Part shown: piece after piece, positions 1 to 64,000 of the stretch
How the letters are laid out: each line of letters opens with the position of its first letter
Numbering within the stretch: position 1 is the first letter of the stretch
Source: Mustelus asterias
Taxonomy: Eukaryota
Assembly: GCF_964213995.1 (NCBI RefSeq)
Contig: NC_135805.1
Coordinates: 122,264,001-122,328,000, forward strand
Direction of reading: 5' to 3'
DNA length: 64,000 nt
Program-made: the position numbers and the translations under genes
Notes under the pieces: generated by a model
The model's database searches: none
What the model saw: the letters and a program-made list of their open reading frames with translations, nothing else
Told to the model about the DNA's origin: nothing

Positions 1-870
1 TTAAAGTTCCATTGTGAACACACTACTTGCTCTGCTCTTCCTTTCAACCCTGCTCGCATTTTTTATTTTCTCACTTTCTCTACCTTTATCTACACTCTTC
101 ATTAATGTTCCTTGAGTTTTCCTTACATAATTTAATTCCCCTTTTGTGCTTTCACCATTCCTAGTTTCTTAAAAGGCATATCCCCTTTTCAGTGAAAAGA
201 ACTCTTGTTGCGCACGCATTTTAAAAAAAAACAAATATCCTGTTAACTTTTTTAAACTACTTCTTTGATTAAGTTTTGATTTTGTTCTCTTCCTTGAACA
301 TGTTCCTGTGCGTATTTTGATTTGTGTCTGTGATGTTTACTTTACTTCTTTAGTCCCTTCTCCCAACCACAATAACCCCTTAGGCCTAGAAAATGTGTTT
401 CCTAATGTTGGGAAATGCAGCTATAACATAACCCTGTCCTCTGGCATAAAAGTCCAATTACATTTGGATAACAGTCAAGCCCTAAGTCATATTGTCTCTG
501 CTGTATCTTTGGACCAAAGATGAGGAATAACTTTGATATTTAAGATGGATGTTATTCTGATTTCTAATATATTATAGTCAGTTTTTAAATCTATTATTTG
601 CTGATGAGCAGGAAAAGCTGTGAGGAAGCACCAAATCAAGTCAGAGACAGATGCTCAGCAGCAGAAAACTGGACCAAAAGTCCTAATGTCACTTTGAGTA
701 TTGAAGGGCTTCTTTCATATTATTTCCTCTTTCATGAAGAAAAATGTTCAAAGAGTGATTTTCCTCTGTTTTAAAACCGAGTAGCTTATAAATAATTTTA
801 ATTACTAAAAATATAAACATAATGCAAGCTTATTACCATTTCTTTTTTGTAAAATTGTTTAAGTCATTGA

Positions 871-1125
<255 letters not shown>

Positions 1126-1159
1126 TAATCCTTATATAGTTATTATTTAATACAGGCTA

Positions 1160-2770
1160 TTGGACTAGACGAGATTGAGGTTAATAAGGAGGAGGTGTTA
1201 GCAATTTTGGAAAGTGTGAAAATAGATAAATTCCCTGGGCCGGATGGGATTTATCCTAGGATTCTCTGGGAGGCTAGGGAGGAGATTGCAGAGCCTTTGG
1301 CTTTCATCTTTATGTCGTCATTGTCTACAGGAATAGTGCCAGAAGACTGGAGGATAGCAAATGTTGTCCCCTTGTTCAAGAAGGGGAGTAGAGACAAATC
1401 TGGTAATTATAGACCAGTGAGCCTTACTTCTGTTGTGGGCAAAGTTTTGGAAAGGATTATAAGAGATAGGATTTATAATCACCTGGAAAGGAATAATTTG
1501 ATTAGGGATAGTCAACACGGTTTTGTGAAGGGTAGGTCGTGCCTCACAAACCTTATTGAGTTCTTTGAGAAGGTGACCAAAGAGGTGGATAAGGGTAAAG
1601 CAGTTGATGTAGTGTATATGGATTTCAATAAAGCGTCTGATAAGGTTCCACACGGTAAGCTATTGCAGAAGATACGGAGGCATGGGATTGAGGGTGATTT
1701 AGCGGTTTGGATCAGGAATTGGCTAGCTGTAAGAAGACAGAGGGTGGTAGTTGATGGGAAATGTTCATCCTGGAGTTCAGTTACTAGTGGTGTACCGCAA
1801 GGATCTGTTTTGGGGCCACTGCTGTTTGTCACTTTTATAAATGACCTGGATGAGGGCGTAGAAGGATGGGTTAGTAAATTTGCGGATGACACTAAAGTCG
1901 GTGGAGTTGTGGACAGTGCGGAAGATTGTTGCAGGTTACAGAGAGACATAGATAAGTTGCAGCGCTGGACTGAGAGGTGGCAAATGGAGTTCAATGCCGA
2001 AAAGTGTGAGGTGATTCACTTTGGAAGGAGTAACAGGAATACAGAGTACTGGGCTAATGGTAAGATACTTGGTAGTGTGGATGAACAGAGAGATCTCGGT
2101 GTGCGTGTGCATAGATCCCTGAAAGTTGGCACCCAGGTTGATAGGGTTGTTAAGGTGGCGTACGGAGTGTTAGCTTTTATTGGTAGAGGGATTGAGTTTC
2201 GGAGCCAGGAGGTCATGTTGTAGCTGTACAAAACTCTGGTGCGGCCGCACTTGGGAGTATTGCGTACAGTTCTGGTTGCCGTATTATAGGAAAGATGTGG
2301 AAGCGTTGGAAAGGGTGCAGAGGAGATTTACCCGGATGTTGCCTGGTGGAAGATCGTATGAGGAAAGGCTGAGGGACTTGGGGTTGTTTTCGTTAGAGAG
2401 AAGAAGGTTAAGAGGTGACTTAATAGAGGCATACAAGATGATCAGAGGGTTAGACAGGGTGGATCGTGAGAATCTTTTTCTTTGGATGGTGATGGCTAGC
2501 ACGAGGGGACATAGCTTTAAAGTGAGGGGTCACAGATATAGGACAGATGTTAGAGGTAGGTTCTTTACTCAGAGAGTAGTAAGGGCGTGGAATGCCCTGC
2601 CTGCAGCAGTAGCGGACTCGCCAACATTAAGGGCATTTAAATGGTCATTGGATAAACATATGGATGATATTGGAATAGTGTAGGTTAGATGGGCTTTAGA
2701 TTGGTTTCACTGGTCGGTGCAACATCGAGGGCCGAAGGGCCTGTACTGCGCTGTAATGTTCTATGTTCTA
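1160..2770 (+). mobile_element. 5'-truncated CR1/HER1 LINE (subfamily A), RT domain with stop and frameshift
   Basis: ORFs 1195-2223 and 2180-2683 carry PGPDG, NYRPVSL, GVPQGSVLGP and FADDTK. Has the CR1 3' UTR (gggccgaagggcctgt) and a (tgttcta)n tail. Confidence 0.95.
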
Positions 2771-5700
2771 TTATCTAAATGCACTGTTTTTCTAATGGTT
2801 TGGAGCAGCATTTTAAACATCCACGCTAATGCTGCTGAGTGCATTGCAGGTTACCTGAGGCAGTTCAATGTGCAAATGAGTAAATAATTAATGGTATAAG
2901 TTAACCATCGTCCTAAATCCACCTTCCTCCACTGAAAAGTTGTCTTGTTGACAGCAGACTGAAAAAGGACCATTCCTATTTGGATTAGTTCACCAAATCG
3001 TCTGTCTAGGAATGAAGGTAAGTGCTGCCAGATTGACAGGGCCATCCTTCCCTTCCTAATTCTCTGGAAAAGGGCACTCCAACAACCTGGAAAAGATGGG
3101 ATGGGGACTGCAGAGGCCCACAAACCTTTCCCTATTCGTATGCGCCAAACCATCCAGTTTTTCTTGCTGCAAGTCCCTTGAAGGCATGTCTGCAATGAAT
3201 AATGTCAAAATGTGTCTCACTGAACAATGCATTTCACCTTTCACAAAACCGTGACTGTTGCTGTGCTCAAAGCATCTCAAATTTAGTGTGAGCCAACCCC
3301 ATTTTAACTAGCCGCATGCAATGTTGGACATTCCCTCTGCTGCATCTAATACCTTTGTGCAATACTGTTTTTTAAATCTCTCTCTGTCTCTCTTGCTCTC
3401 CCAGGGTTTTTGGGCCCTTTTTGAGTTTTCACTTTTTGTGCCGATACATGGGACGTTTGTCTTCAGTTCGAAATCCCATTGGTCATGTGCATGGCCCTGA
3501 CCAACATACAAAATCTAAACTGCACACGTGCAGCTCTTTCCCAGCTGGCACATGCTTGGGGTCCCAAACTCCGTCGGGTCTTGGGAGATGCCGACCACAA
3601 AGCTGAAGACGAAGATTAGTTTTAGTTTAATTACATGAATTTTGATTCATTTTGAATCTTTTTTCAGTGCCACTGGTTGGGAACCACTGATTCAGGTCAT
3701 TCATTCGAGTTGAAGTAAAAGGAGGGACAACTAAAAGTTAATTGTAACTATCTCGCATCAGCAGCAGGTTGAAAAAGCAATGGTACAAAATTTCTAACTG
3801 CATATCTGTTGGCCCACACAGACTTTGTAAGTTCTCCCTGGACCTTTCCAAATGAGTAGTGTCAGAACCATGGACTGCCACTTCATTGCATGTTCTTGTT
3901 TGCCATTGGCTCCAGACATTTTGACTGGAACTTCTAGAGATAACCTTAACTATTACCAGACTTACAAACCATGAGATCTGATTCTGTATTAATTTTGCTT
4001 ACTGCGAGTCAAACGAGGAACCACTGCCTCTTGTGCGCTCACCAAGCTGTCACTCCAGGCAGCAAGAAAGTACATCACTTCAGTTTGGAGCAGCCCGAAA
4101 CACTAATTACCACCTCTTCCTATTGATTTACTTCATTGCAGTGTTAGTGTATGCCTATTGTGACAGTAATAAATAAACTGATCCTCCCTCATCACAGAAT
4201 AGGCAAGGCCCTGATACTAATCTGCCATTGGGGAAAGGCAAGAAGAGTGAGAAAAAAATCTTTGATCCATTTCTTTCTCAGCCAAGCCAAAGCAGAAGGT
4301 CAGTGTGGGGGACTATATATAAAGACACTGATATAAATGAGCAACCTGCAGTTTAATGTGCATGTGTGAATACTGTATAAGAGTCTCAGTGTTAAGTGTT
4401 TACAGGTACCAACAGACCTAATACATACTACCGTGCAGTGTTTATGCAACACAGCAATAACAACATAAAAATGTTTGCGAGGGGAATAAAACAAAGAAAA
4501 AGGATGACTGAGCTGATGTGCCACCTCTCTTTGTTACCGAACTGCAGAATGGTCATTTATATCTGTGCATTTCCCCCACGCTGACTTTCTGTTTTGACTT
4601 GGCTAAGAAAGAGATAGATCAAAGATGTTTCTCACTCTTCTTGCCTTTCTCCAGTGGCAGCACCAAACAGGGTGGAGAATATTTCTGGCTCATTTACCCT
4701 CTGCCATTATTTTACAACTCCAGTAAACCAGTTCTAGTTACCCTTCATTGTAAACTACAAAATATCACAAATCAATCCCTATCACGTCTTATAAATTGAG
4801 ACTCGTTTTGTTGCTGAAATGTAGATGTAGCTGATATCCACGTACGTCAAATCCCATCCACTTAGTAAGCCTTTGTTTACTGACTGGAAAAGCAGATGCC
4901 TGATGTCTGAGCAGGATTTAGATGCTAAAGATACTAATTCTATAAATGGTTGCTTGCAATTTTTAGTTTTATCTTGCATTCAATAAACATTACATGGAAG
5001 TCCATTAAAGTTTTTTTTAATGTACAAAATAACACTCTGTTTGTCCAACATTTTAAATCCAACAAAATACATGTACTTACTACAGTTCAACCTGTTTTGT
5101 GGACAGTATAAACTGGTTTTTGAGACTATTGAAGCAATAGTTCTTAATACTACATTAATGTAAGAGAATATTCTGAAATTTAAACAATTAGTTGGCAAAT
5201 AACAATTGACATAAACAAGGTTACAATTTTCTGCTATGTTGTTTATTTGCTATGAAGCAGAATGAGTAGAATCCCTGTTAAACTGACCTGGATTTTGCAA
5301 TCCTTGGTGAAGGAATGGCGCTTATTGTTCATTGTGCTTACCTGCCCACAGAATTTTCCGTGCTATTGAGCAACATTTTGCAGTTACTGAAGATCATTTC
5401 CTGCACTGTTTCCTGTGCGGGGGATCAATGGCAAATGAGCAGGGCAACCAATAGTGTGACCCTTTAACTAGTCAGACTGAAGGATCCTCACTGAGACACA
5501 CAGCGTATAAACCAGGAAGTATAAATTAGAATATTTAATACCATGTAAAATCTGGTACAGAAATCAAAATAAAGAAAGAGAAAAATGGGATTAAGAGAGT
5601 GAGAAAAGAGGCAGAGGTGAAGATACTTCCTTCAAAATCTCCAACAATAATTTAACTCTTGGAAGAATGAGATTTTGTAACTATGAAATTTACCTTTTGG

Positions 5701-6059
5701 GGCCAGAGGGATTGTTCTGTTCTAATTAAGACCTAATGACATTATTAAAGATTCACTCAGACTTGAATGCACCAGCCTAACTTTTTCGGTTGTGTTTAGT
5801 GGATTAAGCATTGCAATTAAACATCCTTGCATGTATTTAAATGCCAAATGTCTTGATGGGGTACTGGGGGAACAAAGCTTGTGGAGGAGCAGGGGAAATC
5901 AGCTTCCAGATTGCCACATTTAACTTTATTCCACATGAAACATGAAGATGGACGAAATACTGTTTAAAAATGAGCTAAAATGCCCATGCAAGTATGCATT
6001 GGGAGGGACCAGACATGAGGATTGCTGAAACATAATTACAGAAAAAAATTCAGGAGGAG

Positions 6060-6305
6060 GAAATAAAATCTGGAATTAAAAGCTAGTCTTAGTAATATTG
6101 ATGATGAAACCATTGTCGATTGTTGTAAAAATGTAATCACTTCATGCCCTTTAGACCAGGAAATCTAAATCCTTACCTGGTCGAGCTTACATGTGACTCC
6201 AGACCCAGAGCAATGTGGTTGGCTCTTGACTGCCCTTTGAAATGGCCCAGCAACCCACTCAGTTCAAGGGCAATTAATCCAAACATGCCCACATCTCATG
6301 AAAAA
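6060..6305 (+). mobile_element. 3' part of a SINE (same family as 44010-44335)
   Basis: Shares cagacccagagcaatgtggttggctcttgac...ccactcagttcaagggcaatta with the copy at 44010-44335. Confidence 0.6.
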
Positions 6306-6639
6306 AAATTTAAAAATCTTACTACAACTAATAAAGCTTTACAATTACAAATAAACTGCATGGAGCTAAATGAGCAAAATATTCACCAACAAATCGATTA
6401 CTCTGGAGCCACAGACTGGACTGGATTGGATAGCTCTTCTAGATGTTGCTGATTGTCTCCAGGTTCTCTTTTCATCCAAACCGCTAGGCATTGTTGAGTT
6501 CCTCCAGGTCCTCCTTTTGCCGGCTCTTGCAAAAGAATATATTGAACAAAATAAGCAAACTCAGAGGACAAAGTCCCTGGCCCTGATCGATTGCATACAT
6601 GTACTTTAGAAGAACTTAAGGAAGAGCATTAGTACTTCT

Positions 6640-8460
6640 AATTCATTAGAAAAGGGTACAATCCCAGAGGACTGGTGGATTGCTAACACAATTCCTATAT
6701 TTAAGAAGGGGAATAGAATATATCCAGTGAAATATAGACAAGTCAGTTTAACATCAATGTTAGGAAAAATGATGGAATCCTTGGCAAAAGAGAGAACATA
6801 AGAAATCTAGAAATGAAAAATATAATAATCAGTAGTCAGTGTGGATTTGAAAAGGGAAAATCTTACCTGATCAACCTTATTAATTTTTTTGGGGAGGTAA
6901 CAATGGTAATGTGGTAGATCCAATTGTCCGTATTTTCAAAAGGCCTTCAATTAGGTGGCTCATAATAGACTAACGAATAAGATCAAAGAATGTGGGGACA
7001 AGTGACAAAATGGATTGTTAGTTGGCTTCAAGACAGAAAGCAAAGATTATGTGTGTAAGGATCAGAAAGGCAGAATGTGCGTGTTCCACGATGATGGTGC
7101 TGGGACAATTGTTATTCAAAATTTGCTTTAGTGAGTTGGATATTGGAATCAAAAATACAATTTCTAAATTGGTGGATGGCTCTACATTGGGGTGGGGCAA
7201 CATAGTCAATACTGGAGAGGACTTCAATAAATGACAGGAGGACATTAACGAACTCTCAGAATGGATATATATTTGGAAAATAGCGCACAACACCGATAAC
7301 TGTGTGGTAACACATTTTTGATGGGAAGAATAGGGGGAGGGTTACTTATTATTTGGAAATGCAAGATTAAGTGGGGTAGAGAAACAAAGGGGATCTTGAT
7401 ACAAATACACCAATTAGTAAATGTTGTGCCACAGGTTGGCAACGTCTTAAAAATGCAAACCATGCACCAGACTACAAAAAGTCGTGAATGTCGCCCAATC
7501 CATCACGCAAACCAGCCTCCCATCCATTGACTCTGTCTACACTTCCCACTGCCTCGGCAAAGCAGCCAGCATAATTAAGGACCCTAAGCACCCCGGACAT
7601 TCTCTCTTCCACCTTATTCCTTCGGGAAAAAGATACAAAAGTCTGAGGTCACATACCAACCGACTCAAGAGCAGCAGCTTCCCTGCTGCTGTCAGACTTT
7701 TGAGTGGACTTACCTCGCATTAAGTTGATCTTTCTCTACACCCTAACTATGACTGTAACACCACATTCTCCACTCTCTCGATTCCTTCTCTATGAACGAT
7801 ATATTTTGTCTGTATAGCGCGCAAGAACAGTCGTTTTCTGTATGTTAATACATGTGATAATAAATCAAATCAAAAGACTTCATTTTAAGAAAGATAGAAC
7901 TGAAAAGTAGGGAAGATATGCTAAACCTGAATAAAAACATAGACCTCACTTGGAGTAGTGTGTGCCATTCTTGTTGCCATATAGAGGCAAAAGAGAGGGT
8001 AGAGAAAAGATTGACAAGGATGATACCAGAAATCCATGGCTATACATATCAGGAAAGCATTGACAGGCTGCACCTCTCCTCTCTTTAAATCGAAAACTGA
8101 GGATTGAGCTAAAGAGGTCTTTAAATTTCTGAAAGATTTTGATAGAGTAGATGCAGAGAAAATGTTTCTGCTTGAGGAAGATTATAACTAGAAGCTGTTA
8201 ATATAAGATAGTCACCAAGAAATCCAATAGGGAATTCAAGAGAAACTTCTTCACCCAAGTGGGTTGAAGTGAATAGTATAGATGCATTTGAGGGGGACCT
8301 AGACAGTGTCAGAGAGGGAAGAGAATTGAGGGCTATGGTGGTGAATTTAGGTGCAAAAAGATGGGAAGAGACTCAGGTGGAGCATAAACCCAGGCATGGA
8401 CTGGTTGGGCTACGTGGCCTGTTTCTCTGCTGTAAATCCTAGATAATCCTGTATAATCCT
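6640..8460 (+). mobile_element. Old degenerate CR1 LINE, interrupted by a Rex1 fragment
   Basis: Decayed IPEDW..AN..PIFKKG and KGKSYLINL motifs, and a CR1-like 3' UTR near 8395-8460. Confidence 0.8.
7470..7875 (+). mobile_element. Rex1/Babar-type LINE 3' fragment
   Basis: ORF 7484-7723 (AASIIKDPKHPGHSLF..LPSGKRY-like) and tail aataaatcaaatcaaa. Homologous to 63340-63740. Confidence 0.85.
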
Positions 8461-9116
8461 AAATAAACTGTGAATGTGATGACGCCAAAAGTTGCTGTCT
8501 GATTTACTTTATAATAATGGTGAGCACTATCGTCCCACCATTATTTCTACTGCAAAATCTGGGCCATTGCAATTTTTTTCAATGAAGTACTGTTTGGCTT
8601 CCTTCCATGTCAGTAATCTGTGCTACTAGCATTGAGAGCCATATAAATTGAGTCTCACATTAGGTGGCCACTACAGCCTGGGAGATTTATTTTTCCTGTC
8701 TCAAGTATACATTCTAAATATTAACATCTCTTAGCAACTGCTCAAGATGCACTGAGCTTTGTGTGATATTACAATGATTGCATTAAACTTTTATTGTAGC
8801 TTAGAAAGCAAGTTTGCTGTCTTCTAGTCAGCGGTCTATTAAGTTTCATTGGAGCAATTTATTCTAATTCAATCTCCTTGCTCTTTTACCCTAATCTCTT
8901 TGTGTTTAGCTATTACTCATTTAAATAAAATTGACATGGTTTCAGTGGTCATTTATAGTCTTTCAGGGATATGAAAATTAAATGGGTTTAACACTGTGGC
9001 TCAAATAAAAGTGTATTCCTTTCCTATTTCAAATATGCTACCCTTCCTGTTGTTCCATTAATCTCTTTTCTGAAGAGTTGAGACCAGACACACTTATGCC
9101 TGGTGTCTAATTCCTT

Positions 9117-9549
9117 AGTAAGAAGTTTAACAACACCAGGTTAAAGTCCAACAGGTTTATTTGGTAGCAAAAGCCACACAAGCTTTCGGAGCTGCAAGCC
9201 CCTTCTGCAGGTGAGTGGGAATTCTGTTCACAAACAGAGCATATAAAGACACAGACTCAATTTACATGAATAATGGTTGGAATGCGAATACTTACAACTA
9301 ATTAAGTCTTTAAGAAACGACTGAGCAGAAACTGATAGCCAAGTTCCGCACACACGAGGACGGCCTCAACCGGGATATTGGGTTCATGTCCCACTATTTG
9401 TAACCCCCACAGAGTTTCACTGGCTGTCTTGTCTGGAGACAATACACATCTTTTTAGCCTGTCTTGATGCTCTCTCCACTCATGTTGTTTTGTTTCTTAA
9501 AGACTTGATTAGTTGTAAGTATTCGCATTCCAACCATTATTCATGTAAA
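9117..9549. mobile_element. Penelope-like element fragment with internal inversion
   Basis: 9117-9318 is the terminal repeat on the - strand. 9319-9549 on the + strand encodes EQKLIAKFRTHEDGLNRDIGFMSHYL*, the same GIY-YIG ORF end as at 24170-24260. Inverted arms at 9261-9318 and 9492-9549. Confidence 0.85.
9177..9213 (-). ncRNA. Minimal type-I hammerhead ribozyme motif (core mutated)
   Basis: Minus strand reads CAC-CUGCAGA-A-GGGGC-uugca-GCUCC-GAAA-GCUU-GUG. Stems I and II pair, but the core is CUGCAGA instead of CUGANGA. Confidence 0.65.
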
Positions 9550-9961
9550 GCCTTTAACTATCTGTCTTGTTCGTATCCCCTTAGGTGACTTTTTGGCTTT
9601 TTAACACTCTTGTGAAGCACCTCAGATGCTTTGCTACATTAAAAGGTGCTGGAAGTCATAGAGAGAGAGAGAGACAAGTCCCACTTGTTGTTTCCATTTA
9701 ATTTGGAATAACTCTCAGAACTATAAGATTTGTAGGAGTTTGACATTGCCTACCCCACAGAAAATTATGAACTTGAAAATACGCATGTACTTAAACAGAA
9801 CTGCCCCTTGGTATCACAGTAAGTAAGAAAAGAAAATGTTCACCAGAATCAACAAAAGATTTCTTGTTATTTGGGTGCTGGTCATTGGATAGCTTCCAAT
9901 GCGGCAAATGAGTTCCTGTTGGAACCACCTGCTGTTTACTAATTGTGCATTTAATGTCTAG

Positions 9962-10120
<159 letters not shown>

Positions 10121-10367
10121 AGTTTTACCTCAAACTCACCTCGTGTGTCTCCCTGACTGTGTAAACATTAATGTTAACCCATCCTTGGAACTGTTCCAGT
10201 CTGTGTGTACACACCAACCCCACCTGATTTTGTTTCTTCATGTCAACAATGTTTATAATAACTGCAACCTGGAAGAAAGTGCCTTGTTTCCACCAGTGAT
10301 TGCACCCATCTGCCCATGTTTTCTCATGTCATGTTTTTCTTGAAAGAACTATTCATCTTTTTATATA

Positions 10368-10398
<31 letters not shown>

Positions 10399-11650
10399 GG
10401 TAGATGCACTGCTGTATAGAATTAGAAATCCTTGCATAAAATTTTGTTATACACAGGGTGAATGCATTTTTTAAAAAGAAGTATATTTTTGGGGGTTGTT
10501 TGTCCAGCTATTTGGACCTGCTGAAAAATAATTGTACAGTTTTATGTGAAATTTGATACTTTTATACGGTTTGGCAGCTTGGATTGTGTAAATTTTAAAC
10601 TTTTTGTACAGCAAGTTTAATAATAGGTAATGCAAGTTTCTGAATCTCAAGAGCTGTGGTACACGTTTTTGGTAGCTGTAGAAATCAATTCTTTGTTTCC
10701 CAAATCATCTGCATTCTGTGTTCAAACTGTTGGACTACTCACTTGTGTCTCTTACCCCACCCTCCCGCTCCATGTTGTAAGCCAAGTCTTTGGTGTGATA
10801 TACCAATAACACAAAGCTATTTTTCTCCTTGGGATGGTCTTACAGTAGTTAGACATTTTTTTTTGCGGGGCACAAGAAAAAAACACTACATTGGAGGTGT
10901 ACACATCAGAAGTCGAAGGTTTGTCGTAACTTTTAACTCTTGCCCTGCTGAATAACCAGAATTTGCACCAAATGAATATGCTGTGATGAACACCCTAAAG
11001 GGTTAATTCTAAGCAATGTAACCAATCCCCTTCCATCATATTCCTTTGCCAGGCACTGCATGTTCTTTAGACTGGAATTTTAACTACTGCTGCACAGTTG
11101 CAAACAGTTTTATGATGAGTGAAACTTGGGGCCCAGTCTGGACATACTTTTTTGTTGATCACATACTGCACAAGAAATTTGATGATTTGTTTTACAATAA
11201 GTGAAGACTTTGTGCTGGGCAAAGATAACCACTGATGAATAAAATTTGGCAATAGGCTTTCAAATGAGCAGGTCGTTTTCTGGTTTGATTTATTTTTTGG
11301 TGGTGCTGAGATGTATTGAATTGATACCAGGGTGTGTAATCTTAGGTTGAGACTGCCAGTCAGGCGAACCATAGAAGTGGGTGGTTTCATGATCATTTTG
11401 GTCATTGTCTGAAGAGAGATTGTTACTGGTTTGAAGTCACTCCTTGTTGTCTGTTCAGAGTGTACCCTGACCCACTTTCATTTCGGCGATTACGTTGATG
11501 ACTCTTTTTGTTCACTTTAGTCCTGTATCTGGAAACTGGTACGATGGGTTTGTATTGAATCATTGATCTGCTTGTTTGATAAACTAGCTACATTTCATGT
11601 ATTTTTGCCTAATAAACGTGATTAATTTTTGTACGAATCTATGAAAAAAA
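10121..11650 (+). other. LRRC1: Probable LRRC1 3' UTR
   Basis: Transposon-free AT/GT-rich sequence after the stop. AATAAA at 11238-11243 and 11611-11616, the latter followed by U/GU-rich sequence. The true end cannot be proven from DNA. Confidence 0.5.
10373..10398. repeat. (TA)n microsatellite
   Basis: Read directly from the sequence. Confidence 0.95.
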
Positions 11651-12318
11651 ACAAATGTTTTAAAATTAGTGCGCTTTGAAAAAAATCTAAGTTCCGTGTT
11701 CTGCAGGTTTTTGAACTGTATGTTTACCGGCTAGGGATTGGCTCTCTTGACTTGTGTATCTCCTTTGTTAGTATGTGCAGTAGTTTTGTTGTTTTCTTTT
11801 CCTCTCCAGCTTTTCAGTAACAACTGGATCTTTTTTCATTTGGTAGTTTTGACAGTTGCTTCAGATCTTTAATTGACTACAGGAAAAATTCTGTGTGTGG
11901 TTTATGTTATAATTATATTTCAATTGCATCATTGAACTGCCTTTCAACTTAATTGGTATTTATGAGCTCCTGTTGACACCAATTTGCTCCCTTGCTGCAG
12001 TTTTGCTAACTTCTTCAAAGAAGAAACTTTAGTTTACATAATCATGGTTTATACTCAAGTACCTCATTAATGGAAAAATGAACAAATTATTCTGATGTTG
12101 GGTTCTGCGTTCTGAAATTTGTAGGAAGTCCATTATTTTCCCCATGTGCTTTATTTTGAACAAAAAGTTGTTTACGGGCTTGCGATCAGCACTTGCTGCT
12201 CCTCAAGATTAGCAGTGATATCACCCATGACTTTCAGCGTGAATATCATGCTCAACCTTCCTGTCTCTACTTTGGCCATCTTGTCTTTGGCTTGAAAATG
12301 TTTGGCGTGAATCCTTTA

Positions 12319-12626
12319 GGGCAGCACAGTGGTTAGCACTGCTGCCTCAGTGCCAGGGACCCTGGTACAATTCCAGCCTCTGGCCATTATGTGGAATTTG
12401 CACATTCTCCCCATGTCTGCGTGGGTTTCCTCAGGGTGCTCCGGTTTCCTCCCACACTCCAAAGATGTGCAGATTAGGTGGATTGACTGTTCTAAATTAA
12501 CCCTTGTGTCGGGACTAGCAGGGTAACTATGTGGGTTTATGGGAATAGGGTCTGGGTGGGATTGTGGTTGGTGCAGACTCGATGGGCCGAATGGCCTCCT
12601 CCTGCACTGTAGGGATTCTATGATTC
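12319..12626 (+). mobile_element. HE1-type tRNA-derived V-SINE
   Basis: Head gggcagcacagtggttagcactgctgcctca, V-domain gtgggtttcctc.gggtgctccggtttcctccc, CR1-derived tail gatgggccgaatggcctcc...gggattctatgatt. Confidence 0.9.
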
Positions 12627-13224
12627 CGTTCTTTCATTAGAGCTTTTTGTTTTGGTTCAAAAAAAATTACCTCCGTGCATCCGGGACTTCAATATGTGTT
12701 CCTAAGTTAGGACTAATTAACTCTTGGCTTCTTCATATGTGAGGAGTCTGACTTTCTAACTGAATCTAAAATTACGCTCTCCTAGGCACTCCTAAGTAAA
12801 GGAACAATTAGTTTATACAAGTGGCTATTGCATTTGGCCACTAATCCATGCCATGGTGGACTCGTTCTTGTATTGTCTTGTATGACGAGGGACAAAACAT
12901 CAAACATGTTTCAAAACGAATATAGTTTGATTAGCTTACACACCAGAATCATCATTTTGGTAGTTGCTGTTGGGTCTCTTGTATTTCACAGCATTGGAAT
13001 ATCTGCAACAATATCTAATGAAGCAAAAACTTTGGCATGCACTTCAGAAGGTTCACTATCTTGATCATTACTCTTTCATCTGGAACTTTACCTAAACTAA
13101 CACTCATGGTTCTGAACAGATCTTTGTGGGTTGATGCCACTTTACTGTATTCTCTTGACTCCTCATTTTTCAGAGTTTATCAACTCACTCAGTCCAAACC
13201 AGAATTTAAATAGAATTAAATTTA

Positions 13225-14530
13225 AATTACAGCATGGAAACAGACCATTCGGCCCACTTGGTTTCCGCTGATGCTTATGCTCCATGTGAGCCTCTTGCTG
13301 CAGTAAGTCATCTAACCATATCTGCATCTCCCTCTATTCTTTTCTCCTCATTTACTTATCCAGTTTCCCCATGAAGGCATCAATGCTTTTCATCTCATCT
13401 ACTGTGTGGTAGCAAGTTTCACGTTTTAACTTTTACAAAAAAATCTACTGAATTGCTTCTTGGTTTCTGTGGCTATATTTCTGCCTATAACCACTAGATT
13501 TGAACGCACTCAGAATTGGAAACATCCCCTCTGCCTGCTGTTTCAAACCTCTTCCAAATTTTCAAGACCTCTTGTATATCATCCCTCTTTTCTAGAAGAA
13601 TGAATCCTACCTGTTCAGTCTTCACTGATGACTATAATCTCTCAGTCTAGCATCATCCTTACATCTTCACTAGTGCCTCTATATCCCTGTTGTAATGGTG
13701 AAGTTGGAACAATGCGCAATGTTCCACATGTGATCTGTGTAAGTTTAACATAACTTCTCTGCTTTTCAATGATCCTCCTCTGAGAGTGGTCTTCAGTGCT
13801 TTGTTTGCATTCGTTTGTCTTATTAAACTGCGTGCTGCTTTAAATACTCTGCGATTAACATCCCTAGTTTTTAGGGGCGGCACAGTGGTTAGCACTGCTG
13901 CCTTACAGCGCCAGGGAGCTAGGTTGGATTCCCGGCTTGGGTCACTGTCTGTGTGGAGTTTGCACGTTCTCCCCGTGTCTGTGTGGGTTTCCTCCGGGTG
14001 CTCCACGATTTCCTCCCACAGTCTGAAAGATGTGCTGGTTAAGTGCATTGACCCGAACAGGCGCCGGAGTGTGGCGACTAGGGGAATTTCACAGTCACTT
14101 CATTGAAATTTTAATGTAAGCTTTACTTGTGATCAATAAATAAATAAACTTTAAACTTTTCCCTGTACTCCTCTAATGCATTTAGACTCTTATTTTCCAA
14201 GGTATATGTGATCTCCTTATTCCTCTTGGCAAAACGCATCACCTCCCTTGTCAAAAACACTCGCTGCCTTCACCCTCAAATTTTGAAATTGTACGACCAA
14301 TTGTCAATTATAAATCATTGATATAAATGATAAATAGTGCTGGTCCCTGTGGACCACCACTTCTTACTGCAAGTTTGGGTAACTTCCTTTATAACCATAC
14401 TTTCTGCCTGTAGCCAACTGACCATTTATTCTGCTTCTTGCCCCATGACTGCACAATCTCTGATCTCATGAGTTTGTCTAAGGCTTTTTGAAATTCCAAG
14501 TTTATGACATTACTGCATCACCCTGCAATC
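13225..14530 (-). mobile_element. Old degenerate CR1 LINE containing a SINE
   Basis: Reverse-complement CR1 tail (cagcatggaaacagaccattcggccc) at ~13230. Minus-strand peptide LKSREVMLNL...HVEHCALF...HYNRDIEAL. Confidence 0.75.
13874..14158 (+). mobile_element. V-SINE with a non-CR1 tail
   Basis: HE1-like head and V-domain, but tail ggggaatttcacagtcacttcattg...taatgtaagctttacttgtga...aataaactttaaac. Same family as 56393-56675. Confidence 0.85.
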
Positions 14531-17034
14531 TCTGTCAATCTTGTAACCTTTTATGACCTCTATTGTCATCCAGTCCTAGCCTCTTCCTCATCCTAGATTC
14601 TCAATCCTCTATTGGCAATTGTGCCTTCAGTTGTCCAGTTCCTAAGCTTTGGAATTCCCTCCCTCAGCCTCTCCACCTCTCTCCTTAATTCGCTTCGTAA
14701 ACCTCCTGGTATCGACAAGCATTTGGTCACATGACCTAATGGAGCTGTGTGGCTCGTTAGCAAATTTTATTACCACTCCTGGGATGTTTTTGCTGTTTGC
14801 AGCAGTATACAAATGTTGGCACCAGTTGAAATGAGTAAAATTTCTGCACATGGTGCAAGACCAATCTTTCCGCTACTTTTCCTCCTCTTGTGGGAGGTAA
14901 CAGGCCTGTGTTTGGTCAACGACTTATGGAAAAATAAAAATGTCACCCTGGCCAAAACAAATTTGGATTTCAGCAACACTGACCCTCCTCTTATCCCTAA
15001 ATATCTTCTTTCTTTAGAAACACATCATCTAGTGTCTTAAACCTACTTATTCTTTTCACTTGAGTGGCCTTCCCCTCGTAACTATGTCTATTGCCTTTTA
15101 TGTGACAATTCTACTGGAATTTCTATTTGACCTTCTGATTACTTCCCTAGTTTTTGAGCTCTTTTTGTTAATGTGAGGTTTATCGATCCCCCCACAATGA
15201 TTTAAAAAAGTTATTAGCCAAGTTGTTGAAACCCTTCTTGCTGATGAGATATAATTTTTATTGCCCAATTCTAGACTCTCTTGCGTAAATATGTGTATTC
15301 TTTCAGTATAGTATTCAATAATGTAGACAGTGCTGTATATGGGTCAGGCCATGGACATATACAAGTTAGGTTAATTTGTATTTTGTCACTGTCAATGCAG
15401 TTGCAATATTTGCTTTTCTTATGTTTATCTGTATCTAATTACTAAGTAGATGGTTTCAATATTTTACTGCTTTTTGATCATACGGTTCTATACAATACCT
15501 ATGGATGCAATGTTCCTGTGAAGGACCTGAAAAGTTTTACCTTTTTAAACATGCCTTACAAATCCAAGTCATATTTCCTAATCATCTTCATTGAAACATT
15601 CCTTGGGCTCTCTGGGAACTTGTCCAATTTTCTGGTTCTGGAAATAGGAGACTTGATTTTTGTTTTAGTTTCATCCTTCATTAGGCTGTTAAAGTGAGAA
15701 GTTTTCCTATACTGGATGGCACGGTTGTGAATGAGGCTTTTGAACTGGCCATACTTCAGCAATGAGATGGGTTTACACATTGGTTATCTATCACTAATAT
15801 TCAGTGGCGATTAAGAGGCAGTCATAATTTAAAGACTGTCATACGACCAAATGGTGGAGAGGCTGAATTAGCTGTTGCCATTGGTTGTGAGAATTGTTGA
15901 AACTGTGTGTCTTCAACTGCCAAAATTTTGCTTGCTTTTTCGAATGGGAGTCTGGAATGTAAGCTCGGAGAAAGAAAAATGGTGGAACCGTGATGACATG
16001 AAACCTCCAAACCTTTTAAGTATTCCAGGTTTGTTCTGGTCAGGGCTAATCTATCATTCACTTCATCCCTATCTTGCGGATGCTGCTCAACCTGCAGTAA
16101 CAAGGAGCTAGCTATTGGATTAACTTTCTTCTGACTAATTTCAGTGAGACTGGGTGGGACTTCCACCTGATGTTCAAAATCTCTTGTTTGCCAGCTTTAA
16201 ACCTCTCCAAGTTTCATTTGTTCAAAAATACTCCGATGTCAGGAAGCACAGTGGCCATCAAAGCACAAGTGAATTTATGCAAATTTCTATCTTGTGCAAC
16301 TGTGGAGGACTTTCTTTTTTGCCCTTGTTTCAAGAAGGGAATACCTAAATCCAAGTAAGTATAAATTATCTGTGAAGTTGTAATGAGTTAGCTCAGCATC
16401 GTTACTATAGTCTTATTGAAACACTCTTCAGTGTCAAAGTGTGGTTGTATTTAATAAAATAAATGATGAAACTGAGGCCTAGGTGAGTTCTTTTTTAATA
16501 AATTCTGTTAAATGCTTCCAGGGAAGATGGTGTTCTTGACTGCCTAGGCTTGTTGCCCTTCATTGGTCAGGGTCGCTTACAGTAATCCTCTATTGTGCAT
16601 CCCTCTTCAGAAAATAACACAACTACCAGAGACCTCATTCTCCTGGGTGGAGGATCGATTACACACTGATGGGCAGTGTTTGATGAATGAATTGTCCTCA
16701 TTCAAGACCTGTTACTCATTTGGATGACTTGAGTGGGCCAATTTTTTGGTTGTTGGGAGGTTATGAATGAGCAATAAATGGAATGAGGTGGGGAAGTTGT
16801 TGAGTGGGATGTTGATGGTGAGGCAGTGCTTCAGTAGTATTGCAGCAGCCAATGCAGTGTTTGCTGAAGAATGTAATACCAGTGTAAAGGTTAGATTCGG
16901 CTTCTCCCAGGATTTCAGTGGCATGAAGGAGAGACCTAGCCTCAAAAATTGCACTCAACGCAGCGTGTCATATTTAAAGGGTTTCTTGTGTCCTTATCAT
17001 TTGGAGGAATGTTTCTAGAATGTATTGAATGGCT

Positions 17035-17660
17035 ATAGCATGAAAACAGGCCATTTGGCCTATTGAGCCCTTGCCAGATCTCTGAAAGAGCAATTTAGTT
17101 AGTTCAGCTGCCCCTCTATTTCCCGATGACACTGTAATTCATTTTCCTTCAGGCACTTATACCATTCCCTTTTGAACGACATGATTGAATCTGCTTTAAC
17201 AACCTTTTCAAGCAGTAAGCAGTGCATTCCAAATTGTACCCACTCGTTGCATTAAAGGGCTTTCCCTCATGTTAACCTTGTTTCTTTTGCCAGTCACCTT
17301 AACTCGGACTCCTCTCATTCTCAATTCTTCTGCTGAAGGGAATAATTTATCTCTATCTACTCTGTCAATGCCCCTTATGATTTTGAATACTTCCATCAAA
17401 TCTCTTCATCACCTTTACTCTAAAGGGAACAGCTCCACCTTCTCCAACCTAAAAATGTAACTGAAACTCAACCTGCAACCATTTCCATGAATCTTCACCC
17501 CCTCTCAAACCACCTCCTCTTTCCTAAAATGTCCAGAATTGGATGCACTACTCCAGTTGAGGCTAAACCAATATTTTATAAAGGTTCATTATTATTTCCT
17601 TAGTTTTCTTCTCTGTGCCCCCATTTCTAATCCTGTTTGCCTTTTAACTGCCTGCTATCT
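17035..17660 (-). mobile_element. Old CR1 3' fragment
   Basis: ORF 17208-17399 MMEVFKIIRGIDRVDRDKLFP and reverse-complement CR1 tail at ~17040. Confidence 0.8.
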
Positions 17661-17669
17661 ACAACCATT

Positions 17670-17990
17670 CAAGAATCCCTACAGTGCAGAAGGAGGCCAT
17701 TCAGCCCTTCGAGCCTGCACCAACAACAATCCCACCCAGGCCCTCTCCCTGTAACCCCACGTATTTACCCTGCTAATCCCCCTGACACTAAGGGTTAATT
17801 TAGCATGGCCAATCAACTTAACCAGTGCACTCTAGAGTGTGGAAGAAAACTAGAGCACCCGGAGCAAACCCATGCAGATACAGGGAGAATGTGCAAACTT
17901 CACACAGACAGTGACCTGAGGCCGGAATTGAACCCAGGTCCCTGGCGCTGTGAAGCAGCAGTGCCAACCACTGGGCCATCATGCTGCCCA
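17670..17990 (-). mobile_element. HE1-type V-SINE
   Basis: Reverse complement of the HE1 head, V-domain and tail (agaatccctacagtgcagaaggaggccattc). Confidence 0.9.
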
Positions 17991-18064
17991 TTAAATGTGC
18001 ACACTTGTGCACACATATCCCCAGGCCTCTCAGCTCCTACATCTCCTTTGGAATGATACCCTTT

Positions 18065-19026
18065 AATTAATGATTTGGATGAGAATATAGGAGGCATGGT
18101 TAGTAAGTTTGCAGACGACACCAAGATTGGTGGCATAGTGGACAGTGAAGAAAGTTATCCCCAATTGCAATGGGATCTTGATCAATTGGGCCAGTGGGCT
18201 GACGAATGGCAGATGGATTAATTTAGACAAATGCGAGGTGATGCACTTTGGTAGATTGAACCAGGGCAGGACTTACTCAGTTAATGGTAGGGCGTTGGGG
18301 AGAGTTACAGAACAAAGAGATCTAGGGGTACATGTTCATAACTCCTTGAAAGTGGAGTCACAGGTGGACAGAGTGGTGAAGAAGGCATTCGGCATGCTTG
18401 GTTTCATCGGTCAGAACATTGAATACAGGAGTTGGGACGTCTTGTTGAAGTTGTACAAGACATTGGTAAGGCCACACTTGGAATACTGTGTGCAGTTCTA
18501 GTCACCCTATTATAGAAAGGATATTATTAAACTAGAAAGGGTGCAGAAAAGATTTACTAGGATGCTACCGGGACTTGATGGTTTGAGTTATAAGGAGAGG
18601 CTGGATAGACTGGGACTTTTTTCTATGGAGCGTAAAAGGCTGAGGGGTGATCTTATAGAAGTCTATAAAATAATGAGGGGCATAGATAAGGTAGATAGTC
18701 AATATATTTTCCCTAAGGTAGGGGAGTCTAAAACGAGAGGGCATAGGTTTAAGGTGAGAGGGGAGAGATACAAAAGTGACCAGAGGGGCAATTTTTCTCA
18801 CACAGGATGGTGAGTGTCTGGAACAAGCTGCTAGAGGTAGTAGTAGAGGCGGGTGCAATTTTGTCTTTTAAAAAGCATTTAGATAGTTGCATGGATAAGA
18901 TGGGTATAGAGGGATATGGGCCAAGTGTAGGCAATTGGGATTAGCTTAGGGGTTTAAAAAAAAGGGCGGCATGGACAAGTTGGGCCGAAGGGCCTGTTTC
19001 CATGCTATAAACCTCTGACTCTATGT
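18065..19026 (+). mobile_element. 5'-truncated CR1 LINE (subfamily E)
   Basis: INDLDENIGGMVSKFADDTK through RPHLEYCVQF. Tail gggccgaagggcctgtttccatgctataaacctct. Confidence 0.93.
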
Positions 19027-19558
19027 TGACGCTGCTTATTCTTCTGAGCAAAATGTATCACGTCTCACTTCTTGGCGCATCATCTGCCCAATCCACCCAG
19101 AACCGCTGCAAGGGCATTTGCCGCCCGAAGTGAACTTTCAGCCTGGCATGCCCCTCCACATCACTTCCATTTCTGGGAAACATTGGCGGAAGTGACTTCA
19201 AGGAAAACCGGTGACAAGGCATGAGTGGGTTCCTAGGAATCGCATCCTAGTAACCCAGTGACGAGCTTAAGGAGCAGGTTAACATGGGGGATTCACTGCC
19301 TCCACATTGGCAACTCAAGCTGCCTCTCGTGTGAATACACCCGGGCAACGAGCAAGCTGTGGGTCAACACTCTGCTTATTTAACTTCTGGTCAGTCACTT
19401 ATAGGATCGGAATAATGCACAAACCATTCCAGTAAATCTAAAAATCAAAACACTGACCGAATCAGAAGTGAACTGATACTAACACCCTCCTCACGCCCAT
19501 CACAATTGGACTAATACTTGCAGCTCACGCCCGATCTCTCAATGAAATTTAAACCCTG

Positions 19559-19832
19559 CCAATCCCATTGCAGCTTGCCAAAATCCCAGCCAATCAGAGT
19601 CTTGGCTTTTTGTTTGGTTGAGGAGTTTTGAATTTGATTGGGCAGTGCAGTGCTGGATGTGATGTCACGGCTTGGCAATGTCCCATGGCGATGGGAGGCA
19701 CAATCTCTTTTCCCTGGTTGCTATGGAAAGCTGACACTGATTTGTTTAAATCACTGGGTTTCAGTTTTGATTTGTTTTAAAAGAACTGTCAGTTTTCTGC
19801 TGCCTGCTCCAGTTGGTGCTGCCCAAGTGAGT
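19559..19832 (+). promoter_or_regulatory. Candidate RFX/NF-Y promoter-like module followed by a splice donor
   Basis: CCAAT at 19559 and 19590, ATTGG at 19637, TGATGTCA at 19660-19667, X-box-like GTTGCTATGGAAAG at 19717-19730, donor CAA|GTGAGT at 19826/19827. Motif evidence only. Confidence 0.3.
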
Positions 19833-21449
19833 GCATCGTGGTAGTGCCAGCTCTGACCCCACCAGCCTGCCTGTATCCCCTTGAAGTCTAGCACTATCCT
19901 CCCTAAAGTTCACTGTACTTCCAGGTTTTGTGCTATCATGAGCTGCAACATTGCAAGCAAACCCATTATGTAGCATCTTATCAAATGCTCATGCACACCA
20001 CATCAACAGCATTACCTTCAGCAAACCTCACTGTTACCACAACAAAAATCTCAATCAAGTTAGTTAACCTTGATTTTTGTTTCCACCACTGAGGTTATAC
20101 TGACCTGTAGTCACTGGCTTTATTTATACTTGCCCCCATTTTTAAACAAGGGAATCATTTGCAATGTTCTAGCTTTCTGGCACCAACCCTCATTTCTAAA
20201 GAATATTGGAATATTCCTATTATAATGTCCACCCTTACCATCCTCCGATACACCCCATCTGGTCCTGGTTACCTTTAAATACAACCACCTTCTCTAATGC
20301 CTCTAGCAATTTTTAGCCCATGCTATATCTCCACCTTCTCCTCTTTCACAATGACTTTGGCAGCATCGTCCTTGTCAAAGACAGATGTAAAGTATACGTT
20401 TTCTACCTAAGTCATACTCTGCGTTCTTCCATGTTTTGGCCTCTTATTTGGACCCTAATCTGCCCCAGACAATGCCTTTTGGAGCTGAATCAGCAATTGA
20501 TTCAACTCTTTGATGGAAAGATGGGCCAGTGTAGGATTCTTGCTGAAAATCTCAGGAAGTGGTCATTTAATAACTAGATAATGAGGGTTGTGGCAGGCCT
20601 GGCAAGTTTAACAGAGAAGTCAAACTGCAGGAGACTTCCAGGCTGACTTATTTTTACCCAAGATAGTATCAATTCCAAACCTTTTCAAGGGATGCAGAGA
20701 ATGCGAGCATCCAATCCATTCTGTTGCTGGCACACTAAACTGGATATCTCTGCGAAAGGCCTGCATTATGTTGAATGATTTTGTTCATTGAAGTCCCTCA
20801 AGCACTTCATTTCCACCTACTTTGGAGAAATGCAACCCTCAGATTATTTGCGATATTTCATAAACAACACATTGTCTGTTGCTATAAAACCTCCCCACAA
20901 GATTAAAGGGCCACCTGGTATGTAGCTGCAAATAGCAAGTAAAATGTTTCAATTCTATTTGTTGGCTCCACTCTTCCGGTCTCTGGATCATGGGGGTTTT
21001 CACAGTAACTTCATTGCAGTGTTAATGTAAGTCTACTTGTGACAATAATAACTAAACCTTAAACCTCGTTGGAGGCCAGATGCACCCCAAAAGTAAAACT
21101 TTGGGCTCCTTTGAAAGTCCCAGTGCACTGACTGTGGGAATTGTCTGGGGAATTTGAACTTCCAGTGGGTAATTTTCTTGCACCACAGCACCCTCCGAAA
21201 AGGCCTCCAACTCTAACTCAGTGGTAGAGACCTCGCACAGTGTTATGAGCAGGGGCGAACTGGCTCTCCCCTCTATTTAATCTCCTCAGTTGATCACAAC
21301 AAAGGTTTTAATTTCTTCAGTTCAACACACTCGTATTATTCTCTTCAGCCCACCTGCCTTCATCAGACGATACAGGATGTAAGCAAACCAGAGGAAAAAG
21401 GCGAGCAGCCTCAGGAAGAAGCCTGTTCCTTGATTCAACCACTCCAGCC

Positions 21450-22275
21450 TCACTGGAGTCAATGGAAATCAGGGGGCAATTCCTGGCACATGGTAAGATG
21501 GTTGCGGTGATTGGAGGTCAATCATCTCAGCTCCAGGGCATCACTGCAGATGTTCCTCAGGGTAGTGTCCCCGGACCAACTATCTACAGCTGCTCCATCA
21601 ATGACCTTCCTTCCACCATAAGGTGGGGATATTTCAGCACCAAGCGTGACTCCTCAGACACTGTAGCAGTCCGTGTCCAAATGCAAAACCTGGATAATAT
21701 CCAGGCTTGGGCTGACAGGTGGCAAGTAACATTTGTGCCATACAAGTGCCAGGTAATGACCATCTCCAATTAGAGAGGATCTAACCATTGCCCTTTGACA
21801 TTCAATGGCATTACCATTCTTGAATCCCCCACTATCAACATCCTAGGGGGGGTTACCATTGACCAGAAACTGAACTGAACTAGTCGCAAAGTTACTGTGG
21901 CTACCAGAGCAGGTTAATCCTACAGCAAATAGTTTGCCTCCTGGCGCCCCAAAGATTGTCCACCATCTTCAAGGCACAAGTCGGGAGTGTGATGGAACAC
22001 TCTCCACTTGCCTGGATGAGGGCAACTCCAACAACACTCGAGTTCAAAAATCCAGGACAGAGCAGTCCACGTGATTGGTATCCCTTCCACAAATGTTTGC
22101 TCCCTGCACCACCAACGAACATTGGTAGAAGTGTGTATCATCTACAAGGTGCACTATGGGAACTCACCAGTACCTTCCAAACCTATGACCACTACCAACT
22201 AGAAGGATAAGGGCAGCAGATGCTTAGGAACATCACCACCTAGAGGTTACCCTCCAAGTCGCTCACCATCCTGAC
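21450..22275 (+). mobile_element. Degenerate LINE of a second CR1-group family
   Basis: VPQGSVPGPTIYSCSINDLPS, LDNIQAWADRWQVTF and MEHSPLAWM motifs. Homologous to 44735-46560 on the - strand. Confidence 0.8.
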
Positions 22276-23922
22276 AGAATTTCCTGCTGGCATGATACAA
22301 CATCGGAAGGCCTGATAGAATGACTGTAGACAGATGTTTTAATGACTATTCATAATATGCAAATGGCATTCATGCCACCAGCCAGCAGGAAGATGGACTT
22401 GATATTGGGAAAATGTCAATGTGATTTTATGCTGGTGGGTTCCTGACACTAGATTCTTCACTCCCACCCACCATCAAACCTGCCACAGGCGGCATCAGAG
22501 AATTCCACCCATAGACGCAGTTATCAGCAATAAGGGGAATTAGAGTCCAATAAAAAAAAGGTAAAATAAATATTAATTTAATTGTTCTTTGATCAACTTT
22601 GAGGCATTGATTTTAAATGCTGCATAGAATTTGGATTAGCTGGTTCCTTGGATGCAGTCAGATATTAAAGATTGAGATCTCGGTTTGCTGGTAGGTCTCT
22701 GGTAGATTTGGCTTCTCAAACTGGCGGACACTCTCATGGGGGAGAGGGAGAGAGAGCAGCTCACAGCTTTGTTCCTCGGCTGCAGACTGATTTGACACCA
22801 CCTGTATCACTCACAATCTCTCTCCATTGGCTGAGCAGTCTTACCTTGAAATACTTCACCCACAGTGTATTTCTAAGAGGTTTTGGGTGCCTGTGGCAGC
22901 CATTGTTTCAATACCCAGTAATTTTCATTTTTAATATCTCCTCCTCAAACAGTTATGAGTTTTGATGGGTGTCTTGATTATAGGGAATGTCCCTCTTGCC
23001 ACACTCCCTTGAGGGTGATTTGTTTGTTTCTCACCTTCACCTTGGAATCTGACCTTGTATTTTTAAGCACTTTGCTTTGTCTCATTTCAAATTGCAAAAT
23101 TTCGAGTCAGTTGAAACTTGAAAAATCATACTTTCAAATGTAAAACGGCATAGCCACATTACAACAGTTTGAACTCACTTACCTGGATTCTCAGTTACCC
23201 AGGAAATGTTCCTCATCTAACTATATACCTGACCTCTTGCAATCGCTTACACTGGCCCCCATCCTGACCTCATAACCCCCTCATTCAACGCACAAGCACA
23301 CCCGGTCCCAACCTGACACCCTCCATCCCCGACTCTGCCTCCTTAACCCCAACTACCTCTCCACAAACTCCAGAATAGAATAAGGGAGAACCAATAGATG
23401 TTACTGTGGGAGGCGAGGGAAGAGATTGCCGAACCTCTGGCGATGATCTTTGCGTCGTCGATGGAGACAGGAGAGGTTCCGGAGGATTGCGGATGTGGTT
23501 CCTATATTCAAGAAAGGGAATAGAGATAGCCCAGGAAATTACTGACTGGTGAGTCTAACCTCAGTGGTTGGTAAGTTGGTGGAGAAGATCCTGAGGGACA
23601 GGATTTATGAACATTTAGAGAAGTTTAGTATGCTCAAAAGTAGTCAGCACGGCTTTGTCAAAGGCAAATCGTGCCTTACGAGCCTGGTGGAGTTCTTTGA
23701 AAATGTGACTAAACACATTGACGAAGGAAAAGCGGTAGATGTGGTTTACATGGACTTCAGCAAGGCGTTCGATAAGGTCCCCCATGCAAGACTTCTCGAG
23801 AAAGTGAGAGGGCATGGGATCAAAGGGGCTGTTGCCTTGTGGATCCAGAACTGGCTTGCCTGCAGAATAAGAAGTCTCACAACACCAGGTTAAAGTCCAA
23901 CAGGTTTATTTGGTAGCAAATA

Positions 23923-23959
23923 CCATAAGCTTTTGGAGCGCTGCCCCTTCGTCAGATGG
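23923..23959 (-). ncRNA. Minimal type-I hammerhead ribozyme motif (G12 mutated)
   Basis: CCAU-CUGACGA-A-GGGGC-agc-GCUCC-AAAA-GCUU-AUGG. Stem I is CCAU/AUGG and stem II is intact. The GAAA reads AAAA here, whereas other copies in the window have GAAA. Confidence 0.7.
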
Positions 23960-24169
23960 AGTGGACATCTGCTCTCAAACAGTGCAAACAGACACAGAAA
24001 TCAAGTTACAGAATACTAATTAGAATGCAAATCTCTACAGCCAGCCAGGTCTTAAAGGTACAGATAATGTGGGTGGAGGGAACATTAAACACAAGTTAAA
24101 GAGATGTGTATTGTCTCCAGACAGAACAGCTAGTGAGATTCTGCAAGATCAGGGGGAAAGCTGTGGGGG

Positions 24170-24721
24170 TTACTGATAATGTGACATAAATCCAACATCC
24201 CGGTTTAGGCCATCCTCATGTGTGCGGAACTTGGCTATCAGTTTCTGCTCAGCGACTCTGCGCTGTCATGTGTCGTGAAGGCCGCCTTGGAGAACGCTTA
24301 CCTGAAGATCCAAGGCTGAATGCCCGTGACTGCTGAAGTGCTCCCCCACAGGAAGAGGACAGTCTTGCCTGGTGATTGTCGAGCGATGTTCATTCATCCA
24401 TTGTCGTAGCGTCTGCATGGTTTCCCCAATGTACCATGCCTCGGGACATCCTTTCCTGCAGCGTATCAGGTAGACAACGTTGGCCGCGTTGCAAGAGTAG
24501 GTACCATGTACCTGGTAGATGGTGTTTTCATGTGAGATGATGGCATCCGTGTCGATGATCCGGCATGTCTTGCAGAGGTTGCTGTGGCAGGGTTGTGTGG
24601 TGTCATGGTCACTGTTCTCCTGAAGGCTGGGTAGTTTGCTGCGGACAATGGTCTGTTTGAGGTTGCATGGTTGTTTGAAGGCAAGAAGTAGGGGTGTGGG
24701 GATGGCCTTGGCGAGATGTTC
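24170..24721 (-). pseudogene. Penelope GIY-YIG endonuclease domain (one internal TGA at 24266-24268)
   Basis: Manual translation: ...QPCHSNLCKTC...YSCNAANVVYLIRCRKGCPEAWYIGETMQTLRQWMNEH...VGEHF...AEQKLIAKFRTHEDGLNRD. Confidence 0.9.
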
Positions 24722-25795
24722 GTCTTTTTTGCCTGCAGAAGGCAGAGAGTGGTTATAGATGGGTCTTTTTCTGAATGGAGGTCGGTCACCAGTGGAGTTC
24801 CCCAGGGATCTGTTCTGGGACCCTTACTGTTTGTCATTTTCATAAATGACCTGGTTGAGAAAGTGGAGGGATGGGTTGGTAAGTTTGCCGACGACACGAA
24901 GGTTGGTGGTGTTGTGGATAGTTTGGAGGGATGTCAGAAGCTGCAGCGTGATATAGATAGGATGCGAGACTGGGCGGAGAAGTGGCAGATGGACTTCAAC
25001 CCGGATAAATGTGTAGTGGTCCATTTTGCAGGTCAAATGGGATGAAGGAGTATAATATCAAGGGTAAGACTCTTAGCAGTGTAGAGGATCAGAAGGACCT
25101 TGGGGTCCAGGCCCATAGGACTCTTAAATCGGCCTTGCAGGTAGAGGAGGTGGTTAAGAAGGCGTATGGTGTGCTGGCCTTCATCAATCCAGGGATTGAG
25201 TTTCGGAGTCGGGAGATAATGATGCAACTTTATAAGACCCTCGTCAGACCCCACTTAGAGTACTGTGCTCAGTTCTGGTCGCCTCATTACAGGAGGGATG
25301 TGGAAATTATTGAAAGGGTGCAGAGAAGATTTACAAGGATGTTCCCTGGATTGGTTGGCATGCCTTATGAGGATAGGTTGAGGGAGCTCGGTCTTTTCTC
25401 CTTGGAGAGACAAAGGATGAGAGGTGACCTGATAGAGGTGTACAAGATGTTGAGAGGTATAGATCAGGTGGATTCTCGGAAGCTTTTTCCCAGGGCTGAA
25501 ATGTCTGCTATGAGAGGACACAGGTTTAAGCTGCTGGGGAGTAGGTACAGAGGAGATGTCAGGGGTAAGTTTTTCACTCAGAGGGTGGTGGGTGAATGGA
25601 ATCGGCTGCCGTCAGTGGTGGTGGAGGCAAACTCGATAGGGTCTTTTAAGAGACTTCTGGATGAGTACATGGAACTTAATAGGATTGAGGGTTATAGGTA
25701 AGCCTATATATAAGCCTAGGTAGGTAGGGACATGACTGGCGCAACTTGTGGGCCGAAGGGCCTGTTTGTGCTGTATTTTTTCTATGTCCTATGTG

Positions 25796-26790
25796 ATGTA
25801 TTTGGATTTTAAGAAGGTTTTCAATAAGGTCCCACACAGGAGGTTAATAAACATAGATATAACATATGGGATGGATGGGGCAGAAAACAGTCGGAATAAG
25901 TGGGTCATTCTCAGGTTGGCAGGATGTGACTAGTGGGACACAAGAAGAATCGATACTTGGGACCCCAGCTGCTCGCAATCTGTATCAATAAGTTGGATGT
26001 GCGGACAAAATGTAATATTTCCAAGTTTGCATATGGCACAAAACTAGGTGGGAATGTACATTGTGAGGAAGATGAAAAGAGGCTTCAAGGGGATTTGAAC
26101 AGACTTAGTGCACGGACGAGAACTTGGCAGATGGAATATAATGTGGATAAGTGTGAGGTTATCTATTCTGATAGGTGAAATGGAGGCGCAGAGTATTTCT
26201 TAAATGGCAAGAGCTTGGGAAGTGTCGATGTCCAAAGGGACCCTGGTGTCTTTTTTTCATAAGTCACTGAAAGCTAACATGCAGATGCAGCAAACAATTA
26301 GGATGAAAATGGTATGTTTTCCTTTTTAACAAGATGAATTGAGCACTGGAGTAAAGATGGTTTGCTTCAATTATATAGAACATTGATTAAACTGTACCTG
26401 GAGTATTGTGCACAGTTTTGGTCCCCCTATCTAAGGAAGGATATATTTACCAAGGAGGTAATGGAAGTTCACCAGGCTTATTCCTGGGATGGCAGGACTG
26501 TCCCATGAGGAGAGATTGAGGAGCCTGTGTCTGTATTCTCTCAAGTTTATTCGAAGGTGAGGTGATGTAATGTAATTGAAACTTACAGATGGAGTTAGAC
26601 AGGGTAGATGCAGAAAGGCTATTGCAGTCTCAGATTAAGGGGTAGGAATCTTTGGAATTCTCTACCCCAGTCTGTTGTGGAAGTTCTATCATTGAGTCTG
26701 TTCAAGACAGAGATTGATAAATTCATAGCTGCCAACGACATCAAGGGATATTGTGGGAAAAATAGTGTTGTGGTAGACGATAGGCTATGA
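25796..26790 (+). mobile_element. Old degenerate CR1 LINE (host of younger copies)
   Basis: MYLDFKKVFNKVPHRRL and LQGDLNRLS..WQMEYNVDKCEV. Continues the GEPIDV stub at ~23385, and the tail resumes at ~27690-27750. Confidence 0.8.
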
Positions 26791-26792
26791 TC

Positions 26793-27680
26793 GTCTGCAG
26801 CGTGACATAGATAGGATGCAAGACTGGGCGGAGAAGTGGCAGATGGATAAACCATCAGATAAGCTGCAGAGCTGGGCTGAGAGGTGGCAAATGGAGTTTA
26901 ATGCGGAAAAGTGTGAGGTGATTCACTTTGGAAGGAGTAACAGGAATACAGAGTACTGGGCTAATGGTAAGATACTTGGTAGTGTGGATGAACAGAGGGA
27001 TCTGGGTGTCCATGTGCATAGATCCCTGAAAGTTGGCACCCAGGTTGATAGGGTTGTTAAGAAGGTGTACGGTGTGTTAGCTTTTATTGGTAGAGGGATT
27101 GAGTTTCGGAGCCAGGAGGTCATGCTGCAACTGTACAAAACTCTGGTGCGGCCACATTTGGAGTATTGCGTACAGTTCTGGTCGCCACATTATAGGAAAG
27201 ATGTGGAAGTGTTGGAAAGGGTGCAGAGAAGATTTACCAGGATGTTGCCTGGTATAGTGGGAAGATCATATGAGGAAAGGCTAAGGGACTTGAGGTTGTT
27301 TTCGTTAGAGAGAAGAAGGTTAAGAGGTGACTTAATAGAGGCATACAAGATGATCAGAGGATTAGATAGGGTGGATAGTGAGAGCCTTTTTCCTCGGATG
27401 TTGATGGCTAACACGAGGGGACATAGCTTTAAATTGAGGGGTGAGAGATATAGGACAGATGTTAGATGTAGGTTCTTTACTCAGAGAGTAGTAAGGGCGT
27501 GGAATGCCCTGCCTGCAGCAGTGGTGGACTCGTCAACATTAAGAGCATTCAAAAGGTTATTGGATAAACATATGGATGATATTGGAATAGTGTAGATTAG
27601 AGGGGCTTTAGATTGGTCCCACTGGTTGGTGCAACATCGAGGGCCGAAGGGCCTGTACTGCGCTGTTATGTTCTATATTC
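26793..27680 (+). mobile_element. CR1 LINE (subfamily A) with a chimeric 5' end
   Basis: ORF 26816-27595, highly similar to 1950-2770. Flanked by CTATGATC at 26785-26792 and 27680-27687. Confidence 0.92.
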
Positions 27681-27749
27681 TATGATCTATCTAATTGAAT
27701 GGTGGAATAGGGTTGAATGGCCACCTTCTGCTCGAGTACTCCTATGTTC

Positions 27750-28130
27750 TCACCCAATCCCCTACCAGACTCTCACTACTTGTTGACCTGATCTGAGCCC
27801 ACCACTTAATTCCTCGCCCGTACCACTCAATTCACCTCCTGATGCAACCAGATCCCCACCACCTGATTCTTCCCTGGCCTCCAGACCCACATCTACTTGA
27901 CCTGACTATCCCCCACCATCTGACTCCACCCCATCTGATTAGCCACCTTCCTCCACCCACCGATGTGATCTGATTAGTCCCCCACCTGACCAGACTACCC
28001 CTCTGACCCACCTAACCAATGCACCTGCTATCCTTTCCATCTTAACCACCTCAACCACCTGCCACCATCCCTGTGACCTACTCGATCCCTTCATCCATCC
28101 TGCCCTGTTAACCACCCTGCCTCCTTATAC
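27750..28130. repeat. C-rich low-complexity tract
   Basis: Repeated ccacc/cacctg(a) units with strong strand asymmetry. Similar tract at ~23225-23370. Confidence 0.55.
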
Positions 28131-28377
28131 ATTTACCTATTTTTCTTAGCTTTCCAAATAAGCTTCAGGACATTAAAATTCTTAACTTATCGGTATATGG
28201 CAGCTAATGCCATTAAAAGGGGACATGGCTTCAGACCGTCCAGCGACATGAAGAAGCAGCTCTGTAGGTATGCTCCACATTTCTGGAGAAGCCAAAATTG
28301 AAAGTCCCGACCAGAAAGGGGCACAGAAAAGTAAGAGTGGAGATGCAACCTGAGGGAGATCGACACTGTTTGGAGGA

Positions 28378-28708
28378 TCATAGAATCATAGAAACCCTAC
28401 AGCCATTTGGCCCATCGAGTCTGCACCGACCACAATCCCACCCAGGCCCTACCCCCATATCCCTACACATTTACCCACTAATCCCTCTAACCTACACATC
28501 TCAGGACACTAAGGGGTAATTTTAGCATAGCCAATCAACCTAACCTGCACATTTTTGGACTGTGGGAGGAAACTGGAGCACCCGGAGGAAACCCACGCAC
28601 ACACGAGGAGAATGTGCAAACTCCACACAGACAGTGACCCAAGCCGAGAATCGAACGCGGGTCCCTGGAACTGTGAAGCAGCAGTGATAACCACTGTGCT
28701 ACCGTGCC
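28378..28708 (-). mobile_element. HE1-type V-SINE
   Basis: Reverse-complement head (ccactgtgctaccgtgcc), V-domain and tail (tcatagaatcatagaa). Confidence 0.9.
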
Positions 28709-28967
28709 GGATTAGGATTAGGGCCATTGTGTCCAAAAAAACCCCGAATGATCTTTGGATCAAATTCATGCTATTCAAATTAGAGCAATTTATGTGGCCA
28801 GAAAAGCTTGGGGATTTGGTGATTGGCCAATCATCTGAAGTTGACATATTTTCACAGGGCAGTTCAATTCTGCAGCAACAATTTTATTTTCAGCTATAAG
28901 TTGCCAGCGCAGACTTCACCCTGTTGGTTTACCCAACAGAGAGTCTTTACCATGTATTTTTTTAGAC

Positions 28968-29105
28968 TTGGATTTATATAGGATTCATAACCATTGGAAG
29001 TCTCAAAGCCATTTACAGCCAATATGTATTTTTGTTTGAAGTGTCGTCAGTACTGTATGTCAGAAATGTAACAGCCAATTTTACGCACAATTGATACTGC
29101 ACAGA
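28968..29105 (-). mobile_element. Old Deu-domain SINE 3' fragment
   Basis: Reverse complement resembles 49110-49230 (gtgcacaaattggctg...aaagctttgg). Confidence 0.55.
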
Positions 29106-29146
29106 TAAACCACCGCACACCTATGTCCATGGTAAATTTATATGTA

Positions 29147-29339
29147 TGATGTGGAGATGCCGGCGTTGGACTGGGGTGAACACAGTAAGAGTTTTAACAA
29201 CACGAGGTTAAAGTCCAACAAGTTTATTTGGTAGCAAATACCATTAGCTTTCGGAGCGGGAGCAGCACTCCGAAAGCTAATGGCATTTGCTACCAAATAA
29301 ACCTGTTGGATTTTAACCTGGTGTTGTTAAAACTCTTAC
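29147..29339. mobile_element. Penelope terminal-repeat palindrome with 14-bp TSD
   Basis: Arms 29184-29256 and 29268-29340. TSD TAAATTTATATGTA at 29133-29146 and 29340-29353. Confidence 0.88.
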
Positions 29340-30922
29340 TAAATTTATATGTACCCAGCGATAAGCAGCTGGTTATTCTGAGCTTCAGCCAGCACTCTGC
29401 CTGCAGGGTGGTCAAGTAAGTTGGTGTACATTTTGTAGAATTTGGTCAGTTAGATGGAATTGCAACCTGACTAAAAGTTTTTGCTGTCAAGCACAGGATG
29501 TGCTGACCAAAGACACATTTGTGCTCAGGAACCTAATATTCCTCCAATTTCCTAGGAATCAGCTTCTAATATTAGACCTAAGGGCAGCCACCTTGCTCGG
29601 CTATTTTAGAGCTCTTTGATTTAATCAGGTGATGATGGCCTCAGCAATAACCTTGTCCTGTTTACTTTGTGTAGACAGGGTATTAGCATGAGATCTTTGA
29701 TGTTAAGGCACAAGATCAACAAGGTCCAGGTAAAGATTTTACTCTAGGAAATTCCTCTTTCAAGTCATAACCACCCAGGACTGATGGGGGAAGGGTGGAA
29801 GCTGCTGTTCAGGGCAAATAGGACCAAAGGGAATGTGATAATTGAAATGCTTGCAATTTGCGTTCTTTGCTCGTTATATCCAGGCACCAACAATAACTCT
29901 ATCATCCATTATATCAGCAAGCAGGAGTTGATTTGTTTCCAACTAATAAGTCCAGGAAAAATTAAACCTAAACTCAGCTGCACCTGGCAACATGAGAGAA
30001 TTGATCTGTGCAATGATCTCACATGTTGGACAAGAGAGAATTCCTAAACTGGTCTGCTGGGCACCACTGATATGAATCAGGGAAGTTGTGGTCACTAGTT
30101 TGACTGCATTTAGACTGGCCAGTAGTTTGTCCTGGGGAAAGAGGGTCAAATAAGAGGAAAGTTAGGCATGGGTTGAAAGCACCCGCTGTTTTAATGAGAC
30201 TCGAGTATAGCATGCCTGCCCCCATCTGACCACACACAAAGATAACTTATCAAACTGATCTACTTGTTTTTTTCCACAACTTCTTTAAGTGCTGCAGTTT
30301 AGGTTTCTGTCAAGCCTGAACAATTAGTTGAATCTTGTGTAATGCAAGCTCTAATGAGTCTTACATTTCCCAGAGTTGGTTGTTAAAACTCATTTCAATA
30401 TTGCATATTTCAGGCAGTGTCGTGGTTGCCTTACAAAAATACCTTGACGGATTTAGCAGTGGTCCAGATAAATCAGATGTGTGGACTGTCGATCTGCTTA
30501 ATTTGTCATTGTTGTACTTGTCTTACACTCGGGGATTTAGAATTTAAGCCTCAATGTGACCAACCAGAGGAATATCTTTCTTGGACCTTGACTTGGTAGA
30601 AGTGAGCAACTCTAGAAAGTCTCAAGAAAATTCTGCAATTGAAGGTTGACCTGTTGCATCCTCAGGAAATCTTTAGCATTGTTCCTAAAAAAGGAGACAG
30701 CTCCATGTAGACGTCTTTGAAGTCCCTGTCTGTGTTCCCTCCTATTCCCTGCTCACCTAGTTAGCACAGAATATGCATGTGGTAGAACTCATTCTGAGCA
30801 CTCTGCACTGGCTCCATCAGCAACATTTGGTGGTTTGTGGCAATGAGCAGAAGCAGTATTTCACAATTCTGAAAGGTTATCTGATTCAGCATCCAGAATT
30901 CTTTTGATTGACAGCATGTTTA

Positions 30923-32228
30923 GACCATTTAGAAAGATGCGGATTAATCCGGGATAGTCAGCACGGATTCGTGAAGGGCAAGTCGTGCCTCACAAATTTG
31001 ATTGAATTTTTTGAGGAGGTAACTAAGTGTGTTGATGAAGGTAGGGCAGTTGATGTCATATACATGGATTTTAGTAAGGCGTTTGATAAGGTCCTCCATG
31101 GTCGGCTTATGATGAAAGTGAGGAGGTGTGGGATAGAGGGAAGTTGGCCGATTGGATAGGTAACTGGCTGTCTGATCGAAGACAGAGGGTGGTGGTGGAT
31201 GGAAAATTTTCGGATTGGAGGCAGGTTGCTAGCGGAGTGCCACAGGGATCAGTGCTTGGTCCTCTGCTCTTTGTGATTTTTATTAATGATTTAGAGGAGT
31301 GGGCTGAAGGGTGGATCAGTAAATTTGCTGATGACACCAAGATTGGTGGAGTAGTGGATGAGGTGGAGGGTTGTTGTAGGCTGCAAAGAGACATAGATAG
31401 GATGCAAAGCTGGGCTGAAAAATGGCAAATGGAGTTTAACCCTGATAAATGTGAGGTGATTCATTTTGGTAGGACTAATTTAAATGTGGATTACAGGGTC
31501 AAAGGTAGGGTTCTGAAGACTGTGGAGGAACAGAGAGACCTTGGGGTCCATATCCACAGATCTCTAAAGGTTGCCACTCAAGTGAATAGAGCTGTGAAGA
31601 AGGCCTATAGTGTGTTAGCTTTTATTAACAGGGGGTTGGAGTTTAAGAGCCATGGGGTTATGCTGCAACTGTACAGGACCTTGGTGAGACCACATTTGGA
31701 ATATTGTGTGCAGTTCTGGTCACCTCACTGTAAGAAGGATGTGGAAGCGCTGGAAAGAGTGCAGAGGAGATTTACCAGGATGCTGCCTGGTTTGGAGGGT
31801 AGGTCTTATGAGGAAAGGTTGAGGGAGCTAGGGCTGTTCTCTCTGGAGCGGAGGAGGCTGAGGGGAGACTTAATAGAGGTTTATAAAATGATGAAGGGGA
31901 TAGATAGAGTGAACGTTCAAAGACTATTTCCTCGGGTGGATGGAGCTATTACAAGGGGGCATAACTATAGGGTTCATGGTGGGAGATATAGGAAGGATAT
32001 CAGAGGTAGGTTCTTTACGCAGAGAGTGATTGGGGTGTGAAATGGACTGCCTGCAGTGATAGTGGAGTCAGACACTTTAGGAACATTTAAGCGGTTATTG
32101 GATAGGCACATGGAGCACACCAGAATGATAGGGAGTGGGATAGCTTGATCTTGGTTTCAGATAAAGCTCGGCACAACATTGTGGGCCGAAGGGCCTGTTC
32201 TCTGCTGTACTGTTCTATGTTCTATGTT
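30923..32228 (+). mobile_element. 5'-truncated CR1 LINE (subfamily B)
   Basis: ORFs 30908-31159 and 31126-32040 (one frameshift), FADDTK motif, tail tgttctatgttctatg. Flanking ATGTTTA duplication. Confidence 0.94.
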
Positions 32229-32471
32229 TATATTGAGCACCAACAAGTGTGGAGGGAATCTATTTAAAGCTAATAATAGAGTCAGCAATCTTTTTCAATG
32301 TTTCATTCATATTCATTCATTTGTATAGAACTGTGAATCCTACTGTATGGCACAGTAAACATTGTAAATGTTCATAATACTTTCATCTGTCATGTGTAGA
32401 TGAGAGCACGTGTAGCCAGCACAATGTTCTCGTTCTTTTTAATGATCAGATTTCAAAGGAAAAATGAAAGG

Positions 32472-32615
32472 GTTGCTTTTATATAGCACATTTCATAGCC
32501 CCAGGATGTCTCAAAAGGACCAATTAGGCATCTTTGTCGAGATGTAATGATCGTTGTAGAGAATGTGGCGGCCAGTTTGTGCACAAGAAATTCTGATGTG
32601 CAATAATAACCTGAT
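32472..32615 (-). mobile_element. Old Deu-domain SINE 3' fragment
   Basis: ttgcttttatatagcacatttcat...aatgtggcggccagtttgtgcacaag is the reverse complement of the tail seen at 49110-49230. Confidence 0.55.
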
Positions 32616-32619
32616 CATA

Positions 32620-33945
32620 CTCAGCATGGCTTTGTCAAAGGCCGATCGTGCCTTACGAGCCTGGTGAAGTTCTTTGAAAATGTGACTAAACACATTGACG
32701 AAGGGAAAGCGGTAGATGTGGTTTATATGGATTTTAGCAAGGTGTTCGATAAGGTCCCCCATGCAAGGCTTGTAGAAAAAGTGAGAGGCCATGGGATCCA
32801 AGGGGCTGCTGCCCTGTGGATCCAGAACTGGCTTGCCCAAAGGACAGTAAGAAGTCTCACAACACCAGGTTAAAGTCCAACAGGTTTATTTGGCGCATCT
32901 CCACATCTTGCCCAAAGGAGACAGAGAGTGGGTATAGATAGGTCTTTTTCTAAATGGAGGTCGGTCACCAGTGATGTGCCTCAGGGATCTGTTCTGGGAC
33001 CCTTGCTGTTTGTCATTTTCATAAATGACCTGGATGAGGAAGTGGAAGGATGGGTTGGTAAGTTTGCCGATGACACGAAGGTTAGTGGGGTTGTGGATAG
33101 TCTGGAGGGATGTCAGAAGTTACAGAGGGACATAGATAGGATGCAAGACTGGGTGGAGAAGTGGCAGATGGACTTCAACCCAGATAAATGCGTAGTGGTC
33201 CATTTTGGCAGGTCAAATGGGATGAAGGAGTACAATATAAAGGGAAAGACTCTTAGTACTGTGGAGGATCAGAAGGACCTTGGGGTCCAGGTCCATAGGA
33301 CTCTAAAATTGGCCCCGCAGGTGGAGGAGGTGGTTAAGAAGGCGTATGGTGTGCTGGCCTTTATCAATCGAGGGATTGAGTTTTGGAGTCCAGGAATAAT
33401 GATGCAGCTATATAAGACCCTCGTCAGACCCCACTTGGAGTACTGTGCTCAGTTCTGGTCACCTCATTACAGGAAGGATGTGGAAAAGATTGAAAGGGTG
33501 CAGAGGAGATTTACAAGGATGTTGCCTGGATTGAGTGGCATGCCTTATGAGGATAGGCTGCGGGAGCTCGGTCTTTTCTCCTTGGAGAGACGTAGGATGA
33601 GAGGAGACCTAATAGAGGTATATAAGATGTTGAGAGGCATAGATCGGGTGGACTCGCAGAGGCTTTTTCCCAGGGTGGAAATGGCTGCTACGAGAGGACA
33701 CAGGTTTAAGGTGCTGGGGGGTAGGTACAGGGGAAATGTTAGGGGTAAGTTTTTCACACACGGTGGTGGGCGAGTGGAATCGGCTGCCGTCAGTGATGTT
33801 GGAGGCAAACTCAATAGGGTCTTTTAAGAGACTCCCGGATGAGTACATGGGACTTAATAGGATGGAGGGTTATAGGTAGGCCTAAAAGGTAGGGATATGT
33901 TCAGCACAACTTGTGGGGCCGAAGGGCCTGTTTTGTGCTGTCGTT
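32620..33945 (+). mobile_element. CR1 LINE (subfamily C-like) with a small Penelope insertion
   Basis: ORFs 32664-32873 and 32928-33827. CR1 tail at ~33915-33945. Confidence 0.93.
32845..32906 (-). mobile_element. 62-bp Penelope terminal fragment with 13-bp TSD
   Basis: TSD CTTGCCCAAAGGA at 32832-32844 and 32907-32919. The insert matches 23868-23913 plus an inverted terminus gcatctccacat (compare atgtggagatgc at 29149). Confidence 0.88.
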
Positions 33946-34467
33946 TTAATGATGTATGGAATAAATATTGGCTCGGACATGATATACAACTGTAGAGTAT
34001 GTACTTGAGTCTCTGTGACAGATGAGCAGGAAATAGGAGGGAACTCAGACAGGGGCTTCAAAGTCTTCTACATGGTGCTGTCTCCTATTTTAGGAACAAT
34101 GCTAAAGATTCCCTGAGGATGCAACAGTCAATCTTCAACTGCAGAATTTTCTTTTAATCAACCTTTCACTTGTGATAATTGAGACTTTGCCCTGGAGTTG
34201 CTCACTTCTACCAAGTCAAGGATTTCTACTGAAATCAAAAGTAATGCCATTGAGTTATGATTGACACTTTATTATATTCAACTATTACTGAGTTTTAGGA
34301 AACATGGTATGAACTGTAGGAAGGGGAAGGATGACAAAAACAGTATGGTATACATGATTCACAAAATGCCATTCTGTTACGAACTATGTTCATCTGTCTG
34401 TCTTTAAAAATAATAGCCAATGCACAAATTACTTTAGCCTTTTGATCCATATTATTTTTGAAAAATC

Positions 34468-34725
34468 ACATAGAATCATATAGTGCAGAAGAGGTTCTTG
34501 CAAGAAACACCTGAACTCCAACCTAATCCCATTTACCAGCACTTGGCCCACAGCCTTGAATATTATGAGGTGCCAGGAGCTCATTCAGGTACTTTTTAAA
34601 GGATGTGAGGCAACCGGCCTCTACCATCCTCCCAGGCAGCACATCCCAGACTGTCCCCACCCTCTGGGTAAAAAGGTTTTTCCTCACAACCCCACTAAAC
34701 TTCATGCCCCTCACCTTGAACCTAT
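34468..34725 (-). mobile_element. CR1 3' fragment
   Basis: ORF 34523-34714 VRKNLFTQRVGTVWDVLP. Confidence 0.75.
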
Positions 34726-35349
34726 GTTGGACAGCATTACTTTGTATCTTGAACTATTTGAGTTTGGGTACCTTCATCATCCTGGCATCTTTACTACTTG
34801 TTAATTTTATGTTTCTCTTGTGTTGCCATCGCTGTCCATGTTCAATGTTCTGCTTTTATCCTAATTAAATATTTATGCCCTGCTTATAAATGGACATTAT
34901 CCAATCCTCTCAATATTAAAAAAGCGTGCATGCTGCCCATCTCCTGAGATTTTCTCCAGAGCCCTGTCTTTCTCGTTCTGTCAGTTTGAGGAATATCTGC
35001 TGTCCATATCCTTGCTCTCACCCAGGTTCTGTTATTCATTACTTCTGTACTCGCTGACCTACATTGGTTCCCAGTTGAGTAATGCCTTGGTACAAAAAAA
35101 ATTCTCACGCTTGGTTTTCCAAGCCCTCCATGGACTTGCGCCTCCCTAATTCTGTCACTTCCCACAATCCTTTGAGATGCCGACACTCCTCAAAATTCTG
35201 GCCTCTTGAGCAACCCCGATTTTAATTTCTCCATCTTTGGTGAGGCTCCTGAACATCAAAACCTAGGCCACCTTAAACCTCTCCACCTCTCTTTCATTGT
35301 GTAAATCTGCTCCTTCAAACCTACTTCTTTAACTAAGCTACAAACTTCT

Positions 35350-35647
35350 TGATGCGCGATATAACACACGAGAGGCGTGATGTACTCGGGAAATAAAGGC
35401 TTTTATTGCCAACAATAACAGAGCTACCATATACAGTACACGATCCCAGACTAAAGGGTCACCAGGCAGAGTAGTGACCTTTATACCTCTCCCAGGAGGC
35501 GGAGCCGACTGGGGTGTACCATAACAACTATATTAACAGGTAGAACAGCCCAACCCTAACTCCAACAGTAACATATATACAGACTCATAGTACTGGCCAG
35601 ACCATGGCTCAGCACTACCTAGTGGGAACCAACAATGGTTCACCACA
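35350..35647 (-). repeat. 3' LTR
   Basis: Direct repeat of 40098-40395 with one mismatch seen by eye. Confidence 0.96.
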
Positions 35648-35648
35648 T

Positions 35649-38600
35649 TCACCCCTCCTTTGAAAACAAAGGCCGGCGGGGTACAAAACACAGAACAATT
35701 GTCCACTTGTCTATAAGTTCAAGCGGTCTGGGGGACCGCACCGTCGTTGTGACCTCTAACACCGGCGATGACACCGGTTCAGGCAATCGCGGTGGCGTTC
35801 TCTCCAAGGCGATGTCCAGCGACGACTCCAGTGCCTCACAGGCCGGTAGACCCCGAGGTGGTGACAATCCACTGAACTCGGGCACGCCTTGAAGTGGCGA
35901 CCATCTCCTGGACTCAGGCAAGCTGTACACGGGAGTAAGAGGGTTAAGTGGTGGTCCCGACACTGTCCGCGCCGTGTCAGGAGGGAAAATAATGGTTGGG
36001 GGGTCCCTAACAGTAGGTGTGGGAGCGACAGGGGTTTCCAAGCCTCCTGCTGGCGCCAGATCTCGAATCGAGACCGTGTCCTCTCGCCCGTCAGGATATG
36101 CCTCGTAGGCATACTGAGGGTTGGCGTGGAGGAGATGGACCTGTTCAACCAAAGGGTCGGACTTGCGGGTCCTAACATGTCGCCGCAGGAGGACAGGTCC
36201 TGAGTACGTCAACCAAGACGGTAATGAGGTCCCAGAGGAAGACTTCCTAGGGAATGAAAACATTCTCTCATGAGGAGTAGCGTTGGTTGCCGTACACAGG
36301 AGTGAGCGTATGGAGTGGAGCGCATCAGGGAGTACCTCTTGCCAACGGGAGACTGGAAGACCTTTAGACTTCAACGCCAGTAAGACAGCCTTCCAGACTG
36401 TAGCATTCTCTCGTTCGACCTGTCCGTTACCCCATGGGTTGTAGCTCGTGGTTCTACTAGAGGCAATCCCATATGAGAGCAGGTATTGTCTCAAGTCATC
36501 GCTCATGAACGACGAGCCCCTATCGCTGTGGATGTAACAGGGGTAACCGAACAGGGTGAAAAGATCACGAAATGCGTTGATAACCGTGGCAGCGGTCATA
36601 TTAGAACAGGGAATGACAAAAGGGAATCGTGAGTACTCATCAACCACATTGAGGAAGTACACGTTCCGATCTGTTGAGGGAAGGGGGCCCTTAAAGTCCA
36701 CACTCAGTCTTTCGAAGGGACGAGTGGTCTTAACGAGTTATGCCCTGTCAGGTCGGTAGAAGTGCGGTTTGCATTCCGCGCATACCTGACAGCTTCTGGT
36801 TATGGACCTGACATCCTCCACCGAGTAGGGTAGATTCCGGGCTTTTACGAAGTGGTAGAGCCGAGTGACCCCCGGATGGCAGAGGTCATTGTGGAGAGCC
36901 TGCAATCGATTCTCCTGCATACTCGCGCATGTTCCACGCGACAGGGCATCCGAGGGCTCGTTGAGCTTCCCTGGACGATACATGATATCATAATTGTAGG
37001 TGGAGAGTTCGATTCTCCACCTCAAGATCTTATCGTTCTTGATCTTACCCCGTAATGTGTTGTTGAACATGAACGCCACGGACCGCTGGTCCGTGAGCAG
37101 AGTGAACCGTTTGCCCGCCAAGTAATGGCACCAATGCCGAACGGCCTCCACAATGGCCTGGGCCTCCTTTTCCACTGCCGAATGTCGAATTTCAGGGCCT
37201 TGGAGGGTGCGAGAGAAAAAGGCGACGGGCCTGCCCGCCTGGTTAAGTGTGGCGGCCAGGGTGAAATCCGATGCATCACTCTCCACCTGGAAGGGGATGG
37301 ACTCGTCGATAGCATGCATCGTGGCTTTCGCGATGTCGGCTTTTATTCTTGCAAAAGCTAAGCGAGCCTCTGTTGCTAGGGGAAAAGAGGTAGACTTGAT
37401 GAGCGGACGGGCTTTGTCCGCGTAATTGGGAACCCACTGTGCGTAGTATGAGAAGAAGCCTAAGCATCTTCTCAGTGCTTTGACGCTAGTGGGCAGAGGA
37501 AGTTCGAGGAGAGGACGCATACGGTCTGGATCAGGGCCAAGGACCCCGTTTTCCACCACGTATCCGAGGATAGCTAGGCAGCGCGTGTGAAATACACACT
37601 TCTCCCTGTTGTAGGTCAGATTCAGGCGAGATGCAGTGCGTAAGAATCTAAGAAGGTTGGCATCGTGGTCCTGCTGGTCATGGCCGCAGATGGTGACGTT
37701 ATCCAGGTATGGGAAGGTAGCCCGCAGCCCGTTCTGGTCCACCATTCGGTCCATAGCACGCTGGAAGACCGAGACCCCATTCGTGACACCAAAAGGAACC
37801 CTTAAAAAATGGTACAGGCGACCATCCGCCTCAAAGGCCGTGTATTGTCGGTCGTCTGGGCGAATGGGGAGTTGGTGGTAAGCAGATTTTAAGTCGATGG
37901 TGGAGAACACCCGGTACTGCGCAATCTGGTTGACCATGTCAGATATGCGCGGGAGGGGATACGCATCCAGCTGCGTGTATCTGTTGATGGTCTGACTATA
38001 GTCTATGACCATCCGGGGTTTGTTCCCATTCTTAACCACCACGACTTGCGCTCTCCAGGGACTAGCGCTAGGTTGGATGATCCCTTCCTTGAGGAGCCGC
38101 TGAACTTCAGATCGAATGAAGATCCGATCTTCAGCGCTGTAATGCCTGCTCTTTGTTGCGATGGGCTTGCAGCCTGGCACGAGATTCTGGAATAGGGAGG
38201 GTGTGGTAATCCTAAGCGTTGAGAGAATACATGTGGAGCGCGTTGGGCAATTTAGAGGCTGCGGGTCTCCCACTGAAAGCGGAGGGAGTGGCCCACCGTA
38301 CTGCAGGGTTACACTCTTCAAGTGGACCATAAAATCTAGTCCTAGGAGTATTGGCGCGCAAAGGTGCGGTAACACGAGGAGCTTGAAGTTCTCGTAGACT
38401 GTGTCCTGCACCGTCAGATTTACCACGCAACTCCCTAGCACGGTGACAGACCGGAACCTTGATGCCATCGAAATTGTCTGCTTGACAGTCTGAATCTGGA
38501 GCCCACACCGCTTCACGGTGTCAGGGTGAATGAAGCTCTCCGTGCTCCCGCTGTCAAACAAACAATAAATCGGGCGTTTGTTTACCTGTATGTCCATCAT

Positions 38601-38651
38601 GGACTTGTCGAGTCTGTGAGGCTTGGCCTGGTCCAGGATGATCGACGCCAC
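35649..38651 (-). pseudogene. Gypsy pol (protease, RT, RNase H, integrase) with one in-frame stop at 36738-36740
   Basis: LFDSGS protease, YLDN RT, DASD RNase H, HHCC zinc finger (H..LCH...C..C), integrase VDFKGP / HSDRGSSF / NGQVER. The two ORFs are in the same frame. Confidence 0.95.
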
Positions 38652-38688
38652 CGTTGGTTCGTGGGCGCAACTGCAGGCAGCTGAGATG

Positions 38689-39016
38689 TCATAGAATCCC
38701 TACAGTGCAGAAGGAGGCCATTCGGCCCATCGAGTCTGCACCGACCACAATCCCACCCAGGCCCTACCCCCACATAGTTACCCGCTAATCCCTCTAACCT
38801 ACGCATCTCAGGGACAATTTTTAACCTGGCCAATCAACCTACCCCGCACATCTTTGGACTGTGGGAGGAAACCGGAGCACCCGGAGGAAACCCACGCAGA
38901 CACGAGGAGAATGTGCAAACTCCACACAGACAGTGACCCGAGACGGGAATCGAACCCGGGACCCTGGAGCTATGAAGCAGCAGTGCTAACCACTGTGCTA
39001 CCGTGCCGCCCGTTGA
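38689..39016 (-). mobile_element. HE1-type V-SINE inserted in the Gypsy gag-pol linker
   Basis: TSD TGAGATG at 38682-38688 and 39017-39023. Removing the insert restores the frame ...QQGSSSTISAACSCAHEPTVASIILDQ. Confidence 0.92.
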
Positions 39017-39023
39017 TGAGATG

Positions 39024-40065
39024 GTTGATGACGACCCCTGCTGGTCATTCGCGGTCGGTGCTGACCAAAATGGCTGCCCCCATGGGTCGCACGTGGACGA
39101 TGGCGCCAAAACCTGCGGCCCCTGCAGGTCGCACGTGTCTTGCGACTCCGTCGTTCGAAATGGCGATGTCCTGGAATCGCACTTTGGCGGAAGACCTCGA
39201 AGATGCAGAAGACAAGGAGGCCGGCTCCGGGGAGTCACACGCCGCACTGCTGTTCTTGGATGCAAGTTTGGACCGGCATACCTTGGAATAGTGCCCCTTC
39301 TTGCCGCAGGCGGAGCACAACACTGCTTTAGCTGGACATTGCTGCCGAGGGTGTTTCACCCCCCCCACAGAAGTAACACCGCGGGCCACCTGGAGCTGCT
39401 GCCGTCGTCGGGTCCGAGGCTGGGAACGCGATCGCGCAGTTTTTCGGTCCCGCTGAATGAAGTGGGGTCTGTGGCTGCCCCTGCCACGCTGTCTCCACAT
39501 GGTCGTCGGGGTACATCGCCAGACTTTTGGAGGCCGTTTCTAGAGCGTCAGCTAACTCTATGGATTTAGTGAGATCGAGGTTACCTTGCTCCAACAGCCG
39601 AAGACGGATGTACGACGAGCCGATTCCCACCACGAACGCACCTTGAGCTAGGTCGTTCATGTACTGGTCTGCCGACACTGCCTTGCAGTTGCAGGCTCTG
39701 GCTAGCTGTTGAAGCTCGCACGCGTACTGTTCCGTCGTTTCGCCGGGCTGCCGCCGTCGAGTGGCTAGAAGATATCGAGCATGCATCTCGTTCGGTGGTT
39801 TGTTGTATCGCTTCTTGAGAAGCTCGAGGGCCCCTTTGTAGTCGGTGGCCCCACGGATCACCAGGTATACAGCGTCGCTTACCCTCGCGTGGAGGACCCG
39901 GAGTCTGTCGGCGTCGTTGTTGACCGCTGTGGAGGCGTCGAGGTAATCCTGGAAACACTTCAACCAGTGGTCAAAAGTGTTCGAAGCTCCCGCCGCACGT
40001 GGGCCCAACGTAAGCCGTTCGGGTTTAAGCATTTGCTCCATGTTTTCTTTGTCGTTTTCTTTCAC
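39024..40065 (-). pseudogene. Gypsy gag (frameshifted)
   Basis: ORF 39328-40065 plus zinc knuckles CYFCGG..KHPRQQC and CSACGKKGHYSKVC split across frames. Confidence 0.9.
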
Positions 40066-40097
40066 AAAAAAAAGAATTTATTTGTTGGCAATAAAAT

Positions 40098-40395
40098 TGA
40101 TGCGCGATATAACACACGAGAGGCGTGATGTACTCGGGAAATAAAGGCTTTTATTGCCAACAATAACAGAGCTACCATATACAGTACACGATCCCAGACT
40201 AAAGGGTCACCAGGCAGAGTAGTGACCTTTATACCTCTCCCAGGAGGCGGAGCCGACTGGGGTGTACCATAACAACTATATTAACAGGTAGAACAGCCCA
40301 ACCCTAACCCCAACAGTAACATATATACAGACTCATAGTACTGGCCAGACCATGGCTCAGCACTACCTAGTGGGAACCAACAATGGTTCACCACA
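40098..40395 (-). repeat. 5' LTR
   Basis: TATAAA on the - strand at 40228-40233 and AATAAA on the - strand at 40150-40155. Confidence 0.96.
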
Positions 40396-40401
40396 CTTCT
40401 T

Positions 40402-40522
40402 AAAACAAAGTATTGCAGGTGCTGGAAATCTGAAATAAAAACAAAAAGGGCTGAAAATAGCCAGCTGGGTTTGGCAACATCTGTGAAGAAACGGTGTTAA
40501 ATGTTTCAGCTGTCATCAGAAC
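40402..40522 (-). mobile_element. Degenerate terminal repeat of a second Penelope-like family
   Basis: Similar to 60432-60560. Minus strand has CUGAUGA-cagcu-GAAAC, a hammerhead core with stem II collapsed. Confidence 0.55.
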
Positions 40523-42603
40523 CCATGCACTAATGATGTGGTTCAATGTCAAATTTTGTTTGATAATACTCTTGTTATGTGCCTTGGGACATTTTTTACT
40601 ACACAAAAGGTACTCTTTGAATGCAAGTTATCGTTGTTTCTCTCTCTCCCTCTTGTGTACCTATGTCATTTTGCCACAAGATATCTGAACTTGCACATTC
40701 CAGATATGGTTTCCCTTTTGACTTGTGCAAGGTGAGAATAATTTGTTCTCCTTGAACTTAAATGGATTAAAGTGCAGCCAAGTAACTAATTCACCTAATT
40801 TCTTTGTTTTGCTGTACTGGAAACTGTTGCACGGTTAATTGATCCCAGACATTTTCTGACTTCGCTGGTTCCTTCATTGTGTGCAAGTTTCTTTTTCTGG
40901 TGCGTGCCAATTAGTTTTTGCTACGGTCAAATTATTTGCTTCTTATGCTTATCAAATATCTTGTGTCATCAGAAAACCTTACAATTTTATAGGAAGCACT
41001 ATTACAAATAATGGAAATAGCAGTGCCCTCGAATAGGAACCTGTAGCATTCCATCAATCAATGGTTTCCAAGCGAAAGGGAAAATATTAACACAACTAGG
41101 TGAAGTCTAATTGCTAGCCAGTTATTTTGGACTGGCTTCACCATATTTTTTCTTAGAAATAATGAATATCATCTTTTTCCCTTACTGTTTCTCTCTCATT
41201 GTACGCACACTGCGTGACATATTGCAGCTGCTATCACCACCCATTTTTCTCTCTGCTCTCCCATCACCCGAAAGATTAACTTTGTCCCTGTCTTTCATTT
41301 TGGATGTTGAAGATATGCGTGCCATTCCGTCACTAATTGAAGATCCAGTATCGCTTAAGCTCACCTTAATCTACACCAAGGTGTCACAGAGGGCTGGCTA
41401 GAAGAAGCACCTTTACATGGTTAATCATTGGTCTCAAGTCTGCTGGAACGCCAATAGGGACTTAGGATGCCACAGGTGTCAGCTTGTTAGATCGCATACT
41501 AGCTTTGCTGCAGAGGATTCCATTGCCAGACCTGGATGCAAAAGAAGCCAATGGGCATACACCAAGAATGACCAGGTGCACTGGCAGCCTGCCAGCATGC
41601 ACAATGGCTTGAGAGCAAGGTGGAGATCAGCTCAGGTTGAGGTGCCATGTCTGGAGACCATTCTGTCCAACATGGAGAAAGTAGTCAGCTTTTTCAACAA
41701 CACAATGAACAGCCTCTGTGATGGAGTCTCAGTCACCACATTGACTATTGAGAATGTTGATGGGTTTGTCCAGAGGGTCCAATCACTTTTGTGCTTTGTT
41801 CTTATGCTGAGACACTGCCAAGGGAGAGCAACCTCCTCTCCATGGGAGAGGCACCTGCTGCTCTCTCAGGACTACAACAGAACTATTTTCTGCCCCCCAC
41901 TTGGCCAGTGTCCATAACACCAGTGTTGTTTGAGGCCACCCACCATGACTATTTAGTGGAAGCTCGCCATCCAAGTTGTAACCATTAGGAATACATCTTG
42001 TTGGAGCACTCTGATCAATAAGGATTGCTTAAAGGTGGTTCTTAATTGTTGCTGTTTACATTGTGAAGTTGTGTTGTGTTTCTGCATTTACTGTTGTTGT
42101 TTATAATAAAGTATCTGTAATGTAGAAAAACATCCCAAGGCACTTCGCAGGAAAAACATTTGGCACTAAGTTACAGGTGAGCAAAAGGTTGGTCGAAGAG
42201 GGAGGTTTTAAAGTACATCCTAACGGGAGGGCGAGGTGGAAGGCTTTAGAGCTAATGTTTGTTCCTGTGAAATTTGGTCTGCTCCAGGTCATTGGATGCT
42301 ATTGAGCACTATTGAAAAGTACGACTTCCTAGTTCTTGATGAGGTCCCGAGATAAAACATGGTGATTATTTCATTTTCATTGTGAAGAGAAGTCACTGCA
42401 CAGAATGCAGACATGGCCCATCTTCAGATCTTTTTCGTAGTATTCCAGTTCTTTCTATCCTCCTGGCTAAGTGGTGGTGTACAATTGCTTTTAAAAAATT
42501 TATTCAAGGGATGTGGCTTCACTGGCTAGGCCAGCATTTATTGCCCATCCCTAAATGGGAAGGGAAAGTTAAGGGCCAAAAGATCAAGAGAATAGAGGGA
42601 GCA

Positions 42604-43718
42604 CTTTGGAGGAAATAATAGCAAATTGGATTATTATCTAAATGGAAAAAAATTACAACATGCTGCTGTGCAGAGGGACCTGGGGGTCCTTGTGCATGAG
42701 ACGCAAAAACCCAGTCTGCAGGTGCAACAGGTGATCAAGAAGGCAAATGGGATGTTGGTATTTATCGCGAGGGGGATAGAATATAAAAGCAGAGATGTCT
42801 TGCTGCATCTGTACAGGGCATTGGTGAGGCTGCAGCTGGAATACTGATGCGCTTCTCAAACACGAGGCCAGATGCTCGGTAAATGAAAGGCTTTTATTTA
42901 CTGTAATGAAGCAGCCAGTAATTATATACACTATCCCAGACTGAAGGGGTCCCGGCCAGAGCAGGGACCTTTATACCTCTCCCAGGAGGCGGAGCCCGAC
43001 TGGGATGTACCAAAACACTACAGTAGAAAGGTGTAACAACCCCACCCTAACCCCAACAGCAACAAGTAGCACAACCCAACAGTAACATATGTACATCCTT
43101 GTAGTACTGGCCAGACCTTGGCTCAGTACTATCCAGTGGGAACCAACGATGGTTCACCACAAATACTGTGTGCAGTATTGGTCCCCTTATTTGCGGAAGG
43201 ATATATTGGCCTTGGAAGGAGTGCAGAGAAGGTTCACGAGGTTGATACCAGAGATGAGGGGTGTTGATTATGAGGAGAGACTGAGCAGGTTGGGTTTGTA
43301 CTTGTTGGAATTTAGAAGGCTGAGGGGGGATCTTATAGAGACCTATAAGATAATGAAGGGGCTGGATAGGGTAGAGGTGGAGAGATTCTTTCCACTTAGA
43401 AAGGAAGCTAGAACTAGAGGGCACAGCCTCAAAATAAAGGGGGGTCAGTTTAGGACAGAGTTGAGGAGGAACTTCTTCTCTCAGAGGATGGTGAATCTCT
43501 GGAATTCTCTGCCCATTGAAGTGGTGGAGGGTACCTCGTTGAATATGTTTAAATCACGGATAGATGGATTCCTGATCGGTAAGGGATATGGGGGTTATGG
43601 GGATCTGGCGGGTAAGTGGAACTGATCCACTTCCGATCAGCCATGATCTTATTGAATGGCGGGGCAGGCTCGAGGGGCTAGATGGCCTACTCCTGCTCCT
43701 TTTTCTTATGTTCTTATG
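42604..43718 (+). mobile_element. CR1 LINE (subfamily D) interrupted by a solo LTR
   Basis: ORFs 42626-42847 and 43089-43625 join as LEY|CVQYWSP. Tail cttatgttcttatg. Confidence 0.92.
42845..43161 (-). mobile_element. Gypsy solo LTR related to the full-length element
   Basis: tgatgcgc...ggttcaccaca ends, shared core gacctttatacctctcccaggaggcggagcc, TSD AATAC at 42840-42844 and 43162-43166. Confidence 0.93.
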
Positions 43719-44009
43719 AGCAGCAGCTCTTGAAGAACCAAGAGGGTTTAGTTTCTGAGGGACCTCTGAGCATGGATAAAAGTCAACTCTTGTGTATGCA
43801 CAATTGTAGGGAAATGGTGAAGATGAACTTGGTGTAGATAGAATATTGAACATTTTTTATTCTAACAGAGCTTCAGGTTTTCAGGGAGGAGAGAATGGAT
43901 GGAGGTGAGGTGAACTTTAATCGGGGCTTCCAGCATATCACTGCATTCCTTCACTTTTTCATGCAGAGCAGTGGGAGAGTTTAGGCGTAACCCCATGCTA
44001 GGGCAGATG

Positions 44010-44335
44010 TTGGTGTAGTGATAATGTCAAAGGGCTGGTAATGCAGTGGCCCAGGCTGATTCTTTGAGGCCATTGGTTCAAATCCCACTGCAGCAGCTGA
44101 TGACATTTAAATTCAATTAATAAATCCGGAATCTAGAGCCTGTCTCAATCGTGGTAACCACAAAACTATAATCTGATTCCACTAATGTCCTTTTGCTGAC
44201 TTTTTATCTTGTTTGGCCTACAGATCCAGAACAATGTGGTTGACTCTTAAATGGTCCAACAAGCCACTCAGTTCGAGGGCAGTTAAGGACGGGCAACAAA
44301 TGCCGGTCTTGTCAATGATGTTCGCAATTTGCCAG
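44010..44335 (+). mobile_element. tRNA-headed SINE sharing its tail with the second CR1-group LINE
   Basis: B-box GGTTCAAATCC at ~44075. Tail gggcaacaaatgccggtcttgtca resembles the LINE tail on the - strand at ~44745-44795. Confidence 0.65.
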
Positions 44336-44734
44336 CATGTATGAGCGCAAGTGGTGGGAGGATATATGTACTGAGAGTGTAAAGAAATTGCTGAGCTTTG
44401 ATTTATATTCAAAGGTAAAGTTTCACAATTTATCAGCAACTTCATGATTTTTATTCAGTATTAGAACTATGCTAACATCTTTGTTTTATTTTGTTGAAAA
44501 TCAAAGATAACTGTTCTTTCTTGATGGTTACTTAGCATTTGAGAACAGTGATTCTAGTTAGAATATTTTACTTCTCTCAGTGTCTCTTGCCAATGCAAGA
44601 TGACGGCTTGTACATGTGCAGAAATCTGGCGACGTCACTCCAGCCTGCCGATATTGCTCTACACAAGCACAGACTTTGGCTTGTATGCAATTTTAGGCCT
44701 GCCTATACATAACATGGTGATGTAAAAATATTAA

Positions 44735-46560
44735 TTTTACAGGATGTAGGTATTACTGGCTAGGCCAGCATTTATTGCCCATTCCTGGTTGCCCGTCAGA
44801 AGATGGTGGTGAGCTGCATTCTTGAACCGCTGCAATTCCTAAGGTGCAGGTACACCCATAGTATTATTAGGAAATTTCAGGATTTTAAGCAACGACAGTG
44901 ACGGAATGGCGATGTATTTCCAAGTCAGCATGGTGATGGTTTGGAGACGATCAGCAAGGTGGTGGTATTCCCAGGTATCTGCTGCTCTTGTCCTTCTCGA
45001 TGGTAGTGTTCATGGGTTTGGAAGGTGCTGCCCATGGAACTTTTGGTGAGTTATTTCAATGCATCTTGCAAATGGTATATATGGTTGGCACTGTTCATCG
45101 GTGGTGGGGGGATTGAATGTGGAAAGGGTAGCAATCAAGTGGGCTGCTTTGTCCTGGATGGTGTCAATCTTCTTGAGTGTTGATAGAGCTGCACCCATCC
45201 AGGCAAGTGGAGAGTATTCTATTTGTAGATGGTGGATAGGCTTTGGGGAGTCAGGAGATGAGTTACTCCCCACAGGATTCCTTGTCGCTAACCTGATCTT
45301 GTAGCCATAGTATTTATAGGCTAGTCCAGTTCAGTTTCTGGTCAATAGTAACTCTCCGGGATGTTGACAGTAGGGGATTCAGTGATGGTTGAATATCAAG
45401 GGGTCAAGTCCTCTCTTGTTGGAGATGGTCATTGCTTGGCACTTGTGTGGGGAAAATGTTACCGGGCATTTGCCAGCCCAAGCCTGGATATTGTCCAGGT
45501 CTTGTTGAATTTGGAGATGGGCTGCTTCAGCATCTGAGGAGTGATGACTGGTACTGAACGTTGTGCAGTCCTCCCCACTTCTGATCTTATGATGGAAGGA
45601 AGGTCATTGATGAAGCAGTTGAAGATGTTTGAGGCTTGGGCACTATCCTCAAGTGATGTCCTGGAACTGAAATCATTGATCTTCAACCACCACAAGCATC
45701 TTCCTTTGTACCAGGTGTAACTCCAACCAGTGGAGACTTTCCCCCCCTGATTCCCATTGACTCCAGTTTTGCTAGGGCTCCTTGATACCATGCTCGGTCA
45801 AAAACTGCCTTGATGTCAAGGGCTGTTGCTCTCGCCTCATCTCTGGAGTTCAGCTCTTTTGTCCATGTTTGAGCCAATGCTGTAATGAGGTCAGGAGTGA
45901 GTGGTTCTGGCAGAACTCAAACTGAGTGTCTGTGAGCAGGTTATTGCTGAGGACGTGCCATTTGATAGTGCTGTTAATGACCCTATCCATCATTTTAATG
46001 ATGATCAAGAGTAGATTGAAGAGGCAGTAATTGGGTTGGTTTTATTTCTCCTGTTTCTGGTGTGCAGGACATTCCTGGGCAATTTTCTACCTTGCCGGGC
46101 AGATGCCAGTATTGTAGCTGTACTGGAACAGCTTGGCTGGGAAGTGGCAAATATTAGAGCACAAGTCTTCAGTACTATTGCTGGAATATTGTCAGGGCCT
46201 ATAGTCTTTACAGTATCCAGTACCTTCAGCCATTTCTTGATGTCATGTGGAGTGAATCAAACTGGCTGAAGACTGACATAAGTGATGCTGGGGATCTCCA
46301 AAGGAGGCTGAGATGGATCATTCACTCAACACTTCTGGCTGAAGATTGTTGCAAATGCTTCAGCCTTATCTTTTGAACTGATGTGCTGAACTCCTCCATC
46401 ATTGAGGATGGGGATATTTGTGGAGCCTCCCCCTCCAGTGAGTTGTTTAACTGCCCACCAATATTCACGACTGGATGTGGCAGGACTGCAGAGCTTAGAT
46501 CTGATGAGTTGCTGTGGAATTGCTTAGCTCTATCTATTACCTGTTCTTTGGCATGCAAGC
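44735..46560 (-). mobile_element. Degenerate LINE, second CR1-group family
   Basis: ALDIKAVFDRAWYQGALAKL, FNCFINDLPSIIRSEV and IEYSPLAWMGA motifs. Confidence 0.85.
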
Positions 46561-47804
46561 TGGTGACATCAGAAAGATCACGTACATGTGATATTGAAAA
46601 TTCAGTTGTTCCCAGGGGATGTGTCAGTAGGCACGGGCTATCCTGGGGGAGTGTTGAGCAGTATTTACGGGGATCCCTATCCCCATGCTCCTCATTCCTT
46701 TCCTCCTCTGAAAGACAGGGTGTTAAAGGGAAGTATAAAAATTTCTTCTGCAGACTTCTTGGAAACAAGGATTAAAACGCTAAATCATCAGTCATGAGTT
46801 TGCCTTCCTGTGACTATTGTAATCTGTTGTTGGCAATTTCGTCTGCAAGCTTAATTTATAAAGCAATACTTCCACACTTTCTCCTCAGAGCCTTAGGTGC
46901 TTTCACTCTCTCAAATCCAAAATGTCTTCTCGAAGTCAATTATGGGTAGATAATATGTACGGCTTTCATGCCAGTAGTGGCCTCATCCCATGAGAGGAAG
47001 GGGCAAACTAGGGTGCACCAGACATCAATGTATTGATGACGCAAATTCATACAGTTGATGGTTTGCATCCAACAGGACAGGAACAAGTGAATATAGATGT
47101 TGTTGAGCTGCTTTGTGAAGATTGGAACTTTGTAAAACTTGGGCTGCTTATGGAGAAAAAACAAATGATCCTTGCAGCTTGTCGGTGACCTGAATCTTTG
47201 GATTTTTAAATGTGAAGGTGTTAATGTTACAGCTTGATCCCAAAAAGCCAACCAGGAAGAAACTTTAATTAAGCGCTCAGTGTTGAAACTCAACTGCCCA
47301 GCTGTGACCATTTGAGCAGCACCATCTTTGGTCCTGGCTGCTGCATACGCCAGTCCCCCCCGTCAATGACGTAACTGAACAGTTGAATTGCACAGGCAAG
47401 TATTTGCAGTGCGTTTGTTTCGTCGTGCTGTTAAAAACAAACTGGAATCTAACCCTGAAAACTTTGCAGATTCACTAATATGAATTACATGCAAACAAGG
47501 AACAGTCGGCCATTCAGCCCCTTGAACCTGTTTCACCATTTAATAAGATTATGATTGATCTAATAGCAAATTAAAACTGCATCATGCGTACCCCTGATAA
47601 CCTATCGCCCCCTTGTTTCCCAAGAATCTATGCAACTGTACTTGGTTTTAGTTGGTTATTATTTTTAAACCTCGGTGAAGCTGGTCTGATGAAGGGGAAT
47701 ATTTTCTGGCCAAAATCCAGACTTTCCAAATTGTAATTATGCATTGGTAAAAGACCACGTGATAATGACCATGAGCAGTACGGTAGTTTCAAAGATTACT
47801 GGAT

Positions 47805-48652
47805 AGAGTTATAGAGGTTTACAGCATGGAAACAGGCCCTTCGGTCCAACTTATCCACGCCGCCCTTTTTTAAACCCCTAAGTTAATCCCAATTGCCCGC
47901 ATTTGGCCCTTATCCCTCGATACCCATCTTACCCATGTAACTATCTAAATGCTTTTTAAATGACAAAATTGCACCTGCCTCTACTACTACCTCTAGCAGC
48001 TTGTTCCAGACACTCACCGCCCTGTGTGTGAAAAAATTGCCCCTCTGGACACTTTTGTATCTCTCCACTTTCCCCTTAAACATATGCCCTCTCGTTTTAG
48101 ACTCCCCTTCCTTTGGGAAAAGATATTTACTATCTAACTGATCTGTGCCCCTCATTATTTTATAGACCTCTATAAGGTCACCCCTAAGCCTCCTACGCTC
48201 CAGAGAAAAAAGTCCCAGTCTATCCAGCCTCTCCTTATAACTCGAACTATCATGTCCTGGTAGCATCCTAGTAAATCTTTTCTGGACTCTTTCTAGTTTA
48301 ATAATATCCTTTCTACAATAGGGTGACCAGAACTGTACACAGTATTCCAAGTGTGGCCTTAGCAATGTCTTGTACAACTTCAACAAGACGTCCCAATTCC
48401 TGTATTCAATGTTCTGACCGATGAAACCAAGCATGCTAAATGCCGCCTTCACCACTCTGTCCACTTGTGACTCTACTTTCAAGGAGCTATGAACATGTAC
48501 CCCTGGATCTCTTTGATCTGTAACTCTCCTCAATGCCCTAGCATTAACTGAGTAAGTCCTGCCCTGGTTCAATCTACCAAAATGCATCACCTCGCGTTTA
48601 TCTAAATTAAACTCCATCTGCCATTCGTCAGCCCACTGGCCCAATTGATCAG
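47805..48652 (-). mobile_element. CR1 LINE (subfamily E) 3' part
   Basis: ORF 47910-48659, highly similar to 18180-19020. Confidence 0.93.
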
Positions 48653-48764
48653 GAGACATTCACCAGAATTTGAACCAGAAATCAGAGCTGAATTTCTCAA
48701 CTTGCTGTGGGACCAATGTATTCGCTATCACCTGTTCACAACTACAGAGACTTCAACATAGAGA

Positions 48765-48890
48765 CCGGAATTTTACCCTCACTCCTGTCATGGGAATCGG
48801 AGCGGGCGAGGGACAGACTATGGAAAGGTCCGTTGTCCTTGGGCATGATTTTACGGTTTGGAATAAGCGAGGCTGTAAAATCCCACCCAT
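48765..48890. mobile_element. Short MITE-like element
   Basis: Ends ccggaattttac...gtaaaatcccaccc are imperfect inverted termini. An inverted second copy lies at 58452-58565. Confidence 0.6.
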
Positions 48891-48894
48891 AATA

Positions 48895-49232
48895 TAAGCT
48901 GGCACTCTGCTGAAGTACTGAAGGAGCGCTGCAATGTTGAAGGTGCTCTTTGCCAGATGAGATATTAAACTGAGCCCCATCTGTCATCTGTGGTACTATT
49001 TCGAAGAGCAGAAGAGTTTTCCCCTGTTTTCTTGGCCAATATTTGTTCCTCGAGTAACATCACTAAAGCAAACGATGTGGTCATTTATTTAACTGCTGTT
49101 TGTGGGAGCTAGCTGTGCACAAATTGGCTGTCCCTGTTTCCACAACAGTGACTACTTCAATAAGTATGTCATTAGCTGTCAAAAGCTTTGGAAGGTTGTG
49201 AAGGTGCTGGAGAAGTGGAAGTCCTTTCTTCC
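48895..49232 (+). mobile_element. Deu-domain SINE (SacSINE1/AmnSINE1-like)
   Basis: gaagagcag..gagttttccc...ttggccaatattt...gctgtttgtgggagctagctgtgcacaaattggctg resembles the recalled Deu-domain consensus. Confidence 0.7.
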
Positions 49233-49434
49233 TTCAATAAAACACAGTTTAACTTGTTGAGTCACTTTAGTGGCCTCAGTGGAACGCTGTATGTTACGCT
49301 GCCTAACATCCTTCTTGCACACCATAATCAGTTAGGCTGAAAATTTCCAAATATTATTTATTGATTCTGCCACACAATATTTTTTTAAAATTACAAAATA
49401 TAATCATTTGATAATTTATTTTGATCTGAACTTA

Positions 49435-49810
49435 CCGAGAAGGGAAGGCTGAGGGGAAATTCGATGGAGGTTCTCAAAATCATGAGGGGTCTGGACAGAG
49501 GACATGGGGAGAGACTATTCCGACTCGTAAAAAGGCCGAGAATGAGATTTAAAGTAATTGGTAAAAGAAGCAAAAGTGACATGAGAAAAAACTTTTCACG
49601 CAGCGAGTGGTTGAGGTCTGAAATGCGCTGCCTGGGAGAATGGTAAAGGCAGGATCAATCGAAGTTTTCAGAAGGGTATTAGACTGTTAACTGAAAAGGA
49701 AGAATTATGCAGGGTTATGGGGAGATGATGGGAGAATAACACAAAGTGAATTGCTCATGTGGAGGGCTGATGCAAACATGGCCTCCTCTGCGCCGTAGCG
49801 ATTCTGTGAG
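49435..49810 (+). mobile_element. Old CR1 3' fragment
   Basis: ORF 49464-49646 MEVLKIMRGLDRGHGERLF. Confidence 0.75.
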
Positions 49811-49887
49811 ACAATTAATTTGTCAATCTGCAAGCATGCCTTGCTGATAGTAATTAACTAGTTTACACATTGCATTTACACATTTCA

Positions 49888-50210
49888 TGGTGGCACAGTG
49901 GTTAGCAGCGATGCCTCACAGTTCCAGGGACCCGGGTTCAATTCCGGCCTTGGTTGACTGGGTGGAGTTTGCACGTTCTCCCTGTGTCTTCATGGTTTCC
50001 TCCAGGTGCCCCAGTTTCCTCCCATAGTCCAAAAATGTATAGGTTAGATGGATTAGCCATGGGAAATGTGTGGAATTACAGGGATGGGGGGGGGGGGGGG
50101 GGGGGGGGGGGGTAAATTGCCTGGGGGTAAGAGCCTGGGTAAACTGCTTTGTCAGAGAGTCGGTGCAGAACGACTCCTGGCTTCTTTTGCACTGCAGGGA
50201 TTCTATGATG
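49888..50210 (+). mobile_element. HE1-type V-SINE with internal G27 run
   Basis: Head, V-domain and tail present. Poly-G at 50086-50112. Confidence 0.85.
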
Positions 50211-50699
50211 ATTTTGAGGCCTTCAGAAGGACAGGCTAATTTAGGCAATGATTACTTGCTTCAGCAGCTATTAAATTAATTCCAAATGATAAATGTTTTC
50301 AAAGAAGAATATTCTAAACTAAATATTGATCATACACATCTTAAGTTGTTCTATTAATGGAGATAATGGTATGGTAATATTTGGACTCTTCCAATAATTA
50401 AATGGTTATTTGCTGTTCAAATAATTTGGATGGGTTTGTGAATTGCTTATTTTCAATTAAGGGCTCTTGTGTCGCTTGTTTTGGTGAGTGAACTGTCCTC
50501 AATGACTGGGTGAAGACTAGGTAATAAGGGCAGTGTATATCAAGTCAGTATGCGCGACGTGGACATTAAAATCTTTGGCATACAAACACGCACGCTGAGT
50601 GATATGATATCTATGTTCGAGAAACCTGTAATTGAAATTCTGTCTCTTATTTCTCTATGTGCATAGTCACCACATTTAATCCCAATTTCTTGCCGATAG

Positions 50700-50912
50700 G
50701 ATTCCTTAAAATGCCGACCTAAATCACCAACAAACTGTGCTATTCTTGGCTGGGACTTAAGTGAAGTATACTGGGCTTCTTCACTATCTGAACAGCAAAT
50801 AACTTCCCATGAACAAGAGTCGAAAAGTTCTTCAGGCCACAACAAATGGAGCAACTGCAGAGCCAGCCCTGAACAGGAGGCCGAGGAGGAAATAACAGAT
50901 CACGATGAGGAT
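50700..50912 (+). CDS. Putative Scribble-like linker exon of a long LRRC1 isoform
   Basis: Acceptor tttcttgccgatag| and donor GAT|gtaagg, 213 nt, phase 0-0, open. Encodes DSLKCRPKSPTNCAILGWDLSEVYWASSLSEQQ...EQEAEEEITDHDED, weakly like SCRIB GLSEDSRPSASTVSE...EEDAEEDYQE. Confidence 0.6.
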
Positions 50913-51599
50913 GTAAGGAGTGTATAGTAATAGTAGCATTGATTGAAACATTACTGAATGGGATTTAGAGTCTGTTACGTGCTAAATTACAGAGGTCAAG
51001 AAGAACACTTCTGCTATTCTGGTGTACATTAATGATTACCTGGCTTGAGACATTATTAGAGGTCATTTGACTTCATTGCTACACCTCAGTATAGCTGTTA
51101 GGATGGCCAAATATTTGCCTGAATATTATCTTGTGTAGGTTTAAGATTTTGTTTTGTATTTAATTTATATTTATAAATGTTAAACGTGGGAAGCTTATTA
51201 TCTCACCAGTTCTGTTAAAATCCCGAATTACACTTCTGTGTTAATTGCCTTCAGGGTCATTTAAGCTATTTGCAGGAAGATGTTCAATCATTCTGTTGTT
51301 GCCTCATTTTTTACTTTGACGTAATTTCTGATTCTGTTCATTAGGCTTGAAACAGGAATGTCATCCAGTGACATTGATGGAAGCAATTCCAATAAAATGC
51401 AGCGCATCTCATAATTAGGACACTTTATTCAATCCAAGAATGATAACTTGAGACTGGAGCAAAGATAAACTTTATTGGGAACACACAGTGAGATAGTTGC
51501 AGGCTTGGCGCCATCTTATTGCCTGGAGCAGAGCATTGGCACTGCCCACTGGTTGGTGGGTGGGGGGGTGGGGACAACAACTCGCCTTACCACACCAAG

Positions 51600-52312
51600 T
51601 AGTAAAGCAGATTGTAAACTAAATGGTACTATTTTAAAGAAGGAGGACAGAGACCTGGCGGTTCACAAACCCATAACTTTGAAGGTGGTAGAACAAGTTG
51701 ATCAGGTGGTTAAAAAGAGCAGTCAGAGTCTTTACAAATAGAGGCATGAAGTAGGAAGTTTTGCTGAACATTTCACCATTCGCTCAGCCTCAGCTGGAGT
51801 ATTGTGTCCAGTTCTGGATGCCACATCTTTAGTTAAGGCCTGAGAGAATGTGCGTAAATTTAATGAAAATATACCAGAGATGAGAGACTTTTGAGATCTG
51901 GAGCAATCTTTAGAGCAGAGATGGTTAAGGTAAGATTTTTATCAAGGTGCTTAAAATTAAGTCAGTGGGGGTGCGTGGGGTTGGGTTGAGGGATTCAGGG
52001 GGATGCACTTTGATCCAGTAAACAGGGAGAAACTGTTTGTACTGACAGGTGTGTTGGTCACCAGGACAGATAAACTTGTCAAAAGGAGCCAAGGGGAAAT
52101 GAGAAATGTTTTAATAGTCATTTGTTGTGATCCTGTGCTGAATCAATGGAGGGGATGAAGGCAGATTCAATAATAACTCTCATCAGGAACTGGATCAATA
52201 CTTGGCAAAATGGTGCGTGGAAGTGGGGAAAGCACAGGGGACCATGGGACAAATTGGATAGCTTGTTCACGGACACAATGGGCTGAATGACTGTCTTCTG
52301 TGCTGTATAGTT
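51600..52312 (+). mobile_element. Old degenerate CR1 3' part
   Basis: cagctggagtattgtgtccagttctgg (QLEYCVQFW) and a CR1-like tail at ~52275-52310. Confidence 0.75.
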
Positions 52313-53004
52313 TGACCTTTCCAGAAAGCTGAAAATAATTTGGTGAAAGACCCTGATCCAATCTTTAATTCTACCTCAGCATGAAAAGTCCTTGTATTGA
52401 ATTTTTTGTTATTGTTCATTAAAGTCCGAGACATTGTGAGAAAAGACTGCAATCTGAAAATCAAGGTCTTATCAGCAGATGAACCAATCAGCACAATCCC
52501 ATTATACTCACCTGTAGGCAGCATTGATTCAACCTTGGCTTGCAGCCTCTCTACTACTGAAAAAGGTCAAGAACAATGCTAAGGGGGCACCAATCATAGC
52601 CAAGTTTACCTCCCAAGTCTCACATGAACCTGACTTGTCATGTGTGTTGTTGTTCCATCATCCTGGAACTCCTTACTAAACACCAACACGTGAGCAACAT
52701 CACCACGTGATCTGTATTGTTTCCTGAGGTTTCCCCCCTAACTTCTAACTGCAGTTTGGGATGGGCAATAGGTGGCACCCTTGCTCGTGTTAACCCTGTA
52801 GCAAGAGCAAATAAAATAAACTTAATAATGCTAATGGGATGACAGCATTATGCACTCAAAAAGTGGTTCGACATTATAATGTTTGCCTCTGCACATGATA
52901 CAATATTTAAGCAGAATAGAAGCAATGGCTTAATGATTGATTATGTATGATCAGAATATATCCGCAGATGCCCCAGTCTTGGCTCAGTAGTAACATTCTT
53001 ATCT

Positions 53005-53215
53005 TCAAAGAAGAGCAAGGGAGTTCTCCTGGTGCCCTGACTTCAACCACACCGAAACCTGATTATCTAGTCGTTATCATGTTGCTGTTTGTAGGACCTT
53101 GCTATTCACAAATTGGTTTCTGCATTTCCTGCAATAGGGACTATACTTCAAAAGGAAAGCATTTTCAATGTCTAGCGACCATGAAAGGAATACTCTAAGT
53201 GCAAGTCTCTTTCTT
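53005..53215 (+). mobile_element. Deu-domain SINE fragment
   Basis: aagaagagcaagggagttctcctggtg...gttgctgtttgtaggaccttgct...acaaattgg, homologous to 49000-49230. Confidence 0.65.
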
Positions 53216-53290
53216 CAAATAGAATTTTTAGGTTATTTTCAGCTCCTTAAATTATTTTAATTGGTTTCTGGTATGTCATTTTAACTGCAG

Positions 53291-53536
53291 GAACCTGTAT
53301 CTAAATTTTCTGGCAGTCTGTTTGACACAGAAGAAGGTTTTCATCGGAATCGACATATGAGAGCTTTTCTCCACAATAATCAAAAGCAAAGCAAGCCAGC
53401 AAATGCTTCAGGCAACAGCAAACAACAGGTCTGTAAGGTGGAAAACGATGCTGGCAAGGAGAGTCGGTGTCCAGAGCGAACTGAGGGCCAAGCAAAACTA
53501 CTCATATCCACCGCATTCAAAGGAACTTGCACTAAG
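53291..53536 (+). CDS. Putative second linker exon of a long LRRC1 isoform
   Basis: Acceptor ttttaactgcag| and donor AAG|gtagca, 246 nt, phase 0-0, open: EPVSKFSGSLFDTEEGF...LLISTAFKGTCTK. Position and ends resemble the SCRIB (E)PTVHF...K exon, but internal similarity is poor. Confidence 0.5.
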
Positions 53537-54683
53537 GTAGCAAAAAAGTCTCTTTAATTATTTCACAATTAAATGATATCACGTATTTATGTACTTGACT
53601 TGGTTAGCAGCTTTCTTCTCCATAAATCAGAAAGAACTTGATCATCCAACCCAGACTGCCACTGCTGTGTGTTATGGAGGGCATCCGTAAATGTGAAATA
53701 TCATACAGGCAATATCATATATGGAGAGTCTTCATCAGTCTGTGGGAAATGAAGTTGTCTTTGTGTTTTTGTTGTCTTGTAAATACAGCTCTATTGTTCT
53801 GAAGTAGTGGCGAGGGCCATTTAGAAAACATAAATTCTGCAATGTGGTTAGCTTAAAAGTGGGATCTTTCCTTATGTTTATTTCTTTCTACTAACGTAAA
53901 GAAATGATCTGAGACAATAGGAAAAGTCTTTTTACGTTTCCAGGCCTGTGTCCTGTCCTGTGTGGTTTGGATTTAAGTTCTATTTTAACCGCAGGGTAAG
54001 AAATTCCACCTTGGCTTTGAGAGGGGGATTTCCATCTCCTGTGAAAAGTGTAAGTGTGCGATTCATTAAAGGATTTGTAATTTAATCCAGCGGCTACAGA
54101 ACTAGAAAATCCAGACTATTCCACAACCAGCCACAGCATCAGGCAACTAGGATACAGCTGATTTATCTGGGGTGTGGCAGCATCTGCTTGAGCGATTTGA
54201 AATGTGTGAGGGAAGAGACACATCATGGAAACAACCTAATGTGAGGGAGAGAGAGGCATATGGTGGGAGTTATTCAATATTTGGGGAGAGACACGCACAT
54301 ACAAATGGAAGTTATATGAAATAGAAAGCGCGATACATCACAGACGTTATTCAGTATGAGAGACGCATGCATGATTCAATATGTGTGTGAGAGAGAGAGA
54401 GAGAGGGAAAAGCACACACTTGGGACATTGGGAGAGGCACACCATGAACATTATCCAATCTGTGAGACACACATAATGAACAGTATTCAATGTGTGTGAG
54501 GGAGAGAGACGCACATCATGAACAGTATTCAGTGAGAGAGAGAGAGACACACACACACACACACCATGAACAGTATTCAATGTGTGTGAGACACACACCA
54601 TGAACAGTATTCAATGTGTGTGTGAGAGAGACACACATTATGAACATTATTCAATGTGTGAGGGAGAGAGACCCCATGAACAA

Positions 54684-55173
54684 GATGACACCAGGATTGG
54701 TGGAGTAGTGGATGAGGTGGAGGGCTGTTGTAGGCTGCAAAGAGACATAGATAGGATGCAAAGCTGGGCTGAAAAATGGCAAATGGAGTTTAACCCTGAT
54801 CAATGTGCGGTGATTCATTTTGGTAGGACTAATTTAAATGTGGATTACAGGGTCAAAGGTAGGGTTCTGAAGACTGTGGAGGAACAGAGAGATCTTGGGG
54901 TTCATATCCACAGATCTCTAAAGGTTGCCACTCAATTGGATAGAGCTGTGAAGAAGGCCTATAGTGTGTTAGCTTTTATTAACAGGGGGTTGGAGTTTAA
55001 GAGCCGTGGGGTTATGCTGCAACTGTACAGGACCTTGGTGAGACCACATTTGGAATATTGTATGCAGTTCTGGTCACCTCACTATAAGAAGGATGTGGAA
55101 GCGCTGGAAAGAGTGCAGAGGAGATTTACCAGGATGCTGCCTGGTTTGGAGGGTAGGTCTTATGAGGAAAGGT
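54684..55173 (+). mobile_element. CR1 internal fragment (subfamily B), tail missing
   Basis: Nearly identical to 31330-31819. Confidence 0.92.
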
Positions 55174-55588
55174 GTGGTCTTACTATTGTTTTGTACAACT
55201 TCAACAAGACGTCCCAACTCCTGTATTCAATATTCTGACCAATGAAAAAAATGAATGCCTTCACCACTCTGTCCACCTGTGACTCCACTTTCAAGGAGCT
55301 GTGAACCTGTACCCCAAGATCTCTTTGTTCTGGAACTCTCCCCAACACCCAACCATTAACTGAGTAAGCCCTGCCCTGGTTCAACCTACCAAAGTGCATC
55401 ACCTCGCATTTATCTAAATTAAACGCCATCTGCCATTCGTCAGCCCACTGGTCCAATTGATCAAGATCCCATTGCAATCCAAAATAACCACCTTCACTGT
55501 CCACTATGCCACCAATCTTGGTGTCGTCTGCAAACCTACTGACCATGCCTCCTATATTCTCATCCAAATCATTAATGTAAATGACAAA
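55172..55588 (-). mobile_element. CR1 internal fragment (subfamily E), tail missing
   Basis: ORF 55160-55666, similar to 18065-18478. Confidence 0.92.
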
Positions 55589-56392
55589 TGTGTGTGAGAG
55601 AAACACACACCATGAACAGTATTCAATGTGTGTCAGGAAGAGACACACACCATGAACACTATTCAATATCTAAGAGAGAGACATACACACCATGAAAGTA
55701 TTCAATGTGTGTGAGAGAGACACAATAAACAGTATTCAATGTGTGTGTGTGAGAGAGAGATGCACATTATGAACATTATTCAATGTGTGTGAGAGAGACA
55801 CACCATGAACAGTATTCAGTATGAGTGAGAGAGACACACACCATGAACAGTATTCAATGTGTGTGTGTGAGGGACACACACCATGAACAGTGTTCAGTAT
55901 GTACGTGAGAGAGAGACATACTATGAACAGTATTCAATGTGTTTGAGAGAGAAAGTCACACACCATAAATATTATGCAATGTATAAGAGAGCCAGTCAAT
56001 GAACAGTATTCACTGTATGTGAGAGGGACAGACACACACATCATGGGTATTAGTAACTGTTTATGATAAACATATAAGGGTCTGGCACATATAGGATTAA
56101 TGTGGGACTGAATACAGCACTGCCCACACATTGACGTAAGAGAACATATGATCCACATCTAGGTGTCAGTCTAGTGTTGAACAGAGCTGTGTGCACATGC
56201 AAGCATGCAGAAAGCTCCTAACTTGAACTCTTTACTGTATATATGTACATAGTTCTTGTAGTTAATAAATACATGCAGTTAACCTACGTAAGACTATAAA
56301 GACTTCATTAAGACTTTTTGAACAGTATCCAACACCCTGCAACACACATCATGGAAATTATTCAATGTTTGTGAGAGAGTGTGCATGACAAA

Positions 56393-56675
56393 GGGGCGGC
56401 ACGGTAGCCCAATGGTTAGCACTGCCGCCTCACAGAGCCAGGGGCCCAGGTTCGATTTGCGGCTTGGGTCACTGTGTGTGGAGTTTGCACGTTCTCTCCC
56501 TCTCTGCGTGGGTTTCCTCCGGGTTCTCTGGTTTCCTCCCACATTCTGAAGGGCGTGCTAGTTAGGTGCATTGACCTGAACAGATGCCAGAGTGTGGCGA
56601 CCAGGGGAATTTCACGGTAACTTCATTGCAGTGTTAATGTAAGCCTTACTTGTGACTAATAAATAACCTTTAAAA
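56393..56675 (+). mobile_element. V-SINE with a non-CR1 tail
   Basis: Same structure as 13874-14158. Confidence 0.87.
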
Positions 56676-56897
56676 CATAGAGGTTTCATCCTGCCCCTGT
56701 GGAACTGCAACACCCAAAGTGCACTGAGACAGTCTCTATCACACGACAAGGCAGAAATGTAAAATTAATAATGGTAAGCAACAGATAAAATTGAATTCCA
56801 TGTAGTTTAACCATTAAATTAAAAAAAAATGGTGCTCAAGATATTCTTCATATTGAGCTTTGTTTTTGTTGCTGAGAGGGACGAGTGTTTATCCCAG

Positions 56898-56989
56898 GGT
56901 GGAAATGATCTTTGATGGTGAATTTGGCGATTGCTGCTGGAACCAGCAAGGCTTGGACTGTGATGAATGACTGAGCGATTTTGAGGAGG
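56898..56989 (+). pseudogene. Decayed exon equivalent to the SCRIB GVSFDQANNLLIEPARIEEEE exon
   Basis: Acceptor tatcccag|GGT. In that frame LLLEPARL occurs at 56931-56954 but is surrounded by TGA stops. Donor-like |gtaaaa at 56990. Confidence 0.5.
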
Positions 56990-57890
56990 GTAAAATAAAA
57001 TTACTTACACTAGAAACAACATTTCATAAAGTAGGAAGTGAATTGCATTACAGATGTTATGCAAGATGCATATCCCTTTCAGGATAATTATCTAGCTAGC
57101 TTTAGGTGAGTTTGTTCAATGATGGTGAGACAATATTCTCACAGGCAAGGTTTCACATTTTAATGTTTACTTTTCTAAATAAGGAGAAATAATTACAAAT
57201 CAAGCCTGATTTAGAGAAGCAATGTTTAGCGAGTATACTGTTTATTTCAGTTAGGACTTTCTAACTTGAATTCAAATTCCATTATAATTCGCTGGTTTAT
57301 ATACATTTCTTGACTGAATATCACTTTTCCACAAACCTTTTAAAGCATGCACCTACCTAGGTAAAACAGTAAGATGCGTATTTGTGACAAATAGGAAAGT
57401 TAAACTATGATTGATGAGGTGCATAGCCCCATAACGATGGCCACTCAAACAGGATACAGAGGGTGATAGATCAGCCCTCATTACTTCATTCAACTAAAGC
57501 AGGGATTGGTATACTACAGTGCTTTAAGAAGGACTTGACAAACTGGTGAAGGAGAGTGACTTTGGGACATGTTAGGGTTACAGGTTAGTTAAGTTTGTCT
57601 AGTTATGCATCGCAGATGACACTTTTGACTCACTCAGGAATTAGTGCCATTGATGGCTGGGGTGGGTGGTATACAAAGTTTCACTGAGGAGTCAATGGGC
57701 TAGATATAGATTAGACTAATATTAATTCTTTTCTCCTTCTGTTATGTTTGCATTCTCCCCCCCCCCCCCCCCCCCCACCTCACTTTCTGGGGAATCTGTG
57801 ACCACTGGTATTGCAGCTGTGTGTAAACTCTTCACAAAATACATTATCAAAAATAGCGCTAATGCTGATTGTGTTCTCTTTTTTTTAAAG

Positions 57891-57980
57891 CTCAATATTA
57901 CTGTACGCAGCCAGATGGGAAGTCTGGGGATCAGCATTGCTGGCGGGAAAGGGTCGACTCCATACAAAATCAACGATGAA
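57891..57980 (+). CDS. Scribble-type PDZ1 N-terminal exon
   Basis: Strong acceptor ctcttttttttaaag| and donor GAA|gtaagt, 90 nt, phase 0-0. LNITVRSQMGSLGISIAGGKGSTPYKINDE aligns without gaps to recalled SCRIB LTLTILRQTGGLGISIAGGKGSTPYKGDDE. Confidence 0.92.
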
Positions 57981-58451
57981 GTAAGTTTTTTGTAAGTTAA
58001 ACATGATCAAAAAGTATGAAGTTAGTTGACTTACCATCTTGGAGAAAATACTTGCTTCTGATGGTGAATTTTGAAAGATAGTTTTGGATGAATATTATTA
58101 TTGGCAAAGTGGATATACATTGTATTTTTGAGCTGGTTATTCAGAAATATTCCATATTATCAATCGTATTTCCACGGGGGATTTCTAGTTCCCTTAAATG
58201 GAGCTTCTGGAGAAGCTTCATTAACTCGCACCCATAAATCATAATAGGTATGATAGTAATGTGTTGCTTCCTACGTATGACTGAACTCTCACTTCGGAAA
58301 GTTGGTGCAGACTCGATGGGCTGAATGGCCTCCTTCTGCACTGTATGGGTTCAATGATTCGATGGATTCTCCGGAATAATGGGAATTCAGCTGAGTTATT
58401 TATGATTTGTGATTATTGATATTTTATACTAGCTATTTGGAAACATGTCCG

Positions 58452-58565
58452 ATGGGATTTTATGGCCTCACTCATCCTGAAATCCCACCCAAGATCAACG
58501 GATCTTTCCATGGTCCGCCCCTTGCCTGCTCCGATTTCCGTGGCGGGTGGGGTGTGAAATTCCGC
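58452..58565. mobile_element. MITE-like element (inverted copy of 48765-48890)
   Basis: Both copies give similar pseudo-peptides (GIGAGEGQTMERSV and EIGAGKGRTMERSV) on opposite strands. Confidence 0.6.
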
Positions 58566-58797
58566 TGTCATCTCCCAGAAGACTATCTCACTACGGGGGA
58601 TTTCTAGTTCTGTGCTGTCTCTAGAGTTCAAATCAATTGGCCACTCAGCTTGGCTCAATTTTTAAAATCTTTTTAAGATGCTGATGAACCTGCCATGTAT
58701 GAAAAACCTGTTCTTTTGGTTACAGAAGTATTGGCAAACAATTTAAATATTTTTCATGAGAATGGTCGACTATATAAATCACTTATAATTTCAAAAT

Positions 58798-59095
58798 GGG
58801 GGTGACACGGTGGCACAGTGGTTAGCACTGTTGCGTCGCAGCTCTATGGACCCGGGTTAAATTCCAGCCCTGTTTGTGTGGAGTTCGTACATTCTCCCCG
58901 TGTTTGCATGGGTTTTTGCCAGATGTTCCGGTTTCCCCTCTCAGTCCAAGATGTGTGGGTTAGGTAAATTGGTCACGAGTGTGTGTGAATGCGTGAGTGC
59001 CTCTGTGTGTGTTTGTCTTATGATAGACTGGTGTCCTATCCTGCCCAGCGCCCAGTGTCTTTTGGAATAGACTGATTCCCCGTGATGCTGAATTG
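58798..59095 (+). mobile_element. Older V-SINE
   Basis: Head cacggtggcacagtggttagcactg and V-domain gtgtggagttcg.acattctcccc. Confidence 0.75.
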
Positions 59096-60424
59096 GAATA
59101 AATGATTAAGTGAAAGTGAAGTTTCAAAATGTGAGCAACTTCAAGGGCAGGCCTGGAGATTAGAATCCATTTAAACAAATTAAAAGACAATTAAATTTGT
59201 TCAGGAACCCGGTTAAAATTTCTATAATCAACAGCTCCTCAGTGTTTAAACATCGTTTAAGAGCTGATTTTTGTCTTGCTATTATGGAAAAATTTGCATG
59301 GAGGTCCATATGAAGAAAAATGATAGATGGCCTTGCAGTGTGGGAGATACACTTGAGCTTTGACTTGCAATGTTCCCCTGGCAGCACCGAGTTTCAGCTG
59401 ATTTGGTGATGCTGTCAAGGATTTGGTATGCGGGCTTGAATCACAGTGCACCGCGTTTTATGACAAAGAGAGTACCAGTCTCTTTGGAATGTGCTAATTA
59501 TAGTAATCAGCTCCCAATGTGAATGTGACAGTTTTCCGGTGAGCACCGCCCCTTCTGGTTATCACCCATATGTAAAATCGGCACGTCATCAGTTGAAAGC
59601 TTTCTGTTGGAAAAATTAATTGTAATCTTTTTTATTGAATGAGTATTCCTGTCCAGTTAAATTCTGCTGTGTGCATTGGTCACTGCTGCTGCAGATGTTT
59701 TGCAAAGTCATTTTTTGCAATTTGAAATCACAGCAAACAAGTTCTTTAACATGTTTCCATATCCAGTCCACAATTTGAATGAGGAAAATCAATTCTTGAG
59801 ATTGCATCAAATGCAGGCTCAATGATTGATGTATCTGTGCATTCAGTATCCTAGCCCGAATATTTATTGAGAACTGACTCGGAACATGTCTGAAGCCATT
59901 TGTTCCAGTTGCTTCTGCATCCTGAGCGAGATTATCACTGTTAAACCGTCCCGATCCAGGCTGACCGACATGCAATCTCTACTGCACGGGTATCTCTTCC
60001 CATGGCTGTGAAGGTTAATAGTAAGCTTTTTCACTGCTGGATCATGCTCAACCAATCGAGGGGGTATTTGACAGCCTATCCAATCGACAGTCACAAATTA
60101 TTAAGAAAATGATGGGTCTGATTTTAACTCTTTGCAAATGGGTGGGTTTTTGAATAGATTTATATCTGGCTCTTTATTAATTGCTTTCTCTTTTGTGAAG
60201 AAAACATCAGGCAATAGTACTCTGGAATGTTACTGAGCGCAGGGCAGTGTCGATGACACCACATGTTGGTACCAGGTTTCCTTCACAATCAACGTCAATA
60301 TTCCAGTGTTTTCTGATGATCGAAATATCATTACTTAAATAGATGTCCATTCTGCAAGAAGCACCTTTGTTATCCAGCAGTTATATTGCCTGCATTGCTT
60401 GAAGGCATGTGCGCACTGAAGAAT

Positions 60425-60870
60425 AAAATGAAAATACTGTAGATACTGGAAATCTGAAATAAAAACAGAAAATGCTTGATAAGCTCAGCAGGTCTGGCCG
60501 CATCTGTGGAGAGAGAAACAGAGTTAACATTTCGAGTTGAATATGACTCTTCTACAGAAAAAGGAGGGTAAGGAAGAACAAAAAAGGCACATCTGAGATG
60601 AAATAACAATGCTTTGTTTCTTGTGTATAACCATTACCACTTGGTTTGCCTTTTGTTCCCGATATCTTAATCATTTAATCTCTCCCGCCCTGCACCCTAT
60701 TCCAGACTTTCCCTCTTGTTCTACCTCTCCCTTCTCCCTTTGGACAGCATAAATCCTATCACATTTCTTCAGACGTGAAGGAAGATAGAAGGATCACAAT
60801 GGGCACGAAATGCTAACTCCATTTCTCTCTCCACCGATGCTGAGTATTTCCAGCACTTTCTGTTTTTAGT
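60425..60870. mobile_element. Penelope-like element (second family) with inverted terminal repeats and 12-bp TSD
   Basis: TSD GCACTGAAGAAT at 60413-60424 and 60871-60882. 60450-60535 is the inverted counterpart of 60805-60868. Confidence 0.7.
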
Positions 60871-62279
60871 GCACTGAAGAATGACTGCTGTGATCAGCAG
60901 CGATGAGAACTAACCACCGACAAACTCTGAATTATACTGGAACATAAACACCAAGAGGCAAATACCTCAACCTGAATTACTCTAAAACAGATCAGTAGCA
61001 TCCTAAAATGTCGCCTCCACTATTTAGTTAGTTAAGGTATGGTGCAAAAATGAGTAAGCATTCAGTACAATGATGAAGGACAGAGCAACAGCAGGGCAAC
61101 AATAAGCAGAGATGCAGTCAGGAAGCTTGGTGCAGCAAGAACTCATCAACCCCTTCACAAGTATTGCAGCTGAATGAAACATCTTACAGCGGACCCAAAA
61201 CAATATGCTGTACCTGAAGCTGCCATCTTGCACCATGCTCCCATCATTTACCAGTTTAGCAATAGGAGGGGGGTTAATTTAAACAGCCATCGGTAAACCG
61301 AAAGATGTTTTGACTTGTTACTCTTTGTAAGCGGTGACATATTTCCCAACTCCTCAGTTTTGTTGCAATCCAATTTTCTATTAATAACCCCATAGCAAAC
61401 ACGAGTTTGAGGATGAAGTCAAAGTTTAATTTATTTGCACACACTAAAAACGTGAAAGAGGGTTTGCAACATCTCCTTGTATTCTGGTAGGAAAGAGAGG
61501 GTTAGAGAAAAGAAGGATTGACTGTACAGAGACCACAGAGATAAGAAATATTACTTCACATGGTTTCCAGAGTTAAAGTCCAATGAGGTATTCTTTCATG
61601 GAGGCCGGTGGGCTGAAAGTTGATGGTGGATAATACACATTTCTGGTAGTGTTGATTTCATGTGCTGAGATAGGCATGCAGAGATGATTCAGCCTTGTAG
61701 GTTATGGTACAGACTTCCAGCAGAAGCAGGATAGATGACATTAAGTGTCCACCCTGGGCCAGAGAATCAGATGTTAAAAAACAGACTGAACTATGGAGTT
61801 CAGCATGGTAATATTACTTGTCCCAAAAGCAAGAAACCAATGTCACATGAATCCCACCTTACCACCATCTTTGACAGAAGGATGTGTACCCAATGCCTGC
61901 ATTCCAAACGATCTTGGTCATTAAGAATTGAAAGGAAGGTTGCAAGGCTTTTGTCTTAGAAATTAATCCATCCCCTTCTGGCCAGCCTGGGTTATGAAAT
62001 GCAGATGGTCTTTGTACAGCTCACTTTGAGGTTGAGCTGGACAGTTCACAGGGGCCATTAGTGGCTCCTTTGAAATAATGAAGTATGGGTTTTCCTAAAA
62101 CTGCCAAGGGGCTTCTTTTGTTCAGGGGGCCACAACAGCTGAGATCAGAGCAGACAGATGATCAGACATGAAAGCTTCCTGCTCGGTATGGCTCTGCACT
62201 GGCAGGACTCTGTGGTTTGAAATCTCCTGATGGAGATAACTAATCAGAAACTTCAAAATTGAAACTTTGAAATATTTCC

Positions 62280-63740
62280 CTCATCACGTCAGAGCAGCCT
62301 TCTCAAAGGTCAACCCATGGAAAGCGACTGGCCTGGATGGGCTACCTCTCTTTACACCAATCTGAGGTCCCTATCTGCTTCAAGAAGATGGCCATCATCC
62401 CGGTACCAAAGAAAAGCCAGGCAGCATGTCTTAATGACTATTGTCCGGTCGCTCTGACATCCATCATTATCAAGTGCTTTGAAAGGTTAGTCATGGCACA
62501 AATCAATTCCGGCCTTCCAGATTGCCTTTCGCTACAATTTGCCTACCGCTGCAACAGGTCCACAGCAGACGCCATCTCCCTGGCCCTGCACTCAACCCTG
62601 GAACACCTAGATAATAGAGGCACCCATGTCAGACTCCTATTTATTGACTACAGATCAGCCTTCAACATCATTATCCCTCTGAAACTCATCTCCAAATTCT
62701 GTGGCCTGGGGCTCGGCTCCTCCCTCTGCGACTGGATCCTGAACTTCCTAACCTCCAGACCACAATCAGTGAGGATAGGCAACAACACCTCCTCCATGAT
62801 CATCCTCAACACCAGTGCCCCACAAGGCTGTGTCCTCAGCCCCTTGCTATACTCCTTATACACCTATGACTGTGTGGCCAAATTCCCCTCCAACTCGATT
62901 TTCAGGTTTGTTGATGACACCACTGTAGTGGGTCGGATCGCAAACAATGACAAGACAGAGTACAGGAAAAAGATAGAGAATCTGCTGAACTGGTGCGATG
63001 ACAATAATCTCTCCCTCAATGTCAACAAAACAAAGGAGATTGTCATCGACCTCAGGAATGGTAGTGGAGGACAAGCCCCTGTCTACATCAGTGGGGACGA
63101 AGTAGAGTCGAGAGCTTGAAGTTTCTAGGTGTCCAGATCACCAACAACCTCTCCTTATCCCTCCATGCCGACACTATAGTTAAGAAAGCCCACCACCGTC
63201 TCTACTTTCTCAGAAGACTAAGGAAATTTGGCATGTCCACTACGACTCTCACCAACTTTTACAGATGCACCATGGAAAGCATTCTTTCTGATTGTATCAC
63301 AGCTTGGTATGGCTCCTGCTCTGTCCAAGACTGCAAGAAACTACAAAGGATCATGAATGAAGCCCAATCCATCACTTAAACCACCCATTGACACTGTCCA
63401 CACTTTCTGCTGCCTCGGAAAAGCAGCCAGCATAATCAAAGACCTTTCGCACCCCGGACATACTCTCTTCCACCTTCTTGCCTAGGAAAAAAGATACATA
63501 AGTCTGAGGACACTTACCAACCGACTCAAGAACAGCTTCTTTCCTGCTGCCATCAGACTTTTGAACTACCTTGCATTAAGTTGATCTTTCTCTCCACCCG
63601 AGCTTTGACTGTAACACTACATTCTGCACTCTCTCCTTACCTTCACTATGTACGGTATGCTTTGTCTGTATAGAATGCAAGAAACAATACTTTTCACTGT
63701 ATACTAATACAGGTGGCAATAATAAATCAAATCAAAATCA
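62280..63740 (+). mobile_element. 5'-truncated Rex1/Babar LINE
   Basis: ORFs 62337-63119 and 63116-63379: [49 protein letters not shown]. Tail aataaatcaaatcaaaatca. Confidence 0.92.
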
Positions 63741-64000
63741 TCTTGAGCATGATTGGGTATAGGTACTCCAGGCTGCTGAAACTAGAATCCAGAGAGAAAT
63801 TTCACACAATTGTAAGACCGTGCATGTGAACAGCTGCTGAGTATGGACATGCTACTTTTGTTACATGTGGGAATGCTGAGAAAAGAGATTTTGCATTTTG
63901 AAGAAGAGAGCATAACCCTTTTTATTGCCTTCTGATGTATAAAATGTTTCCCGCATTTATGTTGAGCATTTTGATTTTGCATGTAATTGTAGTCTGTCTC

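Follow-up and report, generated by a model that had tools for sequence, protein, structure and literature searches.

A spaced inverted signal at the insertion sites of a putative Neptune-like Penelope element in Mustelus asterias and its probable part in a CR1 hotspot

The window, i.e. the whole 64,000-nucleotide stretch of Mustelus asterias DNA analysed here (contig NC_135805.1, positions 122,264,001 to 122,328,000), carries copies of a LINE that we take to be CR1, a name adopted from an earlier sequence-only reading of the window. Two of these copies, both 5'-truncated and on the forward strand, are interrupted after the WIQNWLA codons, as that reading had described, and upstream of the interruption the hosts are identical at 205 of 227 bases. 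Copy 1 (23400..25794, delimited with a profile built from this genome's copies) is broken in the reverse transcriptase (RT) region by an 861-bp insert (23868..24728), identified by translation and comparison with a full-length copy as a 5'-truncated Penelope-like copy on the reverse strand. The insert contains a cysteine motif and the GIY-YIG region (about 24170-24727), with one in-frame stop in the translated coding part (24263-24265), followed by a terminal repeat that ends without a tail; identity to the full-length copy is 93% over the ORF part and 76% over the terminal repeat. It is enclosed by a duplication, TTGCCTGCAGAA, at 23856..23867 and 24729..24740. Two nucleotides outside the duplication lies a CTG at the Asn/Trp codon junction (23851..23853), recognised as a left half-signal by the motif and geometry found at non-CR1 sites, and the right half-signal is the CAG of a Gln codon (24743..24745). 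Before insertion the site was CTG-N16-CAG, and the same exact site stands empty in 6,775 copies.

Copy 2 (32608..33958, same type of profile) has an RT domain backed by Pfam (RVT_1, E 2e-12 on 32919-33500), and APE-like text was noticed by eye in the host LINE. Its 62-bp insert (32845..32906) is two-ended: its left end lacks the tail, and its right end carries the tail GCATCTCCACATC (32895-32907) in the reverse sense. The forward-strand duplication CTTGCCCAAAGGA lies at 32832..32844 and 32907..32919 and comprises 12 nt plus a C common with the tail end; the half-signals are CTG at 32828..32830 and CAG at 32922..32924. The letters of both duplications were verified, each being perfect and matching its own host, and the earlier claim that the two inserts share one orientation holds for their left ends but not for the 62-bp insert as a whole. 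Two further forward-strand CR1 copies are empty at the homologous site, as had been noted, one with TTG-N16-CAG (1719..1740) and one with CTG-N16-CAG (31164..31185), and CR1 pieces at 6566-7459, 14271-14524 and 25791-26753 also span the site coordinates, with the site unreadable by the search pattern. Outside CR1, a two-ended Penelope copy of the gttttaac variant (29148..29340) has a 14-nt duplication within ATG-N17-CAG, and no duplication was recovered for a reverse-strand copy of the gtttaac variant (9117..9549).

On its sequence features we class the inserting element as a Neptune-like Penelope retroelement; it has copies with an intact ORF of 893 aa (99.3-99.8% identity among 16 compared) and more than 100,000 genomic ends. 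Pfam RVT_1 matched its ORF above the cut-off, and a Foldseek search with the RT model (pLDDT 92) returned telomerases in 10 of the best 11 matches, so the modelled RT appears telomerase-related. The same ORF carries a C-terminal GIY-YIG with a YIGET motif and two inner cysteines. PF01541 fell just under the cut-off on locus L007 (E 3.6e-4) and gave no Pfam match on the full ORF or on the window fragment; many homologues carry it. Upstream of the GIY-YIG lies a CX2-5CxxC motif, CHSNLCKTC in the 861-bp insert, found in 100 of the 101 homologues with a YIG motif among the 120 listed; relatives of the element occur in other sharks, turtles, sea urchins and ticks. A single ORF with RT, C-terminal GIY-YIG and this upstream cysteine motif is described for the Neptune clade (PMC8557442, PMC3846280), the motif being common to Neptune and Nematis (PMC8557442). 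Also reported for the clade, in the accessible text of the same two papers, are pseudo-LTRs, inverted copies, a one-sided tail of 30-40 nt and target duplications, and we found the same layout here, with pseudo-LTR, inverted copy and, as an option, a tail of 30-40 nt that overlaps the start of the ORF (the layout of L235). End positions were bimodal: of 152, 73 coincided with the tail and about 70 lay roughly 30-38 nt further in; paired ends combined a tail and a tail-less end in 57/57 cases, and such two-ended inserts were the commonest class (57/123). The 861-bp insert contains a CTGACGA core followed by CAAAA, not folded as a hammerhead, and Rfam gave no hammerhead match in the terminal repeat.

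The target signal was determined at insertions outside CR1. A duplication of at least 10 nt was recovered in 90 of 194 events and 104 were left out, which means that fewer than half of the events underlie the motif. Around the 67 non-CR1 sites we found TG-N16-CA in 43 (control 2.0), MTG-N16-CAK in 29 (control 0.5) and CTG-N16-CAG in 18 (control 0.2), while TG-N16-CA was absent from 24. Duplications measured 10-16 nt with a mode of 12 nt, and their edges lay 2 nt inside the signal at 19 and 18 of 31 sites. The signal amounts to a spaced palindrome enclosing a duplicated stretch of about 12 bp, with an information content of about 9 bits versus about 3 for realigned controls. From a held-out set of 20 full-length copies, 7 without a recovered pair were set aside, and among the 13 scored, 3 of them in CR1, TG-N16-CA was present in 10 and the N17 form in 2 more. 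In a comparison of 77 events, the side primed with the tail and the side without it showed no difference in half-signal strength (p 0.68). Inspection by eye found no microsatellite among the reconstructed insertion sites, all of which were complex sequence.

Genome-wide, the CR1 site held 975 junctions of aagtctcacaac variant ends and 877 of other end variants, and a control window of 15 bases, lying some 65 nt further downstream, held 1 junction versus the 975, a single-position hotspot of the kind that the earlier reading had suggested looking for. Among 217 sampled insertions (three samples with 8/95, 7/98 and 5/28 at the site before merging, most of the material coming from the initial 60 Mb of a single contig), 20 lay at this site, about 9% (95% interval 6-14%), as did 2 of 20 full-length copies; loci L071-L100, picked for the site, were excluded from every share estimate. 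An event counted as located in CR1 only if the profile matched no more than 10 nt from the junction; on this rule 60 of the 217 were assigned to CR1, and enrichment at the site was about 1,340-fold (820-2,060). Further hotspots lie at about 1480, 1790, 1925 and 2365 along the CR1 profile, and another hotspot, with a raw count of 271 junctions, was seen in a SINE-like repeat. Per copy, the CR1 site was used about three times (1.9-4.6) as often as the average CTG-N16-CAG elsewhere. The right CAG was present in 17/17 filled versus 30/42 empty CR1 sites (p 0.013) and the left CTG in 11/16 versus 25/42 (p 0.56); within CR1 the left C is dispensable. Two CR1 subfamilies differed about 17-fold in occupancy, contrary to the matrix expectation, a raw ratio, not corrected for age, based on a hand tally of 21 and 2 of 200 listed junctions over 4,099 and 6,775 empty sites.

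Several proposals of the sequence-only reading are not supported by these counts. The difference between aagtctcacaac and gttt(t)aacaac ends is real in the window; it does not mark a targeting subfamily, as all end variants use the site (975/65,665 variant ends, 1.5%, versus 877/80,112 others, 1.1%), and subfamily-specific targeting was rejected. CR1 as the target finds no support, with 157 of the 217 sampled events outside it and the same spaced palindrome there. An overall preference for CR1 was not seen and the idea of a safe harbour is unsupported, since CR1 minus the site accounts for 40 of 197 events (20%) and for 22% of the DNA nearby. Disabling of the LINE also finds little room, as by a rough estimate about 4-5% of site-spanning copies are struck, and most CR1 copies, judged by the coverage profile, are 5'-truncated regardless.

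Position weight matrices trained without the 23 CR1 sites (the realigned matrix also dropped 4 of the 67 non-CR1 sites as redundant) placed the hotspot first of about 2,940 positions in CR1. The unrealigned 21-site matrix, restricted to positions 7-13, predicted a 1,661-fold preference for the site versus the roughly 1,340-fold observed, and 26% of CR1 events at the hotspot where 20 of 60 were observed. Fuller matrices predicted 4,212-fold and 9,615-fold; they cover the threefold per-copy excess but overshoot, so the fit depends on the choice of columns. For the remaining 39 scored CR1 events the median predicted percentile was 0.88.

We thus favour, with a probability of about 85%, the reading that insertion follows a genome-wide spaced signal and that the CR1 hotspot is the best CR1 match to it, heavily multiplied. 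Insertion takes place throughout the genome between inverted (C)TG and CA(G), 16 and sometimes 17 bases apart, and duplicates about 12 of the intervening bases; in the CR1 RT gene the conserved codons Asn-Trp...Gln-Arg are the best match within CR1 and as such likely form the hotspot. Because the same signal is used all over the genome, the CR1 spot is most likely a heavily copied near-perfect match; CR1 has multiplied this near-ideal site about 250,000 times, and the position would therefore gather about 7-9% of insertions with CR1 itself unrecognised. The suggestion of the sequence-only reading that the hotspot is probably due to an endonuclease with a sequence preference stands.

An endonuclease or subfamily that evolved for this RT stretch as a safe harbour, the other insertions being off-target look-alikes, would also place about 9% of events on one position; the site is the best match across the whole CR1 profile, a threefold per-copy excess is left over, and the aagtctcac variant occurs at the site 1.36 times as often as the others. 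Retroelements that target repeats are known, transposons being among their targets (PMC4640811). We nevertheless consider such dedicated targeting improbable, with 197 of the 217 events elsewhere, no enrichment in CR1 as a whole, use of the site by every variant, a motif of about 9 bits and additional hotspots in CR1 and in the SINE-like repeat. Repeated insertion at the same base of a sequence present in many copies is shared with R2, Tx1, R1, NeSL and Utopia (PMC4640811) and with the rDNA-targeting Chlamys (PMC8557442); as far as these papers were accessible, however, elements of the R2, Tx1 and R1 type have most copies in their target, less markedly in some Utopia families, whereas 20 of 217 events lie at the site here, and in place of long target-specific recognition we found two 3-nt half-signals learned outside CR1. 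That the element hunts CR1, or LINEs in general, is not established.

Two other explanations are close to excluded by the sampled data. An amplified CR1-Penelope composite, which the sequence-only reading had itself named as its refuter through shared identical junctions, would explain why junction bases recur, as in L042 and L238, which have both junctions in common. These two loci nonetheless carry inserts of about 0.3 and 3.6 kb, the site insertions recovered at both ends, 21 of 21, differ in host and length, fall on 14 distinct host 12-mers and include either orientation, and every duplication fits its own host, so the composite is refuted for the sample with hardly any probability remaining; the two insertions of the window are independent events, as had been argued. 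Insertions into repeats are generally expected to be harmless, and the hotspot might thus reflect random insertion with selection sparing those within repeats. Selection could not distinguish bases of a dead LINE 65 nt apart, yet the counts are 975 and 1, and CR1 overall is unenriched; the single-position peak refutes this explanation, to which we assign a negligible probability.

How the break is made is less certain. Under the genome-wide signal reading, a protein dimer with two GIY-YIG domains would nick opposite strands, each 2 nt 5' of CAG, and the two nicks would leave 12-nt 3' overhangs, one or both of which would prime reverse transcription. With two possible start points on the RNA, with or without the tail, the outcome would be a single copy, pointing one way or the other, or a two-ended insert such as the 62-bp one. 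Nicking of both strands by a dimer is likely. A dimer model of residues 1-330, with the endonuclease left out, passed with a score of 0.49 (best control 0.01), agreement between runs in at least 31% of contacts and pLDDT of at least 61, the modelled helix interface lying at about residues 42-80; the mark applied was reached by 21/30 microbial and 17/29 eukaryotic solved homodimers (animals 7/16; 1/7 without an older solved relative), and by 0/23 and 0/30 single chains. Alternatively, the target rule could stand and a single molecule could nick twice in sequence, the second time at a fixed distance. The variation of duplications as measured, the frequent sufficiency of a strong half-signal with a weaker partner, and the description of homing GIY-YIG enzymes as monomeric nickases (PMC8557442, accessible text) agree with this route, while the symmetry of the signal with equal strength on both sides, the prevalence of two-ended inserts and the passing N-terminal dimer model speak against it; we regard it as possible though unlikely.

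Comparison with known systems, limited to the accessible text of the cited papers, shows where the element departs from its relatives. The Neptune clade is reported with variable duplication length, here centred on 12 bp in a spaced palindrome, and with a microsatellite bias, a tendency rather than a strictly defining trait, which the sites judged by eye did not display. In PAc, a Poseidon element of Anolis carolinensis (PMC11167929), two reverse-transcription starts likewise define the tail, both strands are cut and extended in vitro, and a dimer was modelled via an N-terminal head-to-tail helix. PAc, however, belongs to the Penelope/Poseidon clade without the cysteine linker carried by the element here, and it prefers AT-rich DNA and 5'-ATT-3' in vitro, with no spaced palindrome or fixed stagger reported there. 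I-TevI and I-BmoI (PMC12774661) share a short cut-site preference of the nuclease domain (CNNNG, NNNNG); these homing enzymes have in addition a long binding site on one side, in contrast to the pair of short half-signals here, which are opposed at a distance of 16 bases. Human nested-repeat hotspots were also attributed to the integration motif of the inserting element (Levy, Schwartz and Ast, PMC2836564), and complementary signals flank the duplication in hAT, ERV1 and MaLR; there the symmetric motifs are those of elements with a transposase or an integrase, in contrast to the target-primed retroelement and wider spacing here. Our literature search found no palindromic Penelope target and no CR1 Penelope hotspot, although target logos may be given in the supplements to PMC11167929 and to PMC8557442, and the accessible text of PMC12910113 and PMC12602865 holds nothing on target choice.

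A more far-reaching scenario would combine a dimer, a concerted 12-nt staggered break and copying from both ends with a preference tuned to codons that CR1 can hardly change, and with an arms race in which subfamilies differ in exposure via synonymous escape; we regard this full combination as a long shot. Target choice and cutting by Penelope-like elements are poorly known, the accessible part of the in vitro study (PMC11167929) giving an AT-rich preference only, and the symmetric signal with its fixed stagger offers a concrete, testable geometry. This geometry would account for two-ended inserts and the one-sided tail, with both ends of a single break serving as primers. The near-identical intact copies provide a ready enzyme and the genomic ends a specificity table. 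Moreover, a short motif is able to mimic targeting of one element by another, which bears on nested insertions and on the dating of repeats by nesting.

The first description of the window and its sequence agree on two target duplications and two inserts of the Penelope-like (Neptune-like) element at one position of the CR1 reverse transcriptase gene, here called the site. Insert 1 (861 bp, 23868-24728, minus strand) is by translation a 5'-truncated copy that holds the endonuclease end of the ORF with one in-frame stop. Insert 2 (62 bp, 32845-32906) carries a tail-less element end at its left border and, in opposite sense, the element's tail at its right border, so the "same orientation" assigned to the two inserts holds for their left ends only. 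Once emptied, both sites read CTG-N16-CAG, i.e. 16 bases lie between the left half-signal (C)TG and the right half-signal CA(G). The 64 kb also hold 25 CR1-profile matches, including a copy directly behind the host of insert 1 (25791-26753), and a SINE-like repeat (28500-28710). The minus strand at about 35650-38700 contains a pair of long open frames, of 653 and 362 aa, which by eye resemble LTR-retrotransposon protease-RT and integrase.

Within the 3.68 Gb genome searched, the 31-nt element end of the aagtctcac variant gave 65,665 exact matches and the gttt(t)aac variants gave 80,112. Element ends cluster at two points separated by some 30-38 nt; the anole element PAc likewise has two end points, which are where its reverse transcription starts (PMC11167929). 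The protein search returned at least 150 matches, many with open frames of 912-913 aa; all 20 copies examined carried such a frame (913-aa frames amount to 893 aa counted from the first Met), and the 16 of equal length were 99.3-99.8% identical. Among the matches listed, the nearest named proteins were from sharks (81-94% identity) and telomerases best matched the predicted structure (pLDDT 92). A CX4CxxC motif lies upstream of the GIY-YIG region, an arrangement shared with Neptune and Nematis elements. Intact full-length copies (L232-L251) carry the gtttaac end variant wherever readable; their ORF is 93% alike to that of insert 1 and their terminal repeat only 76%, suggesting that divergence or swapping proceeds faster in the terminal repeats than in the ORF.

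The hotspot at the CR1 site is real and strong. Genome-wide, a tail-less end lying no more than 6 nt behind the CR1 left anchor was matched 975 times with the aagtctcac variant and 877 times with the other variants. The control, an anchor some 65 nt downstream that captured 40/83 copies and was given a 15-base window, was matched once. As the gap letters in the 200 junction rows listed are mostly the element's own, the junction lies at, or adjoining, one base. When flanks were mapped on the CR1 profile, the peak expected by the sequence-only reading was found: 20 of 217 events, ~1,340-fold over uniform (820-2,060), in small samples picked by element ends only, drawn from the first places along contig C1 and lying mostly in one contig arm. 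The strict junction pattern matched only 4/21 ends at the site, so 1.3% of ends is compatible with 7-9% of events. The empty-site pattern found 82,275 sites and recovers 14/43 sampled copies, hence roughly 250,000 CR1 copies (165,000-410,000) span the site; as a rough estimate, about 10,000 insertions occupy 4-5% of them.

These insertions are independent events, as proposed for the window pair: all 21 sampled ones with both ends recovered differ in host and length, with 14 host 12-mers and both orientations. Neither a special targeting subfamily nor a targeting of CR1 as such, both suggested earlier, is supported. The aagtctcac and other end variants differ only 1.36-fold in their use of the site, and CR1 takes 60/217 events (28%; interval 22-34%) in total, or 40/197 (20%) leaving out the site, while forming 22% of 166,773 bases more than 1.2 kb away from any element. 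Other CR1 profile positions also recur (~1480, 8 events; 1790, 2; 1925, 4; 2365, 6), and a putative second hotspot, in a SINE-like repeat of the same family as that in the window, counts 271 junctions at one place. Single CR1-rich stretches at three sampled loci (L022, G000:C1:1279526-1282556; L042; L160) hold several independent insertions, each at a different hotspot.

Duplications of 10 nt or more (mode 12) were found in 90/194 events, and the 67 of these outside CR1 formed the motif set. CTG-N16-CAG occurred in 18/67 sites (0.2 in shifted windows), MTG-N16-CAK in 29/67 (0.5) and NTG-N16-CAN in 43/67 (2.0); the second commonest spacing was 17, and the duplication edges lay 2 nt inside the signals in 19/31 and 18/31 sites. 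In a set kept out of training, the 13 full-length copies whose two ends could be paired, TG-N16-CA was present in 10 and N17 in 2. All four matrices, trained without CR1 sites, ranked the site first within CR1, and their predicted enrichments, 311 from the three core columns, 1,661 from columns 7-13, and 4,212 and 9,615 from all columns, bracket the observed value. This spaced signal is the probable cause of the hotspot. Three observations run counter to this reading: the hit rate per copy is ~3 times that of any CTG-N16-CAG elsewhere; the left C is dispensable inside CR1; and, contrary to the matrix prediction, two CR1 subfamilies differ ~17-fold in occupancy within one junction class, at ~4.7% for the subfamily with TTCTTGACAGAA (21/200 listed junctions, hand tally, over 4,099 empty sites) and 0.3% for the host subfamily of insert 1 (2/200, hand tally, over 6,775). 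This difference may be due to age, to DNA shape or to longer-range contacts. Sites ending AGGA made up 32/100 listed empties and 7/100 listed aagtctcac fills (hand tally).

On the top strand the element's 3' ends are joined to the right edge of the duplication, on the bottom strand to its left edge. By target-primed logic, the two nicks would each fall 2 nt 5' of a CAG, with 12-nt 3' overhangs as the product. Two-ended inserts made up 57/123 events in samples not chosen for tails (L001-L070, L181-L210), and each of the 57 combined a tail end with a tail-less end; pairs of like ends were absent. A homodimer model of residues 1-330, run without our own alignment, scored 0.49 (best control 0.01), with a predicted antiparallel helix interface at residues ~42-80, contact agreement between runs of at least 31% and pLDDT of at least 61; the mark for dimers was reached by 21/30 microbial and 17/29 eukaryotic solved homodimers (1/7 lacking an older solved relative), and by 0/23 and 0/30 single chains. 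The model supports but does not show that the protein acts as a dimer, as modelled also for PAc via an N-terminal head-to-tail helix (PMC11167929); one molecule may instead nick the two strands sequentially.

Insertion layout, tail and two-strand activity of Penelope-like elements are already described (PMC8557442, PMC3846280, PMC11167929); a spaced palindromic target with near-fixed duplication was not found for such an element in the open-access main texts searched. For human elements, integration motifs are reported to cause hotspots inside repeats (PMC2836564). In the listed CR1 sites the half-signals fall in Asn-Trp and Gln-Arg codons; the signal persists from one CR1 subfamily to another, presumably since these codons are constrained.
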